A stretch of 64,000 bases of DNA. Source: Candidatus Multivoradales bacterium (GTDB lineage: Bacteria; Acidobacteriota; Thermoanaerobaculia; Multivoradales; JAHEKO01). Positions within the stretch are counted from its first letter, which is position 1. The number at the start of each line of letters is the position of its first letter. The stretch spans positions 1,152,001-1,216,000 of the forward strand of contig CBDFIJ010000004.1 of NCBI GenBank assembly GCA_965248055.1. Reading direction: 5' to 3'. The position numbers and the translations under genes were made by a program. The notes below the pieces were generated by a model. It saw only the letters and a program-made list of their open reading frames with translations, was not told the DNA's origin and made no database searches. Shown here piece by piece: positions 1 to 64,000 of this stretch.

Positions 1-591
1 CAGGAATCGTTTCTGCGCAAATACTCTGGAACCCAGGTATTTGATTCTCGAATCTCTCTGATCGACGACGGAACCGACCCCAAAGGCCTAGCGCTGCCGA
101 TCGACTTTGAAGGCTGCCGCAAGCGACGTGTCTCGCTGATTAAAAAGGGTGTTCCGCAAGGTCCAGCATTGGATCTTCGCCAAGCGGCGATCTTTGGCCT
201 CAAGGCAACCGGGCACTCGGTGGCTGGCAATGATTCGCGCGCCAGCCACTTGTTCTTGAGTTCAGGAGAGTTGGACGACGACCAGGTCTTGCATTCGGCA
301 AACGGAGGCCTGTGGATCGGCTGGATTAGCCATATTGAGTGCTTTGACAGCCAACGGATGCTGTTTCGCGCTCATGCTTCCAATGTGCGTCGCATCGTCG
401 ACGGAAAACGCGAAGCGCCGGTATTCGACCTCATCTGGGAGGACAGTCTGCTGCGGGTCGGGGCGGCGATCTCCGGTCTCGGTACGACCACCGCAACTTG
501 GTCGCCAGAGAGCTTACTCGGCAGTTGGAGCGGGCCGTCGATGGTGGTTTCGGGAGTCGATAATCTGCGCGTTCGGCCAGGATTGGCTTAG
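1..591 (+). CDS. TldD/PmbA family protein, C-terminal part (5' truncated by window)
   Basis: Frame open from base 1: ...ISLIDDGTDPKGLALPIDFEGCRKRRVSLIKKG...TGHS..., resembling the TldD/PmbA C-terminal D-x-EG and TGH motifs. Confidence 0.75.
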   Translation, partial: QESFLRKYSGTQVFDSRISLIDDGTDPKGLALPIDFEGCRKRRVSLIKKGVPQGPALDLRQAAIFGLKATGHSVAGNDSRASHLFLSSGELDDDQVLHSANGGLWIGWISHIECFDSQRMLFRAHASNVRRIVDGKREAPVFDLIWEDSLLRVGAAISGLGTTTATWSPESLLGSWSGPSMVVSGVDNLRVRPGLA

Positions 592-632
592 TGGCAACAA
601 CCTGGCGCAGTAACGACCTGTGCGGTAATCAA

Positions 633-2177
633 CTAGTGCACGCGCTTGGCAACCAATAGCGTCTCATCGTCGGCTTGCGGCGCGCCGCGCGAAAATGATT
701 CCACCGCCAAACGAATCCGGTCGACGATCACCGCTACCGGCTGGTCTTTGGAATCGGTGAGAACGGTCTTGAGTCGATCGAGGCCGAACTCCGCTCCCTC
801 GGTAGAAGCCGCCTCGGTGATGCCGTCGGAGTAGATGCACAAGATATCTCCCACCGCCATCGCCGCAGTTGCGGTTCGGTAGGGCGCCCCGGCGATCATT
901 CCCAGCGGCATCCCCCCCGAACCCAGCTCCCGAGTGGCCCCGTCTGAGGACACTATTAGTGCTGGATTGTGCCCGGCATTGCCATACAGCAACTCGGCAC
1001 CGTTGGGACCCACTTCAGCGATGAAGAAGGTTACGAACTTGTTGGCCGCACTGTAGGCCGCAATGTGGTTATTGAGACGGCTGAGTAGCTCCTGGCTGAC
1101 GCCGAATTGGTCCAGCGAGAGTCGCAACGCCGAGTGAATGGTCGACACCAACAACGCAGCCGGAACCCCCTTGCCAGAGACGTCACCAACGAGCAATGCC
1201 GCCCGCTCTCCGGGCAGCAGGATGAGGTCGTGATAATCGCCGCCCACGTGCCGCGCCGACTGACTCCAAGCGGCAAACTGATAGCCATCCAGGGTTGGTA
1301 GTTCCCGCGGCAGCAAGCGATCTTGGATTTCCGAAGCCAGCTCCATCTCGCGCTCCAGACGCTCCTTGTCCAAGGCTTCACGATGCAATCGAGCGTTCTC
1401 CAAGGCGATCGCAGCCTGGCTGGCGAACAGACCTAGGGTGGGGGCATCGGCTGAGGAAAAAGGACCCACGCCACTGCGGCTCTCTTTGTCTCCGGCCACC
1501 AACAGACCCAGTTGTCGGCAGTCGGCCTCGATCGGCCGAGCCAAGACGTGAGAGGCACCGGGCAACAAACCCAAACTCTCCACTTTGTCGCTCAGGCCTT
1601 CGAATTGTTCGGGCGTCGCTTCGATACGGTCTAGGGCATCTCCGCCGACCGTTCCGGCCAGCTTCGCCTCGCCATCTTCAAACAGGTACAAGGCACCGCG
1701 GCGGGCGTCCAAGAGTGCCACCGTACGCAACAAGATTTCCTCAATCAATTGACTGCGGTCCAAGGTCGAGGCAATCGCCAAACCAACGTCGTAGAGCGAC
1801 TGCAGGCGCACGTCATCCAGCCCCGACTGGAAACGTCGATGTTTGATTTCGCGCTCCAGGTGTTGGCCGCGCAGCAGCGCCGAGACCAGCGTCACGGATG
1901 GGGGTCGTTGTTCTCGAGATTCAGCATCGGCGGAAAAGGCGATCAATCCGCCATCGACTTGGATCGCGGGTCCATCGTCGTCGCTGGTCCATCGTTCCGG
2001 GGTCCCGTCTCCCACTCCCACCCAGCGCACGTAGTCGCCGTGGTCGGAAGGTACATAGGCGGCAGCCCCGGTTGCCGAATAGCACAGCAGCAGGTCTTCG
2101 AGCGCTGCCCGGACGTCTGCAGTTGGAGATTGGGTTTGCAACGACCCCAGGCTAGCTGCGGTGGGCACCCTCATCAA
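633..2177 (-). CDS. GAF-domain PP2C/SpoIIE (RsbU-like) Ser phosphatase
   Basis: GAF region followed by VGGDYHD, GDVSGKG, NAGH, YSDGITEA and DDET PP2C motifs. Confidence 0.93.
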   Translation of the reverse strand: MMRVPTAASLGSLQTQSPTADVRAALEDLLLCYSATGAAAYVPSDHGDYVRWVGVGDGTPERWTSDDDGPAIQVDGGLIAFSADAESREQRPPSVTLVSALLRGQHLEREIKHRRFQSGLDDVRLQSLYDVGLAIASTLDRSQLIEEILLRTVALLDARRGALYLFEDGEAKLAGTVGGDALDRIEATPEQFEGLSDKVESLGLLPGASHVLARPIEADCRQLGLLVAGDKESRSGVGPFSSADAPTLGLFASQAAIALENARLHREALDKERLEREMELASEIQDRLLPRELPTLDGYQFAAWSQSARHVGGDYHDLILLPGERAALLVGDVSGKGVPAALLVSTIHSALRLSLDQFGVSQELLSRLNNHIAAYSAANKFVTFFIAEVGPNGAELLYGNAGHNPALIVSSDGATRELGSGGMPLGMIAGAPYRTATAAMAVGDILCIYSDGITEAASTEGAEFGLDRLKTVLTDSKDQPVAVIVDRIRLAVESFSRGAPQADDETLLVAKRVH

Positions 2178-2182
2178 AGTCT

Positions 2183-2551
2183 CTATTCAGCTGGGTCGGT
2201 TGCCGCAGCCAGCGATTCGACCGCACTCGCTTCATCCTGGTAGATGCCGGCATACTGGGCTAAGCCCATAATGTGGAAGGTCTTCTCGATGGTCGGTGTT
2301 AGATCACAAAAGGCAAGGCGCCCCTCACGCTCGATCATGTTTTCCAGCACTTCGATCAAGATAGAAATGCCAATCGAGTTGACGATCTTGGTGCGCGCCA
2401 AATTGAGCAACAAGGTGCGCTCACCGCTGGCCATTAATTCCGAGGCGTGCTTGGCGATTTCCTCGCCGCCCTGGTTGTTGATGTAACCATCGGTGTAAAT
2501 CACCGCGAGGCCGTCACGCCGTTCTACAAGTATTTTTAGCTGGTCGGTCAT
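2183..2551 (-). CDS. STAS anti-anti-sigma factor (RsbV/SpoIIAA-like)
   Basis: 122 aa; LLLNL...IVNSIGISIL phospho-Ser motif; lies between kinase and phosphatase. Confidence 0.9.
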   Translation of the reverse strand: MTDQLKILVERRDGLAVIYTDGYINNQGGEEIAKHASELMASGERTLLLNLARTKIVNSIGISILIEVLENMIEREGRLAFCDLTPTIEKTFHIMGLAQYAGIYQDEASAVESLAAATDPAE

Positions 2552-2562
2552 CGTCTTTGTTC

Positions 2563-2982
2563 CTAGCGCATTTTCCTCATGATGACGGTGGTTCCAGCCT
2601 CACCAGACTGGAACTCTACCTCGTCCATCAGGCCGCGGATAATCTGCATCCCCCAACCCCGTTTCCGCGTGGCGTGGATTTTATCTTCGATCTTGGAATC
2701 GGCAACCGATCCAGGGTCAAAACCAACGCCGCGGTCCTTCACCTCTACCTGCAGAAACTCCGGCTTGACCCGGAACCGCAGATAGACATGGCGATCCTCA
2801 GCCGCGCTGTGTTCGATGACATTGATGCAAGCTTCGACGACGGCGATCCGAACCTCGTCAGCCTTGTCTGCATCAAGGCCCATAAAACTAGCCACCGCGC
2901 TCGCGGTCTGGCTTGCCGAAACCTCCATGTCCGCTTCCATGGGAAGCGTCAGCTCGACATCTTGTTCTTCTGGACGGGGCAT
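2563..2982 (-). CDS. RsbW-like anti-sigma factor Ser kinase (HATPase_c)
   Basis: EACINVIEH N-box, DRGVGFD G1 box, RGWGMQII G2 box. Confidence 0.92.
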   Translation of the reverse strand: MPRPEEQDVELTLPMEADMEVSASQTASAVASFMGLDADKADEVRIAVVEACINVIEHSAAEDRHVYLRFRVKPEFLQVEVKDRGVGFDPGSVADSKIEDKIHATRKRGWGMQIIRGLMDEVEFQSGEAGTTVIMRKMR

Positions 2983-3136
2983 GAGGAGCGCCTATTCTCC
3001 GCTATCGAAGGCAGAACTCCAACTCTCGATCCGCGGCACCATCGACCGATCGAGGCTTTGACCTTGATTGAGACTCTTGCTTTGACTTTTGAAAACGGGA
3101 CTCATGGACGGCAACCGACCTAGACGCCGAAGCACT

Positions 3137-3322
3137 CTAAAACGCCAAGAACAGCTGCAACAGGATCAGTGCGACTGGGCTAAGCGCGTCCGAAACCAGA
3201 AGTAAGCCAAACACTGCGATTACCGCGGGAACCCACGCGCGCAACACAGCAACCGGTCGTAAACGACCGCCAACCTCGGAGTAGGTAGATTCTGCTGTGC
3301 GCAGGTGCAGGGTATCCAACAT
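3137..3322 (-). CDS. Putative 61-aa small membrane protein
   Basis: ATG at 3322 just downstream of the sigma54 promoter; hydrophobic C-terminal half (WVPAVIAVFGLLLV...VALILLQLFLAF). Confidence 0.4.
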   Translation of the reverse strand: MLDTLHLRTAESTYSEVGGRLRPVAVLRAWVPAVIAVFGLLLVSDALSPVALILLQLFLAF

Positions 3323-3335
3323 CGCCTGACAGCAT

Positions 3336-3351
3336 CGCAAGGCCCCTGCCA
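3336..3351 (-). promoter_or_regulatory. sigma54 -24/-12 promoter
   Basis: Minus strand TGGCAGGGGCCTTGCG: GG-N10-GC, close to TGGCAC-N5-TTGC. Confidence 0.7.
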
Positions 3352-3449
3352 GCCTACCTCAGCCTTCCCTAATGGTTCTCTAAGTGCTTTAAATTCCGCA
3401 CTTAAGAATCCTGGAGTTTATCCCTCTCAGAACACACCGAGAAACTACA

Positions 3450-3547
3450 TGCGGCATAATGTCTCTCTCCTGGGAAAATCTAAAAACAATTCGTAACAAT
3501 CGGCCCAGATTGCCTCACGAAATGATCAATAGGGGCAATTTGCCACA
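3450..3547. promoter_or_regulatory. Three candidate enhancer (UAS) sites TGnGGCA-N3-TG in AT-rich spacer
   Basis: TGCGGCATAATGTCTCT (3450-3466,+), TGAGGCAATCTGGGCCG (3501-3517,-), TGTGGCAAATTGCCCCT (3531-3547,-). Confidence 0.5.
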
Positions 3548-3564
3548 CAAGGGGCGAAACGCCG

Positions 3565-5061
3565 CTAAAATCCGCGGCGCTGCAGTGTTCTGCGGTCGAT
3601 CCCGAGAAGGCGCGCCGCACGAGACTTGTTTCCGCCGGCGACTGCCAGCACGCGCTTGATGTGGCGCTTTTCGACTGTCTGAAGATCCAAGGGGGTTGGA
3701 CCCAACAGATCAGAAGCTGAACCCAGCAGGGAGCGCACCATTTCGGCGCCCACTTCTGCTTCGCTAGCGAGCGACAGCGCGGCCTCGACCAGATTCTTTA
3801 ACTCACGAACATTGCCCGGATAATCGTGGGCAACCAGTAGTGCGACTGCCTCTGGGGAAAACGTTGACGGTTGCATGTTTTCGCGCTCGCCAAAATTCTT
3901 GGCGAAGTGGCGGACCAAGTAGGGGATGTCCTCACGGCGCTCACGCAACGGAGGGACTCGCACTTCAACCCCTTTTAGGCGGTAGTACAAGTCCTCACGA
4001 AACGACCCGTCGACCAGCTTGGCTTCCAAGTCTTGGTGGGTTGCCGAGACCACCCGAACATCCACCTTGATTGGCCGCATGCCACCCACTCGGGTGATCG
4101 TTCCCTCCTCCAAGGCGCGCAACAGCTTTACCTGTAGTGCTGGCTCCAAGTCGCCAATTTCATCCAGGAACAGCGTTCCTCTGTCGGCCAACTCAAACTG
4201 ACCTCGGCGTTCGCGAACTCCGGTAGCCACCCCGCGCTCGATTCCGAACAACTCGCTCTCCAGCAAGGATTCGGGGAGCGCCGCGCAATTGATCGCCACC
4301 AACGGACCCGACCGACCAGAGAGACCGTGAACCACCCGTGCCATCAGCTCCTTACCGGTTCCGCTTTCGCCACGGACCAAAACACTGATTACCCGAGGGG
4401 CGACCCGGCCGAGGATTTCCATTGCCTCCGCAAGTGGCCGAGCATGGGCTACCACTTGAGTGCCGATGTCCACTTCGGTCCAAGCTGAGCGCAAGGCACG
4501 ATTTTCTTCTTCCAGGGACTGATTGCGCGCCGACAGGGCATTGACCCGCCTCACCCCTGCCACCGCTCGAGCCATCAACACCGCCACCGACTCCAAAAAT
4601 CGACGATCTTCGTCAGAGAAACGAGTGACCCCGCCAGCGCGATCTTCTTTGTCGATCACCGCCAGCATTCCCAAACAATCACCGCCCTGCATCACCGGCG
4701 CCGCGAGCAGATTCTGATGCTCCAATCCAGCCAATTGACCTCGATCCAGTTGTTGGGTCAACCCTTGAGAAAGCGCCCCTTGCCACAAATCGGAAGCCAG
4801 CACAGAGGACAAATCCGGCTGCTTGATTCCCCAGCCAACGTGGGCCAGCGCCCCCGGCACGCCATCGACAATGCCATCCACGCTTGGCTTCGGTGTGGTC
4901 CAAGCAACCGCCGCCGACGGATCCAACACTGAACAAACACGCTCAAGAACCCCTTCTACCAACTCGGGCTCTGGACCGGAGACGTGCAGAGCGAGGTCGT
5001 AGAGAGTCTCCAATTGCAGCGTGCGCCGCTTGTCGCTAAAGGTGACTCCGAACGGACTCAT
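3565..5061 (-). CDS. GAF-AAA+-Fis HTH sigma54-type enhancer-binding protein (GVATGV variant)
   Basis: GESGTGKE Walker A, ESELFG, LFLDEIGD Walker B, FREDLYYRL, YPGNVREL, C-terminal Fis HTH. Confidence 0.93.
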   Translation of the reverse strand: MSPFGVTFSDKRRTLQLETLYDLALHVSGPEPELVEGVLERVCSVLDPSAAVAWTTPKPSVDGIVDGVPGALAHVGWGIKQPDLSSVLASDLWQGALSQGLTQQLDRGQLAGLEHQNLLAAPVMQGGDCLGMLAVIDKEDRAGGVTRFSDEDRRFLESVAVLMARAVAGVRRVNALSARNQSLEEENRALRSAWTEVDIGTQVVAHARPLAEAMEILGRVAPRVISVLVRGESGTGKELMARVVHGLSGRSGPLVAINCAALPESLLESELFGIERGVATGVRERRGQFELADRGTLFLDEIGDLEPALQVKLLRALEEGTITRVGGMRPIKVDVRVVSATHQDLEAKLVDGSFREDLYYRLKGVEVRVPPLRERREDIPYLVRHFAKNFGERENMQPSTFSPEAVALLVAHDYPGNVRELKNLVEAALSLASEAEVGAEMVRSLLGSASDLLGPTPLDLQTVEKRHIKRVLAVAGGNKSRAARLLGIDRRTLQRRGF

Positions 5062-5177
5062 TAATTTCTTGACGCTCCAAACGCCTCTATCAAATTAGCT
5101 TATCGCGCCGTTGCCAGGATCGCGAATGCTGCGCCAGATTTGCAACATGGACGGTGCCCCAGGGTCTTAACCGCGAT

Positions 5178-7994
5178 CTAGCTCAGCATTTGCCGCAGAT
5201 AAGCTGAGGTGTAGCCCTTGCGGCTCGCAGCGATCTGCTCCGGCGTACCTTCAGCAATCACCATCCCGCCACCGTCCCCGCCCTCAGGCCCTAGATCGAG
5301 AATCCAGTCGGCGGTCTTGATGACGTCTAGATTGTGCTCGATCACCACCACCGTATTGCCGCGATCGACCAGTCGATGCAGCAAAGCCAGGAGCTTGGCG
5401 ATGTCGTCGAAATGAAGCCCTGTGGTGGGTTCATCCAGAATGTAAAGCGTCTGCCCCGTGGCACGCTTGCACAGCTCGCGCGCCAACTTAGTGCGCTGGG
5501 CTTCCCCGCCGGACAAGGTGGTCGCCGGTTGCCCCAGGCGCAGGTATCCCAGACCGACGTCGTCCAGAGTGCCGACGATCCGTTCGATCGCAGGAATGTG
5601 AGCGAAAAAGACCCTGGCCTCTTCGACTGTGAGATCTAGAATCTCAGCTATATTGCGATCCTTGTAGGTCACCGCCAACGTTTCCCGGTCATAGCGGCTT
5701 CCGCCACAGATGTCGCAGGTGACGTAGACGTCGGGCAGGAAGTGCATCTCGATCTTAAGTTGTCCATCCCCGCTGCACGCCTCGCACCGACCGCCTTTGA
5801 CATTGAAGCTAAAGCGACCCGGTTTGTAACCGCGCGCTCGAGCTTCCGGAGTTTGAGCCATCAGGTTGCGAATCGCTCCAAAAACATTGGTATAGGTCGC
5901 CGGGTTGGATCGTGGCGTGCGCCCAATCGGGCTCTGGTCGATGCCAATCACTTTGTCCAACTGGTCCAGTCCGTCAATCTGATCGTGATCGCCGGGGCGT
6001 TCGTTGGACCTATACAGAGCTTGCGCCAGAGCTGGGTAGAGGATTTCGTTAACCAGGCTCGACTTGCCGGACCCAGAGACGCCAGTGACTGCGATCAGCA
6101 TGCCCAAAGGGAATCGCCCATCGATCTCTTTCAGGTTGTTGTGGCGGGCTCCGCGCACCACAACCTCACCGCCCGACCCAGGACGTCGCTGTTCGGGAAT
6201 GGGAATCACTTTCTCGCGCCGCAGATACTGGGCGGTCAACGAGTCCGAGGTCTTCTCGATTTCGCCCGGCAGCCCTTGAGAAACCACTTCTCCCCCGTGG
6301 ACCCCGGCGCCAGGTCCCAAATCAATCACCCAATCCGCAGCACGAATGGTGGCCTCATCGTGCTCAACAACCAATACTGAGTTGCCCAGATCGCGCATCC
6401 CTTGGAGAGTGCGGATTAGTCGATCGTTGTCGCGCTGATGTAGCCCAATCGACGGCTCGTCTAAGACATAGAGAACCCCCATCAACTTGGAGCCAATTTG
6501 CGTCGCCAAACGAATTCTTTGACTCTCGCCTCCCGACAGCGTGCCCGAGGATCGTTCTAGGGTCAGATAGCCAACCCCGACGTCGTCTAGGAACCGCAGC
6601 CGGTCCATTACCTCTTTCATAATCTTGCCCGCGATCTCCTGCTCGCGAGATTGCAGCTTGAGTTGATCCAACTCCTTGCGCAGCGCCGCAACCGACATCC
6701 TGGACCAGTCGGAGACCGAAGCGCCATGGACCTTGATCGCCAGCGCCTCTGGCTTCAGGCGATGCCCGTCACAGGAAGGGCAAACCTGAATCGACATGTA
6801 GCGTTCAATTTCAGCACGGACCATTGCCGAGTCGGTGTCGTGATAGCGACGGGTCAAAAGCGGAACAATCCCTTCGTAGCTACCTTCCCAGGCATAATTG
6901 GACTTCTTCCCCTGAATCTCAAAGGTCAGCTCGATGTCGCCACTGCCCAACAAGATGGTCTCTTTCACCTTGGCGGGGAGCCGATTCCACGGAGTATCGA
7001 GATCGAAGCCAAGATGCGCGGCCAGGGTTTCGATCATGCGCATCCGCCAAGACTTGGAACCCGCAGGCCACGGTGCGATCGCCCCTGCGGAAATCCCTCG
7101 TTCAGGGTCGGCGATCACCTTGTCCGGGTCCACCCGCATCAAGGTGCCGAGGCCGTTGCACTCCTGACAGGCGCCGTGAGGGCTGTTAAACGAGAACAAC
7201 CGCGGAGTCACTTCGGCCAGACCGCTGCCACAGTTGGAGCACGCGTAGTTTCGCGACAGTAGCTCCTCGTCGTACCCCTCGGCAGCCACCGCCAACAGCC
7301 CAGAGGAGACCTTGAGCGCGGTTTCGATGGAATCGGCGGCGCGCTGTTCGACCTCTGGCTTGATCACCAATCGATCGATCACGACGTCGATGTCGTGTCT
7401 ACGCTTTTTGTCCAACTTGGGTGGGTCGCCCGAGAGTTCCACCAGCTCACCGTCGACCCGCGCACGGATGAAGCCTTCCTTGGCCATCCTTTCCAACTGC
7501 CGGCGGTACTCTCCCTTTTTCCCGCGCACGTAGGGGGCGTACAGCACCACCCGTGTGCCCTCGGGAAAACTCATCACCCGATCGACCATCTGCTGCACCG
7601 TCTGGGGTTGCACCACCAATCCACATTTGGGGCAATGAGGTATACCGATCGAAGAAAACAGCAAGCGGAGATAGTCGTGAATCTCGGTCACCGTACCGAC
7701 CGTTGAGCGCGGATTTCTCGACACCGACTTCTGTTCGATCGAAATCGCCGGCGACAGCCCCTCGATCGCGTCGACATCCGGTTTTTCTGTCTGCTGGAGA
7801 AACTGGCGGGCATAGGACGAAAGAGATTCGACGTAGCGTCGTTGGCCCTCGGCAAACAAAGTGTCGAAAGCCAGGGATGACTTGCCGGAACCCGATACCC
7901 CGGTGATCACCACCAACTGATTGCGCGGAATCTCCAGGTTGATGTTCTTGAGGTTGTGTTCGCGCGCTCCGCGGATACCGATGTACTCCGTCAC
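5178..7994 (-). CDS. uvrA: Excinuclease ABC subunit A
   Basis: GAREHNLKN start, two ABC ATPase domains ([14 protein letters not shown]), zinc fingers. Confidence 0.99.
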
Positions 7995-8446
7995 TTCTGC
8001 CTCCGCGCCATCGCCTCTTCTGCTTCTCGATCCATGATTCGTTTCTTTGCAGCCGCGCGTTTGTCGTGCAACTGCTTGCCACGCGCGACCCCGATCTCAA
8101 TTTTCACCAAGTGCCCCTTGAGATAGACCGACAGGGGCACCACGGTTTGCCCTTTGCGTTGAATCGCACCTGCTAGGCGGTCAATCTCACGCCGACTCAA
8201 GAGCAACTTGCGAACCCGCTCTGGATCGTGATTGGCATCGGTGCCATGCGAATAGGGAGAGATATGGGCTCCCACCAACCACGGCTCGTCGCTGCGGATC
8301 TCGACGTAGGCGTCGCGCAACTGGACGCGCCCAGCGCGGATCGACTTCACTTCGGTTCCGGCCAGAACCACCCCCGCTTCGAGTGTTTCGTCGATATGGT
8401 ATTCGTGGCGTGCACGGCGATTAGCGGCGAGAACTTTGTGACTCAT
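7991..8446 (-). CDS. smpB: SsrA-binding protein
   Basis: NRRARHEY, EAGVVLAGTEVKSIR, GKQLHDKR. Confidence 0.98.
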   Translation of the reverse strand: MSHKVLAANRRARHEYHIDETLEAGVVLAGTEVKSIRAGRVQLRDAYVEIRSDEPWLVGAHISPYSHGTDANHDPERVRKLLLSRREIDRLAGAIQRKGQTVVPLSVYLKGHLVKIEIGVARGKQLHDKRAAAKKRIMDREAEEAMARRQK

Positions 8447-8530
8447 GAGGAATTCGGGTTGAACGGGAACTCCAGTTGGGGCCCGAACCGCGCAGTCTAC
8501 CTTCTTCTTCGCGTGCTAGAGTCCCGCCGG

Positions 8531-9145
8531 ATGAGCGCCCCGAGCGCCCTTAAGGCCTCAGCCCTAGCGGGTCTCATCGTCCTCGTCCTCCTTGCTCCTG
8601 CGACCGTGGCGGCGGACGACGGCGACGACCCAGCGATCTCGCAACTTTCTGCAGTTGTCCGAGAAGGGCGTTTGTACGTCGACCTGCTTGCCACCCAGGT
8701 CCTCGACCCCAACAGTTTGAGCCGCCTTGAGTCCGGACTTCCGATCAATCTTGAGTTTGAGGTCGAGGTGCGTAACGAGCGGCCTGGATGGTTCAACAAG
8801 TCATTGGCTTCCGCCCAGGTAGAACTGCAGACGGTCTACGACGCGGTCACCCGAGAGTACACGGTCACCCGACGCATCGACGGCGAACTGATTGACGTCT
8901 CGGCAGCTCGAAGCGTCGAAGAGTTGGAGCCGATGGTCTCGCAATTGGCTGAGTTCGTGGTCCTACAGGTGGCCGACCTCAGTCTGGGTTCGTCGCCGAT
9001 CGTGCGCGCTCGACTGGTCACCCGGCGTCGAACTTGGCTGTGGGTGTTCCCGGCTGTGGCCGCGAGTGCGTGGCAAACGACGCCCTTGACCCTGGACTCT
9101 GTCCTCGAACGGCCGGCCCTCGAACAGCCCGAACCAGAGTCATGA
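8531..9145 (+). CDS. DUF4390-like exported protein
   Basis: Signal peptide, LESGLPINLEFEVEV...YDAVTREY; upstream of NtrY-like kinase; start set at ATG 8531. Confidence 0.7.
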   Translation: MSAPSALKASALAGLIVLVLLAPATVAADDGDDPAISQLSAVVREGRLYVDLLATQVLDPNSLSRLESGLPINLEFEVEVRNERPGWFNKSLASAQVELQTVYDAVTREYTVTRRIDGELIDVSAARSVEELEPMVSQLAEFVVLQVADLSLGSSPIVRARLVTRRRTWLWVFPAVAASAWQTTPLTLDSVLERPALEQPEPES

Positions 9146-9170
9146 TCGCTCGCTCGCCACGCACTCAAAG

Positions 9171-11330
9171 ATGAGCCCTGATCAGCGACCGCCGCGTTCC
9201 TTGGACGGCAGGTTGATTGCCCTCGGCGTGATCGTCATCCTGATCGCGTTGCCGCTGCTGATCGATTTCTTTCAAAGAAAGGCTGACCCCTTCAGTGGTC
9301 GCGGGCTGGAAGGAAATTCGCTTTGGATCTTGCTGGCGATCACGCTGGTCGCAGCCTTGATCCTGTTCGCCGCGGTGCTGCGAGCCGGGGCTCGGCTGTG
9401 GATGCGGCGGCGCCATTTTCGCCATGGGGTATTCGGCTCGCTGTGGCTGACGATTTACCTCGCCTCGATGATCTCTCTGTTGTTATGGATGGGTGTCGGA
9501 GTCTTGATGATCAAAGGCGTAGAACGGGTGTGGTCAGACCCAACCATGCAGTCGGTGCTAACCCAGGGGCACTCCCTGGCCCAGGCGTTTGCCGAACAGG
9601 TGGAAAGTACAACCCAACGCGACGCTCGCCTGGTCGCCGCTGCCTCCGAGGCAAACGTTGCCTCGCTCTCCCCGGACCGCTTGGGACGTCACCTGCGCGG
9701 CCTGCTGGAGCGCTTCGACATCGACTATTTGGCGGTCTATGAAGGCAACGCGTTCGTCCACGCAGTGCTCGACCCCGACGCCGGATTGGGCGATCTACCC
9801 GAGCCAGGCAGCGCATTTCTGGCCAACGTAATAGCCGACGGCGAAGCGGTTCGCATGCCGCCGCGCCAGCGGGGTCGGCTGGTGATCGCCGGCCAACGAC
9901 TCGCCGACACCGACCCAGCGACGGTGATTTTGGTAGGGAACGTGTTGGAACCACGTGTGGTGGACCAAAGGAGAACTTTGGTCGAGGCCTATCAAGGCCT
10001 ACGCAGAATCGAACTCGACAAGAAAAAGTGGACGATCCTGGGATACAGCCTGTTGGCGATCTTGGGGCTAGTTGGTCCGGCACTCACCTTCGTCATCGCC
10101 AGATCGGTCGGCGAACATTTCGACCGCTCGGTTGGGGCTTTAGAAAAAGCCACCGAACGGCTAGCGCGGGGCGACCTCGAACACCGGATCGACGCCGAGT
10201 CGGGGGATGAACTCGGCCTGCTGACCGCGCGCTTCAACGCGATGGCAGACGAGCTAGAGACTCGTGACCAAGCCGTGGAAACCGCCCACCGCGAAACCCA
10301 GGCAGAACGCGCCTTGGCCCAAGCAGTCAACGAGGGTGTTGCCGCCGGAGTGATCGCCATCGATGATCAATCGCGAATCACAGTGCTCAACCGGGTCGCA
10401 CGGGAGTTGTTGGCTTTGGGTTCTGGACCGATACTCGGCCACCCAATCGCCGAAGTGCTGACCGACCTAGGCCTGGACTCCCTAGCCGAGATCGCGACCG
10501 GGCCGATCGAGCAACGGCGCAGTGAGATCCGGGCAACCGTGGGCGGACGACTCAAAGTCTTTGACGTCAAGCTGCGAGAACTGCGTGACACCGAGGGTCA
10601 CCACACCGGGCGCGTCATGGTTCTCGAAGATCTCACCAACCTGATTCAAGCCAAAGAAAGTGGCGCCTGGAGGGATGCGGCGCGCAAAGTAGCCCATGAA
10701 ATTCGCAACCCGCTCACCCCGATCCAACTCTCTGCAGAGAGGCTGAAGAAAAAGTCACTGGCAAACGATGTCGACCTGCCACTCGCGGTCACCGACGCGG
10801 CGGACACCATCGTTGCAGAAGTGCAGACCATGAAACGGATGGTGGATGAATTTTCCCAATACGCACGCCTGGCTCCGCCGAGCCCCAAACCTACCGACAT
10901 TGTCGACCTGATCGACTCCACCGCTCGCTTCTACCAGGACGTCATGCCTGGGGTCAGTGTCACCGCCATCGGTGACCGTGAGATTGGCAGCGCAGTCGTG
11001 GATCGCGATCAGATTCGGCGGGTGCTCAATAACCTGGTCGAGAACGCTGTGGACGCTGCCGCCGACGCAGAAAATCAAGGCATTGTCACTCTGTCGGCCA
11101 CCACCGACGGCGACGCGCTAGTCCTGGAAGTGGCCGACAATGGCATTGGCCTCTCCGACGAACAAAAGAGCAAGATGTTCCTTCCCCACTTTTCCACCAA
11201 GCGCCGCGGATCAGGGTTAGGGCTGGCGATCGCCGAACGCATCATCAGCGAACACCAGGGGGCGATCGAGGTACGCGACAACCAGCCGCGTGGCACCGTT
11301 GTTTCGCTGCGGCTCCCCAGAAGAATCTAA
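9171..11330 (+). CDS. NtrY-like membrane sensor histidine kinase (HAMP-PAS-HisKA-HATPase)
   Basis: AWRDAARKVAHEIRNPLTPIQLSAERL H-box, DNGIG, GSGLGL. Confidence 0.92.
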   Translation: MSPDQRPPRSLDGRLIALGVIVILIALPLLIDFFQRKADPFSGRGLEGNSLWILLAITLVAALILFAAVLRAGARLWMRRRHFRHGVFGSLWLTIYLASMISLLLWMGVGVLMIKGVERVWSDPTMQSVLTQGHSLAQAFAEQVESTTQRDARLVAAASEANVASLSPDRLGRHLRGLLERFDIDYLAVYEGNAFVHAVLDPDAGLGDLPEPGSAFLANVIADGEAVRMPPRQRGRLVIAGQRLADTDPATVILVGNVLEPRVVDQRRTLVEAYQGLRRIELDKKKWTILGYSLLAILGLVGPALTFVIARSVGEHFDRSVGALEKATERLARGDLEHRIDAESGDELGLLTARFNAMADELETRDQAVETAHRETQAERALAQAVNEGVAAGVIAIDDQSRITVLNRVARELLALGSGPILGHPIAEVLTDLGLDSLAEIATGPIEQRRSEIRATVGGRLKVFDVKLRELRDTEGHHTGRVMVLEDLTNLIQAKESGAWRDAARKVAHEIRNPLTPIQLSAERLKKKSLANDVDLPLAVTDAADTIVAEVQTMKRMVDEFSQYARLAPPSPKPTDIVDLIDSTARFYQDVMPGVSVTAIGDREIGSAVVDRDQIRRVLNNLVENAVDAAADAENQGIVTLSATTDGDALVLEVADNGIGLSDEQKSKMFLPHFSTKRRGSGLGLAIAERIISEHQGAIEVRDNQPRGTVVSLRLPRRI

Positions 11331-11419
11331 TCCAGTCGAACACCTGGTCTGGGGCCTAATCGGCTGACCCCGGCCATTCGGTGAACCTCACTGATTCCCA
11401 ACCACCCTATAATCGACCC

Positions 11420-11869
11420 ATGCCGACTACCCAAGAATCTCTCCAAGCGGACCTGCATCGTGCGATGAAAGAGCGTGACCGAATTCGGTCTTCGACGCTA
11501 CGATTGCTGCTCACCGATGTTAAGAATCAAACGATCGCCAACGGTGGCGAACTGTCCGACCAAGACTTCGCGACCTTGGTGCGGCGCGGACTCAAACGTC
11601 GTACGGAAGCCGCCGAGCAGTACCAGGCCGGCGAACGCCACGAGCTAGCGCAACAAGAAAGGGCCGAAGCGGCGATTCTGGAAGAATATCTACCAGCTCA
11701 GGTCGATGAAGCAACTTTGTGCTCTGCGATCGATGCTTTGATCACTGAGCAGGATCTGTCCGGACCACGCGCCCTAGGCCAGGTGATGAAAGAGATCATG
11801 GCGCGCTACGCCGGGCAAACCGATGGCGGTACCGTCAGCCGCCTGGCTCGCGAAGCTCTCGGTGACTAG
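11420..11869 (+). CDS. GatB/YqeY domain protein
   Basis: AMKERD...LRLL, EAAILEEYLP, GQVMK; TATAAT 6 nt upstream of ATG 11420. Confidence 0.92.
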   Translation: MPTTQESLQADLHRAMKERDRIRSSTLRLLLTDVKNQTIANGGELSDQDFATLVRRGLKRRTEAAEQYQAGERHELAQQERAEAAILEEYLPAQVDEATLCSAIDALITEQDLSGPRALGQVMKEIMARYAGQTDGGTVSRLAREALGD

Positions 11870-11928
11870 CCGATCCTGCGCACCAGCGTGATCCACCTCG
11901 GAAGGTTGAGTACTGGAGCCGACCTGTT

Positions 11929-13806
11929 TTGAACAAGATCATCATCGGCACCGCCGGTCACGTCGACCATGGCAAAACCAGCTTGATCAAAGCCCTAACC
12001 GGCATTGACTGCGATCGCTGGGCTGAAGAAAAAACCAGAGGCATCACTCTCGATCTTGGGTTCGCTCATCTCACCGAAGGATCCACCCAGCTCAGTTTTG
12101 TTGACGTCCCAGGGCATGAGCGATTTCTGCACAACGCATTGGCGGGACTGGGCGGCATTCGCACTTTGCTGCTGGTGATCGACGTTCAGGAAGGAGTCAG
12201 ACCGCAAACTATTGAACACTTGGAGATAGCGCGCTTGCTGGGGATCGAACAGATCATCATCGCGGCGTCCAAAATAGACAGCGCGGATGCTGAGTGGGTG
12301 GACTTAGTCAGTGCTGAAATCCGGGAATTCATCTCAAAGCATGGCTATCTCGACGCCCCTATCCATCGGGTTTCAGCGGTCACCGGAGAGGGCCTGGAAG
12401 ACCTCAAGGCAGACTTGCTGCGGGCCGGCGAACAAACACAAGCCGATCACCGGCCCGTTCGCTTGCCGGTGGATCGAGCCTTCCAGGTACTCGGTCGTGG
12501 CAGCGTGGTCACCGCTTCTCCCGCTGCTGGTCAAGTCGCCGAGGGGGCCGAGTTGTCGATCAACGGTAGCGCTTCCAAGGTCAAAGTGCGACAAATCGAA
12601 GTTCATGGCCAACCGCGTCCGACCGCTTCCGTGGGCGAGCGGATAGCGCTGCAAATTTCCGGAGCGCACCCTGACCAAGTACCGCGAGGAACCCAGCTGG
12701 TAGAGCCCGACGGCTACCTCACCAGCAAAGTGATCGCGGGGCAGTTGACCTTGCTTTCAGACGCTCCCGACCTTGAGTCAACGCGTGACGTCCGGCTGCA
12801 CCTGTTCTCCGCCGACTTGGCGGCCAGGGTGCGCCCTTTGGCCGGCACAATCCACGCCGGGGAAACTGGCTGGGTCGAACTGATCATCGGCCAACGCACG
12901 GCTATCGCGGTGGGTGATCGGGCCATTCTCCGCCGCCCTTCCCCCGCCTCGACTCTGGGAGGTCTGGTGGTTGTGGACCCTGCTTGGCGTCGACCCAGAG
13001 GCCAAAGAATGGCAACCGCACTGGCACTCTTGAAAAGCGGCGACGATGGCCTGATGCGCTGGTGGGCAGCCGACAAGCGAAGCTCCGGCGTTTCTACCCA
13101 AGAAGTAGCACGCAGACTTGGACAACCTGCCGAGCTGGCAACGGTGAGCCTCAAACGACTCACCGCCGACGGTCATCTGATCGAACTCCATGGCGAACAA
13201 TGGGCCGCGCCACAGGTGATCAAAGAACTTTCCAAATCCGCCGCCACGCAACTCGACGAGTTTCATCGAGCCCAGCCCCTGGAACCAGGCATGCCCAAGG
13301 CCGAGTTCATCCGACGACTTCTCCCGAGCACAGCAAGCCCACAAGCCCACCTGGACCTTCTAGCCTCGATGCAGTTGATCGAGATCAGCGGCCAGTACGT
13401 CCGTCGACCGCAGTCCGGATCAAGTCTCAACACAGCCCAAAAGACCCTGGCAAATCGCCTCGCCCAGGAACTCGATGACCTCGGCTTCACGGTTCCATCC
13501 CCGGCAGAGTTGGCGCGCAAGCTGGACGCCAAACCCCAAGTCATTGAAGGGCTGCTGCACTACCTCATGAGGCAAGGGACGGCGGTCAAACTGCCGAGTG
13601 GACTTTGGCTCTCGGCCAGCACCATCCAGCGGACCCTCAGCGACCTTCAGGGCAGCGGCTGGCAGAGCTTCACCGTGGGTGAGTTCAAAGGCCGCTACGG
13701 CCTCTCCCGCAAGTGGGCGATTCCGTTGTTGGAGCATTTCGACTCCATGGGTGCCACTGCGCGCCAGGGCGATGGCCGAATCTTGACAACTACTAAACAG
13801 TCTTGA
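11929..13806 (+). CDS. selB: Selenocysteine-specific elongation factor
   Basis: IIGTAGHVDHGK, EEKTRGITLDLGF, DVPGHERF, C-terminal GLSRKWAIPLLEHFD winged helix. Confidence 0.95.
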   Translation: MNKIIIGTAGHVDHGKTSLIKALTGIDCDRWAEEKTRGITLDLGFAHLTEGSTQLSFVDVPGHERFLHNALAGLGGIRTLLLVIDVQEGVRPQTIEHLEIARLLGIEQIIIAASKIDSADAEWVDLVSAEIREFISKHGYLDAPIHRVSAVTGEGLEDLKADLLRAGEQTQADHRPVRLPVDRAFQVLGRGSVVTASPAAGQVAEGAELSINGSASKVKVRQIEVHGQPRPTASVGERIALQISGAHPDQVPRGTQLVEPDGYLTSKVIAGQLTLLSDAPDLESTRDVRLHLFSADLAARVRPLAGTIHAGETGWVELIIGQRTAIAVGDRAILRRPSPASTLGGLVVVDPAWRRPRGQRMATALALLKSGDDGLMRWWAADKRSSGVSTQEVARRLGQPAELATVSLKRLTADGHLIELHGEQWAAPQVIKELSKSAATQLDEFHRAQPLEPGMPKAEFIRRLLPSTASPQAHLDLLASMQLIEISGQYVRRPQSGSSLNTAQKTLANRLAQELDDLGFTVPSPAELARKLDAKPQVIEGLLHYLMRQGTAVKLPSGLWLSASTIQRTLSDLQGSGWQSFTVGEFKGRYGLSRKWAIPLLEHFDSMGATARQGDGRILTTTKQS

Positions 13807-13926
13807 AAGAGAGAAAACGCCGCCGTTCGCCAGACTGAAGTGGATCAACAACATCGACCCAGAGCCTCTACCCGAGACCTCGGATCGTAGGGTCGGGGAA
13901 GTGCTGAGCGGGTTACAATCACCGCC

Positions 13927-14313
13927 GTGCGAACCACCGACCTTGCTCTATTCGTCCTTCGCGTCGGCACCGGCGCCTCGATGCTCTTTGGCCACGGAAT
14001 TCCCAAGCTGGTGAAATTTGCCGAGTTATCTGCCGCGTTCCCCGATCCGCTGGGGATCGGCTCCACCGCTAGCCTCAGCCTGGCGATCTTGGGCGAAGTG
14101 GTCGCAGCGTTGGCCCTAATTCTCGGTTTCTACAGTCGCTGGGCGGCTGTAGTGATGGCAACCACGATGGGGGTAGCCCTTTTCATACACTTGGCGGGCG
14201 CTCAGTTTGCCGAACGGGAACTGGCGATCCTCTACCTCGTGCCCTTGATCACGATCATGATCGCAGGGCCTGGGCGCTGGTCGGTGACCAAACCGCGCAA
14301 GACCAGCCTTTAA
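13927..14313 (+). CDS. DoxX family membrane protein
   Basis: LRVGTG...HGIPK, FPDPLGIG, GPGRWS; 4 TM. Confidence 0.9.
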   Translation: MRTTDLALFVLRVGTGASMLFGHGIPKLVKFAELSAAFPDPLGIGSTASLSLAILGEVVAALALILGFYSRWAAVVMATTMGVALFIHLAGAQFAERELAILYLVPLITIMIAGPGRWSVTKPRKTSL

Positions 14314-14324
14314 GTCGCAGTCCA

Positions 14325-14855
14325 CTACTTCGGTTTGGGAAGCGGGCACAACAACGCCCCCTCGTGGACTAGCAACCATTCCTTGATCGCCAGTCCCCCA
14401 CCGTAGCCGACTAAAGATCCATCCGAACCGATTACCCGATGGCAGGGAATGATGATCGGGATGGGGTTTTGACCATTGGCGTGGCCAACTGCCCGAGAAG
14501 CACCCGAGTCGCCCAACTTATCGGCGACTTGACCATAGCTCCAGGTAACACCATAGGGGATACTAGTTAGAGCCTGCCACACCGACTGTTCAAAAGAGCC
14601 ACCTCGCAAATCTAGCGGCAAATCAAAGTCATTCCGTTGATGATCGAAATACTGCTGTAGTTGACGGCGAATTGTTTCGGTCGCTCGATCGTCATGGACC
14701 GGTTCCAAGTCCAACGCCGCCAAGTGGTCGGTCCAATGTGGAATCGACGACTCCACCGCCAGAAAGTCGATTCGCATCAGCACGCCGCTCGAACCAACGA
14801 CCAAGCCCAGATCACCAACCGGCGTTTGCATGATCGAGTAACTAACAGCTTCCAT
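14325..14855 (-). CDS. ogt: Methylated-DNA--protein-cysteine methyltransferase
   Basis: IPYG..SY, RAVG..NG.NP, IPCHRVIG active site. Confidence 0.95.
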   Translation of the reverse strand: MEAVSYSIMQTPVGDLGLVVGSSGVLMRIDFLAVESSIPHWTDHLAALDLEPVHDDRATETIRRQLQQYFDHQRNDFDLPLDLRGGSFEQSVWQALTSIPYGVTWSYGQVADKLGDSGASRAVGHANGQNPIPIIIPCHRVIGSDGSLVGYGGGLAIKEWLLVHEGALLCPLPKPK

Positions 14856-15040
14856 GAATAGCTCCCAATGCAAACCATCATACCTATAGCAGAAGGCATC
14901 GATGACCCTAATCAGCGCTGGTGGCGCGGCATCCGTCTTGCAAACGCCAGCCCAGGGGACAGAAGTTCAAAATCATTCAAAAAGGCGAGCTTGGGGATCA
15001 TCCCGCCGCGTGTTTCAGACCTCCAAAGACTACTAATAAA

Positions 15041-17659
15041 ATGTACAAGAACAACCGTTCGTACCGTGTCGCACTGACCGCCTTGCTGTGGCTCGCAACC
15101 CATAGTGCGGCAGCGCTCAGCCAAGAGAATGCTGCCGCTCAAGACGACGGCGCTCTTTACCTCTATGTCGACGCCTCACTGGCCCAGAGTTCGGAGATCC
15201 TTTCGCTATCGACCGCGCTGGCCGACCGATCCGATCAATTGGCAGAGATCGGCGAGGTGACTGTGGTGGTCGCTGACCCCGAGCCGCGGATTCACTTTCG
15301 TAGCAGCGACGCGCTGCAAATTCGGCAGGGGCTTTCCACCCTTGGTCTCAGAACCTTTGGTGATGGAACCATCCATCGACAACGCAAAGAGTTCGCCGAA
15401 GCTGGAGCAGCCGAAACCAGCTCCCTGCAACTTCGGCAAGCCGCTGCTGAAGCCGAAACGGAACTGCTTAGATCACGACTAGAGACCTTGGTGTTGTGGA
15501 TGTCCGACAACCCGCAGGCTGCAAACCGTGGCACCTTGCTGCTGCTGGAACCGGCAATCGGATTGTCGACGGAGAGTTTTTTTCAAGCTCGACCGCGAAC
15601 GCTGACGGTCAACCCCGAACAGATCGCTGCGGTGGCCCAACTGCACGGATGGGTCGTGGCACCTGTGGTTCCCTATTCCGACCCCAGACGAACCGTTGCC
15701 CCGATCGGTCCCTCCGCGGTCGGCGTGCGCGTCGGGATCCCTTGGCAGGGAACAGACACCAGCTTCGACCCAGAATTGATGTTGGCACCCGACCTCGAAG
15801 CGGTTCAAAGTTTGGCGACCTCGCCCGATTTTGTGATTACTTCGGAGGCGGAACTGCAACGAGTCCTGAACCAGGTCGCTCGGCCGTCCAACCTTGAAGC
15901 TTTGCCCTCACAATTTCTGAGTGAATCCCTGGCCTTGGCCCGCGAAACGATTGTCCGCGCCCGGGCAAGGACCTTCCTTTTCGGTATCGACGAAGGCGAG
16001 ATACTCCTAGAAGCGACCCTCGAACGTGTGGAAAATGGTTTCGGTATCCAGGTCGCTATTGACCCTGAAGCCTTGTTCGACGCGAGCACAAGCCACTCGG
16101 TGCATATCCTCGCCTATGACGAAAACGAGACAGCACAAATTCAAAGCTACCCGTGGCAACCCGGAGCGGAATCCTGGACTTCTCCCGACCCGGTGCCCAT
16201 GAGCGCAGAGCAAATCGTCGTTTTCGTCGGCGCCGATGACTCCTCCATTTGGGGGATGACCTTCGCCGCCGAACGTACCGCCGAACCGGTGCCGATTGCC
16301 AAGTCGGCCTCCTTGCTGTCCATCCCCGACCTCCCTGCGGCTGGTTTGACCGGTCGCCGCCAATTCGCCGTCAACGCAGCGACTGAGATTGATCGAATCG
16401 AGGTGTTGTTGGACGGCAAGAAGGTCGACAGCGACGGACGACGCCCATTCAACGCTTCGATCAATTTGGGGGCCGCAGCCATCGAGCACTCTCTGGTGGT
16501 CATCGGTTATGACGCCGACCGCAGCGAAGTGGCTCGCGACGGACGTACGCTCAATTCCGCAGCGCGCTTTAACGTCAACATCGTTTCGCCGCACAAACTG
16601 ATCGCTGGCCCGACGGACGTGGTCGCGGAAGTCAAAACACCGGGCGACCGAGCACTGCGTTCGGTCGATTTCTACTGGCAAACCCGCTACTTGGGCAGCA
16701 GCCATCAGGCTCCGCACCGCTATCGGGTTCTGGTCCCGCTAAACAGCGAAGAGAACGGCTACGTGCGAGTGGTGGCGACCCTGGAAGACGGGCGCATCGC
16801 TGAAGACATCTTGCTCGCTGGACGGCAAAATTTCTCTTCTCAGGTGACCGTCGAGTTGATGGAACTGTACGTTGTAGTTACCGGCAAAGATGAGCGACCG
16901 GTGCGCAACCTCGGTGAAGGTGCTTTTGAAATTACCGAGAACGATCAGGCACAGGAAATCGAACATTTCCGCGTCGCTGGGGATCTGCCGCTCACTGTCG
17001 GGCTGGCGATTGATTCATCTTTGTCTCTATTTCGCAAGTTGCCAGACGTGCAAAAAGCAGCGAAGGGGTTCGTTCGCAATCTGGTCTCCAACCGCGATCG
17101 GGCGTTCCTGGTCGGCTTCGGCAACCATCCGCGCCTGGAACATCCCCCGACCTGGAATCTGGATGGTGTGATTGGCGGCATCGATCGCCTGGAGCCGTCC
17201 GGCAACACCGCAGTCTGGGAGGCGGTGAATCTTTCGCTCGATCAACTCCGTTCGGTAAGTGGTCGCCGCGCTTTGGTGGTTTTCTATGACGGCGATGATG
17301 AAGACCTTTCCTTCCCTTATTCGGAGACTTTGGAGAAGGCTCGCGACAGCCAACTGCCGATCTATCTGGTGGTGCTCAACGATGAAGCCGCACGCACTCA
17401 GGGCAAAGGCTTCGCGGTGCGCTCGCGCATCGGTCGTTTGGAGCGGTTGGCGGCCGCCGGCGGCGGCAAAGTTTTCTACGTCCGCACCGACCAAGACCTA
17501 GAAGGCGTGTTTCAGCAGATCGGCGACGAACTGCGTTCCCATTACTTGCTCGCCTACTACCCCGAAGACCCCTCTCTCGAACCCGAATGGCGACCGGTGA
17601 GAGTGCAGGTCAAAGAATCGGGACTCAAGGCGCGCACCGTAGAAGGCTACGTCCGTTGA
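15041..17659 (+). CDS. Exported Ig-like plus VWA domain protein (acidobacterial VWFA type)
   Basis: Signal peptide, Ig-like repeats, LAIDSSLS MIDAS, DGDD, ELRSHYLLAYYP tail. Confidence 0.85.
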   Translation: MYKNNRSYRVALTALLWLATHSAAALSQENAAAQDDGALYLYVDASLAQSSEILSLSTALADRSDQLAEIGEVTVVVADPEPRIHFRSSDALQIRQGLSTLGLRTFGDGTIHRQRKEFAEAGAAETSSLQLRQAAAEAETELLRSRLETLVLWMSDNPQAANRGTLLLLEPAIGLSTESFFQARPRTLTVNPEQIAAVAQLHGWVVAPVVPYSDPRRTVAPIGPSAVGVRVGIPWQGTDTSFDPELMLAPDLEAVQSLATSPDFVITSEAELQRVLNQVARPSNLEALPSQFLSESLALARETIVRARARTFLFGIDEGEILLEATLERVENGFGIQVAIDPEALFDASTSHSVHILAYDENETAQIQSYPWQPGAESWTSPDPVPMSAEQIVVFVGADDSSIWGMTFAAERTAEPVPIAKSASLLSIPDLPAAGLTGRRQFAVNAATEIDRIEVLLDGKKVDSDGRRPFNASINLGAAAIEHSLVVIGYDADRSEVARDGRTLNSAARFNVNIVSPHKLIAGPTDVVAEVKTPGDRALRSVDFYWQTRYLGSSHQAPHRYRVLVPLNSEENGYVRVVATLEDGRIAEDILLAGRQNFSSQVTVELMELYVVVTGKDERPVRNLGEGAFEITENDQAQEIEHFRVAGDLPLTVGLAIDSSLSLFRKLPDVQKAAKGFVRNLVSNRDRAFLVGFGNHPRLEHPPTWNLDGVIGGIDRLEPSGNTAVWEAVNLSLDQLRSVSGRRALVVFYDGDDEDLSFPYSETLEKARDSQLPIYLVVLNDEAARTQGKGFAVRSRIGRLERLAAAGGGKVFYVRTDQDLEGVFQQIGDELRSHYLLAYYPEDPSLEPEWRPVRVQVKESGLKARTVEGYVR

Positions 17660-19602
17660 GTCGATTGATCCGCGCCACCACCGGCCTCTTAGCGATCTGG
17701 TTGATCGCAGGTATAGCTCCCTCCAGCACCCGCGCGCAGGACGACCCACTCGCAAGTTCCAGAGAGCTGGCGATCGAGGCGATGTCGATGGGATCCGAGG
17801 GTCCGCTGGAAATCACCGTCGCTCTATCTTCGGTAGAACCAGAGGCGGTTGAGGTTCAACTGCGCGTTAATGGGCTTCCGGATCAGCATCGGCGTTTGAC
17901 GCTGACCGCCTGCTTTGCCTTCCTCGATATCGGCGATCGTTGCCTGAAGCCAATCCACGCCGCCAGCGACCGTTCGACCTGGGAAGCTCAATTGATCACC
18001 GACTTGCCGGATGAACCGGTGGCGGTCGGAGTACATATTGCTCTCGATCCCGGCACTGACTCCAATGCCGATCCCAATGCAAGCCCCAGCGCCAATTCCG
18101 AACAGAGCCTCTCAGGATCCGGAGCTAGTGATGCCCAGTCGGACTTATTGCTAACCCTGCATCGTCCAGAAATCTTTGACTCGCGACCTCCCCCTCCGGG
18201 CTCTCTTAGCCGAGACCCCAACCGATCGGCACGGGTCATCCGCGTGGTCTCGCCTCCCAATAGTGGGCTCAAGGGGACACAGCGATTCCGCATCCTGGTG
18301 AGTGATCCCAGGGTCACCAAGGTCGCATTCCAGTTGGATGGAGAACAAGTTTCGAGCGACGGAGCACCTCCTTTCTCCGCCCGCATCAACCTGGGTAATC
18401 AAGTCAATCCTCACTCGGTGGAGGCGATCGCCTACGATCTCCACGACAATGAGATCGGTCGCGATCAAGTGGAAGTCAATCGACGACGAATTCGCAATCG
18501 GGTACGCCTTTCGGGAACAGAGCTTAGCCCCGGCTCGCTGAGGGTCGATGCCGAGATCACCGTCAGGCCCGACGTTTCCATCGATCGGGTGCAGATCATT
18601 TTTCGTGGTCAGACCGTGGCTGATCGCAACCAACCCCCGTACAGCGCGCTGATCGACGCTAGCGATCCAGATCCCACTGACTACGTGCAGGTGATCGCAA
18701 CGCTGAGTAACGGAACCACGATCGAAGACGTCTTGCTCCTGGGCGATGGAACCATGGGTGAGCAAATCGAGGTTCATTTAACCGAACTATTTGCCGTCGC
18801 AACCGACACAGACGGGAAGATCATTGAAGACCTTGCCGTTGACTCCCTACGGCTGTCGGTGAACGGGAACTCACAAGCGATCCAGCGCTTCGCTCGGGCC
18901 GAGGAATTACCCCTCACGGTGGGGCTGGTGATCGATACCTCAGGCAGTATGTATGCCCTGATCCCAGACACACAGCAAGCCGCCGGTCGCTTCTTGAGCG
19001 GTGTTTTACGCCCCAAAGACCGGGCATTTATTGTCGACTTCGACACCCGACCACGCCTTGCCCACGAGGCCAGCGAAGATCGCCGCAGTTTGATCAATCG
19101 CCTGGCAGTGCTACGCGCTGAGGGATTCACCGCCCTTTTTGACTCCATCATCTATTCGACGTTGGAGTTTCCGATAGACGGTCGCCGCCGAGCCCTAGTG
19201 GTGCTAACCGACGGCGACGACTACAAATCGAAACTCGGTCCCGACAATGCGATCGAACACGCTTTAGCGGCCGGAGCGCCGGTCTACATCATCTCCCTGG
19301 CTGGCATTCACCAGGCTCAACAAGCGCCGAATATCCCAGCCAAGAAAATCAAAGTCGCCGAGAAACCAGACATCGAAAGGGTCGCAGAATTTACCGGTGG
19401 GCGGGTTTCTTACCTAACCAACAAGGATCAACTCCAGGCGACCTACGACCAGATCCTCCGGGAACTTACGCATCAATACCTAGTCACCTTCACCACCCCA
19501 CAAGAACTCACCGAACAAGAGCGGGACTCGATCCAATTGAACCCCACCACCAACGACGTAAAACTGCGCTTCACCGTCGGTCGCCCGGCGGAAGATGGCT
19601 AG
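17656..19602 (+). CDS. Exported Ig-like plus VWA domain protein, paralog of the preceding gene
   Basis: TTGA overlap start, signal peptide, VIDTSGSM MIDAS, LTDGDD, ELTHQYLVTF. Confidence 0.85.
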   Translation: MSRLIRATTGLLAIWLIAGIAPSSTRAQDDPLASSRELAIEAMSMGSEGPLEITVALSSVEPEAVEVQLRVNGLPDQHRRLTLTACFAFLDIGDRCLKPIHAASDRSTWEAQLITDLPDEPVAVGVHIALDPGTDSNADPNASPSANSEQSLSGSGASDAQSDLLLTLHRPEIFDSRPPPPGSLSRDPNRSARVIRVVSPPNSGLKGTQRFRILVSDPRVTKVAFQLDGEQVSSDGAPPFSARINLGNQVNPHSVEAIAYDLHDNEIGRDQVEVNRRRIRNRVRLSGTELSPGSLRVDAEITVRPDVSIDRVQIIFRGQTVADRNQPPYSALIDASDPDPTDYVQVIATLSNGTTIEDVLLLGDGTMGEQIEVHLTELFAVATDTDGKIIEDLAVDSLRLSVNGNSQAIQRFARAEELPLTVGLVIDTSGSMYALIPDTQQAAGRFLSGVLRPKDRAFIVDFDTRPRLAHEASEDRRSLINRLAVLRAEGFTALFDSIIYSTLEFPIDGRRRALVVLTDGDDYKSKLGPDNAIEHALAAGAPVYIISLAGIHQAQQAPNIPAKKIKVAEKPDIERVAEFTGGRVSYLTNKDQLQATYDQILRELTHQYLVTFTTPQELTEQERDSIQLNPTTNDVKLRFTVGRPAEDG

Positions 19603-20897
19603 CCGTCGCTGCCTGGGTACGAAGTTTCCAAGGTTGCGTGTTGGGGTTCTTCGGGTAGCAAGAACCGATCGATTTTTCGCAAGTATTGCTTCTTGTCCTC
19701 ACTAATCAACAGAACATAGGAACCTGAGTGGACCGTGATCGAAGCGTCATTCCACTCTGTGCCCAATAGCCAGCGATCGCGCTCACCGGTAGCCGGATCA
19801 ATGCGGTCTAGGTAGACGTGATCCTCTGGTCCCGACGCCACCACAACTAGGCGCGACTCCTGCGCATCCCACGCCATCGAATAAATCGCCCCCTTGAAAC
19901 CGAAAACAAACACAGAACTAGCGTTCGCCTCGGTTCCCTCGCCAACTTCGTCAACCGGAGCGGTCAAATCTTAGCCACGGGTCTCTAGAAACTCACCTAT
20001 GTCCTCTTGCATCGCTTCTGCGAACGCCTCCCGCGGATTGCTAATGCTCTCCAAGTCGTCTTTTGACTTGCCGGAAGCAGCGAGCATCTTTTTCAGGATC
20101 ACTTCCTCTGACTCCGGCTCGTCCGGAACCGCAGCATCGGTAATCGACGCGGTCGCTCTCAGGTCTCGGTTGAGCACCGAAATTCGATATCCGCTACCGG
20201 CAGCTGCATATCTGAGCCGATCATTCTGGCTCGCCAAGACCAAGTTGTCGCCCTGGAGAATTCGAGGGCCCTCTGCTTCAACTTCCTCAGTTGCTTCAAC
20301 GTCGAGGCCGGCTGCCCCAATTTCTCCTTCTTTGTCCAAACGCAAAATTCGACTGCACGGATAGTCATCATTCTCGTTCATCGGATGATCGTCCCCACAG
20401 AACACCGGACTACGGCCAAGGATCCAATCGCCTCCCGCAGCCGCTAACTCCTGCGTGATCATCGGAGTCCTGAAAGACCCGGTTCTCGCATCGCCGGCGA
20501 GATCAAAAACTTAGACCTCGAACAAAACAAGGACGCCGATCTCCCGCTCGTTGACCGCAAATGCAGAAGCACTTCGATGCCACGATTCGGCAAAACCAAA
20601 CTGCATCTTGTCTTTCTTCTCAGCCTGATCCGACACGATCTCCGCGTCAGCTAAGGGCAGTGTTTCCCCGGCTTTCTTACCGTTCTGTTCATAGAACGAA
20701 ACCACGGACGAGTCGCGATCGAAAAGGGCAAACCCCCCATCCGGAGTACTCGACAGAAGTAAGCGTCCGTGCTCGCCATCCATCCATTCGCCGACATCAG
20801 TTTCGGTAAGTTTCGCCAACTCGATCAGTGGTTGCGCAGCAACAGAAACGCCCGTAAGCCACGTCAAGACTATTGCAAGCTGTGCAATCCAACGCAT
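19599..20897 (-). pseudogene. Exported, possibly beta-propeller protein interrupted by two in-frame TAA stops
   Basis: ORFs 20511-20897, 19971-20462 and 19599-19967 share one frame, broken only by TAA at 20511-20513 and 19971-19973; N-terminal signal peptide. Confidence 0.7.
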
Positions 20898-21018
20898 TGT
20901 GGAATTCCTCCGACTTCTACCGTACTTCAGCCTATCTAGCTCAAGTTCCTAGCGCTTTCCACCAGGATGGTAGCACCCCCATTTTGGCAAACTCAAACAA
21001 GCGGATAGGATTTCGCCC

Positions 21019-21285
21019 ATGACTACCTACAACCGCCGCTACCGCACCATAGCCACCAACGCCATCCACGCTGGACGACCTGAACCACCGATTTCTGACG
21101 CGGTGATCACGCCGGTTTTTCAATCAGCCAATTACCTGATGGCAGATGAGACCGAGTACGAGACGGTACGCTATATCCGTCTCAACAACTCACCCAACCA
21201 TCACTCGTTGCACGCACGGTTGCAGCATTGGCTTGCTCGAATGAACGGCGTCAATATCCATAGGACCCTTCTATGCGTTCGGTAG
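21019..21285 (+). pseudogene. Truncated 5' copy (68 codons) of the transsulfuration gene at 23451
   Basis: 21019-21222 aligns without gaps to 23451-23654, then runs into unrelated sequence. Confidence 0.85.
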
Positions 21286-22475
21286 CCATTCTTGGCGCAG
21301 GTGTTCAGGGCATTTGTGCTGCCCTCGCATTGCAAGCGAAGGGCTGGAACGTCTCACTGGTCGAACAGGATCCAGAAGCGATGCTGCGCGCCAGCCTGAG
21401 AAACGAGGGCAAGATCCACTTGGGCTTTACTTACGCAAAAGATCCGAGTTTTCGCACTAGTCAGTTGATGTTGGAATCCGGGTTGACTTTCGCGCCCTTG
21501 ATCGATCAGTGGGTGCCACAATCAGTGGATTGGGCCGGTCTTCGATCACGGCCGTTCACCTACCTGGTGATGCAAGACTCCGATGTTGATGCCATCAGCC
21601 TGTTTCAGCACTACGAACGAATAGATCGGGTCTTTCACGAAATCGACCAGCCTTGGCATCACTACCTTGGCACCAAGCCAGACCACCTTTGGTGTCAAAC
21701 AGATCCGCTCCGAGAAGTCGCATCAGAAGCTGTACAAGCCACCGTAAAAACCGCCGAAGCGGCACTTAACCTCGCCAAGTTTCGGAGAGTGTTAATCCAA
21801 GCAATTGACGAGTCCGAACACATCTCCTGCGTTTTCAACCACCGGGTTGAATCAGTCGTGCGTCAATCCCAAGGGTTTTCTGTCGGCGGGACCAACGGTG
21901 ATGGGCAAAGTTGGCAACTTCACACTGACGCTGTGGTCAATTGTCTATGGGAAAACCGATTGAAATTTGACAATGGCTTAGGGATTAAGCCAAGCCGACC
22001 ATGGGTCTATCGATTGAAATACCGCGTCTTGGGCAAGCTACCAAAGACTCTCAAGGATCTACCCTCTCTGTCTCTTGTACTGGGTTCTTATGGAGACATC
22101 GTGCCGATGCCAGACGCGTCCTATATCTCGTGGTACCCAGCCTGTCGACGTGGCTGGGCCGAGGACCTCACTGTTCCCCAGGAGTGGCTGCAGCCCTGTC
22201 GCGGTCAAGTCGAAGCGAAGACGGCAAGTGAAATCACTTCTCAAACATATCGAGAGCTCAATAAGATCATCCCGGGAATCGCCGCTACGCGGACTACTGC
22301 GGTCGATGCGGGCGTCATCTTTTCTTGGGGGAATACCGATATCGACCACGCAAAGAGCGAGCTCCACAATCGGCATGCAATCGGAATTACGGAAAGTGAC
22401 GGTTACTTCTCGATCGACACCGGAAAACTGACCTGCGCTCCTTTGTTCGCAGCCCAACTAGCAGCGCGGATCTAG
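21273..22475 (+). CDS. FAD-dependent oxidoreductase (DAO-like)
   Basis: VAILGAGVQG Rossmann motif, ASLRNEGKIHLG, C-terminal TGKLT. Confidence 0.85.
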   Translation: MRSVAILGAGVQGICAALALQAKGWNVSLVEQDPEAMLRASLRNEGKIHLGFTYAKDPSFRTSQLMLESGLTFAPLIDQWVPQSVDWAGLRSRPFTYLVMQDSDVDAISLFQHYERIDRVFHEIDQPWHHYLGTKPDHLWCQTDPLREVASEAVQATVKTAEAALNLAKFRRVLIQAIDESEHISCVFNHRVESVVRQSQGFSVGGTNGDGQSWQLHTDAVVNCLWENRLKFDNGLGIKPSRPWVYRLKYRVLGKLPKTLKDLPSLSLVLGSYGDIVPMPDASYISWYPACRRGWAEDLTVPQEWLQPCRGQVEAKTASEITSQTYRELNKIIPGIAATRTTAVDAGVIFSWGNTDIDHAKSELHNRHAIGITESDGYFSIDTGKLTCAPLFAAQLAARI

Positions 22476-22477
22476 TT

Positions 22478-23380
22478 GTGCAGGAGAACCAATATCCACT
22501 CGTCTCGATTGGCATCCCTTTGTACCGTGCTCGCCCGTTCGTCGTCCGGATTCTCGATAACATCAAAGGTATTGACTACCCCAACGTTGAATACTTGATC
22601 GCCGATCAACATTGCCTCGACGACGCGATCCAATTGTTGCGCGGGCAACTGCCCTCCAGCTCCCGAGTTCGCTTTTTCGAGACCGCCGATCAACTCCCAT
22701 GGTTCGACAACTACAGCTTCCTACTTCGAAACGCAGTTGGCCGATACTTTCGACTGCTGGCACAAGACGACTCAATGCCACCAAACTCCATCGCTCATGC
22801 GGTACGAGCGTTGGAGAGAGATCCGAGCGCGGTCGTCGCGTATGGCCCGGTACAAGTCGTTGATATCGATGGTGCGCTCATCGCTGACGATCGGCGCGCT
22901 TACGACAAGAACAAGCCTTGGTCACGTTGGCAATCTTTGGTGGTATTCGCCGGAACACGCTACGGTGGCGCTACCCACGGGATCATTCGTCGCCGCGCCT
23001 ATGCGGAAAACGACCTCTTCTTGCCACCAACTCACGCTCACACCGGACTCTCATTTCGCGTTTTGTTTTTCGCTTTGTCACTGCGAGGGCGATTTTACTA
23101 CGTGTCTCAATACATCACTGAGAGATGTGTTCACCCAGACAGCTTTACCTCAATATTTTGGAACTACCCACTCAAAGACCAAGTCTTAAAACTCTTGAGT
23201 TATTACCGCGTTGCCCTGAAATTCTGGCGCCGGTCTACCGATTCGTGGTTCGAGCGGTGGATCGCAGGACCTGTTCTGCTCTCTGCTGCAACTATAACGA
23301 TCCCCTGTCTACGCTTCATAAGTCGCCTGTCCTCCACTCGCTATACCATTGTCAATGCGAGAAAGGCTGGAAGAAACTGA
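22478..23380 (+). CDS. Glycosyltransferase family 2
   Basis: PLVSIGIPLY start, YF..LAQDD motif. Confidence 0.85.
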   Translation: MQENQYPLVSIGIPLYRARPFVVRILDNIKGIDYPNVEYLIADQHCLDDAIQLLRGQLPSSSRVRFFETADQLPWFDNYSFLLRNAVGRYFRLLAQDDSMPPNSIAHAVRALERDPSAVVAYGPVQVVDIDGALIADDRRAYDKNKPWSRWQSLVVFAGTRYGGATHGIIRRRAYAENDLFLPPTHAHTGLSFRVLFFALSLRGRFYYVSQYITERCVHPDSFTSIFWNYPLKDQVLKLLSYYRVALKFWRRSTDSWFERWIAGPVLLSAATITIPCLRFISRLSSTRYTIVNARKAGRN

Positions 23381-23450
23381 GCGCTGACTTCTCCGTCGTC
23401 GAACCCTCACCAACGGTAACCGGCTTAGCTACTACCGATACTATTTGGTG

Positions 23451-24614
23451 ATGACTACCTACAACCGCCGCTACCGCACCATAGCCACCAACGCCATCCA
23501 CGCGGGACGACCTGAACCACCGATTTCTGATGCGGTGATCACCCCAATTTTCCAATCCGCCAATTATTTGATGGCGGATGAGGCTGAGTACGAGGCAGTG
23601 CGGTATATACGGCTCAACAACTCGCCCAACCACCACTCGTTGCACGCGCGGTTGGCCGCGCTGGAAAACGGCGAGGCGGCATTGGTCACAGCCAGTGGCA
23701 TGGCGGCGATCTCGGCGGCGGTTCTTTCCATCGTCAGCCAAGGCGACCACATCCTGGCGCAGTCGACCCTCTACGGCGGCACCCAAACCTTTTTTGATCA
23801 TGACCTGCCTCGCTGGGGAGTGACCTCAACCCAAGTTGACCTAACCCGACCAGAGACCTGGGAAGCCGCGGTCTCGTCAAGCACCAAGATCTTCTACCTG
23901 GAGTCGATCTCCAACCCGTTGATGGAAGTCGGCGACTTAGAGGCTGCGGTCGCGTTCGCCAAGGAACATGGGCTCATCACGGTCATCGATAACACCTTTG
24001 CCACCCCCGTCAATTTTCGACCGATCGAGATTGGCATCGACTTAGTGATACACAGCGCCACCAAGTACTTGAACGGTCACAGCGACATCGTTGCTGGTGC
24101 GGTCATTGGCAGTCAGGAAGCCGTCACTCGGGTCAACTCGTCGTTGGTCCACCTCGGGGGTACCTTGGACCCGCACGCCGCCTTCTTGCTTGAGCGCGGC
24201 ATCAAGACCTTAGCTCTGCGCGTGCCGCAGCAGAGTTCCAACGCTCTGCAGTTGGCGGAATTTCTAGATCAACATTCAGCCGTGGAGAGGGTCCGTTACC
24301 CCGGTCTTGCGAGCGATCCCGGCCACCGGACAGCCTCTCAACTGTTTGACGGCTACGGCGGCATGCTGGGCTTCTACACAACCGACGCAGCCCGGGCGGA
24401 ATCGTTTCTCGACAAGGTCAAGATCCCAATCCACGCAGCTAGCCTGGGCGGCATTGAGTCTTTGGTGGTACGCCCCTCGCGCAGTTCGCACTTGGGCATG
24501 GACCCTGATGATCGCGAGCGACTCGGCATCACCGATGCGCTGATTCGGGTCTCGGTGGGGATCGAGGATATTGGCGAGTTGATCGAGGATTTCGATCGAG
24601 CGTTGGGAGATTAA
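23451..24614 (+). CDS. PLP-dependent transsulfuration enzyme (Cys/Met metabolism family)
   Basis: ASGMAAI, ESISNP, DNTFATP, HSATKYLNGHSD, SLGGIESL, RVSVGIED. Confidence 0.95.
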   Translation: MTTYNRRYRTIATNAIHAGRPEPPISDAVITPIFQSANYLMADEAEYEAVRYIRLNNSPNHHSLHARLAALENGEAALVTASGMAAISAAVLSIVSQGDHILAQSTLYGGTQTFFDHDLPRWGVTSTQVDLTRPETWEAAVSSSTKIFYLESISNPLMEVGDLEAAVAFAKEHGLITVIDNTFATPVNFRPIEIGIDLVIHSATKYLNGHSDIVAGAVIGSQEAVTRVNSSLVHLGGTLDPHAAFLLERGIKTLALRVPQQSSNALQLAEFLDQHSAVERVRYPGLASDPGHRTASQLFDGYGGMLGFYTTDAARAESFLDKVKIPIHAASLGGIESLVVRPSRSSHLGMDPDDRERLGITDALIRVSVGIEDIGELIEDFDRALGD

Positions 24615-25432
24615 TACAACTGGGATCCTAACAATAAACCGATCCAGATCAGGAATGTGGCGACAGTCCAAGTCACTAAAAACTTTTCTTCGCCCAGGGA
24701 TTTCATCCGTCGACGAACCGCCCACGCCCCGACACACCAACTCACAACGGCAAGGGTCCAGACCTGAGCGCTTGAACTTGCAGATTGCGCCGCAACCCTG
24801 GCACCAGTAAGTAGGATCATCCACGCTACGAGCCCCGCTAGGGCCCCGATCGATAGCCCAACCGCAAGTTGGTCACCCACCGCCACAACCCTCTTTACCG
24901 GAGATAGAAAAACAGAGGGCACTACCCACATCACAATGAGTCCGAGCACGATCGGACCGATGCCCAGACGCAAAAGAAGTAACCCCATTATCGCCATCGG
25001 TACGATCACCACAAGAAACGCTGCAAGCCGTTCGGAGGGTGTTGGCTCAGGATCACAATCGCACTGAATACCACCCTGCACCGGGGAGAACATCCTCCGA
25101 TTCGCGGCAAAGACTCGATACGCCAGCCCAGCCAGGTGCGAGATCCCCGGAACTCCCAACAGCCAAGCAGTTATCTTCTTGCCACTCGCAACTTGCATTT
25201 CATGAATCGCTTCCATACCGCCCACAGTACGACCGCTAATCGGGTCGTGTAGCAGCATCTGTTTTTCGATTCCGGCAGCCTGCATCGTTTCAGCTTGCTC
25301 GGGCGGAAGATCTTGGAACGCGATCACTCGATGTGGGCTCGTCCATTTCCGACCCCGCAGTCGATCCGCCGCTCGGCTACAAACCGAGCAGTTTCCGTCG
25401 TAAACGATTAGTCGTTGGGAGCTCTCGGTCAT
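24611..25432 (-). CDS. DCC1/DUF393 thiol-disulfide oxidoreductase-like protein with C-terminal TM helices
   Basis: VYDGNCSVC motif, Y..FA.NR, hydrophobic C-terminus. Confidence 0.8.
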   Translation of the reverse strand: MTESSQRLIVYDGNCSVCSRAADRLRGRKWTSPHRVIAFQDLPPEQAETMQAAGIEKQMLLHDPISGRTVGGMEAIHEMQVASGKKITAWLLGVPGISHLAGLAYRVFAANRRMFSPVQGGIQCDCDPEPTPSERLAAFLVVIVPMAIMGLLLLRLGIGPIVLGLIVMWVVPSVFLSPVKRVVAVGDQLAVGLSIGALAGLVAWMILLTGARVAAQSASSSAQVWTLAVVSWCVGAWAVRRRMKSLGEEKFLVTWTVATFLIWIGLLLGSQLY

Positions 25433-25477
25433 GATCTTGCTGCTATCGAGACACCATTCATCGCCGTAGATCCGCGT

Positions 25478-25945
25478 CTACTCCGCAGTTAGCAGCGTGA
25501 GCACCCGAGCCGGGTGATCTGCCGCCTTACCCACGCGCTTCCAGTGTTTCTTGACCACGCCGTCGGGTCCGATCCAGGTGGTCGAGCGGTTGACGCCAAT
25601 CTTCAGCTTGCCGTACATCATCTTTTCGCCCCAGGCTCCGTACTCGGCCATAACCTTCCTATCCGGATCAGAAAGCAGCGTGAACGGCAGCTTGTGGTTG
25701 CCGATGAATTTCTGGTGCGCGTCGCCCCCATCTGGGGACACACCCACAACTTCAGCACCCACAGCGCGAATCTCGTCCCACAGGTCGCGGAATGCGCAGG
25801 CCTCCTTAGTACAACCGGGCGTCTCATCACGAGGGTAGAAGTAGAGGATCAAATCCTTGCCGCGAAAATCGGCCAGAGAGACATCCGACCCCTCTTGATC
25901 CTGGAGCGTCCAGTCGGGGGCGGGAGTTCCTTCGGTGATTGGCAT
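25478..25945 (-). CDS. bcp: Peroxiredoxin BCP
   Basis: LYFYPRDETPGCTKEACAFRD. Confidence 0.93.
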   Translation of the reverse strand: MPITEGTPAPDWTLQDQEGSDVSLADFRGKDLILYFYPRDETPGCTKEACAFRDLWDEIRAVGAEVVGVSPDGGDAHQKFIGNHKLPFTLLSDPDRKVMAEYGAWGEKMMYGKLKIGVNRSTTWIGPDGVVKKHWKRVGKAADHPARVLTLLTAE

Positions 25946-26063
25946 TGCACTTTCCTCTTTAGATAGGGGCCTACGAAGTGCAACTCTACGGCATCACTTG
26001 AGCCCGTGCGACGCCCTGGTTACAGAGAGGGACTCAACAACGATTTCAAGCGTACAAGGAGTT

Positions 26064-26126
26064 GACCGTAATACGGTCTATATCAACCGGATTACGGTTG
26101 CTATGGACCGCAAAGCGGTCTATCCT
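26064..26126 (+). promoter_or_regulatory. Triple palindromic operator RACCG-N5-CGGTY overlapping a sigma70-type promoter
   Basis: Palindromes start at 26064, 26085 and 26106; TTGCTA(26098)-N17-TATCCT(26121). Confidence 0.75.
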
Positions 26127-26152
26127 GGTATCAAGTACCCGTTGCCAGTACC

Positions 26153-26500
26153 ATGAGACACCTCACCCTCGACGCCGTTTTCGGCAATACCTCTGCTACC
26201 AGGGTTCTGTTATTTCTTCAGAACTACGATGAGGCTTATGCCACCCGCATTGCCCGAACCTACGAAGACATGGCCGTCAGTCGGGCGAAGGAACAACTGG
26301 ATAAGTTCGAGACCGCAGGTTTGCTGGTCAGCCGAATGATTGGTCGTTCCCGCGTCTACTACTGGAACCAGAGGAACCCCACGGTCGCACCGCTTCGAGA
26401 CTTCCTGCAAGCGACCCTAGACTCCTTACCCGTGGAAACCCAACAGCTTTATTACCGCCAGCGTCAGAGGCCACGACGAGGAGGCAAGCCTCTGCGGTGA
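26153..26500 (+). CDS. Winged-helix DNA-binding protein (putative antitoxin/autorepressor)
   Basis: VLLFL...YATRIAR...QLDKFETAGLLVSRMIGRSRVYYWN wHTH pattern. Confidence 0.75.
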   Translation: MRHLTLDAVFGNTSATRVLLFLQNYDEAYATRIARTYEDMAVSRAKEQLDKFETAGLLVSRMIGRSRVYYWNQRNPTVAPLRDFLQATLDSLPVETQQLYYRQRQRPRRGGKPLR

Positions 26501-27066
26501 GTCCACCTCTTTCCATGATCACCGCTAAGACTTCACTGCTAGAAGTTGCCGCGTTTGTTTCTCAGGCGCTCATAGACGCAGGGATCAAAGCGGTCCTATC
26601 AGGGGGTGGGGCAGTCTCAACGTACACCCACAATCGATACGAGTCTGCGGATCTCGACTTCGTGTGCTCCGCCGAAACAAAACGCATCGAGAAAGCGATC
26701 GCCCATCTTGGCTTCAAGAGAGGCGACAAGTGGCATACGCGATATTTTGAACACCCGGAAGCTCGATGGTTGCTGGAGTTCCCACCGGGACCTGTCAGTT
26801 TTGGGGGAACCCGGGTGGACTCCGATCAGGACTTCGAACGTATTGACACCCAGCGAGGCACCCTCATCATCATCACTCCAACCCAGTGCGTCATGGATCG
26901 GCTCGCCGCGTACATTCATTGGAGCGATCAACAGTCCTTTGACCAAGCCATCCTAGTGGCTCGAAATCATCCAGTCGAATGGCATCTGCTTGAGAAATGG
27001 GCCGTTGAGGAGGGTATTACACCTAAGCGATTCGAGTACTTCCGCGCCCAAGTCCACCGACAGTAG
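26497..27066 (+). CDS. Pol-beta-superfamily nucleotidyltransferase-like protein (putative toxin)
   Basis: VLSGGGAVS...SADLDFV (GG...DxD); GTGA overlap with the wHTH gene. Confidence 0.7.
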   Translation: MSPPLSMITAKTSLLEVAAFVSQALIDAGIKAVLSGGGAVSTYTHNRYESADLDFVCSAETKRIEKAIAHLGFKRGDKWHTRYFEHPEARWLLEFPPGPVSFGGTRVDSDQDFERIDTQRGTLIIITPTQCVMDRLAAYIHWSDQQSFDQAILVARNHPVEWHLLEKWAVEEGITPKRFEYFRAQVHRQ

Positions 27067-27158
27067 AAAGCAAGATCGCTCCAAAATATCCATAGCATGT
27101 GTGATGGCACGCCATCAATTCCTTCACTCTCAACCAGTCCGGTTTCGAAGAAGAGGAC

Positions 27159-29810
27159 CTACCCCTTCGCGTCGTACCAAGTCTTGCCACTGCCCAAGTC
27201 CACCACTAACGGAACTTTCAACTCCTCCACTCCGCTCATCTCCTCGACCACCAATTGAGAGACTTCTTCGACCTGGCCCTCGGGGCACTCGACCACCAGT
27301 TCGTCATGCACCGTCAGCAACAGACTGGCGTCGGGGAACTGGTCTCGCAGCTTATGGTCGACGGCGATCATCGCCAGTTTGAGGATGTCGGCGGCGGTGC
27401 CTTGAATGCGGGCGTTGATTGCCATGCGTCGAGCGTTTTCGCGCACCGCTCGGTTACGGTTGTTGAGCTCGGGTAGCCAGCGAGGACGACCGTGCAAGGT
27501 TTCGACTTTGCCCTCAGCTTCAGCGTCGGCAATGGTCGAGTCGATGTAGACCTGGACCTTGGGGTAGCGCGCCAAATAGGTATCGATGAACGATTGGGCG
27601 TCTTTGGGCGGGATCTTCAGGTTCTGGGCCAATCCCCAGGCACTCATGCCATAGAGGATGCCGAAGTTGATCACCTTGGCAGCGCGCCGTTGTTCTGCGG
27701 TGATGAACTCTCGCGCCAGTCCCAGCACCTTGGAGGCGGTCGACAGGTGGATGTCCTCTCCAGCGGCGAAGGCGGCCAGCATTTCCTCTTCCTCGGCGAT
27801 GTGTGCCAATAAACGCAATTCGATCTGACTATAGTCAGCCACTACCAACTGATAGCCGTCGCGGGCGAGAAAGGCCTTGCGGATCTCTTGTCCGCGTTTG
27901 GTGCGAATCGGAATATTCTGCAAGTTGGGGTTGGAGGAGGACAAGCGGCCGGTCGCCGCGCCCACTTGATTGTAGCGGGTATGCAAGCGGCCGTCGTCAC
28001 CCACGATCAACGGCAAGGCGTCGATATAGGTCGATAGCAATTTGGACAGCTCACGGTGTTCCAAAATCAAGGTCGGGAGCGGTAGCCCTTGATCGGCCAA
28101 CGCCTGCAGAGTTGCCGCCGAGGTCGAATAACTCTTGGTCTTCTTGGTCTTTTTCAACACTGGGTAGCCGAGCTTCTCGAACAAAATCACGCCCATCTGC
28201 TTAGGCGACTGGAGGTTGAACTCCTCTCCGGCTAGGTCAAAAATCTTGCTCTGCAACTGTTCCAACTCAGCGGTCACCCCCACCGACAGCTCAGCGAGAA
28301 AATCGCTATCCAACTCGATGCCGGTCTGTTCCATCGCCAGCAACACCGGAATCAAGGGTTCTTCAATTTCTCGATAGATCTTCGCGATCTCTGGGTCTTG
28401 CTCGGGCTTGAGCAATTCCGCCAACCGGCTGACCAGGCTCGCCCGCTCTCCAGCCCACATCGCCAACTCGGTCGCACCCAGCATTGGCACCTGCCCTTTC
28501 TCCCAACCGACCTCCGTGGCGGTCAACATCGGGTGCTGAAAGCGCTCAAAAACCGTTTCGGCCAAAGCTAAGCCCCGGTTCCCTGGCGGAATCAGTTGGC
28601 TCAGAATCATGGTGTCTACCAAACGGCAGGCGGGGCTGGGCAACCCGAGGCGGGCCAGGTCTGACTTGAGGTCGTGCCCGGCAAGCACATGGGCAGAGTC
28701 CGCGACCCATTCAGAGAGACCATCGGTGATCATGTCGCCCAGTTCAGAGTTCCGCAGATCGACAAAGAAGCTCTCACCGGCGTCGTCGGCAGAACCCGCT
28801 CCCTCGGGAACAAAGACCACCCCCTCCACTCCGTCCTGTTCCCAGGAGTTGAGTACGCAGCTCTCGCCCAGCGAGGACAGCCGAGCTTTGAGTTCGTCCA
28901 GCTCGGTGACCTCGACCGATGGGTCGATCGACACCCCGGAACCAATCGTCACTCCCTCATTGCGAATCTCTTCCAGCAAGGAAAAGAACTCCAGCTCGCG
29001 CAGAACCTCTCCCAACGCCTCCGGATCTGGCGGGTCCACCGTGTAGTTTCTGAGGTTGAACTCAATCGGCAGGTCACGGTGGATGGTGACCAACTCCTTG
29101 GACATCTCAGCATCGTCGCGATGTTGCTCCAACCCTTCTCGGTAGGCCTTGCGCGGTACTTCAGCGGCTCGATCCAACAGCGACTCCAACGAGCCGAACT
29201 CACGAATCAAGCTGACCGCCCCTTTGGCACCGATGCCCTTGACCCCAGGCACGTTGTCCACCGCGTCGCCTTGCAACGCCAGCACATCGACCACCTGTTC
29301 GGGAGGTACTCCGAAGTCCTGCTCGACTAGTTCCGGCCGGTAGAGCTTGTCGCGACCGGTGTGCAACAGCGATACGTGAGGCCCGACCAACTGCATCAGA
29401 TCTTTGTCGGCGCTCACCAGCACCACGTCGACGCCTTCGGCTTCTGCCTTGGCGGCCAAGGTCCCCAGTACGTCATCCGCCTCGTACTTCTCCAGATCAA
29501 CCACCGGAATATTGAATGCCTCGATCACCCGGCGTACCCACGGAATCTGCACCTTGAGGTCGTCGGGAGTCGGTCGTCGATTCGCTTTGTATTCAGAAAA
29601 CGTGTCGTCTCGAACCGTTGGACCGGCGAGATCGAACGCAACCCCTATGTATTCTGGATTCTCATCCTTGAGCAGCTTGCGCAGGGTCTTGATAAAGCCG
29701 TAGGTGGCATTGGTCGGGAGGCCTGCGGAGTTGGTCAACGAGCGGATCGCGTAGAACGATCGGAAGATGTTCGAGTAACCGTCGATGAGAAAGAGTCTTG
29801 GTCGTGACAT
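27159..29810 (-). CDS. polA: DNA polymerase I
   Basis: LFLIDG 5'-3' exonuclease start, TGRLSSSNPNLQNIP, ADYSQIELR, VHDEL. Confidence 0.99.
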   Translation of the reverse strand: MSRPRLFLIDGYSNIFRSFYAIRSLTNSAGLPTNATYGFIKTLRKLLKDENPEYIGVAFDLAGPTVRDDTFSEYKANRRPTPDDLKVQIPWVRRVIEAFNIPVVDLEKYEADDVLGTLAAKAEAEGVDVVLVSADKDLMQLVGPHVSLLHTGRDKLYRPELVEQDFGVPPEQVVDVLALQGDAVDNVPGVKGIGAKGAVSLIREFGSLESLLDRAAEVPRKAYREGLEQHRDDAEMSKELVTIHRDLPIEFNLRNYTVDPPDPEALGEVLRELEFFSLLEEIRNEGVTIGSGVSIDPSVEVTELDELKARLSSLGESCVLNSWEQDGVEGVVFVPEGAGSADDAGESFFVDLRNSELGDMITDGLSEWVADSAHVLAGHDLKSDLARLGLPSPACRLVDTMILSQLIPPGNRGLALAETVFERFQHPMLTATEVGWEKGQVPMLGATELAMWAGERASLVSRLAELLKPEQDPEIAKIYREIEEPLIPVLLAMEQTGIELDSDFLAELSVGVTAELEQLQSKIFDLAGEEFNLQSPKQMGVILFEKLGYPVLKKTKKTKSYSTSAATLQALADQGLPLPTLILEHRELSKLLSTYIDALPLIVGDDGRLHTRYNQVGAATGRLSSSNPNLQNIPIRTKRGQEIRKAFLARDGYQLVVADYSQIELRLLAHIAEEEEMLAAFAAGEDIHLSTASKVLGLAREFITAEQRRAAKVINFGILYGMSAWGLAQNLKIPPKDAQSFIDTYLARYPKVQVYIDSTIADAEAEGKVETLHGRPRWLPELNNRNRAVRENARRMAINARIQGTAADILKLAMIAVDHKLRDQFPDASLLLTVHDELVVECPEGQVEEVSQLVVEEMSGVEELKVPLVVDLGSGKTWYDAKG

Positions 29811-29903
29811 TTCAGAATTCATACCATGGATTGACACAACAACCAGGGCTAACTACTCCGGAGCACTACTTACGGTACGAGTCAGCGCTAAGATAACGGC
29901 TCC

Positions 29904-31810
29904 GTGTCAAAGCGAACCAGCCATATCTTAGTTGGATTGATCCTCATTCTGGCGGTATGCACCTGGGTCTGGTCGTCGCTGGCGGAACCAACTTCGCACC
30001 GTGAATGGGATGAAAGTCACTCCATGAAGAATGTGGCCAGAATCGTCGAGACCGGCAGTTGGGTTCCACATCATGCCTGGTACCCCGCGCTGTCACACAT
30101 TCCACTCGCGGCACTCCTCCGGGCCACTCAGTGGTTCCACCGTACGACGGGGTTGGAGTCCCTTCGCGTTCAACACGAAACCGCCGGTTGGATGTTGCCG
30201 ATCGCGTACTACCTTGGGCGCTGGTTGAGCGTACTGTATGCCTCACTCACGGCGTTACTCACCTACGCGGTCGCCAGAACCAGCTTTGCCAGGGGGACTG
30301 CGACTCTCGCAGTTTTTCTTCTCATCGCGGCACCGATGTTTTCCTGGTCAGCCGCGATATTCAAACCAGACCTCCTCGCTGTATTGTGGACACTTGTAGC
30401 GTTCCTGCTGGCTCTTGGTGCCGGAGAGAAACCAGTTGTTGGGCGCTACATTCTGGCTGGAGTGGCAATTGGGCTAGCTGCTTCGGCAAAACAGATCGGA
30501 GCCTTTGCTGCACTACCCCTAGTATTCGCGACAATCTGGGTTGGGCCAAGAATCAGAGCCTGGCTCGGCTTGGCCGCCGCCGCCGCCACCTCAGCCTTAG
30601 TCTTTTTGTCGTTCCATCCTAGCCTCCATCTGGTACGCCTGTACCTCAGCATGACCGAGCGCTACGACGGTTGGGCTATGCATCAACCCGAGGCACCAAT
30701 TCCTGCTGCCCTCTACATGCCGTTTCTCGCCGTCACAGACACATGGCACGGGCCGGTCATCGGGATCGCATCCATCCTTGGGATGGTTGGACTGACTTTC
30801 GCTCTGTTCAAGTCGCGAGGCCGAGAGAGTTCAGACCTACCAAAGTTTCTAATCTTGACCTTTGTCGTTTCGTTTCCGATCGGGTACACGATTGTTAGTA
30901 GCCACCCAAAAGACAATATCTTTCTCAGCACCTCCCTTTTACCGCCATCGCCGCGTCTTGGTTCATCAATCTGGTAACGAAATGGGTCGTTGCCAAAGTT
31001 CCCGGAGGCTTTGGAGGCCTCATTGGCTCAGCCTTGATTGCCACTATTGTTCTTACTGCTGGAGTCCCTTTCGTCAAGTATCTCTATCGAGCAGCCGTAC
31101 CGACCACTACGGAGAAGATCGCTTTGGACCTCATGTCTAGGTGGGGAGGATTTGGACCTCACCGTACAGTGATCTCAGAAGGTGCGAGTTTCCAATGGTC
31201 TCGTCGAATTCTCGCCACGGAAGCCAATCTTCCTTGGATCAAGAAGCGCGAAAAAATCCCTTCACCTCAGCCAACCCGACAGCAAGATTTGGCTGACTTC
31301 GAAGTGTTTCCGTTTGCCCGCTTGGGAATCGAAGACAGCCCTTACAGCGCTCGAACGCATCGCCTCAAACCTACTAGTGTACGCATCGTCCATCCAACAC
31401 TGTTCAAGGTTCGTGGGGATCCCTTGGTTGTTCTGCTGCATCCGTGGAAGCACAAGAGGACACTTGACCTGAACTGGACAATTGCTCAAGACAAACGGTC
31501 TATGCATGTGCGTCTTTCGACCGTGCTTAGAGCACGAAGAGTCATCTCTTTTCGGGTGGCGACAAGCGAAGACCTGTCCCGAACTTGCCGAATTACTCTT
31601 GGTCGAAGACAGCTGCCACTATTTCAGTACCGGCGCTCTGAGGGCGGGCAACGATTTCTCATGACAGAGAGGGCTATTGTGCCCGGTCGCCCCGCCACTA
31701 CGATTTTTTCCTGTAGCCAGCAACTGACGGATGATCAAACAAAGATTTCAGTTATCGAATGGCGCCTCCCCAAGAGACACGTAATTGATCTTGAGGGCGG
31801 GACAGGGTGA
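29904..31810 (+). pseudogene. ArnT/PMT-like (GT-C) membrane glycosyltransferase, frameshifted near 30925
   Basis: WDE motif, many TMs, A.SAKQ; after ...KDNIFL the reading continues in another frame (QHLPFTAIAASWFINL...) directly into ORF 31034-31810. Confidence 0.75.
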
Positions 31811-31978
31811 AGCAAACCCTATCCGAGCAACCGTCATGATTCTGTGTCCTGGAGTAAGCCTGCTTGGAGTTGTGACAGCGCTTGCGCTTAAGATTGATCA
31901 GCTGCCCTCTTCCATTCGGATTGGGGTTCGCCTGTAAGATCAACCCTTAAACTTCGGCCAATCCGAAGAGGTACTTCA

Positions 31979-32233
31979 ATGACTGGTTTATTCGTTTGGC
32001 TCGTGATCGGCTGTTTGGTGGGGGCGCTGCACCGTTGGCTTCCCGGCAATCGACCGAGTTGGTCGACAGCACTCGCTGGAGGTGCATTAGGAGCACTTCT
32101 CGGGGGTCTGCTGGCAACCGTCCTGGGAATCGGTGGACTGGCAGTTTTCGATCCCCGTAGCGCGATCGTCGCCTTTCTTGCCGCGCTGATCATTCTTAAC
32201 GGCCAGCGATTTTTTCTGGCCCGACGTCGATGA
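31979..32233 (+). CDS. GlsB/YeaQ/YmgE (transglycosylase-associated) membrane protein
   Basis: WLVIG..VGAL...LPG...GALGALLGG pattern, 84 aa. Confidence 0.8.
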   Translation: MTGLFVWLVIGCLVGALHRWLPGNRPSWSTALAGGALGALLGGLLATVLGIGGLAVFDPRSAIVAFLAALIILNGQRFFLARRR

Positions 32234-35200
32234 AGTTGCCGCTGGCATTGACTCGACCCAGTTTGATCGTCGGAATCACGCTGTTGCCGACACTGGTCAC
32301 GGCCTTCGCTGGTATCGGTTGCCGGAGCGAGACAGATCCCACCGAGTCAGCCATTCTCGCCCGCTCGGGCTACGCACAGTTGGAGAACGAAGAGCCTGCA
32401 GCCGCTGCAGAAACATTCGCCGAGTTGGTCGAACTCTTGCCTGCGGACCCTCTACCTCACGGTAATTTGGCACTCAGCTTGTTGCGCTCGGAACGTCCCG
32501 AAGAAGCACTGGCGGCGATTCAAGTCGGTCTCAAACGATTTCCCGAGCACCCCAAATTGCTGGCGATTCTGGCCACGGTTCAACAATGGCTGGGCGAGTC
32601 GGACGCCGCCCTGGCAGCATCAGCCCAAGCGGCAAACCTTGCGCCAGAGAGCCCGGAGATTCAATTCTCGCTGTATCGCATAGCCGATCAATTGAGCGCC
32701 GAGCCCCAGCGCTCTCAGGCGCTCGATCGATTGGTGCAACTGCGACCCGAGAATCTGGTGGTGCTTCTCAGTCTGGGAAAGACCGCGCTCGCCCAAGCGG
32801 ACGGCTCGGGAGACGCTCGCGCCCAAGCAACCCGCGCCTATCTGAGGACACGAGAACTCGCCTGGGACAACCCCGACGCGACAACCGTCTTGGAACGCCT
32901 ACTCCAAGCACTGAGCGACAACGACCTAGACGCGGCCCGAACCCCATCGATCCAACTGGAAAACCTGCTCAAAATCACTCCTGCCTATAGACAGAGTCTG
33001 CGCGAACTCGACACCGGCATCCAGGGCATCCCGATTCGCAATCTGGACCTTGCCACCGATCCTTTGCCGGCTGCCCCTCCTCTAGCTCTTTCTTTCGATA
33101 CCCAACCGCTGCTTAGCGATCCTCAGTCTGGGGTCGCTGCGAGTTTTTTTTCAGGTGATACCCCCGATTGGGTCGCGCTCTCGCCGACCGGAGACCTCGC
33201 AACCATCCAAAACGAAGCCACACGCGCAGGAGAGAGTGGAAGTGGAGCTACGCTGTCTTTGGTCGACGTCAACAACGACGGCTTTGCCGACGCGATCGTT
33301 TCAGGATCGACGGGAGTTCAGATTTCCCTAGGAGATGGGAAAGGGCAGTTCGACGAGTGGTCCGCCTTCGGAATCGAAGTTGAGCAAGGTTCTGAAGTGG
33401 CGGCAATCGACTTCGACATTGAGGGAGATCTCGACTTGGCGGTAGCGACTGCCAGCGGAGTCCGGCTGTTTCAGAACACACTGACCGGACCTCTGGCTGA
33501 GATTACCGAGCATTCCAAGGGACTCGATGACGGGGTACCGGTGGGACGACTGCTTTCTGTGGATCTCGACAGCGACGGTGACCTTGACCTGGTTGGTTCT
33601 CAGCCGGGGAGAGTCGTTTGGTGGTCCAATCTGCGACAAGGTGAATTCCGTCTTGAGATCATCGCCCCCTTGGAGGCGACCGCGTTGGCAGTGGGAGACC
33701 TCGATAACGACCATCAATTCGAGCTGGTTGTTGCCGGTCCGGACACCATCGAAATCTTCAGCCACAGCGATCAGGGCTTCTTCTCGTCAGCGACAATGCC
33801 GGCTTCTGGGATTCGCGATCTGGCGATCGGCGATCTCGACGCGGACGGTCGATTTGACCTAGTGGCAGCCGGAGCAAATGGCGTCCAGTTGTGGCAAAAC
33901 ACCGACTCCGACTTTCTCGCTCCGATGTCCATATTCAGTGACCCCGCTTCAGCGCTGCTCTTGGTTGACGACGACCGCGACTGCGACCTCGACATCTTGG
34001 TCGCCGGAAAAACCGGTCTCAACCGCTTGGAGACCCAGACCGAGACCCAGTACCACTGCCTGCGCGTGCGATTGCGTGGACTCACCGAAGGCAGTTCCAA
34101 GAACAATGTGCTGGGCCTCGGCACCTTGGTCGAAGTTTCGGTCGGCGACCGTACCCTGACCGCAGAAGCCGCCGCTGAGGAAACCTTCTTCGGTCTGGGG
34201 GAAGGCTCGACGGCCGATTTGCTGCGTGTGGTTTGGACCAACGGGGTGCCGCAAAACCGGTTTCAACTCGCTGCGGATGCCACCGTAGTAGAAGAACAGT
34301 TGCTCAAAGGAAGTTGCCCATTTCTTTACGCTTGGGATGGCAGCCAATTCAGCTTCGTCACCGACCTGTTGTGGGGATCACCGATGGGATTACCTGTTGC
34401 GCCCGGCATGTGGGCGGAGGCCGATCCCAGCGAACTGGTTCACATTCCAGGAGCGGTGCCGGTGGATGGCACGCTCGACCTGCGCATCACCGAAGAGCTT
34501 TGGGAAGCAGCGTTCTTCGACCACCTGCGGTTATGGGTGGTCGAAGTCGAAGACGATCTTGAAGTAACCACCAGCCTCAAGATTCTGCCCGGCCAATCGA
34601 CCCCAGAGCTAGTACACGCCACCCGTCAAGTACGACCAGTGGTCGCCGCGACCGACGCCCAAGGAAGAGACGTTACGGCACAGCTCAGGAGCCGCGATCA
34701 GGTCTACGCCGACGGCTGGACCAAGAGCCCCTATCAAGGTGTGCCGGCCGAGCCGTGGACGATGGAGTTCGATCTTGGCGAACTTGGTGTCGAGGCGACC
34801 TCCGCTCCGTCGATTCGTTTACTCCTCGACGGTTGGATCTTCCCCTCGGACGCTAGCCTGAATCTGGCGGTCGGCCAACGCACCGATCTCAGCGTTCACG
34901 GACCGCGCCTGGAAATCCTCCATCAAGGTCAGTGGCAGCTTTTGGTTGACCAGGTTGGCTTCCCCGCAGGCAAGACCAAAACCATGGTGGTCGATCTACC
35001 TCCGCTGCCAGCGGGCGCTCACCGCCTACGCTTAGTCGCGGCCCAGTGGCTGTCTTTCGACCGGATCGCTTGGAGCAGCCAAACCGCCGACGACGAGGTG
35101 AAAGTCGTTCGACGCGCAACTCCCAATTCAGCCCAGCTTCGTTCGCGGGGCTTCTCGCGTTTGGTACGCCAAGCCCCCAACGCACCTCATACCTATGACT

Positions 35201-35571
35201 ATCAAGTGGTCGAGTCCCGCGCCCCCTGGATCCCGTTCCCCGGGCGCTACACCTCTTACGGCGAGGTCTCCGAACTATTGGAGCACGCCGACGACCAATC
35301 CGTGATCCTCGCTGCCGGTGACGAAATGAGAGTTCTGTTCGATCTCACCGACCTACCAGAGCCCGCCCACGGTTATCGCTACCAATACTTCCTCGAAAGC
35401 CACGGCTGGGACAAAGACGCCGATCGCAACACCTATCAAGCAGCCCAGGTGGAACCGCTACCCTTCCGCGCAATGTCCGGCTACCCCTTCGCGCCTGGAG
35501 AAGAATTCCCCGACACTGCTGAGATGCGGGACTATCGGAAGCGCTGGCTGACGCGCGAGCTCGCGCGTTGA
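32230..35571 (+). CDS. Lipoprotein with TPR, FG-GAP repeats and ASPIC/UnbV-like domain
   Basis: Lipobox-like GIGC, TPRs, DxDxDGDLD repeats, FGLG...WTNG, GSCPFLY C-terminal domain. Confidence 0.85.
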   Translation: MKLPLALTRPSLIVGITLLPTLVTAFAGIGCRSETDPTESAILARSGYAQLENEEPAAAAETFAELVELLPADPLPHGNLALSLLRSERPEEALAAIQVGLKRFPEHPKLLAILATVQQWLGESDAALAASAQAANLAPESPEIQFSLYRIADQLSAEPQRSQALDRLVQLRPENLVVLLSLGKTALAQADGSGDARAQATRAYLRTRELAWDNPDATTVLERLLQALSDNDLDAARTPSIQLENLLKITPAYRQSLRELDTGIQGIPIRNLDLATDPLPAAPPLALSFDTQPLLSDPQSGVAASFFSGDTPDWVALSPTGDLATIQNEATRAGESGSGATLSLVDVNNDGFADAIVSGSTGVQISLGDGKGQFDEWSAFGIEVEQGSEVAAIDFDIEGDLDLAVATASGVRLFQNTLTGPLAEITEHSKGLDDGVPVGRLLSVDLDSDGDLDLVGSQPGRVVWWSNLRQGEFRLEIIAPLEATALAVGDLDNDHQFELVVAGPDTIEIFSHSDQGFFSSATMPASGIRDLAIGDLDADGRFDLVAAGANGVQLWQNTDSDFLAPMSIFSDPASALLLVDDDRDCDLDILVAGKTGLNRLETQTETQYHCLRVRLRGLTEGSSKNNVLGLGTLVEVSVGDRTLTAEAAAEETFFGLGEGSTADLLRVVWTNGVPQNRFQLAADATVVEEQLLKGSCPFLYAWDGSQFSFVTDLLWGSPMGLPVAPGMWAEADPSELVHIPGAVPVDGTLDLRITEELWEAAFFDHLRLWVVEVEDDLEVTTSLKILPGQSTPELVHATRQVRPVVAATDAQGRDVTAQLRSRDQVYADGWTKSPYQGVPAEPWTMEFDLGELGVEATSAPSIRLLLDGWIFPSDASLNLAVGQRTDLSVHGPRLEILHQGQWQLLVDQVGFPAGKTKTMVVDLPPLPAGAHRLRLVAAQWLSFDRIAWSSQTADDEVKVVRRATPNSAQLRSRGFSRLVRQAPNAPHTYDYQVVESRAPWIPFPGRYTSYGEVSELLEHADDQSVILAAGDEMRVLFDLTDLPEPAHGYRYQYFLESHGWDKDADRNTYQAAQVEPLPFRAMSGYPFAPGEEFPDTAEMRDYRKRWLTRELAR

Positions 35572-35939
35572 TCTCGGTCACATAGTCAAACCCACATCGT
35601 CTCCGACCCGATGAGCTTCTTGTTGCGTCCACCCTCTTGAGAGTCCACGTTGTGGCTTCTCTCTCAGGGGAAGGGCTTGCCCCCTCCCGCTGCCTTTTCT
35701 TCGTTGAACACGATGCCTCGAAATCGCCACACTGTTGGGCACGAGCATTGCAATAGATAGTTTCCGCCTCAACTACCTCCTTCTGGGGCAGGGGTGGTCG
35801 GCCCGCCAGCTGGCCACCCCAAGCTTTTTTCTGCCAACCAACAGAGCCCCGAAGATTCGAGCGGAATCAAGCCGTTGTGACCTAGACTGCGTATTCAGCA
35901 GCGGTCTGCCCAAGCTTGGGTAACACTTTGGAGGTCACT

Positions 35940-36620
35940 ATGTCGGCTAAGTTCCACCGAAGTCTGTTTCAGTTCTTGAAGGAGCTAGAAGCCAACAACA
36001 ATCGGGACTGGTTTAACCAGAACAAATCCAGATATGAAGATGTGTTGGTGGATCCATCGCTCTCTTTCATCTCAGCGTTTGGTCCCCAGCTGAAGAAAAT
36101 CAGCCCGCACTTTGACGCCATTCCCAAGAAAACCGGTGGCTCACTATTTCGCATCTATCGCGATACCCGATTCGGTAAAGACAAGACCCCGTACAAGACC
36201 CACGTTGGCATCCACTTCCGGCACAAGCGAGCCAAGGACGCCCACGCACCTGGGTTCTATCTTCATCTTCATCCAACCGGGAGTTTCATCGGTGCCGGGA
36301 TCTGGCGTCCAGATGGGCCGTCTTTGAGAAAGATTCGAGAGGCAATCGACGCTGACCCTACAGGGTGGCGTCGCGCCACCGGCAAGCGATTCCACGAGTC
36401 TCTTAGTTTGGCGGGCGACTCGCTGGTCCGGCCACCCAAGGGGTACGACCCCGACCATCCGTTGATCGACGACCTCAAGCGCAAGGATTTCATCGCCACC
36501 CGCAATATTCCCCAAAAGATGGTCTTAGCCGATGATTTGGTCAGCCAGTTCGCCGCCCAATGTCGAGAAGCCAAAAATTTGGTCAAGTTTCTGTGTGGTG
36601 CTTTGGACGTCGAGTTCTAG
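35940..36620 (+). CDS. DUF2461 (TIGR02453) family protein
   Basis: NNNRDWF...Y, FRIYRDTRFGKDKTPYK, PKGYDPDHP. Confidence 0.92.
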   Translation: MSAKFHRSLFQFLKELEANNNRDWFNQNKSRYEDVLVDPSLSFISAFGPQLKKISPHFDAIPKKTGGSLFRIYRDTRFGKDKTPYKTHVGIHFRHKRAKDAHAPGFYLHLHPTGSFIGAGIWRPDGPSLRKIREAIDADPTGWRRATGKRFHESLSLAGDSLVRPPKGYDPDHPLIDDLKRKDFIATRNIPQKMVLADDLVSQFAAQCREAKNLVKFLCGALDVEF

Positions 36621-36656
36621 GGATACGAAGACGGACAGAGCGGCTTAAGCCGCGGA

Positions 36657-36994
36657 AGATCCCGGCTCCCCTCCCTCTCCACCGCCGGGATGACGAGGTG
36701 TTTGAGCTGCCTCCGCCGAGATCACGAAGAACGAAGAACTTCCGACCCCGACCAAGTCATTCCCGTAGGGCAGGGGTTTGGTGGTCGGGAATCTTTCTGA
36801 TCTAGGTAACAGATCCCGGCCCCCCTCCCTCCCCACCGCCGGGATGACGAGTTGGCGTCAAGATAACCATCCCTACATCATCCCGCCAACCTCTAGGCAT
36901 CCTGAGTGAGGGTGAAGCCCGAATCGAAGGATCTCGATGGTGGGGAGGTTGAGATCCTTCGACTCCGCTGCAATGCAGCTCCGCTCAGGATGAC
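36657..36994. repeat. REP-like cluster A (AGATCC...GGATGAC hairpins)
   Basis: Five units in alternating orientation between convergent genes, including an inverted CATCCTGAG..GAAGGATCTC / GAGATCCTTC..CTCAGGATGAC pair. Confidence 0.85.
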
Positions 36995-37009
36995 CGAGAA
37001 AGGAATCGC

Positions 37010-39079
<2,070 letters not shown>

Positions 39080-39081
39080 TC

Positions 39082-40272
39082 ATGTCACTCAAACCAGAAC
39101 AGCTCCCGGCAATCCAAGAAGCCCTCCAACAGCAGGACCTGGATGGCTGGTTCCTCTCCTGCTTTCAGCACAATGACCCCGTCAGCCTCGACCTGTTGGG
39201 GCTAGCTGACAAAGACCTGGTGTCCCGTCGCTGTTATTACTTGATCCCGGCGCACAGTGAGCCCAGACGGTTGTGTCATGGCCTGGAGCCAGCAATGTTG
39301 GATCAGATGCCTGGATCGATCCATTTCTACACCACCTGGCGTCAGCACGAAGACGCCCTGACCGAGTTGCTTTCCGGAATGAAGCGAGTTGCCGCGCACT
39401 ACAGCCCGGAGAACCAAATCCCGACCATCTCCCGCCTCGACGCCGGCACCGCCGAGTTTCTGACCAACCGAGGCATCGAGTTGGTGTCCGCCGCCGACTT
39501 GGCACAACAATTTGTCGCGGTGTGGAGCATGGAGCAGTTACAGAGCCATCGCCGCGCAGCCACGCATCTGCACCAAATCGTGTTGTTGGCCTTCGATCAG
39601 ATCTCCCAAGCTCTCCGTAGCGAGCAGGCAATCGATGAGTACGCGGTGCAGAGATTTATTCTCGACCAATTCGCCAATCGAGGCCTAATTAACGAGGCCG
39701 ACCCCATCGTTGGCGTCAATCGTCACGCCGCCGATCCCCACTACCAACCCGGCCCAGATCACAGCTCTCCGATCACCCCCGGAGACTTTGTCTTGATCGA
39801 TCTTTGGGCCAAGGAAGCAGCGCCGGGATCAATCTATGGTGACATCACCTGGTGCGGCGTCGCTGCGGCCACGCCCACCGACCGCCACCAAGAAATCTTC
39901 ACCATCGTGCGCGATGCGCGCGACGCAGGAGCGGCACTGGTTCAGTCCCGCTACCCGCATACCCCGGTCGCCGGCTATGAAGTTGATGACGCAACCAGAA
40001 AGGTCATCGACAACGCTGGATACGGTGACTACTTCATCCACCGCACCGGTCACTCAATCGGCGTCACCGACCACGGCCCGGGAGCCAACATCGACAACTT
40101 TGAAACCCACGACACCCGGCTGCTGTTGCCGATGACCGGCTTCTCTATCGAGCCCGGAATCTACCTACCCGAAGAATTCGGCGTGCGCTTGGAAATCGGC
40201 ATTGCCTTGACGCCAGAGGGGGCGGAGATCACCGGGGGTGAACCACAGCGGGAATTGATCCGGCTAGTTTGA
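39082..40272 (+). CDS. M24 family Xaa-Pro aminopeptidase
   Basis: DPHY, LIDLW, YGDITW, HRTGHSIG, FSIEPGIY, GVRLE. Confidence 0.93.
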   Translation: MSLKPEQLPAIQEALQQQDLDGWFLSCFQHNDPVSLDLLGLADKDLVSRRCYYLIPAHSEPRRLCHGLEPAMLDQMPGSIHFYTTWRQHEDALTELLSGMKRVAAHYSPENQIPTISRLDAGTAEFLTNRGIELVSAADLAQQFVAVWSMEQLQSHRRAATHLHQIVLLAFDQISQALRSEQAIDEYAVQRFILDQFANRGLINEADPIVGVNRHAADPHYQPGPDHSSPITPGDFVLIDLWAKEAAPGSIYGDITWCGVAAATPTDRHQEIFTIVRDARDAGAALVQSRYPHTPVAGYEVDDATRKVIDNAGYGDYFIHRTGHSIGVTDHGPGANIDNFETHDTRLLLPMTGFSIEPGIYLPEEFGVRLEIGIALTPEGAEITGGEPQRELIRLV

Positions 40273-40419
40273 CGGGATGCTTGATCGGCGAGAACCCTTA
40301 CTACCAGGCCGATCGCATGCAAAATCACGCCTAGAGCTGAAGGCTCATGCGACGAAACTGGCGAGTGCGCCACCCTGTAGTGCTACTGCCAGCTTCGACC
40401 TGCAGAAAGGACTGTCGAG

Positions 40420-42828
40420 CTAGCTTTTGACCTTTGCCTCCAGTAACAACCGCCGGAATTCCGGCTCATCACGGAGGTTCGCCAAGTCAGAGTCATTCTC
40501 GGCATGGTGGATACCGTCGTAACCTGAGGCGAGAGCCCGTTTCAGCCAGTTGAGGGCTTGGTCGCTCTCTCCCAACATCGCGTAACCGCAGGCAATATTG
40601 TAAGCAGAGGTTCCCGGCCGGTATCCAAGATCGTGAGCCTTCTTAAATGATATAATCGCGTCCGCGAATTGTCGGGAATGGTGCTGACTCCACGCGAGGT
40701 TATTCCAACCACGACCGCTTTCCGGCTGGCGAGCGACCCAATCACTGTAGTACTCCACCGCGGGCGCCCACATTTCAGGTGAGTATTCGAGGTTATCGTT
40801 CTTCTCTTTCTTGTGATTCTCCCTCCACCGTCGCTGGCGAAAGCGATCGAGGTCGAGAGCATCAGCTAGCTCGGCAATCGGCTGAAAAGCAGGAGAACCC
40901 CGGAGGTTCGCGAGATCGGGATCCTGCCGCATGTGCTGAGGATTACTGAAGCCAGTCTCGACCGCTTGTCGGAGCGTGCTTGCCGCTTGGCTGATGTCCC
41001 CAGCCAGCGAGTAGGTGCAAGCCAGATTGTAGAGCGCAGAATCGCTATCTTCGCCCGAGGTGCGTGCGGCCTGGGTGAGCGCGTACTCAGCATCATCGAG
41101 AAGCCGTAGGCTCAAGAGATCAGAACCGACTTCGTACCAAGCGTCGCCGTCCGAAGAACTGTTCTCTCGCAGAACCTCGAAGTTCTCCACCGTACTTCTC
41201 AGCCGATAGTCCTTGAGCGGCCGCCGATGCTTGTCGCTCTCTAAGAAGTTCTCATCGACCAGCTTCTGAAATCGGTTGTCACTGCGAATAGGGTCGAAAT
41301 CACTGTCATGGGCAAGATGACGAGGATCATCCCAACCGGAGTCCAACGACCGTCGAAGTAGCTCTAGAGCAAGATCAGTATTGCCCGCCAACGAAGCACT
41401 GCAAGCCCCGTTGTAGTAGGAGGCCGTTGGCCGGTAGCCCGCTTCTGCAGATCCTCGATAGGCCTGGGCTGCCTCGGCAAACCGATTGTCTTCGTAGAAT
41501 TCCTGGCCTTGCTGGTATCCCTCATCAGAGGATTTGTAGGCTTGGTGACCGGCTTTCTCGCCGAGCCGTTTCTTCTGTTGGCGACGCTGGCTCTCTGTTT
41601 GCCGCGTGGGCGCCTTGCGGCCTCCAGGTGTGCTCGGAAGCGCTGAGTCGAGTCCGCCGAATACCAAACTGGCTCCGCCAAAGAAACTCGGCTCAAAGGA
41701 TCGATCCACCTCAGCTTGAGACGGCGTCGACAATTGAACTCCAGCAAAAGATGCAACCAGCACCACACTGACGACAGCCAAGAGGGCTATTGCAACGCGC
41801 CGAACCGGCGAGCGACGTTGGTTGGAGTCGAGGATGGCGACGAGACGAGACTTTAGATTTGATGGATTAAGCATAGCGAGAGACACCTCCGGTGATTCGT
41901 AGGGGTGGAACCCCTGGGCAAGAGTCAGCAGTTCTTTGGCGTAAGCAGAAGGTGCCTCGCCTGCGAGTAGCACGGTGTTGTCAGCAGCCCTCTCCGCTTC
42001 GCGGCGGGCCCAAAAATGAAGCCCCCAAACAAGGGGATGAAACCAGAAAACAACTGTCGCCAAGTGACCGACAAGAGTAGTCCAACCATCCCTGCGATGA
42101 AGGTGCGCGACCTCGTGCAACAGCACTCGGCGCAGCCGCGTCTCAGACCACGACCCACGATCAACCGGGAGCAAGACAAATTCATTGCCAAAGGTAGAAG
42201 CAAGAGGAATCGAAATCCTCTCGCTCTCCCTTAAACCGGGACGTTTGCGGTAACCGACCTGACGGCAAGCGCACTCAAGTACGCTCTGGGGCCGCGATTC
42301 AAGGATCTCCCGGCTGGTCCGGTACAGCGTGTGGAGCGCACCAAATTTGCGCCCTAGACGGACAAGAAGCAGCGCACTGACAACCACCCATGAAACCAGA
42401 ATGATCGTGCCAAGGGGCGCATCCCACCGCACTGAGCCGCGGCCTTCCGGCGATGAGCGAACTGCGGAGCCGGGCTCTGTCCCCACTTCGAGGCTCTTCG
42501 TCGGCACAACTCGATCGCGGTGCTTCGCAGCTCCACTAGTCGCAACAGTCGCCTTCGCCAAAGTCGGCCTGGCGGTGGAACTAAGGACAGCTCTGGCGCT
42601 GGAATTCGTTTTCGGAGGGAGCAGATTTGGACCATCAAACGATGGAACCCACAAGGTCAACAGCGGCAGAACCAAAACGCCAGCCAGCGTCAGGGCCAAC
42701 ACTAAATGCCTCTGTGCTGCGGAACATCGCCGTAACAAAGACCATAAGAGAAAAGGGCAACAACACCAGACAGTAACCTTCAGGAGAAGCACTGTGATGT
42801 CGAAAGGAAAGTCAGTGAAAGACATCAA
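40420..42828 (-). CDS. BlaR1-like M56 peptidase with C-terminal TPR modules
   Basis: TMs, LLHEVAHL.R.D, FWFHPLVW, E.AAD; three YNxAC...D.D...R TPR modules. Confidence 0.9.
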   Translation of the reverse strand: MMSFTDFPFDITVLLLKVTVWCCCPFLLWSLLRRCSAAQRHLVLALTLAGVLVLPLLTLWVPSFDGPNLLPPKTNSSARAVLSSTARPTLAKATVATSGAAKHRDRVVPTKSLEVGTEPGSAVRSSPEGRGSVRWDAPLGTIILVSWVVVSALLLVRLGRKFGALHTLYRTSREILESRPQSVLECACRQVGYRKRPGLRESERISIPLASTFGNEFVLLPVDRGSWSETRLRRVLLHEVAHLHRRDGWTTLVGHLATVVFWFHPLVWGLHFWARREAERAADNTVLLAGEAPSAYAKELLTLAQGFHPYESPEVSLAMLNPSNLKSRLVAILDSNQRRSPVRRVAIALLAVVSVVLVASFAGVQLSTPSQAEVDRSFEPSFFGGASLVFGGLDSALPSTPGGRKAPTRQTESQRRQQKKRLGEKAGHQAYKSSDEGYQQGQEFYEDNRFAEAAQAYRGSAEAGYRPTASYYNGACSASLAGNTDLALELLRRSLDSGWDDPRHLAHDSDFDPIRSDNRFQKLVDENFLESDKHRRPLKDYRLRSTVENFEVLRENSSSDGDAWYEVGSDLLSLRLLDDAEYALTQAARTSGEDSDSALYNLACTYSLAGDISQAASTLRQAVETGFSNPQHMRQDPDLANLRGSPAFQPIAELADALDLDRFRQRRWRENHKKEKNDNLEYSPEMWAPAVEYYSDWVARQPESGRGWNNLAWSQHHSRQFADAIISFKKAHDLGYRPGTSAYNIACGYAMLGESDQALNWLKRALASGYDGIHHAENDSDLANLRDEPEFRRLLLEAKVKS

Positions 42829-43211
42829 CGACCCTCTTTCCTTGCCCTCTCGATCAGCCCGGTGATTTCGTCAAGCTCCTCACGGGTCAGATCATCGGCG
42901 TTATCTCGGATAAGCGAACTGACGATCTGCGCCGGAGAAGCGTCGAAGAACGTCTTCAGAAGATGGTCCAGCGCTTTGGCGCGGGCTCGCCTTGGTTCGA
43001 CGGTTGGCTGATAAGTGTAGCGGTTCCCGTCAAATTCATGGGTCAAATGACCCTTCGACTCAAGAATTGACAGGGTACTGCGAACGGCGGAATAGCTGGG
43101 AGGATCCGGTAATTCCGCAAGCACCTCCGAAACGGTGGCCACTCCTTTGCGATAGATAATGTCCATAACCTCCCGCTCTCGGCGGCTGTACGGTTTATTG
43201 TCGTTCGCCAT
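42825..43211 (-). CDS. BlaI/MecI/CopY family repressor
   Basis: SRREREVMDI, PDPPSYSAVR..L..L..KG, TFFD. Confidence 0.93.
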   Translation of the reverse strand: MANDNKPYSRREREVMDIIYRKGVATVSEVLAELPDPPSYSAVRSTLSILESKGHLTHEFDGNRYTYQPTVEPRRARAKALDHLLKTFFDASPAQIVSSLIRDNADDLTREELDEITGLIERARKEGR

Positions 43212-43243
43212 TGGCAGGAGCTCGTAGCGTAGTCACGCGGAAG

Positions 43244-43297
43244 TGCTGATATTTCAGCATCTGTAGAAAAAATAGCACTCCCTTGGGCCACAGTCAA
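43244..43297 (-). promoter_or_regulatory. Promoter and tandem operator of the BlaI-M56 operon
   Basis: Palindrome TGCTGA-N4-TCAGCA (43244-43259), degenerate copy 43262-43277; minus strand TTGACT-N17-TATTTT with extended TG. Confidence 0.7.
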
Positions 43298-43417
43298 GAG
43301 ATGACTCGCATTCCGATCTCCCTCTGCCCACATTCATCATGGGTTGCCATGCAGCCTTCATTCGTTAAGAGGCCTTGAGCGTCATCGACTCACGATTGAC
43401 GAGTCTCTGCACCCTGA

Positions 43418-44239
43418 CTAGTTGCGCCACCTGGCACCGACTAGGAGCCACAGCCGCATGAGAATGCCTAGTCCAACCGTATCTTTGGAAGTTCCGCGAT
43501 CGAGTCGTTGATTTGCATCGTAGATGTAGCCAACGAACCTACTCCATGGCTTACTGACTGGCACCAGGTCGACAACTGCAGCGGGTCGAGCAGCCTTCCC
43601 AAATCTCCAATCCTCAGCCCTGGCCAGGACTAGCGACAATGCATGCGCCAGACCGTTCGTCAGCCGCTGCTCCCCGGTTTCTGAATCAACTACCTCGGCC
43701 ATTGCCCTAGCGATCGAATCCATCCTCGCCCGGTCAAGGCTGGACCTGATCGCCACGGCGCGCACCCGATCAAAGAACCCATCCCAGGCCTCGCGGTTCC
43801 AAGGCTTTCGCTCCTCTTCACTAGCAATTAGCAGGTAGGCCGGCTGTCCGCGGGGGTTGCGGTCTAGAGCTTCTTCCAGCTCGAACTGCAGGCGATTGAG
43901 CGCTGCCATGCGTTCGCCTTCGACTCCAGGCTGGAGTGCAAAGTCGATGCAGGTCCGGGTCAGGGTTAGGGCCGCTTGCAAGCGTCGCCGGGGTGCCGCG
44001 CCCACCAGCAGCAAAGCCGGAGCGAAGTCCCCCAGCCAAGCTCGGGTGACCTCGGCGCATAATCGCTCTGCTTGCTCCAGTGATAGATCATCTTCGGGCG
44101 CCTCGATGTGGTCGGCGAGACGCGCGTGACGACTCCCCAGCAAGCCACGATCACCCTCCCTCGGCGGTCGGTCGTCACACACGTCCGGTCCGGGGTGGCT
44201 GGCTAGTTTCCTGGCCCCTTTGAGTAGATTTTCGCGCAT
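43418..44239 (-). CDS. Squalene/phytoene synthase-fold protein, degenerate
   Basis: LEQA..LC..VTR....F...LLL...RRRLQA..R..ID resembles the HpnC/CrtB N-terminus; no DDxxD. Confidence 0.55.
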   Translation of the reverse strand: MRENLLKGARKLASHPGPDVCDDRPPREGDRGLLGSRHARLADHIEAPEDDLSLEQAERLCAEVTRAWLGDFAPALLLVGAAPRRRLQAALTLTRTCIDFALQPGVEGERMAALNRLQFELEEALDRNPRGQPAYLLIASEEERKPWNREAWDGFFDRVRAVAIRSSLDRARMDSIARAMAEVVDSETGEQRLTNGLAHALSLVLARAEDWRFGKAARPAAVVDLVPVSKPWSRFVGYIYDANQRLDRGTSKDTVGLGILMRLWLLVGARWRN

Positions 44240-44676
44240 GGTCGAGCGATTCTCCCACGGCCCGTGACTGTTTCCCCGCCATTCTGACCCGGCACGCTGC
44301 ACGAAACTTCATTCACGCTGGCAAGAGCTCTGGCGGGAATTTCGTTTCGCTTCTAGCGAGTCTGAAGTCGATGCTCGGCGACTTCAATACATTGCTTGTT
44401 TTTGCCGAGCGACTCGATCTTGAGAGCAGGCGAGGAGTCTCAGGAGGCGTTGAGTTGACTCTCCACCGGAGGGTCGCAGGATAGGTCCCGGCTCCCTTGC
44501 CCGGCTCCCGCCGGCTCGAGACGGGCACGCGCACCGCGGCGCCAATCCCCAGCTATCAGGCCACTTCATTTGTCGAGGACTCCCTTTGCCAACCACGACC
44601 TTGATAGGGTGGGGAAGGAGTCGGAGTGGCAGCACTACCGGCCAATCACCAGCCAAAAGAAAAAGGAAACTGCACC

Positions 44677-45588
44677 GTGTCGAGTACCAACGATTCTCGC
44701 GGATCTCTCTTACTCTGGGGAGTCATTCCCCTTGCTTTGCTCGGGCTGCTCCTAGCCTGGATTGTCACAACCAACCCGCTCGCCAATTTAGCTGGAACTG
44801 AAACGGGCGCAGGTGCCCGTCTGACACCGGCTTTTCTCTGGGGGTTTGGACTCATCGGTCTCTACGTCGGCGTCTTGCCGGTGATGCTGGGTTTGGTGTG
44901 GCGACCCTTCCTAATGCGCCTGGGACGCGCCGGACGCGACTTCGTGCTCGCACTGACGATTGGACTTCTGATCTACCTGGGCATAGACACCGTCGAGGAT
45001 GGGATCGAGACCATGGAAGAAGCGTTGTCCATGGTGACGACTCTGGGATTGTTCTTTGGCCTCGCGATTGCCGCCTATTTTGCCGTCGAAGCGTTCTCGC
45101 GCTGGGTGGCGCGACGCAGCGGCGGCGGAGCCGATTGGACCACAGCAATGCTGATCGCCCTGGGGATTGGACTGCACAACTTCGGCGAAGGTCTGGCGAT
45201 TGGCGCCGCCTACGCACTCGGCGAAATGGCCTTGGGAGCGATCCTGGTGGTGGGCTTTACCCTGCACAACACCACCGAAGGGCTGGCGATTGTCGCACCA
45301 CTTTCCAAAGAAACCGAAGTCGGAATCGGCAAACTGTTGCTCCTGGGATTGATCGCCGGAGGACCCACCATCCTCGGAGCCTGGCTCGGCGGCATGGTGG
45401 TCTCGCCAGTAACCGGCGGCATCGCCTTGGCACTGGGCGCCGGCGCCATCGCCCAAGTGGTGATCCAACTCCTTGGCTCGGTGTCGAAAGATCGTTCGTT
45501 GAAGAGCTTTCTGTCTTCGCCTGCAGTGATCGTCGGATTGGTCGTCGGCGCCGCGCTGATGTTCGTCACCGGAAAAATCGCCGGTTAA
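44677..45588 (+). CDS. ZIP family divalent metal transporter
   Basis: GIGLHNFGEGLAIG and LHNTTEG motifs; AAGGA upstream of GTG 44677. Confidence 0.9.
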   Translation: MSSTNDSRGSLLLWGVIPLALLGLLLAWIVTTNPLANLAGTETGAGARLTPAFLWGFGLIGLYVGVLPVMLGLVWRPFLMRLGRAGRDFVLALTIGLLIYLGIDTVEDGIETMEEALSMVTTLGLFFGLAIAAYFAVEAFSRWVARRSGGGADWTTAMLIALGIGLHNFGEGLAIGAAYALGEMALGAILVVGFTLHNTTEGLAIVAPLSKETEVGIGKLLLLGLIAGGPTILGAWLGGMVVSPVTGGIALALGAGAIAQVVIQLLGSVSKDRSLKSFLSSPAVIVGLVVGAALMFVTGKIAG

Positions 45589-45717
45589 AGTAGCAAGCTA
45601 GTCGCCACCAAGCCATTATCTAGAGCCGGAGAGGTACCTCCCCCTCCCCTACAAAAGAGCTGGCGCAGACCCAACGTCTGCCGGTTGGCAGAGTCGATTC
45701 TCGACCCATCACAGATT

Positions 45718-45972
45718 GAGATCCTTCGACTGCGCTGCTACGCAGCTTCGCTCAGGATGACAACTGGAAGGCCTTGACGTAAGAGTGGGAGGGGGAAACT
45801 CCGCCCCCACAAGAGCAAAGGCCGTTCCGCGATCCTTGTCCTCGTAGGGCAGGCCTTTATGGCCTCCCGCTCTTGCCGATCCCTCTCCCCCGCCGGGATG
45901 ACGAAGTGCTGATATGCCACCGCCATTACCAACTTCATCCCCGAAGGGTGGGGGTTTGGTGGTCGGGGATCT
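45718..45972. repeat. REP-like cluster B, including a GTAG-type REP
   Basis: GAGATCCTTCG..CTCAGGATGAC (45718-45761), GTAGGGCAGGCC-TTTAT-GGCCTCCC (from 45844), two GATCCC..GGGATGA units. Confidence 0.8.
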
Positions 45973-45995
45973 ATCACCGTCGAGATGGCGATCGG

Positions 45996-46706
45996 TTAGG
46001 CCTCGAATACCTCTCCAGGCTGCAAGGTCACGACCTCACAGTTCATTTCTCGCGCCACAACTTGCCGGGTGAATTCTTCAGGAGTCCCGGTAAGCAGTGG
46101 GAAGGTGCCCCAGTGAATCGGTACGACCTGACCAACCCCGAGCAAACGGCAAGCCTTGGCCGCCTGAACCGGATCCATGGTGAAGACGTCGCCGATCGGC
46201 AGGAATGCCAATTGGGGTCGATACAGCTCACGAATCAACTGCATGTCTGAAAATAGTGCCGTGTCCCCGGCGTGGTAGAAGTCAATGCCGTCTGGGTTAC
46301 GGATTGCGTAGCCCATCGCTGGGCCACCGTGAATAAAATGGCCACCGTCCAAAACACCAGAAGAATGAACCGCCTGGGTCATCGAGACCTTGAGGCCCAG
46401 CACCTCCAGTGTGCCCCCCAAGTTGCCGTGCATGCAATTCTCCACTCCCTGCTTCTCCAACCAATGGCTGAGTTCCAACGAAGCGACAACCACCGACGGT
46501 CGGTATTTCTTGGCGATCGCCACCGCATCATCGATGTGGTCGAAATGTCCATGAGTGATCAGCATCGCGTCGACCTTTTCGATTGCGCGCAACTTCTCGG
46601 GACAAGCGGGGTTGTTGTCCACCCAGGGATCGATCAACAGCGAGCGTCCGTCCGCTAATTCAACGCCGATCGTCGCGTGGCCGTAATAGGTAAATTTGGT
46701 TGTCAA
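45996..46706 (-). CDS. Metallo-beta-lactamase-fold metal-dependent hydrolase (UPF0173-like)
   Basis: GHA, LIDP, THGHFDH, YHAGDT, LPIGD, PIHWGTF. Confidence 0.92.
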   Translation of the reverse strand: MTTKFTYYGHATIGVELADGRSLLIDPWVDNNPACPEKLRAIEKVDAMLITHGHFDHIDDAVAIAKKYRPSVVVASLELSHWLEKQGVENCMHGNLGGTLEVLGLKVSMTQAVHSSGVLDGGHFIHGGPAMGYAIRNPDGIDFYHAGDTALFSDMQLIRELYRPQLAFLPIGDVFTMDPVQAAKACRLLGVGQVVPIHWGTFPLLTGTPEEFTRQVVAREMNCEVVTLQPGEVFEA

Positions 46707-46876
46707 CTTTTCTCCTTATTGTTGTGATCAAAAGCCTAGCGTGAATCGACAGGAAGTTGAACTCGGCGTCGGTGAAACTTACCGACGCGTCGATGCGTAG
46801 TGAAATCCGAGCAAAGACATGAGGAAAAGCACCATGAACCCCACCAGAAGGTGCGCTTTTCTGTTACTCTTTTTCC

Positions 46877-47374
46877 ATGCGACGGGCCCTCTCCCATCGA
46901 CCCCGTAGCCGGAAGCTAAATCCCATCGTTTGGGGTCTTGTTCGTCTTTCGGCTTTGGTGTTAGTGGGATTCCACGTCCTGCTTCTTGGACGTCGTATCG
47001 CCGATCTGACCATCGCCGACCCTTGGGTTATTGTTCGCTGGTTGGCCACCGTTGCGCTGTTGTTCGTTGGTTGGCGCTATGTACGAAAAGGCGGCTCTCT
47101 GGTCGCCGGCCGCGGCGCACTGGCGTTTTGGATCGCGGTATTCCTGCTGCACGCGTTTGCCCTTCAGCCAGCGCCGGTACCTTTGGCAGAAAGCACGGTC
47201 AACGTTTGGAGTGTAGGGCTACTGCTGGTGCTTTCCTGGGTGGTTCTCAACGCCCTGCAGACTTCAGTCGAAGCACGTAGATACCATCAAACGGAAGACT
47301 TCTTCCTGCTGTTTCATACCGATCAGCTAATCCATTACTCGGGTCGTCCGCCTCCGATCTCCTTCTCCGCATAG
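46877..47374 (+). CDS. Membrane leader protein ending in RPPP (candidate ribosome-arrest peptide)
   Basis: About 4 hydrophobic segments, then ...HYSGRPPPISFSA*; TG-T-TACTCT -10 box 6 nt before ATG. Confidence 0.7.
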   Translation: MRRALSHRPRSRKLNPIVWGLVRLSALVLVGFHVLLLGRRIADLTIADPWVIVRWLATVALLFVGWRYVRKGGSLVAGRGALAFWIAVFLLHAFALQPAPVPLAESTVNVWSVGLLLVLSWVVLNALQTSVEARRYHQTEDFFLLFHTDQLIHYSGRPPPISFSA

Positions 47375-47453
47375 ACGCGGAACCCCCACCCCAATCAGAC
47401 GAAGGTGTCACCCTCGCGGTGACTGACCGAACGATACTCTTTGGAAGGAGATC
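47356..47453 (+). promoter_or_regulatory. Anti-SD/SD long-range pairing (translational attenuator)
   Basis: GATCTCCTTC (47356-47365) is the exact reverse complement of GAAGGAGATC (47444-47453); inner hairpin GTCACC/GGTGAC 47407-47423. Confidence 0.75.
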
Positions 47454-47456
47454 AAC

Positions 47457-50400
47457 ATGCAGGGCACAACGCCTGCTCTCGACAACGTTTCCCAGTCCTC
47501 AATGCAGTCCCCACTGTTGGAAGCAGTGATGCATCTACCGATTCTCACTACGGTTGTTGCGACCGTATTTTGTCTGGTGTTGTTTCGCCGCTATCGCCAG
47601 CGCGGTGGCCTCCACTTGCTGTGGTGGGCGATCGGCATGGCCACCTACGGCCTTGGTACCCTGACCGAGTCGGCGACCACCCTGTTTGGCTGGAACTCCG
47701 ACGTCTTCAAGCTCTGGTATGTCTTCGGCGCCTTTCTCGGTGGCTATCCACTGGCACAAGGAAGCCTTTACTTGCTGGCTAGGAAACGCCGATTGGCCCA
47801 TCTGTCCGCCATCGTCTGCACCACCGCCATCATCATCGGCGCCATCGCCGTGGCGCTATCCCCTGTCACATTTCCAGGAGTTGACGCACGGCTGTCTGGA
47901 TCCGCTCTGAACTGGCAATGGATTCGCGCTATGACCCCATTTATCAATATCTACTCGGCAATCGTCCTCATTGGAGGTGCTCTGGTGTCCGCTTTTCGTT
48001 TTCGTACCACTCCCGACTTGCGCGGCCGTTACCTCGGCAACATCTTGATCGCTATCGGCGCTTTACTGCCCGGGATCGGCGGCACCATGACTCGCATGGG
48101 TCATGTAGAAGTGCTCTACGTAACCGAGCTGTTGGGTCTGTTGTTTATCTTTGCCGGCTATCGCAAATGCGTCGCCGCACCTCAGCCCGCGACCGAACCC
48201 AAGTCGGCGATAGCGTCAGTTACCGCTGTGCTACTTCTACTGATGAGTCTCGCGAGTCCGCAACTGCTGAGTGCGCAAACTAACGATACGGCTCCTCAAG
48301 GAGAAGGAACTCAGGAAACCGTCGACCAGGACCCTAGGTCGGATAGCGGCGACAACGTCTATTACGGAACCGTGACGGTGACCGCGACCGGCAACGAGTC
48401 CGATACCCATCAGGTCGCTCAACCGGTCACCGTGCTCAAAGATATCGACCTGCGGCTGGCCAACAACGCCGCCGACCTGCTGCGCTGGGAACCCGGAGTC
48501 GATGTTGACGGAGTGGGGGCAGTGCAGGTGCGTCCGGTCATTCGTGGCTTGCGCGGCCTGCGCGTGCTGTTCTTGGAGGACGGCCTGCGGATGAACAACT
48601 CGCGTCGCCAAACTGATTTCGGCGAGATCAGTGGTTTGGTGCCCAATGAGTTGGTCGACCGAATCGAAGTGGTGCGCGGCGCGGCTTCAGTGCTGTACGG
48701 TACCGACGCCATTGGTGGCGTAGTCAACATGATCACCCACCGGCCCAGTGTTGGCTCCGGCTGGGCCGGCAATCTAAGGGTTACCGGTGGCAGCGTCGAC
48801 GACTCGACCAAGGTCACTGCGAGCTTAGCGAAACGAAGCGAGCAGTCATCTTGGTCTAGCACCTTTGGCGTGCGTGATGTTTCGGACTACGAGGCGCCCG
48901 CCGGAACCTTTGGCGATATCAAACTGTTGGAAGACACCTCGGTGCTCGACACCGGGGTCGAGGACAACTTCTTCAAAACCATCTACTCCAGAGACTTGAA
49001 CAGCTCCCACAGCTTGATCCTTTCAGCGCGCGGCTACTCGGGAGAAAACAGCGGATTCGGCTTGGTCGAGCCGTCGCTTTTGGGAGACGACAGCTTTCGC
49101 ATTCGCATCCTCTATCCGGAGCAAGATTTTCAAAAGTTCGTCGCCACCCACCTAGGAACAGATCTCGGTTGGGCCGACACGCTGGAAACCAAGCTCTATA
49201 GCCAAAGCAACGAGCGCATCCTGGTCAACGACATCGGCATCAATATCGGGCCGATCTTTCCCGGCGCTCCCAACTCCTCTGTCGACGCGGACACCGTAAA
49301 CAACACCGATATGGATACCTGGGGCGTCCGCTCTGAAGCCGCCAAAGCAGCGGCCGGAGGGCTCTGGACCTACGGCGTCGAAGCATTCTTCGATGATTCC
49401 TTTAACACCGATTCGTCTGTGACTACGACCACCATTCGTGTCCCCTTTCCGCCTTTCGCGTTTGTCAGCCAAAGCACCGACAACATCGCCAATGCCCCCA
49501 ACGCCACTAACTCTTCAATCGGTGCTTTCGCCCAGTACGAGCGATTGATCGGGGACCGCGCCCATGTCAGTCTTGGCACTCGCTATCAGCAGGTCACGAC
49601 CCAAGCAGAACCGACACCAGATCTGGATGTCACCGGACTGGACTTCGACGATTCCCGTTGGGTCGGCGCTGCGACCCTGCGCTATCAGCTCCAGGACAAC
49701 CTGCAATTGGTCGGTTCGCTGGGAAGTTCCTTCCGCATGCCGAGCATCATCGAGCGCCTGTTCAACGGCCCGACCCCCGAAGGAGCTGGCTTTCAACTTC
49801 TAAACCCAAACCTCAAGTCGGAAACCGGTATCAACTACGACATCGGTCTCAAGTATCGGGGTCGGCGCACCTTTGCCGAGGTCACCTATTTCGAGAATCG
49901 CCTGTCCGACGGTATCTCCCAGCACTTCCTCAGCCCAGCCGACGTTGACGCCTTAGCGCAAGACTTGAAAACCGAAATTGCGCTACTGGGACCCAACGTA
50001 TTTGTGGTTCAGCAACGCAATATTGAAGAACTGACCTACACTGGGTTCGAGCTGGCGGGTGGAATCAACCTGGAAAGTGGAGTGACAGTGGGTGGCAACT
50101 TCTCGCTGCTCGACGCCGATCGCACCGACTCCGCCAACCCACCGACCGGCGAAAGCTACGGCAACAAGACCAACCTGTTCCTCCGCTACGCCCCAGCCAG
50201 CAAGCCGTACTATCTAGAATGGCGTATCCGTCACTCGCCGGAAGATGACTTCCCGCTGGCACCCAACCAAGCCCTGCCCCCAGCAGGCCTCAGACTGCCG
50301 TCTTTGACTGTGCAACAACTGGCCGCCGGTTGGACCTTCAGCGGTGAAGGTCGTCTCGGTCATCAACTCAACCTAGTGGTCGACAACCTGAGCGACGATC

Positions 50401-50483
50401 TCTATTCCGAGTCCTCCAACGCCTCCTTCTTCCGACCACAGCCAGGGAGAGGGGCGCGGGTGAGTTATGGGCTGAGGTTCTAA
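47457..50483 (+). CDS. TonB-dependent receptor (heme-receptor-like) with N-terminal multi-TM domain and internal signal peptide
   Basis: About 7 TMs in the first ~240 aa; plug motifs PVIRG, DGL, IEVVRGAASVLYG.DAIGGVVN; FRMP...NPNL; C-terminal YGLRF. Confidence 0.88.
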   Translation: MQGTTPALDNVSQSSMQSPLLEAVMHLPILTTVVATVFCLVLFRRYRQRGGLHLLWWAIGMATYGLGTLTESATTLFGWNSDVFKLWYVFGAFLGGYPLAQGSLYLLARKRRLAHLSAIVCTTAIIIGAIAVALSPVTFPGVDARLSGSALNWQWIRAMTPFINIYSAIVLIGGALVSAFRFRTTPDLRGRYLGNILIAIGALLPGIGGTMTRMGHVEVLYVTELLGLLFIFAGYRKCVAAPQPATEPKSAIASVTAVLLLLMSLASPQLLSAQTNDTAPQGEGTQETVDQDPRSDSGDNVYYGTVTVTATGNESDTHQVAQPVTVLKDIDLRLANNAADLLRWEPGVDVDGVGAVQVRPVIRGLRGLRVLFLEDGLRMNNSRRQTDFGEISGLVPNELVDRIEVVRGAASVLYGTDAIGGVVNMITHRPSVGSGWAGNLRVTGGSVDDSTKVTASLAKRSEQSSWSSTFGVRDVSDYEAPAGTFGDIKLLEDTSVLDTGVEDNFFKTIYSRDLNSSHSLILSARGYSGENSGFGLVEPSLLGDDSFRIRILYPEQDFQKFVATHLGTDLGWADTLETKLYSQSNERILVNDIGINIGPIFPGAPNSSVDADTVNNTDMDTWGVRSEAAKAAAGGLWTYGVEAFFDDSFNTDSSVTTTTIRVPFPPFAFVSQSTDNIANAPNATNSSIGAFAQYERLIGDRAHVSLGTRYQQVTTQAEPTPDLDVTGLDFDDSRWVGAATLRYQLQDNLQLVGSLGSSFRMPSIIERLFNGPTPEGAGFQLLNPNLKSETGINYDIGLKYRGRRTFAEVTYFENRLSDGISQHFLSPADVDALAQDLKTEIALLGPNVFVVQQRNIEELTYTGFELAGGINLESGVTVGGNFSLLDADRTDSANPPTGESYGNKTNLFLRYAPASKPYYLEWRIRHSPEDDFPLAPNQALPPAGLRLPSLTVQQLAAGWTFSGEGRLGHQLNLVVDNLSDDLYSESSNASFFRPQPGRGARVSYGLRF

Positions 50484-50563
50484 GACGAATCGATGGCGGG
50501 CTGCTTGTCAACTTAGCCTAAACAGGCGAGCGGCCCGCCGTCGACCGCTCCCAAACTTCGAGC

Positions 50564-51178
50564 TCATTGAACTTTCTGCGCCGAGTCTAGAACCTGGGTT
50601 TGGTCGAGATAGCAATCTGGGTCGTCAGGGGTTTTTTCGCAAAATTCAGCCACCGCCTGGGACAAGTCAGATGACGCAATACGCTCTTTGTCTTTGAAGA
50701 CAGACAGCTTTGCAACCTCGCGGTTGAACGGGAGAATGATTGTCGTCTCGGCACTCTCCTCTATATCAACGAAGTCGCGATCTTCTTCGTCACTCCAAAC
50801 CAATGTCCAACGAGGGTCCCAAAGTGGAATCGAAACGAGGCTAACTCCCTGAACGTCTACTAGTTGTGCCGTGAGCATGGCGGGGTTCCCAATGTGATTG
50901 GGCGCCTCCCCGTAAAGAACCCTCGGGTTCGTGAGCGTTACAAGACCCTCGGCGGCTACGCGCATGTCAACGACCACCACTTTGGCAAAAGCCGTGGACG
51001 CAACCGCACTGGGGTCTTTGGGGCCAACACTCAAAGTGCCGCCATCAATCTGCTGCACAATTGCCGACTCCTGCGGCTGCTGCGCCACGATCCTGCTCTG
51101 ATCACCCTCCTCAGTATCAGAGCAGCCCAAAAGCACCAGCATGGGAATCCAAAGCCCGAATCGATTACACGCTTTCAT
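50564..51178 (-). CDS. Hypothetical lipoprotein
   Basis: MKACNRFGLWIPMLVLLGC lipobox; directly downstream of the peptidase gene. Confidence 0.7.
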   Translation of the reverse strand: MKACNRFGLWIPMLVLLGCSDTEEGDQSRIVAQQPQESAIVQQIDGGTLSVGPKDPSAVASTAFAKVVVVDMRVAAEGLVTLTNPRVLYGEAPNHIGNPAMLTAQLVDVQGVSLVSIPLWDPRWTLVWSDEEDRDFVDIEESAETTIILPFNREVAKLSVFKDKERIASSDLSQAVAEFCEKTPDDPDCYLDQTQVLDSAQKVQ

Positions 51179-51225
51179 TGTTCTAACACCTCTCCAGTTT
51201 GCTGAACATCTGCTATACCTACTCG

Positions 51226-53250
51226 TCACGGTAGGGCGTCTATGACCGCCTGAATCCTGCGCTCGTCGGCAGCGCGCGGCACACGATTGTCAACCATGCG
51301 GTCGTTTTCGACATCTGCTGCCCCCGGCGCTGGCGCGTGATCAAGGCGAAAGAACTGACTCCCGCTACTGACACGCGTTGACGTAAACCCCAAGCACGAA
51401 CTGCGAAGACCACCGAGCGCGTCAGCCTGGCAAGCAGTCTGTGCTGCTGAACTACCAGCAGCTTGGGGACCATACAGATTCGGGTTGGTGCCGGTCTGAA
51501 AGTAGCCGCCATCGCAACAATATTCGTCCGCCAATCCGAACGGGCTGTGCCCGGTCTCATGCCGCACGGTATTTGTCGCCCCTGGTTCAGTACTGAAAAT
51601 ACCTCCACTGGCACAGTCACGCAAATTATCTGTGTGCAGCAACACTCCACTGTCCGAAAACGTGTAGTCGGTACTCCAGTTCGAAGGCGCAGTATGGCAG
51701 GGCGACCCGGCGGTAAAGCCATGCGCATCGCCTCGGTCCTGCGCGATCCAGAAGTTGAACCGCCCCTGATTACGCAGAAACAACTCATCTGACAAGAATG
51801 CCGTCTGGACCACGTCATGCACGTCGTCCGTGAAAGCCGTCACATTGGCGCTGCTGTAGTTGTCACTGTCAGGGATGAAAACTAAGTCCATTGCTTCGGC
51901 GGTTGCGCGGTGCCGCAACACCGGCACTGCCCGGCCGCGTGCAGGCGGTCCAATGATCGAACTACGGCTACCGGTGGTGGCGGATACACCTCGTTCTTCT
52001 GCATTGCACTGGTAACTAAAAGTCCCGTTGCTCGAAGCGTGAAGACGGATTTCGCAAGTCGTCGCATCGGTGCAGCTCTGAACATTGCCAGTACCACCCG
52101 CCGGCTGACGTAGCTCAATACGGTCGGCAACGACCGGGCGCATATTCGCATCGAGGGCATCAGCGGTGAATGTCACCGTGTCACCAGCTTGCGGCCAAAT
52201 CGGCGAATGCAGGCAACGCACGTAGAGGCGCGGACGATTATGGATCCGAATGCGCACCTGCATACGAGCCCTATCACTTTGATTGCCACTCACATCAATG
52301 CGTGAGCCTACATCGAGGATGTCGCCACACCTCCCAGTTGCCTCTCCAGTGATGTTGCAGGTGCTCGGATTCAGATCAAGTTGCAGTACCCGCCCAGCTC
52401 CTGGTTGCACGTCGACTGTGTCGTCGGGATTAAGAAAGCCGTCAGAATCCATGATTCGAATGTCGATCGGAATTGTTCTGCGACTCAGGTTCACCCAACG
52501 AGTAAAACGCCAGTAAGCAGCGACATCATCTTGGTTGCCAAACTGTGTGCTTTCGCCGCGCGACTCGTTGGATTGCTCGGTACCGTCGATACCGATTCGT
52601 CCATAAAAGTCAGCTGACGATCCACACCACCAAAAGGTGTCATCGACGCACTCGAGCGTGGTCAGCCGTTCGACCACGACCTCGACTTCACCGAGTCGTG
52701 CTGGGGTGACGTCAATTCGAAACCGTATTCTCGCTCGGTCGTCGCTCGTACCGCTCGACGTCAAAGTCGCTCCACACGCACCAGAGGCCCCGCCGCTTAT
52801 CGTGCAGCCGCCCAAATTCACACTCAGGTCCAGGTTCCTTCCACTACCGGAAGTGATGTCAACGTGGTCATCCCCGAACCGCAGCCCTCCGTCGGAATCC
52901 CATATTTCAATGCGGACGTTGATGTTGCTGGAAGACACCGCGCGTCGGAATGTCCAGTTCGGTGAAATATCCGCGCTATCGTCAATCGAACCACTCGAAA
53001 AAGACACACCGTCGATAACAACCTTCGAGTAGAAGTCCCCGGCCGAACCACACCACCACAGAGTTTCGTCAACACACTCGAGCTCTTCGACACGTTGAAT
53101 GGTCACTGTGACTTCGTCGTCGGCTGCCGCCATGGACGGAAAAGCTAACCCCCACAGGACAAGTGCCGTCCAAGCACGGTACCAAAGAACTCTTCTCAAG
53201 GCGCAAGACGGAAGTGGTTCTTTGCTCACTGCTTCATCCCTCAAAATCAA
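51226..53250 (-). CDS. Secreted protein with two tandem C2-like repeats and an M64-like zinc peptidase domain
   Basis: Signal peptide; repeat LECVD.T.WWCGS..DFY....IDG...I.DSDG...DD.VD twice; HETGHSPFGLADEY; start uncertain. Confidence 0.7.
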   Translation of the reverse strand: MILRDEAVSKEPLPSCALRRVLWYRAWTALVLWGLAFPSMAAADDEVTVTIQRVEELECVDETLWWCGSAGDFYSKVVIDGVSFSSGSIDDSADISPNWTFRRAVSSSNINVRIEIWDSDGGLRFGDDHVDITSGSGRNLDLSVNLGGCTISGGASGACGATLTSSGTSDDRARIRFRIDVTPARLGEVEVVVERLTTLECVDDTFWWCGSSADFYGRIGIDGTEQSNESRGESTQFGNQDDVAAYWRFTRWVNLSRRTIPIDIRIMDSDGFLNPDDTVDVQPGAGRVLQLDLNPSTCNITGEATGRCGDILDVGSRIDVSGNQSDRARMQVRIRIHNRPRLYVRCLHSPIWPQAGDTVTFTADALDANMRPVVADRIELRQPAGGTGNVQSCTDATTCEIRLHASSNGTFSYQCNAEERGVSATTGSRSSIIGPPARGRAVPVLRHRATAEAMDLVFIPDSDNYSSANVTAFTDDVHDVVQTAFLSDELFLRNQGRFNFWIAQDRGDAHGFTAGSPCHTAPSNWSTDYTFSDSGVLLHTDNLRDCASGGIFSTEPGATNTVRHETGHSPFGLADEYCCDGGYFQTGTNPNLYGPQAAGSSAAQTACQADALGGLRSSCLGFTSTRVSSGSQFFRLDHAPAPGAADVENDRMVDNRVPRAADERRIQAVIDALP

Positions 53251-53606
53251 CGCGGCTCACACTAACGGTGAACGAGCCACCGTGTTCCTGCACCGCCACT
53301 AGTTTGCTTATCCAATACCGGCGAGCCAGTAATCGTTCGGTCAAGACTGTCCGGTCAAATGACATCAATTGGTTCAGATCCGAAACCCAGCGGAAGGTTT
53401 AGTCGCACATCGTCAACGTCGACGATCTTCAGGAGGCCGAGATGCGACGAACGGTTCTACTGAGTGGCCCGCTTATGATCAAGGCTCAAACGTCAGACTA
53501 GCGGTGAGCCACCATGGTGACTGTGCTTTCAAACGAAATGAAGTGTCCGGTCAACACTTTCTAGGTCGCGCCTCGCGGAATGACCACGACATGCAGCAAT
53601 GGCCCG

Positions 53607-54722
53607 TCACGACACGATCTGGGGGTCCGCGAGCCGATAGCTGGTACTCCTACCACCGCCGGAGTTCTTCGCCAAGATTCCCCGCTCCAACAACTCTCTA
53701 ATATCGCGGAGCGCGGAGTCGGTCGAACACTTGGCGAGCTTGGCGTATTTCGACGTCGTGAGATGACCCTCGAAATCGTCGAGCATTCGGTTGATGATGC
53801 TTCGTTGGCGCTGGTTGACCGGGTTGCGATTGATCTGTTGCCAAAGTTTCGCTTTGTGGAGCACTGAGCCCAGCGCCTTTTCTGCGTTTTCAATCGCGCG
53901 ATCGAGGCACCGCAGAAACCAGGCGATCCAAGCCGTAATGTCGAGGCTGCCGCGCTGCGCCGATTCGAGCTGGAAATAGTATTCCTTGCGCTGTTCGGCG
54001 ATCGCGGACGACATACTGTAGAAGCGATCTTTTGTACCATCCGCTTGCGACAGCGCCATCTCGGCAATCGCCCGAGCGATACGTCCGTTGCCATCCTCAA
54101 AGGGATGGATAGTTACGAACCAAAAGTGTCCAACGGCAGCCTTGAGCACTGGATCGATGGTTGATCGCCCCGCAAACCACTCGAGAAAGTGTTTCATCTC
54201 ACTTTCAAGGCGCTCCGCATCCGGTGCTTGAAAATGCACCATCTCCTTGCCAACCGACCCGGAGACCACCTGCATCGGACCCGTTTCTCCGGTGCGCCAG
54301 GCACCAACCGCTACGCGATGCATACCGCTGTGTCCGGCTGGGAAAAGTGTCGCGTTCCAAGCGAACAAACGCTCCGCCGTAAGCGGTTTATCGAAATCAC
54401 GGGTCGCATCGATCGTCAGATCAACGACACCATCGACTTCCCGCCGGGACTCGACCAAACCTGCAACATTCAGCCCCAACTGGCGAGCGATCGACGAACG
54501 AACCTCATCGGAGTTCAGGTTCTCCCCCTCGATCGCCGAAGAAGTGACGACCTCTTCGGTAAGCGCAATCAGGATCGCTTCTTCCTGCAGATCAAATCCC
54601 AGAGCCTCCATCTTTCCCAGGTGCTTTCCTTGCCTATGACGCACCGCCGCCAAGGCTCCAGAGAGCGCTTCGCTATCCCATATCAGCTGCGGCCATTGAG
54701 GCCGTTGGTGGATGTAGGACAT
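53607..54722 (-). CDS. Fic family protein (DUF4172 N-terminus, C-terminal HTH)
   Basis: YIHQRPQWP start, HPFEDGNGRIAR, C-terminal ALRDI..L...GGRSTSY. Confidence 0.95.
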   Translation of the reverse strand: MSYIHQRPQWPQLIWDSEALSGALAAVRHRQGKHLGKMEALGFDLQEEAILIALTEEVVTSSAIEGENLNSDEVRSSIARQLGLNVAGLVESRREVDGVVDLTIDATRDFDKPLTAERLFAWNATLFPAGHSGMHRVAVGAWRTGETGPMQVVSGSVGKEMVHFQAPDAERLESEMKHFLEWFAGRSTIDPVLKAAVGHFWFVTIHPFEDGNGRIARAIAEMALSQADGTKDRFYSMSSAIAEQRKEYYFQLESAQRGSLDITAWIAWFLRCLDRAIENAEKALGSVLHKAKLWQQINRNPVNQRQRSIINRMLDDFEGHLTTSKYAKLAKCSTDSALRDIRELLERGILAKNSGGGRSTSYRLADPQIVS

Positions 54723-54819
54723 ATTCGCGGCACCTGGTGCGGTGATTTTATCTTCAGACGCCCATCTTGCGCGACATTCACCGCAACGAAAACAGTGAAT
54801 ACTCTACATCCTCACCGCA
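54723..54819. promoter_or_regulatory. Repeated palindromic operators ATTCACCGCA-N5-TGCGGTGAAT upstream of fic
   Basis: Imperfect copies at 54723-54747 and 54776-54800, half-site 54811-54819. Confidence 0.6.
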
Positions 54820-54906
54820 AAGTGGGCGCCGGGCCTCGCCTCGGAAGAGATGATAAACCCACCAAAAACCAACGTCAGTTGTATTCGCTTTCCAACCTTC
54901 CTTCCG

Positions 54907-56073
54907 TCACTTCGGTTTACCGTTGTGCTGATCGTCTTGTAACTCAGGCCGGGTTGCATTTTCATCTGAATCAGCGATGCCACCCGACACTCCACGTCTC
55001 AAGAAAAGTGCCTTCAGTTCCGGTACGAGAGTTGCTCCGACCCCATCCTGCATGCCCCGAAAATCGTCGTGGTAGTTGTCCTCGTCGGCTCTCGGCACCC
55101 TCAAGTCCACCCGATGACCGTCTCCTGCCGGTACTAGTGGGACTCGCTCCTCAGATCCGTCAGTTTCGACTCCACCATTGGCTATGACGTCGTACAGCGG
55201 TCGATTCAAGTCCATCTGTACCTTGCCTTCCCCCCATTGCAACCGAGTAGGTATATTTGTTAGCAGCGTCGGAAACAGCAATGAGGCCAGAGCCGACGGG
55301 CGAGGGAAAAAACTTGTTGCGCCAGCCCACAAGACTCCGCACACGTATCCCTCGGCATTTACTACCGGGCCACCGCTAAACCCGGGGCCAACGTCGCTGT
55401 CAAATGAGAAGCAAGGACCTTCCGCGAATCCCTTGGCGAATCGTTGAGTGAATATCTCCCGGACCTGCCCCTCCACAATGTTCAACCGCTGCTCATATCT
55501 CTCGCTCCATTCACCCGACTCCAGCTCTGCCAGCGTAAGACCGCCGGGTGGCGCCTTGATCCCCGGATATCCAACGCAGCTCACCATCGAGCCAACGCGA
55601 GGGGGATCGAAAGTGATCGGAAGATTGAGAATCGGTAGCGGTTCTTGTCCTATGTGCCAAACTGGCGAGCAAAAAGCAATGTCCGTCGGGGAAGCACCGG
55701 TGCTCCGATCAAAAGGCCACAGAGCGGCTCGTCGTCGCCGAGGCACCGCGTCATAGGTGTGCAACACGGCTAGCCCAGCAACCCTCAGATTCAAGTTATC
55801 TATTGGATGCACACCACCCCGATGCCTTTCTCCGCCCGGCTCCTTCTTAAGAACTTCATCGAGATTATGCGTTGCCGTCACGATATGGCCGTATCGAGTC
55901 ACGAAAAACGCTGTACCAATGGGTTCAAACCGATCCGATCTGGTTGCGAAAAGCGGTAGGACGCCCGCGTTGATCGGGTGACCCCACGGTGGTAGTTCCA
56001 GACAACCCTGATCGTTACGGCGCGCGCTTGACAGCACATTCACCAATATCTCCGCGCGCATCAGTTCGCCCAT
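54907..56073 (-). CDS. Trypsin-like serine protease, no signal peptide
   Basis: IGTAFFV, TATHN (His), DIA (Asp), GFSGGPV (Ser). Confidence 0.8.
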   Translation of the reverse strand: MGELMRAEILVNVLSSARRNDQGCLELPPWGHPINAGVLPLFATRSDRFEPIGTAFFVTRYGHIVTATHNLDEVLKKEPGGERHRGGVHPIDNLNLRVAGLAVLHTYDAVPRRRRAALWPFDRSTGASPTDIAFCSPVWHIGQEPLPILNLPITFDPPRVGSMVSCVGYPGIKAPPGGLTLAELESGEWSERYEQRLNIVEGQVREIFTQRFAKGFAEGPCFSFDSDVGPGFSGGPVVNAEGYVCGVLWAGATSFFPRPSALASLLFPTLLTNIPTRLQWGEGKVQMDLNRPLYDVIANGGVETDGSEERVPLVPAGDGHRVDLRVPRADEDNYHDDFRGMQDGVGATLVPELKALFLRRGVSGGIADSDENATRPELQDDQHNGKPK

Positions 56074-56150
56074 GTCCTCAAGAACGACATGTTCAAGGCC
56101 TTCACAGCACTCGCTACTCGCGGCATCTGTCAGCTACGCTACCGGACACA

Positions 56151-56857
56151 ATGACTCAGTGCGAGCTATCTTGCACCTATTGTGGTGCTCCGAACCCGGC
56201 AGGGAGAGACCATATCCCCCCAAAGAATCTATTCAGCAAGCCACGACCTTCCAATTTGATAACTGTGCCCTGTTGCCGAACATGCAACCAACAAGCCTCG
56301 AAGGACGACGAATACTTCCGGCTCGCCGTTGTGCCCCGCGAAGATGTCTATGATCACCCCGGCGCCTCGAAGGTCTGGCAAGCTGCTATGAGGTCGCTGC
56401 AGAAACCAACAAAGCAGGTTTCTCCAAAGCTTTCATGCAAACCGTGAAAGAGGTGAATCTATATTCACCAACTGGTATCTATTGCGGCCAAGGTAGCACA
56501 TACGAAGTTGATATCCTTCGTCTTGATGCAGTAGTTCGACGAACAGTCAAAGGGCTTTTCTACCATCACCAGCAATATCGACTCCCGGACAGCTATGAGA
56601 CCGACTGCTGGCTACTCGAACAAGTCGATCCTAACGCTACGGATGTGATGGCTAATGTCGAATCCATCGTCGGAGCCTTGGTGAATAACACGCCAATCGT
56701 AATTGGCAACAATACCTTCGCCTACACATACTGTCTTATTAACGAACTGTCACACTCAAGCGCTTGGATACTGAACTTCTACGGACGGGTTGCGTGGCTC
56801 GGGATAACTACACCAATCGACCGTTACTCCGATCTACCCGACAGAAAGGGCAGGTGA
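56151..56857 (+). pseudogene. HNH endonuclease-domain protein, frameshifted near 56410
   Basis: CTYCG...DHIPPKNLF...VPCCRTCN...DDEYFR; continues in a second frame KAGFSKAFMQTVK... Confidence 0.75.
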
Positions 56858-57801
56858 TCCAAGTCGAGATTCCCGCCGGAGAGGATGACCCCGACTCGTT
56901 GGAGGTCCTTCGGCAGAAGCCCTTCCAACACCGCCGCGACCGCGACCGCGGCGGAGGGCTCGATCAGTTGTTTGGTACGTTCCCAGATGACCCGCATCGC
57001 GGCGACAATTTGTTCTTCAGTGACGGTGAAGATTTGCACTTTCTCGCGCTGGAGAATTTCAAAGTTGATTTCGCCCAGGCCGCTGCGCAGGCCATCGGCG
57101 ATGGTGTTGGGGTTGTCTTCGGGCAGGAGCTGGCCTGAAGCCAAAGATCTGGCCGCGTCGTCTGCACCCAGAGGTTCGGCGCCGAAGACCTGACAGTTGG
57201 GCAGCAAACCACGAGCAGCGATGGTGGTTCCAGAGATCAGCCCCCCGCCGCCGACCGGGGCGACGATGGCGTCCAACTCGCCTACCTGTAGCTCAGCAAC
57301 CTGCTCGATCAATTCCAGTGCAGCCGTGCCTTGACCGGCGACGATGTCGGGATGGTCATAAGGGGGTATGAAGACACCCCCAGTCTCGGCGAGCACTTGC
57401 TCAGATACCGCACGGCGGGAAGCCTCATTGGGTTCACAAAGAACGATTCGTCCACCGTAGCCCTCGACCGCTTTGAGTTTGACCGCGGATGAGCTCGCCG
57501 GCATCACCAGGTGAGCTTGGGCACCGATAGAAGCGGCTGCGATCGCCACCGCTTGGGCGTGGTTGCCGGAACTGTGGGCAACGATGTGTTGGGGCCAAGG
57601 CTTGGGCAGCCGCGCGACAAAATGGCTGGCGCCGCGAATTTTAAAAGCGCCACCCCGTTGCAGGTGCTCGGCTTTGAGAAACAACCGACAACCGCACATC
57701 TCATCGAGTGATCGGCTGGTGAGTACCGGTGTGCGGTGGACCACACCAGCAATCAGCTCGGCTGCCTCTTGAACCATTGGGAAATCTACAGTTGTGGTCA
57801 T
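56824..57801 (-). CDS. PLP-dependent threonine/serine dehydratase or serine racemase
   Basis: KAEHLQRGGAFKIRGA, SSGNHAQA, PVGGGGL, IEPS, SGGN. Confidence 0.93.
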   Translation of the reverse strand: MTTTVDFPMVQEAAELIAGVVHRTPVLTSRSLDEMCGCRLFLKAEHLQRGGAFKIRGASHFVARLPKPWPQHIVAHSSGNHAQAVAIAAASIGAQAHLVMPASSSAVKLKAVEGYGGRIVLCEPNEASRRAVSEQVLAETGGVFIPPYDHPDIVAGQGTAALELIEQVAELQVGELDAIVAPVGGGGLISGTTIAARGLLPNCQVFGAEPLGADDAARSLASGQLLPEDNPNTIADGLRSGLGEINFEILQREKVQIFTVTEEQIVAAMRVIWERTKQLIEPSAAVAVAAVLEGLLPKDLQRVGVILSGGNLDLDHLPFLSGRSE

Positions 57802-57857
57802 CGCCTGATCCTTTGCCTACTCTGAACATGATGGAATGGTGCCTGCATGGCTTTGCA

Positions 57858-60386
57858 ATGATGCACCAATCGATTCACATCCCGAAGTATCTTCTTGTTT
57901 TGGCTTTGGCCGTCGCTTGCGGTAGTCCACAAACATCGACTCGGAATGATCCGCCATCTGCTGACACCGGGCCCACCGACGCTCTGACGGATCTTCAAGG
58001 GCAAGACACTCGAGGGTCGGCCAATCAGAGTCCTGCCGCCCAAGGCCGACCGCCGGTAGCAACCGCCGCGACCCTGGAATCCCTAGGAGAAGGGTTCATC
58101 ACTTGGGAGTCGAACCGCTCCGGCAACTGGCGACTCTGGACACAAACGCTTGCGGCCAAGAGTCCGGTACAACTCTCGCCCGACGAAAAGGCGAAAGTTC
58201 ACTGTTGTGGCCATATTTCCCCGGACGGAAGTCAGGTCGCTTACCTGAGCCTCTCGGCTCCCAAGCACAAGTATCCAGACGGCGACACTAGCGGCGAACT
58301 TCGCCTGATCCATCCAGATGGAACCAACCAGCGGGTGATCGGCCCGGCCCGGATCTATGGCGAAAACCGAGCCGCGGTGTGGCGCAACGACCATCAATTG
58401 ATCTACATCGACGATCGCGGTCGCACCCAGCAGTTGAACCTCGATACTGGCGAAAAAAAGCAACTACTGGAGCACGCCGCCGAAGCCCATGGTTGGCTGG
58501 TCAACGCGACTCTTACCGCGGCAACTGCCGGAAGCCCGACCTTCTCCAATCTTCAGGGCAACGTGATTCAGCGCTCCGAGGAGCTGCCAGGATGTCAGCC
58601 CTATTTCTCCCACGACGGTGCCTGGGGGTTTTGGACCGGTGGTGCCGGCGGACCGATTTATGGTCTACGCTTGGACGGCCGCAGCCGCAAGCCGATCCTA
58701 CTCAAGGACGACCCGCGCTTACCGAAAGAGTGGCGCTATCTCTACTTTCCGATGATCTCGCGAGACGGCGCGTTTTTGACTTGGGGTGCTTCACGAGGTC
58801 GCCACGACCACTACAAGGCGGATTACGAGGTCTTCGTGGCGGAAATCGACCCGACCTCCTTGGACGTCATCGGCGATCCGATACGGGTCACCAACAACCC
58901 GGCCACCGATCGCTACGCCGATATCTTTGTCGCTACACGAGAGTTGGGGACCTTCCGCGGTGAAGCACCGCTGATTGTGGACTGGAAAGCTCCGGAATCT
59001 GGCGCGTGGTCGTGGAGTTCGAGCGACGGGATCATGGCTGCGGATACTTCCGCGTGGCAGCATACGTATGAAGAACCCGGCACCTACACTGTCACCGCAA
59101 AACTCGGCCAACGAGAGCCACTGCAGGGGCGCGTGGTCGTCCGGCCAGCAGCTCCTCCTGCGCTACTGGCAACCTCCATTCTTGGCAACCAACAGGTGCG
59201 CTTGGAGTTCGATGAGCCAGTGAGCACCGACTCATTCGGCATCGAAGGAGGGGCAGCGGTTGAATCCATCGAGGGACGAACGGTAGTCGTAAGTCTCAGT
59301 TCTCCGCTGGATGGATTCTTGGAACTGCGCCTCGCCGGAGTACGCGACCTCTTGGGCAATGAAAGCGGACCGATCGTCGTAGGACTCGACCCCACACTGT
59401 GGCCAGTTGAATACGAATCGACGGTAGCCATGTGGTCCGGGGTCGATGGCTTCAACGTTTTCCGTGACCCTGGGGTCGGCAATGACGAGGCGCTGGTGGT
59501 GACCCGCAAGGGTCTCGCAGTACCGGCAGCCAGCGGTGGCGTGCACCTCGACGGAGGTTGGCTGGAGGTCGACACCGAGCAATCGCATCGGCTAACGGAA
59601 ATCTTGCAGGGCACCCACGAGTTCACTTTCGAACTATTGGTAAATCTTCCCCAAGATGCCTCTGGAGAGCTAGTCACCTGGGGACTTCCGGTTCCCGGCA
59701 ACGCAGACCTCGGCTTGACTCTCGCAAACGGCACCTTGACCAGCTACCTGCGAGGAACTCCCAAGAGTCGACCAGGGATTTCGCCGCAACAGAGCGGACG
59801 CCTAGGCGAGGGGCTGCATCATCTCGCCGCAGTGTTTACCCTCGGTGAATTGACGATCTATTTGGACGGCAACGAGCTTTCCAGCCATGACAACTTCGCT
59901 GACGACCTATTTCACTGGCAAACCCGAGTACTGCGTATCGGCGGTCGCGACAACGCTCCCAATGCTGATCTCGCTGGTGAGCTCAACGGTTTCGCAATAC
60001 ACCGTCGGGCGCTGACTGCGGAAACGGTCGCCGACGTCGCGCGCCGCGCTCTACATGGGATCGCCACACCTGTCTCTCAATGGGATGTGGTCGGCGAACG
60101 CATCGGCAGCACAGCTGTCCCAACACTCGATGAAATCTCTCCCTACCGGGAGGCTCTGGTTACTCGACACTATCGATTGGAGAATCCGCCAACCGGGTTG
60201 TCGAGTGAAGTAGTTGTTGTTGAGTGGGGCATCCTCGACGGCGTCACCCTGCCTGATCCGCAGCGCAATCGCCAACTTGAACTTGAGCGGTTCTCAGACC
60301 AAGCCGCTCTGCAGGGCCTGTTCCTCGCCAATGACTTTAAGGGGGAGGAGTTGTACTACACATCACCTTCCCTGCCATCGCGCTAG
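57858..60386 (+). CDS. Lipoprotein with TolB-like propeller, PKD/Ig-like and LamG-like domains
   Basis: LALAVAC lipobox, WESNRSG, SPDG, HTYEEPGTYTV, HHLAAVF....IYLDG. Confidence 0.75.
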   Translation: MMHQSIHIPKYLLVLALAVACGSPQTSTRNDPPSADTGPTDALTDLQGQDTRGSANQSPAAQGRPPVATAATLESLGEGFITWESNRSGNWRLWTQTLAAKSPVQLSPDEKAKVHCCGHISPDGSQVAYLSLSAPKHKYPDGDTSGELRLIHPDGTNQRVIGPARIYGENRAAVWRNDHQLIYIDDRGRTQQLNLDTGEKKQLLEHAAEAHGWLVNATLTAATAGSPTFSNLQGNVIQRSEELPGCQPYFSHDGAWGFWTGGAGGPIYGLRLDGRSRKPILLKDDPRLPKEWRYLYFPMISRDGAFLTWGASRGRHDHYKADYEVFVAEIDPTSLDVIGDPIRVTNNPATDRYADIFVATRELGTFRGEAPLIVDWKAPESGAWSWSSSDGIMAADTSAWQHTYEEPGTYTVTAKLGQREPLQGRVVVRPAAPPALLATSILGNQQVRLEFDEPVSTDSFGIEGGAAVESIEGRTVVVSLSSPLDGFLELRLAGVRDLLGNESGPIVVGLDPTLWPVEYESTVAMWSGVDGFNVFRDPGVGNDEALVVTRKGLAVPAASGGVHLDGGWLEVDTEQSHRLTEILQGTHEFTFELLVNLPQDASGELVTWGLPVPGNADLGLTLANGTLTSYLRGTPKSRPGISPQQSGRLGEGLHHLAAVFTLGELTIYLDGNELSSHDNFADDLFHWQTRVLRIGGRDNAPNADLAGELNGFAIHRRALTAETVADVARRALHGIATPVSQWDVVGERIGSTAVPTLDEISPYREALVTRHYRLENPPTGLSSEVVVVEWGILDGVTLPDPQRNRQLELERFSDQAALQGLFLANDFKGEELYYTSPSLPSR

Positions 60387-60413
60387 CGCGGAGATCCTTG
60401 CCCTGCGTCCAGA

Positions 60414-60753
60414 AGATCCCCGACCACCAAAACCCCCACCCTACGGGGATGACGGAGTTGGGGCAGTGATCCCACCCGCGGGAATGACGAAGTTGGGGTG
60501 ACCTGCCGCATCGTCATCCCGGAACGGCTCTCTCCTCCGTCATCCAGGCACGACTCTCTCCTCTTGTCATCCCGACGGAGACTTCTCCCCTTCCGTCATC
60601 CCGGCGGGGGTTTGGGGGCTTGGGGGGCCGGGATCTGATCGTCACACTCCTGTCGCGCTGACCTCCCTTCGCTTGAGAGATCCCCGACGACCAAACCTCC
60701 ACCCTATGGGGATGACGGAATTGGGGCACTGACCCCACCCGCGGGAATGACGA
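60414..60753. repeat. REP-like cluster C
   Basis: About 77-bp direct repeat (60414-60490, 60678-60753) enclosing four GTCATCC units at 60513, 60539, 60566 and 60595. Confidence 0.85.
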
Positions 60754-60855
60754 GGTTAGATTAACTAACCTGCGAAGATGACGTTGGTAGGCACCGGCCA
60801 GAGCGATGTTGTTTTCACGCTCATCTATCATTCAGGCTAATCTCAAGAATCCAAG

Positions 60856-62289
60856 ATGGTATTTAGCTCCCACTTCTTCCTCTACTACTTTCTGCCACTG
60901 GCGCTGTTGGCGTACTACGCCGCACCCAAAAAGCTGCGCCACCTGACGCTCACTGCGCTTTCCTATCTGTTCTACGGCTGGGCGAACCCGGCTTTTACCG
61001 TGTTGATGTTGGCGTCGACAGTGATCGACTATTTCTGCGGTCGGGTGTTGGTTGGCAATCAAGAACAACTTGCGGTTGACGAGCCCAGGACCCGCAGGCA
61101 ACGCTTCGCAGTCACCATTTCAGTGGTCGCCAACCTGTCACTGCTGGGATTTTTCAAGTACTTCCACTTCGCGGTCGACTCCTACAACGGACTGGCAACC
61201 ACCGTCGGTTTGCCAGCGGCGGCATTGGATAGCACGCTACGTGTGGTACTGCCGCTGGGCATCAGTTTCTACACCTTCCAATCGATGAGCTACACCATCG
61301 ACCTATACCGCGGCCATGCGCGAGTGTTGCGCAATTTCATCGACTTCGCCTGTTTCGTCTCGATGTTTCCACAGTTGGTGGCGGGGCCGATTCTGCGTTT
61401 CTCCGAAGTCTCCGAACAGCTTCGAGCGCGCAGCCACACGGTCGCCAAGTTCGCCCGCGGTGCCGCAATCATCAGCCTGGGAATGGCCAAGAAGGTTTTG
61501 CTCGCCAACCCCTGCGGACGGATCGCCGACTTCGCCTTCGACGCCGGCTCGGTGGATACCTTGAGCGCTTGGTTGGGCTCGGTGGCTTACGCCTTCCAGA
61601 TCTACTTCGATTTCTCCGGTTACTCGGACATGGCGATCGGGTTGGGGTTGATGCTCGGCTTCACCTTCCCCAAGAACTTTGATTCGCCCTATCACTCTCG
61701 GTCGATCACTGAATTTTGGCGCCGTTGGCACATGTCGCTATCCACCTGGTTGCGCGACTATCTGTACATCCCACTGGGAGGCAATCGCTTCGGTCCCTGG
61801 AAGACCTACCGCAATCTGGGCCTGGTGATGCTACTCGGTGGTCTGTGGCACGGGGCCGCCTGGACCTTCGTTGCCTGGGGTGCCTTTCACGGTTTCTTCC
61901 TTGCTCTTGAACGCTCACGGGGTGGCAACCCCCTGTGGCACCGGCTGCCAGCCCGCCTGCAAACGACTGCCACCTTTGTTCTGGTGTTGTTTTCCTGGGT
62001 GCTCTTTCGCTCGGATTCGATCGGTCGCGCGATCGGTTATCTAGGTCACATGGTTGGTATCGGCGAGACCGAAGCTCAGCACGCTCTGACGCAAACTCTC
62101 ATGTTGCGGCCCTACTATTTGGTGATGCTGGTAATCGCCGGTTTGGTGGTCTGGCTGGGTCACCAGACCACCGATTGGACCCGCAAGTTAACCCCGCTAC
62201 GAGCTGCGGTCGCCGGAATGCTGTTGATCGCGGCTGCGATCACTTTGGAAACACAGGACTACAATCCCTTCATCTATTTCATTTTCTAG
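60856..62289 (+). CDS. MBOAT O-acyltransferase (AlgI/DltB-like)
   Basis: LPLGISFYTFQ, FPQLVAGPI, QIYFDFSGYSDMAIG, FWRRWHMSLS, GLWHGA. Confidence 0.96.
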   Translation: MVFSSHFFLYYFLPLALLAYYAAPKKLRHLTLTALSYLFYGWANPAFTVLMLASTVIDYFCGRVLVGNQEQLAVDEPRTRRQRFAVTISVVANLSLLGFFKYFHFAVDSYNGLATTVGLPAAALDSTLRVVLPLGISFYTFQSMSYTIDLYRGHARVLRNFIDFACFVSMFPQLVAGPILRFSEVSEQLRARSHTVAKFARGAAIISLGMAKKVLLANPCGRIADFAFDAGSVDTLSAWLGSVAYAFQIYFDFSGYSDMAIGLGLMLGFTFPKNFDSPYHSRSITEFWRRWHMSLSTWLRDYLYIPLGGNRFGPWKTYRNLGLVMLLGGLWHGAAWTFVAWGAFHGFFLALERSRGGNPLWHRLPARLQTTATFVLVLFSWVLFRSDSIGRAIGYLGHMVGIGETEAQHALTQTLMLRPYYLVMLVIAGLVVWLGHQTTDWTRKLTPLRAAVAGMLLIAAAITLETQDYNPFIYFIF

Positions 62290-62290
62290 T

Positions 62291-63646
62291 ATGAGCCAGC
62301 CAGCCAGCCCACTTACCCCGCCACTGACCCCCAATCCCGGCCATCGCGACATTGGTCAAGGTCTGGTTTCGCAGCGTGTTGCTTGGGCAGGCACTGCGCT
62401 GTTCTTGCTATGGATCGCTTCGCAATCTCTGGTCACTGCGGTAGATGGATCACTGTTGCAATCCCTACAAGCCTGGACACGCTCGGTGAACCGAGCGATC
62501 ACCACCGCCCTTATTCCTTCCAGCCCGGCCAACGGTTCCGCCAACAGTCACCCCAATCGTCAGGTCCACACCGCAGGAGAAACTCTAGAAGAAGACCTAA
62601 CCAACGCCTCTTGGCTGCGTCGCAGCGTGCGCACTTGGGGTCAGTACGCACTCACCCACTGGGCTGGGGTCGGCAACACCCATGTGTATTTGGGCGACAA
62701 GACCGAGCAAGGCCATCGTTGGCTGTTTTTCACCCCCGCCACCGACCACGTTCTCGCTCCCGACTTTCTCGATCCGGGGGCCCAACGGCGCCGGGCCAAA
62801 GCGGCCAGTGCTTGGGACGATTTGCCGCAAACCGATCCTTGGCTGGCACTGAGGGAACTCAAGAGCTTCTTGCTGCAACAAGGTGTTGACTTGGTGGTGG
62901 TCCCGGCCCCGTCCAAGGCGATGCTGGCACCCCAATACTTGATGCCATCTCCTCCAGCTGGACCATTGCTCCACCCAGAGTACGATCAATTCTTGCAAGA
63001 CCTCAACGCGATGGGAGTCACGGTGGTCGACCCAGTTGTTGTTCTCGATCAAATCGATCCTGATGTTCCTCGGTTCCTGACGCAAGACTCTCATTGGACG
63101 CCTGAGACAATGGATAGAGTGGCTCAGGCAACCGCCGATCAGGTCGGCCAACACCTTGGCGAAAGTGCCCCAACCCAGAACTATCGTCGCCGGACTTTGA
63201 GCGTTTCCCATGGCGGAGATCTGGTCGAAATCCTGGCACTGCCGCAGTCAAGATCGTTGCCCGAACAATCAGTGGCCATTCGCCCGGTGTTCGCCGGCAA
63301 CCGCCCATGGCGACCCGATCCCCAGGCTCCCGTGCTGCTGCTGGGCGACAGTTTCTCCAACATCTACTCGCAAGAGTCCTTGGGTTGGGGAACCGGTGCC
63401 GGTTTCGCCGAGCAACTCTCGTACTACCTACACCGACCCGTCGACAAGATTGTGGTCAATGCCGGCGGTGCCCATGGATCACGCGAAGCTTGGGCACGCG
63501 ACTTAGCCAGCGGAGACCGCTCGTTGGAGCATCTGGAGGTCGTGGTCTACGAGTTCGCGGCGCGCGAGTTGTCGTGGGGGGATTGGCAGATGGTTCGGTT
63601 TGCCCCTCTTGAGCAGAGCAACGACCAGCCTAGACAAGGCCCTTAG
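62291..63646 (+). CDS. AlgJ/AlgX-like SGNH O-acetyltransferase
   Basis: N-terminal TM, DSHWTP, LLGDSFS, EFAAREL; follows the MBOAT gene. Confidence 0.88.
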   Translation: MSQPASPLTPPLTPNPGHRDIGQGLVSQRVAWAGTALFLLWIASQSLVTAVDGSLLQSLQAWTRSVNRAITTALIPSSPANGSANSHPNRQVHTAGETLEEDLTNASWLRRSVRTWGQYALTHWAGVGNTHVYLGDKTEQGHRWLFFTPATDHVLAPDFLDPGAQRRRAKAASAWDDLPQTDPWLALRELKSFLLQQGVDLVVVPAPSKAMLAPQYLMPSPPAGPLLHPEYDQFLQDLNAMGVTVVDPVVVLDQIDPDVPRFLTQDSHWTPETMDRVAQATADQVGQHLGESAPTQNYRRRTLSVSHGGDLVEILALPQSRSLPEQSVAIRPVFAGNRPWRPDPQAPVLLLGDSFSNIYSQESLGWGTGAGFAEQLSYYLHRPVDKIVVNAGGAHGSREAWARDLASGDRSLEHLEVVVYEFAARELSWGDWQMVRFAPLEQSNDQPRQGP

Positions 63647-63662
63647 CAAGGCCAAGTTGCCA

Positions 63663-63791
63663 AGATCCTCACCCCACTCCCTCCCACCCGCCGGGATGAT
63701 GGATTGGAATGGCCTACCCGAGGAGCCACGAGGTTGGAATGACCTATCCACGCTGTCTTCCCGGCGGGGTAGGGGCGGGGGGCCGGGATCT
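63663..63791. repeat. REP-like cluster D
   Basis: AGATCC..CCGGGATGA unit and inverted GTCTTCCCGG..CCGGGATCT unit between convergent genes. Confidence 0.75.
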
Positions 63792-63798
63792 ATCAGTT

Positions 63799-63999
63799 CT
63801 ATTCAGGCGAGCTGGCTGGTAACGCCCTTGCCCAAGTGCGCGACCATTCCTGAAGCTCAGCTTTCAACCGCTTATTCTTGTTGGTGATCGGCTCCATCGA
63901 GATCACACCGCCGTCTTTGGCTGCAGCGCGCAGGATCTTTTTAGTTGCCAGTTTGCCCGCTGCGGTGCGTACTAACTTTGCCGCCCGGTAGAACTCGGC
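63799..63999 (-). CDS. C-terminal fragment of an unidentified CDS running in from the window edge
   Basis: Open frame AEFYRAAKLV...WARALPASSPE* with TAG at 63799-63801. Confidence 0.5.
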   Translation of the reverse strand, partial: AEFYRAAKLVRTAAGKLATKKILRAAAKDGGVISMEPITNKNKRLKAELQEWSRTWARALPASSPE

Positions 64000-64000
64000 C

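What the first reader, a model, noticed from the sequence alone, without database searches (positions are those of the whole stretch)
46862..47459. Membrane leader peptide with an RPPP arrest motif placed on an anti-SD for the TonB receptor gene
Seen: the 165-aa ORF has about 4 hydrophobic segments, a linker, then R-P-P-P (codons 47345-47356). GATCTCCTTC (47356-47365) starts in the last Pro codon and is perfectly complementary to GAAGGAGATC (47444-47453), which carries the SD of the next gene (ATG 47457). A hairpin at 47407-47423 lies inside the loop. An extended -10 box 6 nt before the ATG suggests a leaderless mRNA. Established: RAPP/RGPP-type motifs stall ribosomes (ApdA, ApdP; Bordetella CruR/DUF2946 upstream of a copper TonB receptor), and SecM/MifM stalling unmasks a downstream SD. 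Inference: a ribosome stalled at RPPP would cover the anti-SD and switch the receptor on, while membrane insertion or ligand binding would release it. Unlike CruR it has no CXXC and no Cys, but two intramembrane His (GFH, LLH) could bind heme or a metal. This may be an undescribed arrest-peptide sensor class.
Basis: partly seen in the sequence, partly recalled or inferred. Interest (0 to 1): 0.9.

Follow-up and report, generated by a model that had tools for sequence, protein, structure and literature searches.

The report
Membrane arrest-peptide leader before TonB receptor
A small four-helix membrane protein ending in a known ribosome-stalling sequence (Arg-Pro-Pro-Pro) sits in front of an outer-membrane receptor gene, and its relatives sit in front of either such receptors or haem-synthesis genes, so it is probably a new haem-linked stalling sensor that switches the next gene on.

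Summary
ORF 46877-47374 encodes a 165-aa protein with four predicted helices that ends GRPPPISFSA. A perfect 10-nt inverted repeat (47356-65 / 47444-53) pairs the mRNA just after the last Pro codon with the SD of ATG 47457.

The ORF is a real gene of a large family with no Pfam or NCBIfam match: 627 50%-identity clusters. Of the best 149, 143 end in R[P/A/G]PP followed by 1-14 residues. Two transmembrane His are (nearly) invariant. The linker from the last helix to the Arg is about 32 aa.

In Acidobacteriota the gene always heads an operon. The next gene is a TonB-dependent receptor, with or without a 245-aa membrane protein in between, or it is hemA (hemX-hemA-hemC-hemD) in 5 loci. The window's genome has no detectable hemA, hemB, hemC or ferrochelatase but has five haem-copper oxidases. 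Among 41 relatives the leader and hemA almost exclude each other.

Best reading: an RxPP arrest-peptide sensor, probably for haem. Stalling unmasks the SD here (predicted opening cost 9.5 to 1.9 kcal/mol). The anti-SD helix recurs in only about a third of loci.

RAPP-type uORFs before TonB receptors are published (CruR; Fujiwara 2025). This family, its membrane His pair and its haem link are not. No experiment exists.

The parts
46862..46870 (+). Extended -10-like box TGTTACTCT ending 6 nt before the ATG. Implies a leaderless or near-leaderless transcript.
   Evidence: Sequence. TAnnnT starting 11-15 nt before a candidate start codon in 22 of 32 homologous loci. No TSS data.
46877..47374 (+). 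Leader gene: 165-aa protein with four predicted helices, ending GRPPPISFSA.
   Evidence: No Pfam or NCBIfam family, even at E<=10.
46973..46975 (+). Codon of His33 (helix 1). Invariant in 23 of 23 sequences and >=90% conserved among 142.
47150..47152 (+). Codon of His92 (helix 3). Invariant in 142 of 142 aligned sequences.
47345..47356 (+). R-P-P-P codons (CGT CCG CCT CCG), the putative arrest site. By analogy with RAPP peptides, the third codon would be in the P site and the fourth in the A site.
   Evidence: PMC12992588 section 7. PMC4176338 passages.
47356..47365 (+). Anti-SD arm GATCTCCTTC, +6 to +15 from the first base of the presumed P-site codon (47351), so inside a stalled ribosome's footprint.
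47407..47423 (+). Small hairpin GTCAC/GTGAC in the loop of the long-range helix. GC-rich hairpins occur at similar mid-intergenic positions in many relatives.
   Evidence: Role unknown.
47444..47453 (+). SD arm GAAGGAGATC, carrying the SD of ATG 47457.
47457..48200 (+). N-terminal ~248 aa of the downstream ORF: a multi-helix membrane domain ('bigN') of unknown family. It is a separate gene in 5 of 14 related loci.
48201..48275 (+). Internal signal-peptide-like segment KSAIASVTAVLLLLMSLASPQLLSA, joining the membrane domain to the receptor. There is no stop and no convincing internal start.
   Evidence: Processing by signal peptidase is inferred.
48276..50483 (+). TonB-dependent receptor (Plug aa 319-422, barrel aa 540-978). 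The nearest NCBIfam model is the haem/haemoglobin receptor subfamily, below its cut-off.

Best explanation
ORF 46877-47374 is the cis-acting sensor gene of a two-cistron operon in a Thermoanaerobaculia (Acidobacteriota) bacterium. It is transcribed without a 5' leader.

Its product inserts three conserved helices into the inner membrane. His33, Arg40, Pro49, Trp55 and His92 would cluster towards the periplasmic face. About 30 residues after the fourth helix, the ribosome reaches R-P-P-P and stalls.

The stalled ribosome covers 47356-47365, so this segment cannot pair with the SD of ATG 47457, and the membrane-domain/TonB-receptor gene is translated. When stalling is released, the ribosome terminates, the 10-11 bp helix re-forms and the receptor is off.

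The likeliest release trigger is the pull of the fourth helix docking onto a ligand-loaded helix bundle. The ligand is most probably haem or another tetrapyrrole held by the two His. The system would then turn haem uptake on when haem is scarce. In relatives it would do the same for haem synthesis.

Shown by sequence and comparison: the motif, its conservation, the synteny, the helix, and the haem-gene and auxotrophy associations.

Inferred: stalling itself, its release by force or ligand, the ligand's identity, and the direction of regulation.

Rough odds: arrest-based regulatory leader 0.7. SD unmasking as the output in this locus 0.55. Haem or tetrapyrrole as the signal 0.5.
For: Family and motif. 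The profile search found 627 representatives at E<=1e-3. Among the best 149 non-self hits, 105 have RPPP, 32 RAPP, 6 RGPP, 1 RQPP and 5 have none. Always 1-14 residues follow the motif. Semi-conserved positions upstream are G at -8 and L/F at -3.

Invariant residues H33, R40, P49, W55, G78, R79, W85 and H92.

Linker from the last hydrophobic segment to Arg: median 32 aa, IQR 29-36, n=140.

Synteny. 20 of 20 relatives' loci have a receptor downstream, 14 of them via the membrane protein. 23 of 25 genome-contig loci do too. Of 13 distant loci, 9 have a receptor and 4 have hemA. L036 has hemX-hemA-hemC-hemD by Pfam.

Haem need. G000 is 97.7% complete. It has no GlutR_N, ALAD, Porphobil_deam or Ferrochelatase match but has 5 COX1 and 2 Cytochrom_C_asm matches.

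Among 41 relatives, 21 of 22 genomes with a strong leader hit lack hemA, and 16 of the other 19 have it.

The receptor's best NCBIfam model is TonB-hemin.

RNA. The helix is in the MFE and the centroid, z = -3.26. The footprint mask lowers SD opening energy by 7.5 kcal/mol here. Across 34 loci the mean drop is 1.9 kcal/mol, against 0.07 for a control mask. The arrest-site block is the best anti-SD in 11 of 34 loci.

Codon choice. CCT at the x codon in 7 of 14 RPPP loci, against 7.8% of other Pro codons.

Literature. RPPP is the strongest XPPP staller (PMC4176338, passages). Ala-to-Pro keeps arrest partly in ApdA and nearly fully in ApdP in B. subtilis (PMC12992588, section 7). CutF stalling melts an SD stem-loop (bioRxiv 10.1101/2025.02.05.636593, abstract and passages).
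Against: No experimental datum exists for any member. No RNA run holds this locus.

The anti-SD helix is not general. 16 of 34 loci have block p>0.25. The footprint mask changes SD opening by less than 2 kcal/mol in 20 of 34. In about 10 of 20 MFE folds the SD pairs locally.

Pro codons (CCN) are by nature complementary to GGAGG, so some of the pairing signal comes free with the coding sequence.

Even with the anti-SD masked, part of the window's SD can form a weak local hairpin.

EF-P is encoded in the genome and normally relieves PPP stalls. RPPP is only partly permissive in ApdA and in E. coli ApdP assays (PMC12992588, section 7).

Exceptions exist. Two representatives and L030 have LPPP instead of RPPP. 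L003/L029 carries the RPPP codons out of frame.

Haem link. The receptor scores below the haem-receptor cut-off, 203.9 against 316.85 bits. Of 9 distant leader-receptor genomes, 3 have hemA, 1 has only a partial 35-bit hit and 5 have no hit. G038 has both the leader and hemA. Genomes compared are kin, so the 2x2 table overstates independence.

I could not inspect the model's coordinates, so His33-His92 proximity is unverified. Foldseek found no PDB analogue.
Confidence: 0.6

Rival explanations
1. The arrest peptide acts on transcription, as CruR does. A ribosome stalled at RPPP blocks Rho from loading on the C-rich RNA just after the stop codon. Release of stalling lets Rho terminate before the receptor gene. 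The SD helix would be secondary. This could also operate alongside SD unmasking.
For: CruR (RAPP, upstream of the TonB transporter BfrG) works this way (PMC9426467, abstract and passages). Rho is encoded in G000. Intergenic regions are long, 68-206 nt. The window's intergenic region starts with a C-rich stretch: C/G 1.53 in the first 60 nt, mean 1.20 over 20 loci against 1.05 in the leader ORFs. This model would explain the two-thirds of loci without an anti-SD helix.
Against: The C>G bias is weak and is absent in several loci (C/G <1 in L003, L012, L013, L017). The intergenic regions are strongly structured (MFE -44 to -133 kcal/mol), which is unfavourable for rut sites. In the window the SD helix is the dominant predicted structure.
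Confidence: 0.2
2. The protein is a monitoring substrate for the membrane-insertion machinery (YidC/Sec), like MifM, and not a ligand sensor. Stalling would report poor insertion of helix 4. The conserved His would be structural.
For: The ~32-aa linker between the last helix and the arrest site places that helix at the tunnel exit when the ribosome stalls. From recall, this is the geometry used by force-released arrest peptides. ApcA and MifM are also membrane-anchored (PMC12992588, Fig. 1 legend).
Against: Downstream genes are never Sec or YidC components. They are TonB receptors or hemA operons. The conserved H/R/P/W set in helices 1-3 is more than a generic insertion substrate would need.
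Confidence: 0.08
3. The sensor mechanism is as in the best explanation, but the ligand is a metal ion (Fe, Zn or Cu) or protoporphyrin rather than haem.
For: Published RAPP/RGPP uORFs before TonB receptors and metal genes are proposed copper or metal sensors using Cys and His (PMC12992588, sections 13-14; PMC9426467). A ZIP-family transporter gene lies 1.3 kb upstream in the window and in L002 and L038. Iron also governs haem synthesis in many bacteria (recalled).
Against: Only two His are conserved. There are no conserved Cys, Met, Asp or Glu ligands, and 58 of 150 members have no Cys at all. The conserved Arg and Trp suit a porphyrin pocket better (inference). hemA operons and the absence of hemA in leader-receptor genomes point to the tetrapyrrole itself.
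Confidence: 0.18
4. It is an ordinary small membrane protein, for example a haem-binding accessory subunit of the uptake system. The C-terminal RxPP would be a protein-protein motif or a harmless slow spot, and the inverted repeat would be a chance by-product of Pro codons facing an SD.
For: No stalling has been measured. EF-P is present. Natural LPPP variants exist. CCN codons are inherently anti-SD-like.
Against: RAPP-like motifs are strongly avoided in proteomes, except near the C-termini of small secretory or membrane uORF products, and the abstract reports seven such S. lividans proteins identified as arrest peptides (PMC12992588, abstract and sections 12-14). Here the Arg and the two Pro are invariant while the neighbouring linker is free to vary. 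The motif always lies 1-14 codons before the stop and always precedes a co-oriented gene. CCT enrichment at the x codon suggests selection at the RNA level.
Confidence: 0.1

Closest known systems
CruR (Bp2923, DUF2946) of Bordetella pertussis, upstream of the TonB transporter BfrG (PMC9426467)
   Same: A small uORF product with a C-terminal RxPP arrest motif a few residues before the stop. It heads an operon with a TonB-dependent receptor, has a long GC-rich intergenic region, and in the published model ligand perception relieves arrest and switches the receptor off.
   Different: CruR is an exported protein with a signal peptide and a CXXC copper site 45 residues from RAPP, and its output is Rho-dependent termination. 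The window protein has no PF11162 match, no Cys, four predicted transmembrane helices, two membrane His, RPPP instead of RAPP, and an explicit SD/anti-SD helix.
CutF (DUF2946) of Rhodobacter capsulatus, upstream of cutO (bioRxiv 10.1101/2025.02.05.636593)
   Same: [quoted passage not shown] EF-P modulates the stall.
   Different: CutF is secreted, senses Cu through CxxxC, and stalling is ligand-induced. Here the logic is probably ligand-released. The sensor is an integral membrane bundle, and the targets are receptor or hemA genes.
ApdA / ApdP / ApcA RAPP-type arrest peptides (PMC7897499, listing only; PMC10951233, listing only; PMC12992588, sections 7-9)
   Same: R-x-P-P core with an irreplaceable Arg. 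Stalling occurs with the third residue in the P site and Pro in the A site. Location is C-terminal in small secretory or membrane proteins.
   Different: Those lie upstream of Sec/YidC-pathway genes and use Ala or Gly at x. Here 70% of members use Pro at x, and the downstream genes are unrelated to protein localisation.
Streptomyces lividans four-helix RAPP/RGPP proteins such as SLIV_18480 (PMC12992588, section 14)
   Same: Four predicted transmembrane segments, a C-terminal arrest motif, conserved His, and a metal-related downstream gene.
   Different: SLIV_18480 is described with three conserved His, one Met and two Cys, and a predicted copper site. I could not fetch its sequence, so homology is untested. 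The present family has two His, no conserved Cys or Met, and was found only in Acidobacteriota records.
MifM of Bacillus subtilis (recalled; PMC6037786 seen in listing only)
   Same: A membrane-anchored arrest peptide whose stall is released by membrane insertion and which unmasks the SD of the next gene.
   Different: MifM monitors YidC and has a different, non-RxPP multi-site arrest sequence and a single helix.

Membership tests
RAPP-like (RxPP) C-terminal arrest peptides | R-x-P-P core with Arg and both Pro conserved | tested here: met
   The window has RPPP. 143 of 149 representatives have R[P/A/G]PP. R157, P159 and P160 are invariant in 23 of 23.
RAPP-like (RxPP) C-terminal arrest peptides | x = Ala or Gly (the robust, EF-P-refractory forms) | tested here: not met
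   The window has Pro at x. In the family, 105 are RPPP, 32 RAPP and 6 RGPP. Pro at x is partly permissive in ApdA and near wild type for ApdP in B. subtilis (PMC12992588, section 7). RPPP is the strongest XPPP staller without EF-P (PMC4176338).
RAPP-like (RxPP) C-terminal arrest peptides | Motif close to the C-terminus of a small secretory or membrane protein encoded upstream of a co-oriented gene | tested here: met
   5 residues follow the motif here, and 1-14 in the family. Four helices. Downstream gene in the same orientation in all informative loci.
RAPP-like (RxPP) C-terminal arrest peptides | Ribosome stalling demonstrated (peptidyl-tRNA, toeprint) | not testable with these tools
   No wet-lab data. 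No RNA or ribosome-profiling run holds the locus.
DUF2946 / CruR / CutF | Match to Pfam PF11162 | tested here: not met
   0 Pfam families at E<=0.01 and at E<=10. 0 NCBIfam families.
DUF2946 / CruR / CutF | CXXC/CxxxC metal site and a Sec signal peptide | tested here: not met
   The window protein has no Cys. 58 of 150 members have none. Four long helices rather than one cleavable signal.
Sec/YidC monitoring substrates (SecM, MifM, VemP, ApcA, ApdA/P) | Downstream gene encodes a Sec/YidC-pathway component | tested here: not met
   Downstream genes are a membrane protein of unknown family plus a TonB receptor, or hemX/hemA.
TonB-dependent haem/haemoglobin receptors (TIGR01785) | Score at or above the curated cut-off | tested here: not met
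   203.9 bits against a cut-off of 316.85. It is still the best-scoring model, ahead of the siderophore model at 117.4. Plug and barrel Pfam domains are above their cut-offs.
Leaderless mRNA | -10 hexamer 6-9 nt upstream of the start codon and no SD | tested here: met
   TGTTACTCT ends 6 nt before the ATG. TAnnnT in the same place in 22 of 32 loci. The transcription start itself is not testable here.

The most novel reading that the evidence does not exclude
This would be the first haem-responsive ribosome arrest peptide. A leaderless, co-translationally inserted four-helix bundle uses a bis-His (plus Arg/Trp) pocket near the periplasmic face to read haem availability while its own C-terminus is still in the ribosome. 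Haem loading lets helix 4 dock and pull the R-P-P-P stall loose. Without haem the stalled ribosome keeps the next gene on. That gene is a haem receptor in haem auxotrophs and the hemA operon in prototrophs. The intervening 245-aa membrane protein may be a new inner-membrane haem permease, made as a polyprotein with the receptor.
Probability: 0.35. Interest if true: 0.85.

Novelty: new variant of a known kind. Interest (0 to 1): 0.72.

Why it matters
Arrest peptides that sense small molecules from outside the cytoplasm are few. CruR and CutF, both for copper, are the precedents. A recent survey showed many unexplained RAPP/RGPP uORFs before metal-related and TonB receptor genes (PMC12992588).

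This family would add three things:
- An integral-membrane sensor fold with no Pfam or NCBIfam match, comprising at least 627 sequence clusters.
- A probable new ligand class, haem, and a new regulated pathway, hemA-dependent tetrapyrrole synthesis.
- A case in which the dominant core is RPPP, a motif that a search restricted to RAPP/RGPP would miss.

It also gives a testable handle on how abundant soil and sediment Acidobacteriota that cannot make haem control its uptake.

Tried and rejected
- Foldseek of the AlphaFold2 model against the PDB gave no match (best E 3.6). No fold assignment is made.
- The simple promoter scan found no -35/-10 pair. This is uninformative for an extended -10 promoter.
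True covariation among the ~50%-identical 'RPPPISLSA' homologues (P0002-P0005) could therefore not be tested.
- Sequencing runs: 4 DNA-type holders from one study and no RNA holder listed.
- The membrane domain ('bigN') compared with HemX/CcsA by BLASTP showed no similarity (E 1.3). Pfam at E<=10 gave only noise. The Atlas returned only hypothetical proteins.
- Genes after the receptor are mostly on the other strand, so there is no further conserved operon partner. The wider window neighbourhood (DNA ligase, M24 and M56 peptidases, Fic, and others) is uninformative.
- The C>G 'bubble' for Rho is weak. It is kept as a rival, not adopted.
- Complex prediction was not used. It cannot score a ligand, and no protein-protein claim is made.
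- Supplementary files of the papers were closed. The gene list behind Fig. 4 of PMC12992588 might already contain RAPP-type members of this family, and I could not check.
- None listed a paper on a haem-responsive bacterial arrest peptide, on this family, or on uORF control of hemA in Acidobacteriota.


Full report
OBSERVATION.

ORF 46877..47374 (+) encodes 165 aa ending ...HYSGRPPPISFSA. The R-P-P-P codons are 47345-47356. GATCTCCTTC (47356-47365) and GAAGGAGATC (47444-47453) are perfectly complementary. They are the only inverted repeat of 8 nt or more in 47300-47470. The second arm carries the SD of ATG 47457.

RNA 47345-47470 folds with this helix (11 bp in the fold) in both the MFE and the centroid structure: -42.8 kcal/mol, z = -3.26, 0 of 200 dinucleotide shuffles as stable. 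The small hairpin 47407-47423 and the TGTTACTCT box ending 6 nt before the ATG are also present.

One correction. The downstream ORF (47457-50483, 1008 aa) is a ~245-aa multi-helix membrane domain, then a signal-peptide-like segment (aa 249-273), then a TonB-dependent receptor (Plug 319-422, barrel 540-978). All are in one frame with no convincing internal start.

THE ORF IS A REAL, WIDESPREAD GENE. It has no Pfam or NCBIfam match, even at E<=10. A word-indexed search found four ~50%-identical metagenomic proteins that all end RPPPISLSA. In 41 related genomes, 24 have a match.

A profile of 23 members found 627 representatives (50%-identity clusters) at E<=1e-3 and 555 at E<=1e-10 among 1.84 billion proteins. 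A pattern scan of GTDB species genomes returned 25 loci. All are from Acidobacteriota MAGs (Thermoanaerobaculia, Vicinamibacteria, 'Candidatus Multivoradales') or unclassified MAGs. The window's organism is therefore a Thermoanaerobaculia-type acidobacterium.

ANATOMY OF THE FAMILY.
- AlphaFold2 with 142 homologues gives four long helices (16-43, 49-70, 79-95, 111-143). pLDDT is at or above 90 over helices 1-3, with a mean of 79.
- In 23 sequences spanning the family, the invariant residues are H33, R40, P49, W55, G78, R79, W85, H92, R157, P159 and P160. In 142 sequences H92, P159 and P160 stay invariant and the others are at or above 90%.
- By the positive-inside rule (my inference), the N-terminus and the 67-80 loop are cytoplasmic. 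H33, R40, P49, W55 and H92 would then lie towards the periplasmic ends of helices 1-3, at similar depth. I could not inspect coordinates.
- Among the best 149 non-self representatives, the C-terminus carries RPPP in 105, RAPP in 32, RGPP in 6, RQPP in 1 and no R-x-P-P in 5. Two of those five have LPPP, and the others are truncated or divergent.
- The motif is always followed by 1-14 residues, never 0.
- Upstream positions are semi-conserved: G at -8 in 72 of 144, L/F at -3 in 103 of 144, P/S/A/C at -1. This fits a nascent chain that contacts the tunnel.
- The segment between the last hydrophobic stretch and the Arg varies in sequence but not in length: median 32 aa, IQR 29-36, 5-95% 24-41, n=140. 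That is about the length of the exit tunnel (recalled), so helix 4 would be just emerging when the ribosome reaches the motif.
- In DNA loci the motif is present in 19 of 20, 24 of 26 and 14 of 14. The exceptions are L003/L029, where CRPPPALLL is encoded in another frame after a frameshift in the linker, and L030, which has LPPP.

PUBLISHED BASIS FOR STALLING.
- RxPP with x = G, A, S or P was recovered as an arrest core. In ApdA and ApdP the Arg is irreplaceable. Ala-to-Pro is partly permissive in ApdA and in E. coli ApdP, and nearly wild type for ApdP in B. subtilis, at 2.4 against 1.9 units (PMC12992588, section 7, read).
- Among XPPP motifs, RPPP gives the strongest stalling in vitro and in vivo without EF-P and is under-represented in E. 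coli (PMC4176338, passages).
- The genome encodes EF-P. Whether the stall persists with EF-P is open. CutF's GPPP stall is reported to override EF-P when copper is bound (bioRxiv 10.1101/2025.02.05.636593, abstract and passages).

CONTEXT: ALWAYS AN OPERON LEADER.
- In 20 of 20 relatives' loci the next co-oriented gene is the 245-aa membrane protein followed by the receptor (14 loci) or the receptor directly (6 loci).
- The membrane protein and the receptor are separate genes, each with its own SD, ATG and signal peptide, in L008, L010, L013, L015 and L020. They are in one frame without a stop in most of the others, including the window and its sister genome.
- Of the 25 genome-contig loci, 23 have the membrane protein and/or the receptor downstream. 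One contig ends too early. One, L036 (Vicinamibacteria), has a different operon.
- Genes after the receptor are mostly on the opposite strand.

THE HAEM LEAD. In L036 the leader homologue (ending ARPPPL) is followed by Cytochrom_C_asm (HemX/CcsA-like), glutamyl-tRNA reductase HemA, porphobilinogen deaminase HemC and HemD (Pfam). A sample of 400 Acidobacteriota genomes gave 13 more leader loci in other families. In 3 the leader is followed directly by hemA, in 1 by hemX-hemA, and in 9 by more distant TonB receptors. All 13 end R[A/P]PP plus 1-11 residues.

The window's genome (97.7% complete, 4 contigs) has no match to GlutR_N, ALAD, Porphobil_deam or Ferrochelatase. It does have five COX1 homologues and two Cytochrom_C_asm proteins. 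It therefore needs haem and apparently cannot make it by the usual route.

Across the 41 relatives:
- 22 genomes have a strong leader hit (E<1e-4). Only 1 of them (G038) has hemA.
- Of the other 19 genomes, 16 have hemA. G005, G014 and G035 have neither. G035 and G028 have weak leader hits.
- Within the window's own family, the three hemA-positive genomes (G002, G008, G018) are all leader-negative. G002 is flagged unpublished.
- Restricted to genomes at least 90% complete, 14 of 15 leader-positive genomes lack hemA.

These genomes are kin, so the table overstates independence. Absence in MAGs is 'not found'. In the distant leader-receptor genomes the pattern is looser: among 9 genomes, hemA was not found in 5, found in 3, and a partial 35-bit hit appeared in 1.

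The receptor's best NCBIfam model is the haem/haemoglobin subfamily (TIGR01785, E 4e-60), but at 203.9 bits it is below the 316.85-bit cut-off.

Taken together, the regulated function is most simply haem supply, by uptake or by synthesis. The two membrane His, with conserved Arg and Trp, are a plausible bis-His porphyrin site. That last step is inference.

THE RNA OUTPUT.
- In the window the anti-SD arm lies +6 to +15 from the first base of the presumed P-site codon (47351), inside a ribosome footprint.
- Forcing P-12..P+15 unpaired lowers the predicted energy to open the SD from 9.5 to 1.9 kcal/mol. A control mask in the mid-intergenic region does not: 10.6 kcal/mol.
- With the 5' arm removed, the SD region folds only into a weak local hairpin, z = -0.42.
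- Across 34 loci the stalled-footprint mask lowers SD opening energy by a mean of 1.9 kcal/mol, and by 2 or more in 14 of 34. The control mask gives 0.07, and 2 or more in 5 of 34 (Wilcoxon p = 5e-5; loci are not independent).
- In a block test, the 36 window positions around the arrest site contain a better anti-SD duplex than 95% or more of other blocks in 11 of 34 loci. In 16 of 34 the block p exceeds 0.25.
- The helices use different sequences and registers. Examples: a 13-bp GAGGCUCCUAGAC/GUCUAGGAGCCUU in L013 that includes a rare AGA Arg codon, and CCUCCACC/GGUGGAGG on the Pro codons in L006.
- CCT is used at the x codon in 7 of 14 RPPP loci, against 41 of 528 (7.8%) other Pro codons in the same genes. 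This creates CCUCC.

SD unmasking is therefore well supported for this locus and recurrent in the family, but it is not universal. Part of the signal comes free with Pro codons.

For loci without such a helix, a CruR-like Rho mechanism is the obvious alternative. Rho is present. The C>G bias just after the stop is modest: 1.53 in the window and a mean of 1.20.

LEADERLESS START. A TAnnnT hexamer begins 11-15 nt before a candidate in-frame start, lying 16-48 codons before the helix-1 His, in 22 of 32 loci where the frame could be traced. Many are TACAAT, TATACT or TAGAAT. No SD precedes the window's ATG. No 5'-end data exist.

COMPARISON AND NOVELTY. The kind is known.
- CruR (RAPP, DUF2946) controls a TonB transporter by copper-relieved arrest and Rho (PMC9426467).
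- CutF (GPPP) unmasks an SD (bioRxiv 10.1101/2025.02.05.636593).
- Fujiwara et al. 2025 showed RAPP/RGPP uORFs enriched before TonB receptors. They report that almost all of those carry signal peptides. They also describe four-helix examples in Streptomyces (PMC12992588, sections 13-14).

New here:
- A distinct membrane-sensor family: no Pfam or NCBIfam match, two invariant transmembrane His, no Cys motif.
- Dominance of RPPP, which RAPP/RGPP-restricted surveys would miss.
- Leaderless transcripts.
- The double association with haem uptake and hemA operons.

My four literature searches listed no paper describing this. Supplements were closed, so RAPP-type members may sit unremarked in published gene lists. 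I rate it a new variant of a known kind.

VERDICT. Mechanism confidence is 0.6 overall. Interest is 0.72.

Noticed in passing
window 47457-50483 (junction 48201-48275); L008, L010, L013, L015, L020: The 245-aa membrane protein and the TonB receptor are one 1008-aa ORF in the window and in several relatives. An internal signal-peptide-like segment (cytoplasmic K/R-rich end, hydrophobic core, LSA|Q) joins them. In 5 of 14 loci they are separate genes, each with its own SD, ATG and signal peptide. This suggests a polyprotein cut by signal peptidase, or an unseen internal start.
   Followed up: partly
whole genome G000 (window's assembly): No match to HemA (GlutR_N), HemB (ALAD), HemC or ferrochelatase at 97.7% completeness, yet five COX1 homologues and two cytochrome c assembly proteins. 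This looks like a haem auxotroph with a haem-dependent respiratory chain. 21 of 24 other genomes of its family also lack a hemA match.
   Followed up: partly
window 47457-48200 and homologues in L002, L006-L008, L010-L013, L015, L017-L020: The 'bigN' membrane protein is a conserved family (55-80% identity across the family) with no Pfam match. Its nearest Atlas clusters are hypothetical proteins of Actinomycetota and Chloroflexota. Its position between a haem-linked sensor and the receptor makes it a candidate inner-membrane permease.
   Followed up: partly
L003 (= L029) about 1900-2010: In one MAG the leader's frame shifts within the variable linker, so ...LSCRPPPALLL is encoded in another frame than the helices. 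This is either an assembly indel or a natural frameshift.
   Followed up: partly
R-x-P-P codons of 20 loci (window 47348-47356): CCT, a rare Pro codon in these GC-rich genomes (7.8% elsewhere in the same genes), is used at the first Pro in 7 of 14 RPPP loci and gives CCUCC. Rare AGA/AGG Arg codons occur in L005, L006 and L013, and in L013 the AGA is part of the SD-pairing helix.
   Followed up: partly
window 44626-45588 (+) and 45996-46706 (-); L002; L038: A ZIP/ZupT-like metal transporter and an MBL-fold hydrolase lie just upstream of the leader in the window, its sister genome and one other family member, but not in most loci.
   Followed up: no
mid-intergenic regions of L001, L002, L006, L011, L012, L015, L018-L020 (window 47407-47423): A short GC-rich hairpin (5-9 bp, 4-7 nt loop) recurs between the leader stop and the SD, with different sequences. 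It has no U-tract, so it is not an intrinsic terminator. Its role is unknown.
   Followed up: no
L053, L056, L058-L063: The receptors behind the distant leaders start with an 'ATIRGxVxDxSGAxxP' segment after the signal peptide. From recall this resembles a carboxypeptidase-regulatory-like N-terminal domain. They are only 25-46% identical to the window's receptor, so the leader is coupled to more than one receptor lineage.
   Followed up: no

Follow-up and report, generated by a model that had tools for sequence, protein, structure and literature searches.

A reading frame joining a seven-helix membrane domain to a TonB-dependent receptor in a Multivoradales bacterium, a candidate two-membrane polyprotein

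The window analysed here, a stretch of 64,000 nucleotides from a Candidatus Multivoradales bacterium (contig CBDFIJ010000004.1), contains one open reading frame in which a multi-helix membrane domain is followed by a TonB-dependent receptor. This raises the question of how a single translation product could supply both the inner and the outer membrane. The initial annotation, made from the letters of the DNA, had read the locus as one ORF with an internal signal peptide and had proposed a polyprotein cut by signal peptidase into two partners. Our analysis bears out the single ORF of 1008 aa, with its transmembrane part preceding the barrel, and we consider it probable that it is a natural polyprotein giving a 7TM inner-membrane protein and a TonB-dependent receptor by the mechanism proposed below. 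The features of the locus are listed in Table 1.

Table 1. Position and basis of the features at the fused locus (positions in the window; residues of the respective protein)
Feature	Position	Strand	Basis or remark
up165, 165 aa, about four TM helices	46877..47374	+	ORF; candidate RAPP-like translation-arrest leader
R157-P-P-P160 codons of up165 (CGT CCG CCT CCG)	47345..47356	+	proposed ribosome stall site
Anti-SD segment GATCTCCTTCT, just 3' of the RPPP codons	47356..47366	+	minimum-free-energy fold
Shine-Dalgarno (SD) region GGAAGGAGATC of the fused ORF	47443..47453	+	pairs with anti-SD
Fused ORF	47457..50483	+	1008 aa plus stop
7TM inner-membrane domain, residues 19-239	47511..48173	+	AF2 pLDDT 88.7; uncharacterised family
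Short cytoplasmic linker, residues 240-248, AAPQPATEP	48174..48200	+	pLDDT low from residue 246
Internal Sec-type signal peptide, K249...LSA273	48201..48275	+	direct reading; predicted cleavage A273/Q274
Acidic, polar linker at the N-terminus of the mature receptor, residues 274-303	48276..48365	+	pLDDT 30-46
TonB-box-like segment GTVTVTATG, residues 304-312	48366..48392	+	direct reading
Plug domain, residues 319-422	48411..48722	+	Pfam PF07715, E 9.7e-20
Beta-barrel, residues 431-1008, ends in Phe	48747..50480	+	PF00593 at 540-978, AF2 strands
FRMP...NPNL box, F759-L786, no His between motifs	49731..49814	+	direct reading

Domain content of the fused protein

The fused ORF starts with ATG, the first start codon of the open frame, with GGAAGGAG located 7 nt upstream. 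When the whole protein was modelled with AlphaFold2, as the initial annotation had suggested, two confident modules were obtained with a low-confidence stretch between them (residues 246-300), and the seven helices found for the membrane domain alone recurred. Conservation by majority residue in 63 fused homologs was 76% for the 7TM domain, 81% for the plug, 66% for the barrel and 28-37% for linker and signal.

The receptor half showed all the parts expected from the first reading, i.e. the polar linker, the plug and a barrel ending in Phe. The Plug domain scored 71.5 bits (cut-off 23.9), PF00593 matched with an E-value of 1.2e-34, and the barrel strands of the AlphaFold2 model spanned residues 435 to 1007. 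A terminal F was also observed in 50 of 69 long fused homologs. The segment GTVTVTATG, which we take to be the TonB box, lay in a region that was 85% conserved, and T309 and A310 were invariant in 63 homologs. With its plug, barrel, TonB-box-like segment, C-terminal Phe and FRAP/NPNL-type box this half is like ordinary TonB-dependent receptors, but its signal peptide is internal (residues 249-273), behind a 248-residue membrane domain, and is N-terminal only in split relatives.

A conserved His between the FRAP and NPNL boxes is a feature of heme/hemoglobin receptors. The box of the window contains no such His, as had been pointed out, nor was one found in any of the 40 homologs that matched the pattern FRxP to NPxL (69 were examined, and the other 29 did not match it). 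The nearest named subfamily, the heme/hemoglobin receptor family TIGR01785, was matched with 203.9 bits, which is below its cut-off of 316.85. The closest solved relatives by sequence were CirA, PhuR and ShuA, over the plug. Judged in this way, the receptor resembles heme receptors, yet it stays below the cut-off of the heme family and lacks the His; a heme-like compound or a metal chelate is its probable substrate.

For the membrane domain, about seven TM helices at residues ~25-238 had been predicted, and AlphaFold2 gave seven long helices within residues 27-239 (27-49, 52-77, 81-107 (kinked), 111-134, 154-182, 186-212 and 217-239), with a pLDDT of 88.7 and a pTM of 0.84 for the domain alone. 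Mean column identity was 79% in 18 relatives. The family is large, comprising at least 7484 clusters, all of them unnamed, and 1323 representatives were collected at E<=1e-3. The domain had no match in Pfam or NCBIfam, and a sequence search for relatives of solved structure yielded none (best E 1.3). Fold searches with the model returned generic GPCR-like bundles only (Foldseek E >= 7.8e-3; VIA Z 12.5-15.6, a range flagged by the tool as common for helical bundles), and these modelled likenesses give no functional lead. Transporters of the PnuC/SWEET type were absent among the best 50 fold matches listed, and the domain might still have such a fold. A 3+1+3 internal duplication was also considered and was dropped after hhalign of the halves (E 0.42-0.84).

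In the inner membrane, the 7TM protein most likely handles whatever substrate the receptor imports. It may be a permease; a sensor is less likely. If it were a sensor, it would be akin to the 7TM sensor domains of histidine kinases and would report a periplasmic ligand delivered by the receptor instead of transporting it. Four of 10 remote members of the family gave sub-threshold matches to Pfam HisKA_7TM (PF16927), the best with E 3.5e-4 and 20.9 bits where 28.6 are required, but the 7TM domain of the window gave none at E<=1. In about 24 Gemmatimonadota loci the receptor-7TM pair is preceded by a LuxR-type regulator and by a histidine kinase whose N-terminal domain has several helices, whereas two-component genes are not adjacent in the loci of Thermoanaerobaculia. 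An RY[RH]KPYFxWW-like motif is common to the kinase N-domain and the 7TM protein, and the 7TM fold is similar to receptor-type bundles; comparison of the 7TM domain with the neighbouring kinase N-domains by hhalign was, however, not significant (probability 2.5% and 19%), and the 7TM protein lacks a cytoplasmic output domain. We therefore regard a sensor as rather unlikely. The motif had suggested that the 7TM domain and the membrane part at the N-terminus of the Gemmatimonadota kinases are homologous, an idea that was not retained after the profile comparison.

Fused and split forms in relatives

The initial annotation had recommended looking for the fusion in independent genomes, and it was seen in 20 genomic loci, the window among them. 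Fifteen of these were complete, one (G012) was shown only to residue 1008 and four ran to the contig end. Among the genomes of 17 relatives, the junction was fused in 8 complete cases and in 2 cut by contig ends. The best 80 public loci included 13 complete fusions and 4 fusions running to the contig end, together with 3 cases of an in-frame stop and 7 in which the receptor lay in another frame. Proteins of 554-1764 aa with the 7TM domain numbered 74, and 72 of them carried Plug or TBDR Pfam domains. Two separate genes are thus not the rule in all relatives, although 10 loci have split versions, in which the halves are separated by an in-frame stop or overlap at ATGA.

In Gemmatimonadota and Vicinamibacteria the order was reversed: at 31 loci besides those above, an orthologous receptor gene came immediately before a separate 7TM gene, and none of these pairs was fused. 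Wherever the end of the 7TM domain could be recognised in a fusion (70 cases), this domain was N-terminal, so that only the order predicted to be topologically permitted, 7TM first, occurs as a fusion. On the tree, at least four changes between the fused and the split state were needed.

The genes for the 7TM protein and the receptor are neighbours in three lineages and in both gene orders, and we propose that the two proteins work in one uptake pathway. The 7TM gene was also fused or adjacent to HmuY-family genes, the former in P0218, where the 7TM domain is joined to an HmuY lipoprotein, and such genes were found at 5 loci besides. The likeness to the HmuY-HmuR system (Pfam HmuY PF14064) consists in these Gemmatimonadota cases, in which the 7TM protein is fused to or stands beside HmuY-family genes and CarboxypepD_reg-type receptors; the window, in contrast, has no HmuY gene. 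The fusion points to a new partner family for TonB-dependent receptors. It would act as a Rosetta stone that connects TonB-dependent and HmuY-type uptake with a very large 7TM family lacking a name, and would make this family a concrete candidate for the inner-membrane uptake step in abundant soil and sediment phyla.

Beyond the leader, receptor, HmuY and two-component genes, no convincing conserved neighbours were seen in related loci. The ZIP-like, MBL-fold and downstream genes of the window were not conserved in relatives. The public runs listed as carrying the sequence included no RNA datasets.

The junction and its predicted processing

The Sec-signal-like segment that had been noticed between the two halves is present (K249-SAIASVTAVLLLLMSLASPQLLSA273/Q274), and the AlphaFold2 model showed a short helix (253-263) within the low-confidence stretch of this region. 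By direct reading under the positive-inside rule, the loops RRYRQRGG, ARKRR, RFRTTPDLRGR and YRK place the seven helices N-out and C-in. A bundle of this topology followed by a signal inserted N-in and C-out would fit what cleavage requires. The signal features of 63 aligned fusions were scored by a purpose-made heuristic, which is not a signal-peptide predictor; all 63 had an uncharged run of 14-26 residues (median 19) and a site with small residues at -3/-1, and the n-region was net-positive in 51. The -1 residue was small in every case (A in 56), and the -3 residue in the window is Leu.

We propose that the ribosome makes the seven-helix protein first, which would insert N-out and C-in, and that translation then runs on via the short cytoplasmic linker into the Sec-type signal, which would insert N-in and C-out. 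Signal peptidase I would cut after LSA273, the mature receptor, with the N-terminus QTNDTAPQ, would be freed into the periplasm for subsequent assembly in the outer membrane, and the 7TM protein and the spent signal helix would remain in the inner membrane. Cleavage by signal peptidase into two proteins for two membranes is the most likely outcome on sequence grounds. The polyprotein reading of the initial annotation has thus held with regard to a real and recurrent fusion of compatible topology, while its cleavage step is predicted from sequence rules.

A precedent is the FbcH cytochrome b/c1 polyprotein precursor of Bradyrhizobium japonicum, which was reportedly described by Thony-Meyer and Hennecke in about 1989-1991 as being cut into two working proteins. 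The likeness lies in one ORF that encodes a multi-helix inner-membrane protein and, behind an internal signal peptide, a partner for export, and the fused protein is predicted to share the feature of a membrane domain that ends in the cytoplasm before an n-h-c signal segment. Both FbcH products, however, are said to belong to one inner-membrane complex, whereas here the second would be an outer-membrane beta-barrel with the periplasm still to cross, and the first product is a 7TM protein of an uncharacterised family; also, the FbcH precursor is cut into two proteins, and here the cut is predicted. If cleavage is confirmed, an outer-membrane barrel would normally start out as the C-terminal part of an inner-membrane protein; it would have to be targeted during translation and set free by signal peptidase, which would be an unusual route of outer-membrane biogenesis and a natural test case. 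A search of a library of mostly open-access literature revealed no description of such a fusion of a TonB-dependent receptor with an internal signal peptide.

The 1:1 ratio of the two products, also proposed at the outset, depends on the start codons at the junction. In the window, G001, L039 and L096 (4 of the 20 fused loci) the signal core is not preceded by any in-frame ATG, GTG or TTG, and the only in-frame GTG and ATG at the junction of the window are inside the hydrophobic core and have no SD. A separate start codon for the receptor is absent in the genus of the window, where the receptor would thus be made only from the polyprotein. The ratio would hold only for these four loci. An SD-like sequence plus ATG or GTG was retained just before the signal in 9 of the 20; there, separate synthesis of the receptor is an additional possibility, and the fusion may reflect a stop codon whose loss was tolerated and not a selected design.

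Extended to the whole group, this would mean that the fusion is neutral read-through, in which the 7TM gene has lost its stop codon, initiation within the ORF supplies most of the working receptor and the long product is incidental. The nine loci are in line with it, as are a Met in the linker of 33 of 70 fused proteins, the repeated changes required by the tree, and split forms with ATGA overlaps or short gaps, which show that a two-gene design works. The other 37 proteins, however, have no Met at the junction, the four loci named above offer no start before the signal core, and even an incidental long product would be subject to the same rules of insertion and cutting. General read-through is for these reasons improbable.

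It is also conceivable that the signal-like helix is not cut but serves as an eighth membrane helix, tethering the receptor to the inner membrane. Processing of the fusion is a prediction, and Leu at -3 in the window is not the commonest residue, which is Ala. Against this, the -1 residue is small throughout the fusions, in split relatives this segment serves as a normal signal peptide at the N-terminus, and the receptor retains the TonB box, complete plug and barrel domains and the C-terminal aromatic residue, a combination that makes sense only in the outer membrane. Moreover, only about 30 residues separate the cut site from the TonB box in the window. A permanently tethered receptor is accordingly very unlikely, and release by cleavage remains the preferred reading.

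That a frameshift introduced in sequencing or assembly has joined two neighbouring genes is hardly credible: the out-of-frame ATG at 48167 (MRRRT...) and the TAG at 48211, from which the initial annotation had derived two ordinary genes as an alternative, both exist, and relatives with two genes are known, but the ATG has no SD and nothing supports the status of these codons as gene ends, 20 genomic loci and 72 database clusters from several sources are fused, and the same-genus relative G001 and three proteins 67-70% identical (P0153-P0155) are fused via different junction sequences without Met. The sequence data contained no indel at the junction, as positions 47400-49000 aligned to separately assembled Logan contigs of three runs with 0 differences and 0 gaps, all three runs being from one sample that is possibly the source of the window itself. 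The 1008-aa ORF is a real gene and not an artefact.

The upstream leader and the ribosome-binding site

The fused ORF is preceded on the same strand, at a distance of 82 nt, by up165, an ORF with four hydrophobic windows and no family in Pfam. Homologs of up165 precede the 7TM gene at 20 loci, and at 4 others they precede the receptor-7TM pair. Their tails were variable except for the motif R[P/A]PP, which was present in 23 of these 24 and replaced by LPPP in one. The motif was located 1-6 residues before the stop in all 24 and 28-38 residues past the last hydrophobic window in 22, against a background of 40 among 2480 ORFs of the same loci, the leaders being included in this count.

In the minimum-free-energy fold, the anti-SD segment pairs with the Shine-Dalgarno region of the fused ORF in a duplex of 11 pairs (-18.6 kcal/mol). 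Matched pairs of leader and SD from 20 loci gave -19.77 kcal/mol compared with -17.82 kcal/mol for mismatched pairs, and 16 of 5000 permutations were as good. The fold of the leader region had a z-score of only -1.82. C-rich Pro codons favour pairing with any SD, which weakens the anti-SD evidence. Rfam elements or riboswitches were not detected at gathering thresholds in the window and 7 related loci, and a promoter scan of the window gave no promoter-like site.

Since up165 ends in RPPP and is followed directly by an anti-SD that pairs with the SD of the fusion, it is likely an arrest-peptide leader for the fused gene. It displays the sequence features of RAPP-like leaders, i.e. a near-C-terminal R[A/G/P]PP motif, membrane helices and a downstream gene with an SD that can be masked. 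Translation of the polyprotein would then probably be controlled by this upstream membrane protein, with the mRNA just past the RPPP codons masking the ribosome-binding site of the polyprotein until a stalled ribosome covers this masking segment. Other TonB receptors are known to be preceded by RAPP leaders (PMC9426467, PMC12992588), and RPPP was among the RAPP-like motifs searched for in PMC10987492. As described in PMC9426467 and PMC12914433, the Bordetella pertussis operon cruR-bfrG(crtA)-bp2921 likewise combines a RAPP-type leader with an export or membrane signal, a TonB-dependent transporter and an inner-membrane protein. CruR differs in having DUF2946, a CXXC copper site and Rho termination, whereas the leader of the window has about four helices, mostly RPPP among its homologs, no Pfam family and a proposed SD masking; the Bordetella membrane partner is a PepSY_TM protein, and that of the window an unrelated 7TM protein fused to the receptor.

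The leader would add a multi-helix RPPP-type member to the arrest peptides controlling TonB receptors, and a single regulated ribosome-binding site is a possible reason for the fusion. We tentatively put forward a combined view, which is possible but doubtful as a whole, in which the 7TM family is the missing inner-membrane component of a widespread TonB-dependent uptake of heme-like or metal-chelate ligands in Acidobacteriota and Gemmatimonadota, the polyprotein for two membranes is obligate in Thermoanaerobaculia, and a four-helix RPPP leader sensing force or ligand and acting on a single ribosome-binding site is the selective reason for fusion or coupling. The terminator-like sites of the window lie inside genes.

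The fused reading frame and its relatives

The first start codon of the fused ORF is an ATG with GGAAGGAG 7 nt upstream. No Pfam match was obtained for residues 1-248 at E<=1, while the Plug and barrel domains were recognised further on (see table). The top NCBIfam model for the ORF, TIGR01785 of the heme/hemoglobin receptor subfamily, scored 203.9 bits, which is below its cut-off of 316.85. Features named in the initial annotation were recovered: the signal-like segment K249-SAIASVTAVLLLLMSLASPQLLSA273/Q274, the C-terminal Phe of the barrel, and the FRMP...NPNL box (F759-L786) without His.

The initial annotation had also cautioned that an indel at the junction, where an out-of-frame ATG (48167) and a TAG (48211) are indeed both present, might have merged two ordinary genes. 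No indel was seen in Logan contigs of three runs from one sample, which match positions 47400-49000 without a single difference or gap at depths of 21-65; as the sample may be the window's own source, an assembly slip is ruled out, but the agreement does not count as independent biological evidence. With identical contigs, and because the loci of relatives and the protein collection also carry the fusion, a frameshift was rejected as its origin. The fusion is thus real.

Fused forms were indeed found in related genomes, public loci and a large protein collection. When the N-terminal 248 residues were searched in 41 related genomes, the seven-helix (7TM) domain was found in 18, including the window's own genome, and junctions were read at 18 places in 17 relatives. 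A single stop-free frame crossed the junction in G001, G017, G003, G015, G012, G009, G023 and G011, and in G035 and a second G007 contig the frame was open to the contig limit; at two of the 18 places the contig ends before the junction outcome can be read. G013 and G024 showed an in-frame stop followed by a Shine-Dalgarno (SD) sequence and an ATG, in G004 and G020 separate genes were joined by an ATGA overlap, and in G010 and G005 no receptor followed the 7TM gene. It is therefore not the case that all relatives encode two genes, which the initial annotation had held would count against the fusion; many are fused. In 185,579 species genomes, 409 stretches encoding a relative were found. Among the best 80 of these, a receptor lay downstream in 27 (13 fused and complete, 4 fused to the contig end, 3 with an in-frame stop and 7 in another frame). 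The protein collection contained 74 proteins of 554-1764 aa with the domain; 72, originating from NCBI, ENA, JGI and Logan, carried Plug or receptor Pfam domains, and those with a name were labelled only 'TonB-dependent receptor'. A tree of the 7TM domain required at least four changes between fused and split forms among 30 rows with a receptor downstream, and the earliest-branching rows of this group were fused, although the tree is weakly resolved.

Coordinates of the fused ORF, its domains, the upstream leader and genes at related loci
Feature	Position	Strand	Details
Fused ORF	47457..50483	+	1008 aa, single open frame
Plug domain	residues 319-422		Pfam, E 9.7e-20
TonB-dependent barrel	residues 540-978		Pfam, E 1.2e-34
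up165 gene	46877..47374	+	165 aa, four hydrophobic segments (about four TM helices), no Pfam family
RPPP codons and following anti-SD of up165	47345-47366	+	
Histidine kinase, locus L082	486-2572		
Histidine kinase, locus L094	144-1967		
Histidine kinase, locus L092	2203-4155		
HmuY-family gene, locus L092	5644-6756		beside 7TM
HmuY-family gene, locus L098	814-1791		beside 7TM
HmuY-family gene, loci L074/L076/L085	about 3750-4716	-	beside 7TM

Junction, gene order and partnership

Modelling of the whole protein, as the initial annotation had proposed, gave two confident modules separated by a low-confidence stretch (246-300) with one short helix at 253-263. Across 63 aligned fusions the majority residue was conserved at 76% of 7TM positions, and the mean column identity of the domain in 18 relatives was 79%; conservation of linker and signal was low (28-37%). 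As scored by our own heuristic, all 63 fusions had an uncharged run of 14-26 residues at the junction and a small residue at -1 (Ala in 56), and 51 had a net-positive n-region. The homologous segment in split relatives is an ordinary N-terminal signal. The interpretation as a polyprotein is supported, and its cleavage at this segment would release a 7TM protein of the inner membrane and a receptor of the outer membrane. Because no in-frame ATG, GTG or TTG precedes the signal core in the window, G001, L039 and L096 (4 of 20 fused loci), the receptor can in the window's genus derive only from the polyprotein. An SD-like sequence and a start were found before the signal in 9 of the 20, and outside this genus both routes may be used.

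Loops RRYRQRGG, ARKRR, RFRTTPDLRGR and YRK predict, by the positive-inside rule, a 7TM domain with its N-terminus outside and its C-terminus inside. The domain was N-terminal in all 70 fused proteins with a recognisable 7TM end. At 31 further loci, assigned to Gemmatimonadota and Vicinamibacteria by their record titles, a separate 7TM gene directly follows a receptor ortholog (36-40% and about 25% identity, respectively), and none of these pairs is fused. Only the order permitted by topology is thus ever fused, a restriction that was taken as a natural control. The 7TM protein and the receptor are probably partners. In two proteins (P0220, P0221; 1123-1147 aa), an internal signal connects a more divergent 7TM domain (51-54% identity) with a receptor of the CarboxypepD_reg-Plug-barrel type; this fusion probably arose independently. 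In P0218 of Gemmatimonadota, the domain is followed by a lipoprotein-type signal (LSAC) and an HmuY-family domain, and HmuY-family genes adjoin the stand-alone 7TM gene in five Gemmatimonadota loci; the order in L092 is kinase, regulator, 7TM, HmuY, receptor. In L083 (3789-4829; a Saprospiraceae-labelled bin), the longest branch of the 7TM tree, the 7TM gene lies behind an OmpL-like porin (BBP2, E 1.3e-69) and an ammonium transporter and not a TonB receptor.

A candidate arrest leader upstream

Homologs of up165, the membrane protein encoded upstream, are found ahead of the 7TM gene in 20 loci; in 4 Vicinamibacteria loci they stand before the receptor-7TM pair. Their tails are variable, but R-[P/A]-P-P lies 1-6 residues before the stop in 23 of 24, the other having LPPP. 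In 22 of 24 the motif lies 28-38 residues past the last hydrophobic window, which roughly matches the exit tunnel of the ribosome in length. In the window, the polyprotein SD (47443-47453) forms a duplex of -18.6 kcal/mol with the 11 nt that immediately follow the Pro codons (47356-47366). Over 20 loci, matched leader/SD pairs were more stable than mismatched ones (-19.77 versus -17.82 kcal/mol; 16 of 5000 permutations as good), although the fold z-score reaches no more than -1.82 and codons for Pro are rich in C. Published work (PMC10951233, PMC10987492, PMC12992588, PMC9426467) describes RAPP-type arrest leaders as established and as occurring upstream of TonB receptors, CruR-BfrG being the studied case. 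We read up165, which is multi-helix and whose family mostly carries RPPP, as a candidate new member of this class. Stalling would unmask the single ribosome-binding site of the polyprotein, and such control of one site would also account for the fusion or tight coupling of the two proteins.

Possible roles and neighbouring genes

The 7TM family numbers 1323 representatives in a 50%-identity library (E<=1e-3), and 7484 or more clusters of 118-385 aa belong to it; the 120 listed were all without a name or Pfam family. The predicted fold has seven helices (pLDDT 88.7, pTM 0.84). A fold search returned GPCR-like bundles only (Foldseek E>=7.8e-3; VIA Z 12.5-15.6, a range flagged as common among helical bundles), and no solved structure was found among sequence relatives. 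The favoured role is in transport of the receptor's ligand at the inner membrane. The main rival, a sensor, would be consistent with sub-threshold Pfam HisKA_7TM matches in 4 of 10 distant family members and with about 24 Gemmatimonadota loci in which the receptor-7TM pair comes after genes for a LuxR-type response regulator and a histidine kinase (multi-helix N-domain, GAF, HisKA_3, HATPase_c). An RY[RH]KPYFxWW-like motif is common to the kinase membrane domain and the 7TM family; profile comparison of the two was not significant. The receptor has a TonB-box-like GTVTVTATG, plug, barrel and C-terminal Phe; its nearest solved sequences, over the plug, are CirA, PhuR and ShuA. The FRxP...NPxL box is conserved in its homologs, with no His inside it in any of 40 pattern-matching ones (29 of 69 examined fell outside the pattern), and no riboswitch was found. 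The HmuY link and the top-scoring family point towards a heme-like or chelated-metal ligand, but to nothing narrower.

In six loci, among them L055 (9012-9692), the module is followed at a distance of a few kb by a gene for a CcmB-type heme exporter (Pfam CcmB, E 5.4e-27), which may be coincidence. Two genes upstream of the fused ORF, a 320-aa membrane protein (44626-45588, +) gave a sub-threshold ZIP zinc-transporter match (19.8 versus 35.1 bits); this gene is not kept beside the module in relatives. Two further genes of the window were not seen close to the module in relatives: one for a 674-aa secreted protein (51226-53250, -), which has a pair of similar repeats at its N-terminus and a weakly M64-peptidase-like C-terminal part (E 0.0012), and the one following it, for a 221-aa protein without family (50564-51229, -). 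The gene at 53607-54722 (-) encodes a member of the Fic/DOC family that carries DUF4172 and, at its C-terminus, a DIP2311-like domain.
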